A stretch of 972 nucleotides of DNA, from NCBI RefSeq assembly GCF_003334335.1, contig NZ_QOWQ01000133.1; one strand, 5' to 3'. Of the stretch, positions 1 to 972 are shown piece after piece (within the stretch, counting starts at the first letter, position 1; the number at the start of each line of letters is the position of its first letter). The translations under genes were made by a program, and so were the position numbers. The stretch is from Escherichia coli (GTDB taxonomy: Bacteria; Pseudomonadota; Gammaproteobacteria; Enterobacterales; Enterobacteriaceae). Under the pieces are notes generated by a model. That model saw only the letters and a program-made list of their open reading frames with translations. It did not search any database and was not told where the DNA came from.

Positions 1-236
1 GCAATACCGTTCACCACCCGGTAAACACGGGCCGGTCGTTTACCTCCGGCCATGTACTCGTCCGTTTCAGCCAGCATTCCGGGAGCATCAAGCTGTACCT
101 GCTGTTGTGGTACCGAAAGCCTTGCTGCCCCCATCTCGCGCCCGAGCGCGCAAAAGAAAACCCGCGCATAGGCGGGCTCCAGAAGCAGCGGTTCATTGAA
201 TGCTGCTGCAATAATGTGTGAAAGATTACGTCTCAC
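1..236 (-). CDS. C: Head maturation protease / minor capsid protein C (lambda gpC-like, S49 peptidase family); N-terminal 78 codons only (3'-partial, continues beyond position 1). Proposed start GTG at 236..234.
   Basis: Hand translation of the minus strand from GTG at 236..234: MRRNLSHIIAAAFNEPLLLEPAYARVFFCALGREMGAARLSVPQQQVQLDAPGMLAETDEYMAGGKRPARVYRVVNGI…, open to the window edge. This closely parallels the lambda gpC N-terminus as I recall it (MTAELRNLPHIASMAFNEPLMLEPAYARVFFCAL … RQARSYQVMNGIAVLPVSG). The frame is closed upstream by TAG at 275..273, and GTG 236 is the only ATG/GTG/TTG between that stop and the conserved region. Not in the ORF track because no stop falls inside the window. 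Confidence 0.8.
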   Translation of the reverse strand, partial: MRRNLSHIIAAAFNEPLLLEPAYARVFFCALGREMGAARLSVPQQQVQLDAPGMLAETDEYMAGGKRPARVYRVVNGI

Positions 237-972
237 GTGGTGTTGTCTCCTCTTCCGGCCTGCGACTCTCCGCTATCTGCTGCTGATACGCCTGCGCTAT
301 CCACACCGGACGTGAGAGTCCGGCTTTTTCCCGCTCTGCAGATTCCCTGACCTGCTGGCGGAAAATGTCCTGATAATCCTCGCCCATCAGCGCCAGCTCT
401 TTCTCATACGTGCTCAGTCCGGCCTCAATGCGCATCACTGATTCCTGAACCTCCTTGAGCCCGTCAATGGCCATTCTTCCGGCTCCAATCCACTCAGCCC
501 GTGACCAGGCTGATCGCGCCTGATAAAAATCAAAACGTGCCCGTGGCGGACGAATAATCCCCCGAAGAAGTGCCTCTTCCAGCCAGCAGGAAAACATCTG
601 CGTGGCCAGCCGGGACGCAATAAATTTTCGCCGCCCCATAAAATAGCGCCACGACTCATTGGCGGATGCGCGGGCACTTGAATAACTGACCTTCGAGTAA
701 TCACGGGACAACTGTTCGTAGGAAACGCCAAGACCGGCGGCGATATACCGCAGCAGCGCCTGTTCAAGCGCCGAAAATCCATTGTCTGAATCCTGCGCGG
801 TCTGAAGTTTCAGATCATCACCGGGGAAAAGGTGCGGAATTTTGACACCGCCCAGCGTCACGCTATTCGTGTCATACCAGGTGGAGAACTTATCCAGAAT
901 ATTAATAAGCGGATTATCCTTCTGCCCCTGCGGCGCACCGGCGATATATTCAAAGGCCTTTTCGGTATCAAG
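226..972 (-). CDS. B: Phage portal protein, lambda gpB family; C-terminal part only (5'-partial, N-terminus lies beyond position 972). Stop codon TAA at 228..226.
   Basis: Minus-strand frame is open from the window edge at 972 to TAA at 228..226. The track starts the ORF at GTG 861, but my hand translation of 862..972 in the same frame has no stop (…LDTEKAFEYIAGAPQGQKDNPLINILDKFSTWYDTNSV-TLGGVKIPHLFPGDD…), so the gene is truncated by the window, not started at 861. Motifs such as SYSSARASANESWRYFMGRRKFIASR resemble lambda-family portal proteins as I remember them. Position immediately upstream of, and overlapping, a gpC-like gene matches the lambda order B then C. No search was run. Confidence 0.8.
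   Translation of the reverse strand, partial: LDTEKAFEYIAGAPQGQKDNPLINILDKFSTWYDTNSVTLGGVKIPHLFPGDDLKLQTAQDSDNGFSALEQALLRYIAAGLGVSYEQLSRDYSKVSYSSARASANESWRYFMGRRKFIASRLATQMFSCWLEEALLRGIIRPPRARFDFYQARSAWSRAEWIGAGRMAIDGLKEVQESVMRIEAGLSTYEKELALMGEDYQDIFRQQVRESAEREKAGLSRPVWIAQAYQQQIAESRRPEEETTPRET
247..251 (-). promoter_or_regulatory. Shine-Dalgarno sequence (AGGAG within AAGAGGAGA) for the gpC-like gene, embedded in the 3' end of the portal coding sequence
   Basis: Minus-strand sequence reads ggAAGAGGAGAcaacaccacGTG; AGGAG lies 10 nt upstream of the proposed GTG start at 236. Spacing is at the long end of the usual range. Confidence 0.5.

Follow-up and report, generated by a model that had tools for sequence, protein, structure and literature searches.

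A variable segment in the N-terminal extension of a phage 21-type prohead protease carried by E. coli prophages

Results

The portal/protease junction of a phage 21-type head module

The DNA that we analyzed, a 972-nt stretch from E. coli (hereafter the window), is the portal/protease junction of a lambda-like head module of the phage 21 type (Table 1). The upstream gene encodes the homolog of lambda gpB and phage 21 gp4, and the full-length portal protein is 61% identical to lambda gpB. The protease gene begins at a GTG codon (236..234, minus strand) that lies 10 nt downstream of an AGGAG sequence (251..247). It overlaps the end of the portal gene by 11 nt (window 226-236) and its frame exits at the window start, such that the 78 complete codons within the window translate as MRRNLSHIIAAAFNEPLLLEPAYARVFFCALGREMGAARLSVPQQQVQLDAPGMLAETDEYMAGGKRPARVYRVVNGI. 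Phage 21 shares the 11-nt overlap, the GTG start and the ribosome binding site, the last being annotated in OL657228 at the position equivalent to the AGGAG, whereas in lambda the protease gene has an ATG start and overlaps the portal gene by 20 nt.

Table 1. Features of the 972-nt window, with coordinates given from its first letter.
Feature	Position	Strand	Basis
Portal gene, C-terminal 248 codons and stop (228..226)	226..972	minus	Translation; portal annotation in PhiR5_1 and phage 21
Shine-Dalgarno AGGAG of the gpC-like gene, within the end of the portal gene	247..251	minus	Read from sequence
gpC / phage 21 gp5-type prohead protease-scaffold gene, first 78 codons and 2 nt	1..236	minus	Translation; annotated homologs
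Conserved N-terminal block, residues 1-32	141..236	minus	Motif F13-N14-x-P16-L17-L18 .. P21 .. A24 .. L31; two predicted helices
Divergent segment REMGAARLSVPQQQVQLDAPGMLAETDEYMAGGKRPARV, residues 33-71	24..140	minus	Predicted beta-hairpin 39-42/47-50, helix 51-65, lower-confidence connector 66-72
YRVVNGI, residues 72-78	1..23	minus	Conservation resumes; SppA-like S49 fold begins

The sequence is already known, as it belongs to the lineage of phage 21 gene 5 (GenBank M81255), which is common in E. coli prophages. Escherichia phage PhiR5_1 (PV340545) matches the window with 100% identity, and phage 21 (OL657228, M81255) does so over 972 of 972 nt with 97.2-97.3% nucleotide identity. Lambda is so diverged that megablast finds no match between it and the window. 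Window DNA was found in 2,035 of 5,426 complete E. coli genomes, and in about a third of the 5,426 (~1,930) a 1.5-kb stretch spanning the window is present uninterrupted at an identity of at least 95%. In both PhiR5_1 and phage 21 the head genes are ordered W-portal-protease-D-E (decoration, then major capsid protein), with gene 4 annotated as the portal and gene 5 as a capsid protease/scaffold or 'head-tail preconnector'. Our tests on the full-length protein used the 501-aa protease of PhiR5_1, the phage identical to the window; phage 21 gp5 (M81255; OL657228 CPT_21_05), the same gene in the same lineage, is 94% identical to it at the amino acid level over 501 residues.

Apart from the two genes, little was detected in the window. 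A search of Rfam gave nothing above threshold in the window (best match ssnA, 17.4 bits against a gathering score of 37.3, E = 0.16), repeats in the window were limited to 12-14 nt, at chance level, and no promoter-like sites were found in it on either strand, positions 1-150 included. Terminator-like sites were likewise absent from positions 1-150 on either strand; three terminator-like hairpins occur in the remainder of the window, all within coding sequence, where 0.8 would be expected from shuffled sequences. One of the three, followed by a T-run, is located at window 306-323 on the plus strand, antisense to the portal gene.

Divergence from lambda gpC is concentrated in residues 33-71

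Lambda gpC (NP_040584, S49 family peptidase) occupies the same place after the portal gene and has in common with the window lineage both the N-terminal motif and the Ser/Lys pair of the S49 core, with an overall identity of 53% between the 439-aa lambda protein and the 501-aa PhiR5_1 protease. A preliminary description of the window, made from the letters alone, had proposed that the first ~30 residues and a downstream RVYRVVNGI block resemble lambda gpC, and that the segment between them does not. Alignment bears this out: residues 3-32 share 80% identity with lambda gpC and conservation resumes from Y72 (YRVVNGI, residues 72-78), whereas in residues 33-71 (window 140..24) only 10 of 39 positions (26%) are identical, compared with 165 of 249 (66%) in the remainder of residues 3-290. 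This contrast between the segment and its flanks exceeds chance (Fisher exact p = 2.2e-6). The divergence had been placed within window positions 1-150, which indeed contain the segment (24..140), and the lambda counterpart, which had been given as AGQLGISSLTDAVSGDSLTAQEALATLALSGDDDGPRQ, is an exact match to gpC of NC_001416.

The same pattern is seen in the DNA, where nucleotide identity to lambda is 0.50-0.53 over codons 30-60, compared with 0.7-0.8 on either side; taken over lambda, HK225 and Gifsy-1, the values are 0.40-0.53 over these codons and ~0.7 on both sides. Within the segment, the turn glycine of the predicted hairpin (the G46 column) is common in the family and kept in lambda, but is replaced by Q in the window lineage, which also has one extra residue, located at a column that is gapped in 75% of homologs.

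The C-terminal part of the portal shows dips of its own in nucleotide identity to lambda (0.38-0.50), at windows 810-930, 510-570 and 240-330 on the minus strand, corresponding to codons about -240..-200, -110..-90 and -30..-1 from the protease start and including the C-terminal tail. The segment in the protease is one among several such variable patches.

The segment is variable throughout the protease family

We searched residues 1-300 against 1.84 billion cluster representatives, which returned 2,717 proteins at E <= 1e-30, and aligned the 134 N-terminus-covering proteins among the best 150 of the 2,717 together with eight phage proteins (n = 142). Ahead of the protease core, window residues 13-31 carry the motif FNxPLxLEPxYA...AL, and across the 142 homologs the commonest residue accounts for 65% of sequences at F13, 82% at N14, 94% at P16, 84% at L17, 80% at P21, 77% at A24 and 79% at L31. 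Conservation is back immediately after the segment, with corresponding shares of 80% at Y72, 89% at G77 and 98% at A79. Mean column entropy was 2.14 bits over residues 3-32, 3.07 bits over residues 33-71 and 1.79 bits over residues 72-290, the protease core, and the most variable 35-residue interval of the first 295 residues begins at residue 37. The spacing between the L31 and Y72 columns ranges from 27 to 50 residues, and a few positions within the segment (R34, G36, L40 and G46) are semi-conserved family-wide.

Since this stretch is the most variable one in the 142 homologs, and varies in length as well, its divergence from lambda is that of a region which varies throughout the family, in keeping with the earlier suggestion that such a difference is normal for lambdoid phages. 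Both the pairwise and the multiple alignments, read with per-column conservation, show a segment that is conserved neither with lambda nor across homologs.

At the level of substitutions, dN was 0.35-0.93 in the segment compared with 0.11-0.35 in the flanks, a two- to four-fold elevation. Synonymous sites were saturated in every informative comparison (pS of 0.63-0.80 in the segment), so that relaxed constraint and diversifying selection are indistinguishable by dN/dS.

On the DNA of the N-terminal block, we observed that window 144-229 (minus strand, codons 3-31) is the sole stretch that megablast aligns to phi80/mEp237-type phages (query 743-828, 82-83% nucleotide identity), and that the same stretch also aligns to the corresponding prophages in K-12-derived strains. 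As the only stretch that megablast can align, the N-terminal block is the most conserved DNA of the portal-protease junction.

An S49 core preceded by an extension of predicted structure

In the full-length protein, Pfam Peptidase_S49 (PF01343) covers residues 146-293 (E = 2.6e-35), a domain that lies outside the window. Sequence matches to SppA proteins of the PDB start at residue 77 (phmmer E = 3.5e-16), and Foldseek matched SppA structures 4KWB and 3RST with E = 8e-20 and a TM score of 0.81-0.87 on the target over 215-226 columns; residues ~77-290 share the S49 fold of B. subtilis and E. coli SppA (3RST, 4KWB, 3BF0). Because SppA is matched from residue 77 onward, and no match reaches the first ~75 residues of the phage protease, these residues form an extension before the S49 core. 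SppA is itself a membrane-associated cellular enzyme and not a capsid assembly protein. Ser162 and Lys214 (lambda S166 and K218), which from the SppA family we take to be the catalytic pair, are invariant in 99-sequence alignments. Judged by sequence, the S49 domain, the Ser/Lys pair, the position of the gene and the N-terminal motif all point to membership in the lambda gpC / phage 21 gp5-type family of protease-scaffold proteins, within the phage 21 lineage.

We modeled the protease with AlphaFold2 from a 99-sequence alignment (mean pLDDT 94). The model places helices at residues 6-12 and 21-35 and a hairpin at 39-42/47-50; residues 51-65 are predicted to form a further helix, and residues 66-72 a connector that leads to the first strand of the core. 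Its pLDDT is 92-93 for residues 11-60 (>90 for residues 33-60) and about 70 for residues 61-70. In an AlphaFold model of lambda gpC the same elements follow one another at equivalent positions, and the connector is predicted with lower confidence (pLDDT <50 at lambda residues 66-68). Because both models were built from largely the same alignment, their agreement carries less weight than it appears to. Taken at face value, the models predict that the segment keeps one topology in both lineages, consisting of a beta-hairpin, an amphipathic helix and a short flexible connector. The segment had originally been called a variable linker, and it is certainly variable, in both entropy (3.07 bits) and length (27-50 residues), but on the model a true flexible linker would comprise only its last ten or so residues (about 61-72), with the rest predicted to be a small, sequence-tolerant structural element.

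A BFVD fold search named no lambda gpC among the matches listed, and those of its matches that reached the N-terminus had an rmsd of >10 Å. No experimental structure of a gpC-type protein was found in a search of the PDB, that of lambda gpC never having been resolved (PMC12617516), and in the literature searched we found no report on the structure or function of the N-terminal extension of gpC-type proteases.

Vertical descent as the probable explanation, and its alternatives

Across both genes, each of the 60-nt windows shown has a nucleotide identity of 0.92-1.00 to phage 21, and the values do not step at the segment. Ranked by the segment, the relatives fall in the order phage 21 > P0013/HNSQ2209 type > Gifsy-1/P0003 > lambda group, and the flanks give the same order. 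The flat identity to phage 21 and the shared order of relatives together indicate that there is no recombination junction in the window, and on these sequence comparisons the segment's difference from lambda is one of vertical descent, without a mosaic junction in the window.

The closest named relative outside E. coli is STM2605 of Gifsy-1, a Salmonella prophage homolog of lambda gpC, which is 71% identical to the window lineage over the first 150 residues, with 38% identity in the segment compared with 75% in the protease core. It nevertheless shares features of the 21-type segment, namely the I/V-P hairpin turn and the '..F/YMA.GK' end of the helix. A second prophage type, with ~74% nucleotide identity across the region, was observed on the E. 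coli HNSQ2209 chromosome (NZ_CP137737; L010 1824-3440), where the protease has 538 aa and its variable segment, KEMGAGSLAVPQQAVQLDADGMQLAVTDYMAGGQRPAKS, is intermediate between those of phage 21 and Gifsy-1, implying graded divergence inside the lineage.

We consider the best explanation to be long vertical divergence, within a stretch under weak constraint, between the lineages of phage 21 and lambda, rather than a recombination junction, and assign it a probability of about 0.88. Under mosaic exchange, the segment would have been imported from another lambdoid lineage and would have a history unlike that of its flanks. Mosaicism is in fact seen in this region in phage D2 (OM475427), a relative whose mosaic is of natural or laboratory origin and for which our literature search found no publication. 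D2 combines a portal of the 21 type (0.93-1.00 identity) with a protease core of the same type, and additionally carries a lambda patch. This patch of ~530 nt (about 3015-3545, equivalent to window ~1-450 plus sequence past the window start) has 93-100% identity to lambda per 60-nt window and spans from ~70 codons before the portal stop to protease codon ~107. The junctions of the patch, however, are found in conserved sequence at a clear distance outside the segment rather than at its edges, and the N-terminal extension moved as a whole with the portal C-terminus. In the window itself, the uniform identity to phage 21, the identical ranking of relatives for segment and flanks, and the contiguity of 21-type sequence across the segment in ~1,930 E. 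coli genomes all argue against an import. Mosaic exchange is thereby largely refuted for the window, and we regard it as highly improbable. The preliminary description had offered either a distinct lambdoid lineage or mosaic exchange, of which the former holds, the lineage being that of phage 21 (97.3% nucleotide identity), and the latter does not, as no mosaic is detectable in the window.

The segment could alternatively determine specificity in a lineage-specific manner and be subject to diversifying or co-evolutionary selection, for instance by fitting the protease to the C-terminal region of its own portal or to its scaffold. Consistent with this, the segment is predicted by the model to be structured and not disordered, and the two amino acid differences between phage 21 and the window in the 78 protease codons, R39S and L49F (two of the four nonsynonymous differences in the first 290 codons), both fall in the segment's 39 codons, with zero synonymous differences there. 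These counts are tiny, however, saturation of dS means that a dN/dS >1 is not demonstrable, and the semi-conservation of R34, G36, L40 and G46 is as expected of a plain structural element. In D2, the C-terminal ~70 residues of the portal and the N-terminal ~107 residues of the protease moved together as one lambda patch, and in lambda, C and B (protease and portal) have been listed as interacting, and B/C/Nu3 as an initiator complex (PMC3224144); yet D2 is a single event, and an uninformative one because adjacent DNA travels together anyway. We hold a specificity role for the segment to be unsupported and very unlikely. As for an artefact, in which a compensated frameshift or sequencing error relative to lambda would have left homologous DNA in another frame, nothing favors it beyond the abrupt drop in identity. 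None of the other frames at window 24-140 matches the lambda segment, which excludes a frameshift, the identical protein sequence occurs in many independent phage and E. coli records, and both Gifsy-1 and the HNSQ2209-type prophage carry the lineage's V/I-P...D..M.. pattern in frame, leaving this explanation with a vanishingly small probability.

One further record was considered as a second mosaic and rejected. 'Escherichia phage 204576' (CP025907.1, 1-2767) showed 61% identity by tblastn from residue 33 on. Compared with PhiR5_1, the record gives one 94.9% alignment in which numerous small indels repeatedly interrupt the frames of portal and protease, marking it as of low quality, and the indels look like uncorrected long-read error rather than biology.

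Discussion

In lambda, gpC is the prohead protease and takes part with the portal gpB and the scaffold Nu3 in an ill-defined initiator (PMC3224144, PMC12617516). These sources, citing Medina et al. 2010, describe gpC as processing head proteins and itself in the course of prohead maturation.

The protease of the window lineage has an SppA-like S49 serine protease core from about residue 77 onward and, ahead of it, an extension of ~75 residues. Strong conservation marks the first 32 residues of this extension; over the next ~40, protein-level evolution is two to four times faster, and insertions and deletions are tolerated in all lineages. The extension may serve assembly, possibly in that it docks the protease onto the portal/initiator complex or regulates how the protease oligomerises, in which case the conserved 32-residue block may provide an essential contact and the variable hairpin-helix a tolerant element, probably surface-exposed or acting as a spacer. 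A more specific version of this proposal would make the N-terminal extension a portal-docking module, whose first 32 residues form the contact and whose variable hairpin-helix tunes lineage specificity while co-evolving with the C-terminal region of the portal; the D2 patch would then be a co-adapted unit. We consider this version unlikely.

The finding is an ordinary one, as uneven divergence between the head proteins of lambda and phage 21 is expected. Its wider value is as a pointer, since the conservation map shows where to cut for lambda/21 chimeras or truncations, and such constructs would address the recruitment of the protease to the portal-containing initiator.

Beyond the N-terminal region, a nested in-frame scaffold gene from the C-terminal third is annotated in both phage 21 (gp6, CPT_21_06) and lambda (nu3). 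In the scaffold part of the 21-type protein (residues ~315-455; L001 about 4680-5100, outside the window) we observed three tandem copies of a ~50-residue unit with the pattern ..IM....EAKGRE.LA..LA..PGMTVE.AR.IL...P.., of which one copy was found in lambda. Three copies compared with one account for much of the difference in length between the 501-aa and 439-aa proteins.

What the first reader, a model, noticed from the sequence alone, without database searches (positions are those of the whole stretch)
226..300. Charged, proline-containing C-terminal tail on the portal protein
The last ~25 residues (…AQAYQQQIAESRRPEEETTPRET) are low-complexity and rich in E/R/T/P, so probably disordered. Part of this composition may be constrained by the overlapping gpC start and Shine-Dalgarno on the same DNA rather than by portal function.
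Basis: inference. Interest (0 to 1): 0.15.

Follow-up and report, generated by a model that had tools for sequence, protein, structure and literature searches.

The report
Portal tail overlapping protease gene start
The last 24 residues of a phage-21-type portal protein form a flexible tail whose final dozen residues are largely dictated by the ribosome-binding site and start codon of the next gene, an ordinary and already annotated gene overlap.

Summary
The feature is real, but it lies on the minus strand. Window 300-229 encodes I507-T530 of a lambda-family portal, with the stop TAA at 228-226. The window is 100% identical to Escherichia phage PhiR5_1 and 97% to phage 21. Only the last 12 residues (RRPEEETTPRET) are E/R/T/P-rich. 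The first 12 (IAQAYQQQIAES) follow a weakly conserved amphipathic pattern.

The curated portal model TIGR01539 ends exactly at W506. Cryo-EM models of lambda gpB and of the roseophage R4C portal leave their last 20 and 29 residues unmodelled, so disorder is plausible.

The next gene (gene 5, the lambda C protease/scaffold homologue) starts at GTG 236-234, an 11-nt overlap. Its Shine-Dalgarno GAGGAG (252-247) is read by the portal as E523-E524.

Across 34 non-redundant junctions, a Shine-Dalgarno always sits in the tail, as Glu-Glu or in another frame as Gly-Gly. Tail Glu codons are 88% GAG against 53% elsewhere. The portal stop is nested in the protease's conserved Arg-Asn codons in 36 of 39 unique junctions. 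That nesting restricts the portal's last residue to A, T, P or S.

The finding is ordinary and already annotated.

The parts
229..972 (-). C-terminal 248 codons of the portal protein (phage 21 gene 4, lambda B homologue; the full protein is 530 aa)
   Evidence: Open frame. 100% identical to the PhiR5_1 portal CDS and 97% to phage 21. phmmer to lambda gpB 8k38 gave E=1.8e-95. TIGR01539 scored 705.6 bits against a cut-off of 172.7. PF05136 matched.
301..303 (-). Codon of W506, the last invariant residue of the portal family and the end of the conserved core
   Evidence: It is the last invariant column of the 41-sequence alignment. The TIGR01539 match ends at residue 506 with the whole model used. 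W is present in 81 of 81 homologues.
265..300 (-). Proximal tail I507-S518 (IAQAYQQQIAES), a weakly conserved amphipathic segment not overlapped by gene 5 signals
   Evidence: The family pattern is [IA]-A-x-[AT]-[FY]-x-x-[QG]-[LI]-x-x-S, with hydrophobic residues at +1, +5 and +9. 78% of codon differences are non-synonymous, against 42% in the crown. AlphaFold2 gives a helix here, but at low confidence.
229..264 (-). Distal tail R519-T530 (RRPEEETTPRET), low-complexity and hydrophilic, with no amino-acid conservation
   Evidence: 12/12 E/R/T/P and the lowest-entropy 12-mer in the protein. Mean hydropathy is 0.196. 90% of codon differences are non-synonymous.
247..252 (-). Shine-Dalgarno GAGGAG of gene 5, which is also portal codons E523-E524
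   Evidence: Annotated as ribosome_binding_site in OL657228 and M81255. Duplex energy with the anti-Shine-Dalgarno sequence is -7.2 kcal/mol. A Shine-Dalgarno is present in the tail of all 34 non-redundant junctions.
237..246 (-). 10-nt spacer ACAACACCAC between the Shine-Dalgarno and the start codon (portal T525, T526, P527 and the first base of R528)
   Evidence: Read directly from the sequence. The only polymorphic site in 252-226 among 81 close relatives is position 238, A/C, which is synonymous in the portal.
234..236 (-). GTG start codon of gene 5 (lambda C homologue, S49-type prohead protease/scaffold)
   Evidence: It is the only in-frame start between the upstream stop and the conserved RNL motif. 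It is annotated as the start in three records. Relatives L091 and L119 have ATG at the same position.
226..236 (-). 11-nt overlap of the portal and gene 5 reading frames; the portal stop TAA (228-226) lies inside the gene 5 codons CGT AAT (Arg3-Asn4)
   Evidence: The same nesting is seen in 36 of 39 unique junctions.
1..236 (-). First 78 codons of gene 5, running off the window. The conserved N-terminal motif R-N-L-S-H-I-I-A-A-A-F-N-E-P-L occupies about 230-186.
   Evidence: Frame shown. N, L, I, N, P and L of the motif are invariant in 31 of 31 junctions. Gene callers assign PF01343 Peptidase_S49 to the downstream gene in relatives. The SppA domain scores 111.9 bits.

Best explanation
The flagged segment is the C-terminal extension of a lambda-family (phage 21-type) portal protein, lying beyond the last conserved residue of the crown domain (W506).

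It has two parts. Residues 507-518 form a weakly conserved amphipathic segment that belongs to the portal. Residues 519-530 are a hydrophilic, probably disordered end whose sequence is mostly a read-through of the translation signals of the next gene.
- The portal frame reads the gene 5 Shine-Dalgarno GAGGAG as Glu-Glu.
- It reads the spacer as Thr-Thr-Pro.
- It reads the GTG start and the first codons of gene 5 as Arg-Glu-Thr.
- It stops at the TAA created by the protease's conserved Arg-Asn codons (CGT AAT).

Shown here: the anatomy, its conservation across the family, and the nucleotide-level (not amino-acid-level) conservation of the distal part.

Inferred: the arrangement (GTG start, moderate Shine-Dalgarno, 10-nt spacer, start 8 nt upstream of the portal stop) gives low-level gene 5 translation that may be coupled to portal translation. 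That would suit two minor procapsid components. It is also inferred that the distal residues have little or no role in portal function.
For: Identity and annotation.

Family core ends at W506.

Homologous tails are unmodelled or disordered in cryo-EM: lambda gpB, 20 residues (PMC10721106); R4C, 29 residues (PMC10276861).

Junction comparison:
- The portal stop is nested in the protease's Arg-Asn codons in 36 of 39 unique junctions.
- The gene 5 start lies at -8, -11, -14 or -17 relative to the portal stop.
- A Shine-Dalgarno is always inside the tail, but in different portal reading frames (E-E, K-E-E, Q-E-D, G-G, G-E, W-G-G, I-G-V).

Glu codons in the last 15 codons are GAG 61 to GAA 8, against 663 to 596 elsewhere (odds ratio 6.9, Fisher p=1e-9).

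Shine-Dalgarno pairing energy is at the median in the top 2% of windows within the portal genes.

The last portal residue is A, T, P or S in 31 of 31 junctions and in 74 of 81 proteins.

In the two lineages without overlap (L122, L123) the portal ends immediately after the Shine-Dalgarno.

In L114 a 12-nt insertion recreates the Shine-Dalgarno at the same distance from the start.

The fraction of codon differences that are non-synonymous rises from 42% (crown) to 78% (proximal tail) to 90% (distal tail).
Against: - Synonymous recoding of single lineages often still yields an equally good Shine-Dalgarno (median 27% of recodings; 61% for this window). For this sequence alone, codon choice therefore cannot separate selection on the Shine-Dalgarno from selection for acidic residues.
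- The junctions are phylogenetically related, so the Fisher p-value is overstated.
- Where several start codons were possible I picked the one with the best Shine-Dalgarno, which is partly circular. Most junctions (26 of 39) had only one candidate.
- The AlphaFold2 model was poor overall (mean pLDDT 57) and gives no independent support for disorder.
- No experiment on translational coupling or on tail truncation was found.
Confidence: 0.8

Rival explanations
1. The acidic, hydrophilic tail is selected at the protein level. It might act as an interior-facing flexible arm that repels or senses packaged DNA, or that docks the scaffold/protease during procapsid assembly. On this view the Shine-Dalgarno merely exploits Glu codons that are there anyway.
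For: - A tail is kept in all 81 homologues examined (11-28 residues, median 23).
- The last 12 residues are enriched in E (2.3-fold), N, K, T and D, and almost free of hydrophobic residues.
- 62% of tails carry a net negative charge.
- The amino-acid sequence alone often suffices to give a Shine-Dalgarno.
- The proximal half shows a protein-level amphipathic pattern.
Against: - There is a strong GAG-over-GAA bias specific to the tail.
- Lineages that read the Shine-Dalgarno as G-G or I-G-V lack the acidic cluster (L118, L120, L121, L101).
- Lineages without overlap end the protein right after the Shine-Dalgarno (L122, L123).
- The last residue is exactly what the protease's Arg codon permits.
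- 90% of codon differences in the distal tail are non-synonymous.
- The tail is not resolved in two virion structures.
Confidence: 0.15
2. The overlap hosts a programmed ribosomal frameshift that makes a portal-protease fusion protein.
For: - The gene 5 frame is open for 13 codons upstream of its GTG.
- Databases contain fused portal plus Peptidase_S49 ORFs (P0077, P0107, P0115). P0107 switches frame inside the tail.
Against: - There is no X XXY YYZ slippery heptamer in window 300-226 (read directly).
- There is no stable RNA structure there: fold z-score -0.11, and no Rfam family.
- The fused ORFs are singleton clusters, consistent with sequencing errors or pseudogenes.
- In this lineage a stop codon (TAG 275-273) closes the gene 5 frame upstream.
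Confidence: 0.02
3. The low-complexity run is a chance feature with no constraint of any kind.
For: It is short (12 residues), and the tail is poorly conserved at the amino-acid level.
Against: - Only 1 of 5000 shuffles gave a 12/12 E/R/T/P run.
- The underlying nucleotides (Shine-Dalgarno, start codon, nested stop) are conserved across the family.
- Only one variable site falls in 252-226 among 81 close relatives.
Confidence: 0.03

Closest known systems
Phage 21 gene 4 / gene 5 junction (GenBank M81255 and OL657228)
   Same: The arrangement is the same: a 530-aa portal, a GTG start for gene 5 that overlaps the portal by 11 nt, and an annotated ribosome-binding site at the same bases. The window is 97% identical to phage 21 and 100% identical to Escherichia phage PhiR5_1.
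   Different: A few point differences only, for example A508 here against E508 in phage 21.
Bacteriophage lambda B (portal) / C (protease) junction
   Same: - The portals are homologous (E=1.8e-95).
- In both, the portal stop TAA is nested in the gpC Arg-Asn codons.
- In both, a GAGGAG-type Shine-Dalgarno is read as Glu residues in the tail (L103 and L104 carry the lambda-type tail TEEEKSDSRAA).
- The C-terminal 20 residues are not modelled in the virion cryo-EM structure.
   Different: - Lambda-type junctions start gene C 17 nt before the portal stop, a 20-nt overlap, because gpC has three extra N-terminal residues (M-T-A-E-L-R-N against M-R-R-N).
- The spacer is 4 nt instead of 10.
- The tail sequence is unrelated beyond the Glu-Glu.
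Disordered C-terminal tails of other lambda-family portals (roseophage R4C, PDB 8GTD)
   Same: The crown domain is followed by an unresolved C-terminal stretch of 29 residues. R4C is a distant sequence relative (E=1.4e-10).
   Different: The tail sequences show no similarity. I did not examine the downstream gene context of R4C.
Overlapping stop/start junctions with a Shine-Dalgarno inside the upstream gene (general bacterial and phage translational coupling; from established knowledge)
   Same: The downstream start lies a few nucleotides upstream of the upstream stop, and the Shine-Dalgarno is embedded in coding sequence and shapes its codons.
   Different: Coupling itself was not tested here. 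The overlap is 11 nt, rather than the more common 1- or 4-nt ATGA/TAATG types.

Membership tests
Lambda-family phage portal protein (TIGR01539 portal_lambda / Pfam PF05136 Phage_portal_2) | Whole-protein score above the curated cut-off of the family model | tested here: met
   TIGR01539 scored 705.6 bits against a cut-off of 172.7, matching residues 26-506 to model positions 1-457 of 457. PF05136 matched at E=6e-100 over residues 29-397.
Lambda-family phage portal protein (TIGR01539 portal_lambda / Pfam PF05136 Phage_portal_2) | Sequence homology to a structurally solved portal of the family | tested here: met
   phmmer to lambda gpB (8k38) gave E=1.8e-95 over fragment residues 1-241 of 248.
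Lambda-family phage portal protein (TIGR01539 portal_lambda / Pfam PF05136 Phage_portal_2) | Head-gene context: terminase large subunit, gpW, portal, S49 protease/scaffold | tested here: met
   Annotated context in PhiR5_1 and phage 21. The same gene order is seen in ten relatives.
Intrinsically disordered C-terminal tail | Low hydropathy and low sequence complexity | tested here: met
   Residues 519-530 have mean hydropathy 0.196 against a boundary of 0.443, and form the lowest-entropy 12-mer in the protein. Residues 507-518 are borderline (0.452).
Intrinsically disordered C-terminal tail | No ordered density in solved structures of homologues | tested here: met
   Literature only. The lambda gpB model lacks its 20 C-terminal residues (PMC10721106). 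R4C has a disordered 29-residue C-terminus (PMC10276861).
Intrinsically disordered C-terminal tail | Low confidence or no stable structure in a prediction for this protein | tested here: inconclusive
   AlphaFold2 gave mean pLDDT 57 for the whole model. It predicted a helix at 507-524 with pLDDT about 50-65, and residues 524-530 below 50. The model is too poor overall to discriminate.
Intrinsically disordered C-terminal tail | Direct biophysical evidence of disorder in this protein | not testable with these tools
   Needs NMR, hydrogen-deuterium exchange or cryo-EM of the phage 21-type portal.
Overlapping-gene junction with translational coupling | The downstream start codon lies within or next to the end of the upstream ORF | tested here: met
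   GTG at 236-234 and the portal stop at 228-226 give an 11-nt overlap.
Overlapping-gene junction with translational coupling | A Shine-Dalgarno for the downstream gene inside the upstream coding sequence, conserved in relatives | tested here: met
   GAGGAG at 252-247. A Shine-Dalgarno is present in all 34 non-redundant junctions, with pairing energy at the median in the top 2% of windows in the portal genes. Tail Glu codons are 88% GAG.
Overlapping-gene junction with translational coupling | Downstream translation depends on translation of the upstream gene | not testable with these tools
   Needs reporter fusions with premature stops in the portal gene.
S49 (SppA-like) prohead protease, lambda gpC homologue (downstream gene) | Peptidase_S49 domain | tested here: met
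   PF01343 is recorded for the downstream gene of relatives. The SppA domain TIGR00706 matched at E=3.2e-32 with 111.9 bits; this is below the equivalog cut-off of 155, as expected for a phage paralogue.
Programmed -1 ribosomal frameshift site | Slippery heptamer X XXY YYZ in the upstream frame plus a downstream stimulatory structure | tested here: not met
   No such heptamer is present in the codons of 300-226 (read). The RNA fold z-score is -0.11, and no Rfam family matched.

The most novel reading that the evidence does not exclude
The conserved nesting of the portal stop inside the protease's Arg-Asn codons, with a deliberately weak start (GTG, 10-nt spacer), could be a stoichiometry device. 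Ribosomes finishing the portal would reinitiate on gene 5, so that protease and portal are made in roughly equal, low numbers. The proximal amphipathic segment (507-518) could also be a docking helix for the protease/scaffold inside the procapsid. Neither idea is excluded by the evidence, and neither was tested.
Probability: 0.2. Interest if true: 0.3.

Novelty: already known. Interest (0 to 1): 0.1.

Why it matters
It matters little beyond annotation.

The analysis gives a clean example of how a downstream gene's ribosome-binding site, start codon and first codons can write the last residues of the upstream protein. In this family that means Glu-Glu from GAGGAG, and a final A, T, P or S from the protease's CGT codon.

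Two practical cautions follow. Acidic, disordered portal tails in this family should not be given a protein-level function without controls. Anyone engineering lambda or phage 21 portals, for example with C-terminal tags or truncations, will disturb expression of the protease gene.

Tried and rejected
- A viral-contig scan with a 41-sequence alignment returned only loci at least 98% identical to the window. It was useful only for polymorphism counts, so diversity had to come from genome contigs and the look-up of encoding contigs.
- My first tblastn reference was out of frame and was repeated. tblastn matches never extended past fragment residue 236 of 248 (full-length 518), so BLAST cannot align the distal tail.
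- The AlphaFold2 model from the 41-sequence alignment was poor (mean pLDDT 57). I did not use it as evidence and ran no fold search on it.
- The synonymous-recoding test was not significant for any single lineage.
- RNA structure around the junction: z-score -0.11. The Rfam scan gave only a sub-threshold ssnA hit (E=0.16) elsewhere in the window. A structured RNA element is rejected.
- The frameshift-fusion idea is rejected: there is no slippery site, and the fused database ORFs are singletons.
- The plus-strand ORFs over 226-300 (196-315, 218-286, 237-350) have no support and lie antisense to two well-supported genes.
- Literature: the J Virol 2024 paper on the lambda portal vertex (PMC11092355) is not held. 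A search for papers on B-C translational coupling found nothing. Searching for the PDB codes gave no relevant paper.

Full report
**What is in the window.** The 972-base window is the reverse complement of the junction between a portal gene and a prohead-protease gene in a lambdoid phage. On the minus strand one frame is open from 972 to 229 and ends …AQAYQQQIAESRRPEEETTPRET, with the stop TAA at 228-226. A second frame, shifted by one base, reads …HHVRRNLSHIIAAAFNEPLLLEPAYARVFF… and runs off the window. Megablast finds 100% identity to Escherichia phage PhiR5_1 and 97% to phage 21. In PhiR5_1, in the complete phage 21 genome (OL657228) and in the original head-operon record (M81255), the portal (gene 4, lambda B homologue, 530 aa) ends at the base corresponding to window 226. 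In the same records the protease/scaffold gene (gene 5, lambda C homologue) starts at the GTG corresponding to 236-234. The two phage 21 records also annotate a ribosome-binding site at 251-247. The flagged coordinates 226-300 are therefore exactly I507-T530 plus the stop, read on the minus strand.

**Checking the observation.** The E/R/T/P richness applies to half of the flagged stretch. The last 12 residues (RRPEEETTPRET) are 12/12 E/R/T/P, against 25.5% for the whole protein. They form the lowest-entropy 12-mer of the protein, and only 1 of 5000 shuffles produced such a run. The preceding 12 residues (IAQAYQQQIAES) contain a single E and no R, T or P. By the charge-hydropathy rule the distal half is clearly in the disordered range (0.196 against a boundary of 0.443). 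The proximal half is borderline (0.452).

**Where the conserved portal ends.** In a 41-sequence alignment of homologues (60-88% identity) the last invariant column is W506. The curated NCBIfam model for lambda-type portals (TIGR01539) matches residues 26-506 using its full length (705.6 bits against a cut-off of 172.7). Pfam PF05136 covers residues 29-397. The flagged tail therefore begins immediately after the family core.

**Structural evidence from homologues.** The fragment matches lambda gpB chains in the PDB at E=1.8e-95. The lambda virion cryo-EM paper states that gpB was modelled without its 20 C-terminal residues and that the crown domain spans 453-511 (PMC10721106). By the alignment, the unmodelled part corresponds to about residues 511-530 here. 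The portal of roseophage R4C (8GTD) is a distant relative by sequence. It is described as having three crown helices plus a disordered 29-residue C-terminus (PMC10276861). My own AlphaFold2 run was poor overall (mean pLDDT 57). It gave a low-confidence helix at 507-524, with 524-530 below 50, and I do not rely on it.

**Comparing the tail across homologues.** Among 81 full-length homologues that carry the G-L-x-x-P-x-W anchor, the tail after the Trp is 11-28 residues long (median 23). The last 12 residues are enriched in E, N, K, T and D and almost devoid of hydrophobic residues. Anchored on the Trp, positions +1 to +12 follow the pattern [IA]-A-x-[AT]-[FY]-x-x-[QG]-[LI]-x-x-S. Hydrophobic residues fall at +1, +5 and +9, which is an amphipathic-helix periodicity, and Ser at +12 is present in 64 of 80 sequences. 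Beyond +12 no position is conserved except a tendency to Glu at +15 to +17.

At the DNA level, the fraction of codon differences that are non-synonymous rises along the protein:

| Region | Non-synonymous fraction of codon differences |
|---|---|
| Crown | 42% |
| Proximal tail | 78% |
| Distal tail | 90% |

**Comparing the junction across homologues.** I collected 39 unique junctions, which reduce to 34 non-redundant ones by tail sequence. They came from one scan of species-representative genomes and ten exact-protein look-ups.

- In 36 of 39, the Asn codon of the protease's N-terminal motif begins one base after the first base of the portal stop. The portal TAA is therefore nested in CGT AAT (Arg-Asn).
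- The protease motif R-N-L-[PS]-H-I-A…F-N-x-P-L is highly conserved, with N, L, I, N, P and L invariant in 31 of 31.
- In contrast, the portal residues encoded by the same bases vary. The last one is always A, T, P or S, which is exactly the set of xCG codons allowed by the protease's CG(T) (31 of 31 junctions; 74 of 81 proteins).
- The protease start lies at -8 (as here, GTG or ATG), -11, -14 or -17 (lambda type) relative to the portal stop. This depends on how many residues precede R-N.
- Two lineages have no overlap, and in both the portal ends immediately after the Shine-Dalgarno (…Q-E-K-E* and …P-T-S-E*).

**The Shine-Dalgarno inside the tail.** Every junction has a Shine-Dalgarno inside the portal tail. 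Its pairing energy with the anti-Shine-Dalgarno sequence is at the median in the top 2% of all windows in the same portal gene.

- It is read by the portal as E-E (GAG GAG), K-E-E, Q-E-D or N-E-E.
- In other frames it is read as G-G (GGA GGx), T-G-E, W-G-G or I-G-V. What is conserved is the nucleotide motif, not the amino acids.
- Glu codons in the last 15 codons are GAG 61 to GAA 8. In the rest of the portal genes they are 663 to 596 (odds ratio 6.9, Fisher p=1e-9, not corrected for relatedness).
- In the Citrobacter prophage L114, a 12-nt insertion leaves the old GAAGAGGAG stranded upstream and recreates CAGGAGG at the original distance from the GTG.
- In this window the Shine-Dalgarno is GAGGAG (252-247, which is E523-E524). 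It pairs at -7.2 kcal/mol, has a rather long 10-nt spacer, and precedes a GTG start. These are weak signals compared with the AAGGAGG plus ATG of many relatives.
- Among 81 relatives of 94-100% identity, only one site varies in 252-226. It is position 238, in the spacer, and is synonymous in the portal.

**Caveats.**
- For single lineages, resampling synonymous codons often keeps an equally good Shine-Dalgarno (median 27%; 61% for this window). The codon-level argument therefore holds at family level only.
- The junctions are related to one another, so the Fisher p-value is overstated.
- Where several start codons were possible I chose the one with the best Shine-Dalgarno. Most junctions (26 of 39) had a single candidate.

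**Alternatives checked.**
- There is no significant RNA structure around the junction (z-score -0.11).
- There is no Rfam family. The only hit was a sub-threshold ssnA match elsewhere in the window.
- There is no slippery heptamer in the tail codons (read). The few fused portal-protease ORFs in the protein database are singleton clusters, and P0107 simply changes frame within the tail. A programmed frameshift is therefore not supported.
- The plus-strand ORFs over the region are antisense to two well-supported genes and have no other support.

**Interpretation.** The tail has two parts. The proximal segment (507-518; window 300-265) is a weakly conserved amphipathic stretch that belongs to the portal. 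Its role is unknown, and it is not resolved in the mature lambda virion. The distal segment (519-530; window 264-229) is best explained as the portal frame reading through the translation signals and first codons of gene 5. It ends when it meets the TAA formed by the protease's conserved Arg-Asn codons. Its composition of purine-rich codons (Glu and Arg), followed by Thr/Pro from the spacer and Arg-Glu-Thr from the GTG-AGA-CG bases, follows from those signals. It is an inference that the weak start, placed 8 nt before the portal stop, gives low and possibly coupled expression of the protease. That would fit two minor procapsid components, but it was not tested.

**Verdict.** Its interpretation is supported. 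The junction is already annotated in public records of phage 21 and PhiR5_1, and the disordered tail is already evident in published lambda-family portal structures. This is an ordinary feature of low interest.

Noticed in passing
window 1-225 (minus strand, the part coding only for gene 5): Among 81 relatives of 94-100% identity, the gene 5 part of the window has 26 variable sites per 100 nt, against 11 per 100 nt in the portal part. Phage D2 matches only the portal side (bases 1-624 of the minus-strand query, i.e. window 972-349). This suggests mosaic exchange in or near the protease N-terminal region.
   Followed up: no
proteins P0077, P0107, P0115; P0107 residues about 500-540: Database ORFs fuse the portal to the S49 protease (748-912 aa). 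P0107 switches from the portal frame to the protease frame inside the tail (…AAFESG|CDNQQRRRRVTAELRNL…). They are singleton clusters, so they are probably sequencing frameshifts or pseudogenes.
   Followed up: partly
L114:2540-2605 (Citrobacter sp. Cb027 prophage): A 12-nt insertion (AAAAAACAGGAG) in the portal tail duplicates the Shine-Dalgarno and keeps its distance to the GTG. The older GAAGAGGAG is left upstream as a relic, read as P-E-E-E.
   Followed up: partly
window 323-306 (minus strand): There is an inverted repeat CCGGAC…GTCCGG (6-bp stem, 6-nt loop) within the codons for the conserved A-G-L-S-R-P motif. It is not conserved at the DNA level in relatives such as L087, and the regional fold is no better than shuffles.
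   Followed up: partly
L122:2560-2600 and L123:2535-2570: Two lineages have non-overlapping junctions. The portal stop falls immediately after the Shine-Dalgarno, and the protease ATG follows the stop codon after 7 or 5 nt. Their tails are correspondingly shorter after the Shine-Dalgarno.
   Followed up: partly
L085 (JAIJJM010000092.1, 'MAG: Collinsella sp.'), H33 (MW057783 'Campylobacter phage CJLB-4'), L106 ('Chryseobacterium sp. 18061'): Enterobacterial lambdoid head genes appear in records named for unrelated hosts: an Actinobacteria MAG, a Campylobacter phage and a Chryseobacterium genome. This is probably contamination or mis-binning.
   Followed up: no
window 38-80 (minus strand): A weak Rfam hit to ssnA RNA scored 17.4 bits against a gathering threshold of 37.3 (E=0.16), inside the gene 5 coding sequence. 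It is most likely chance.
   Followed up: no
M81255.1 annotation (L002:655-2247): The 1990s phage 21 record labels the gene 4 product 'head-tail preconnector gp5', the same name it gives to gene 5. This looks like a product-name slip in the record.
   Followed up: no
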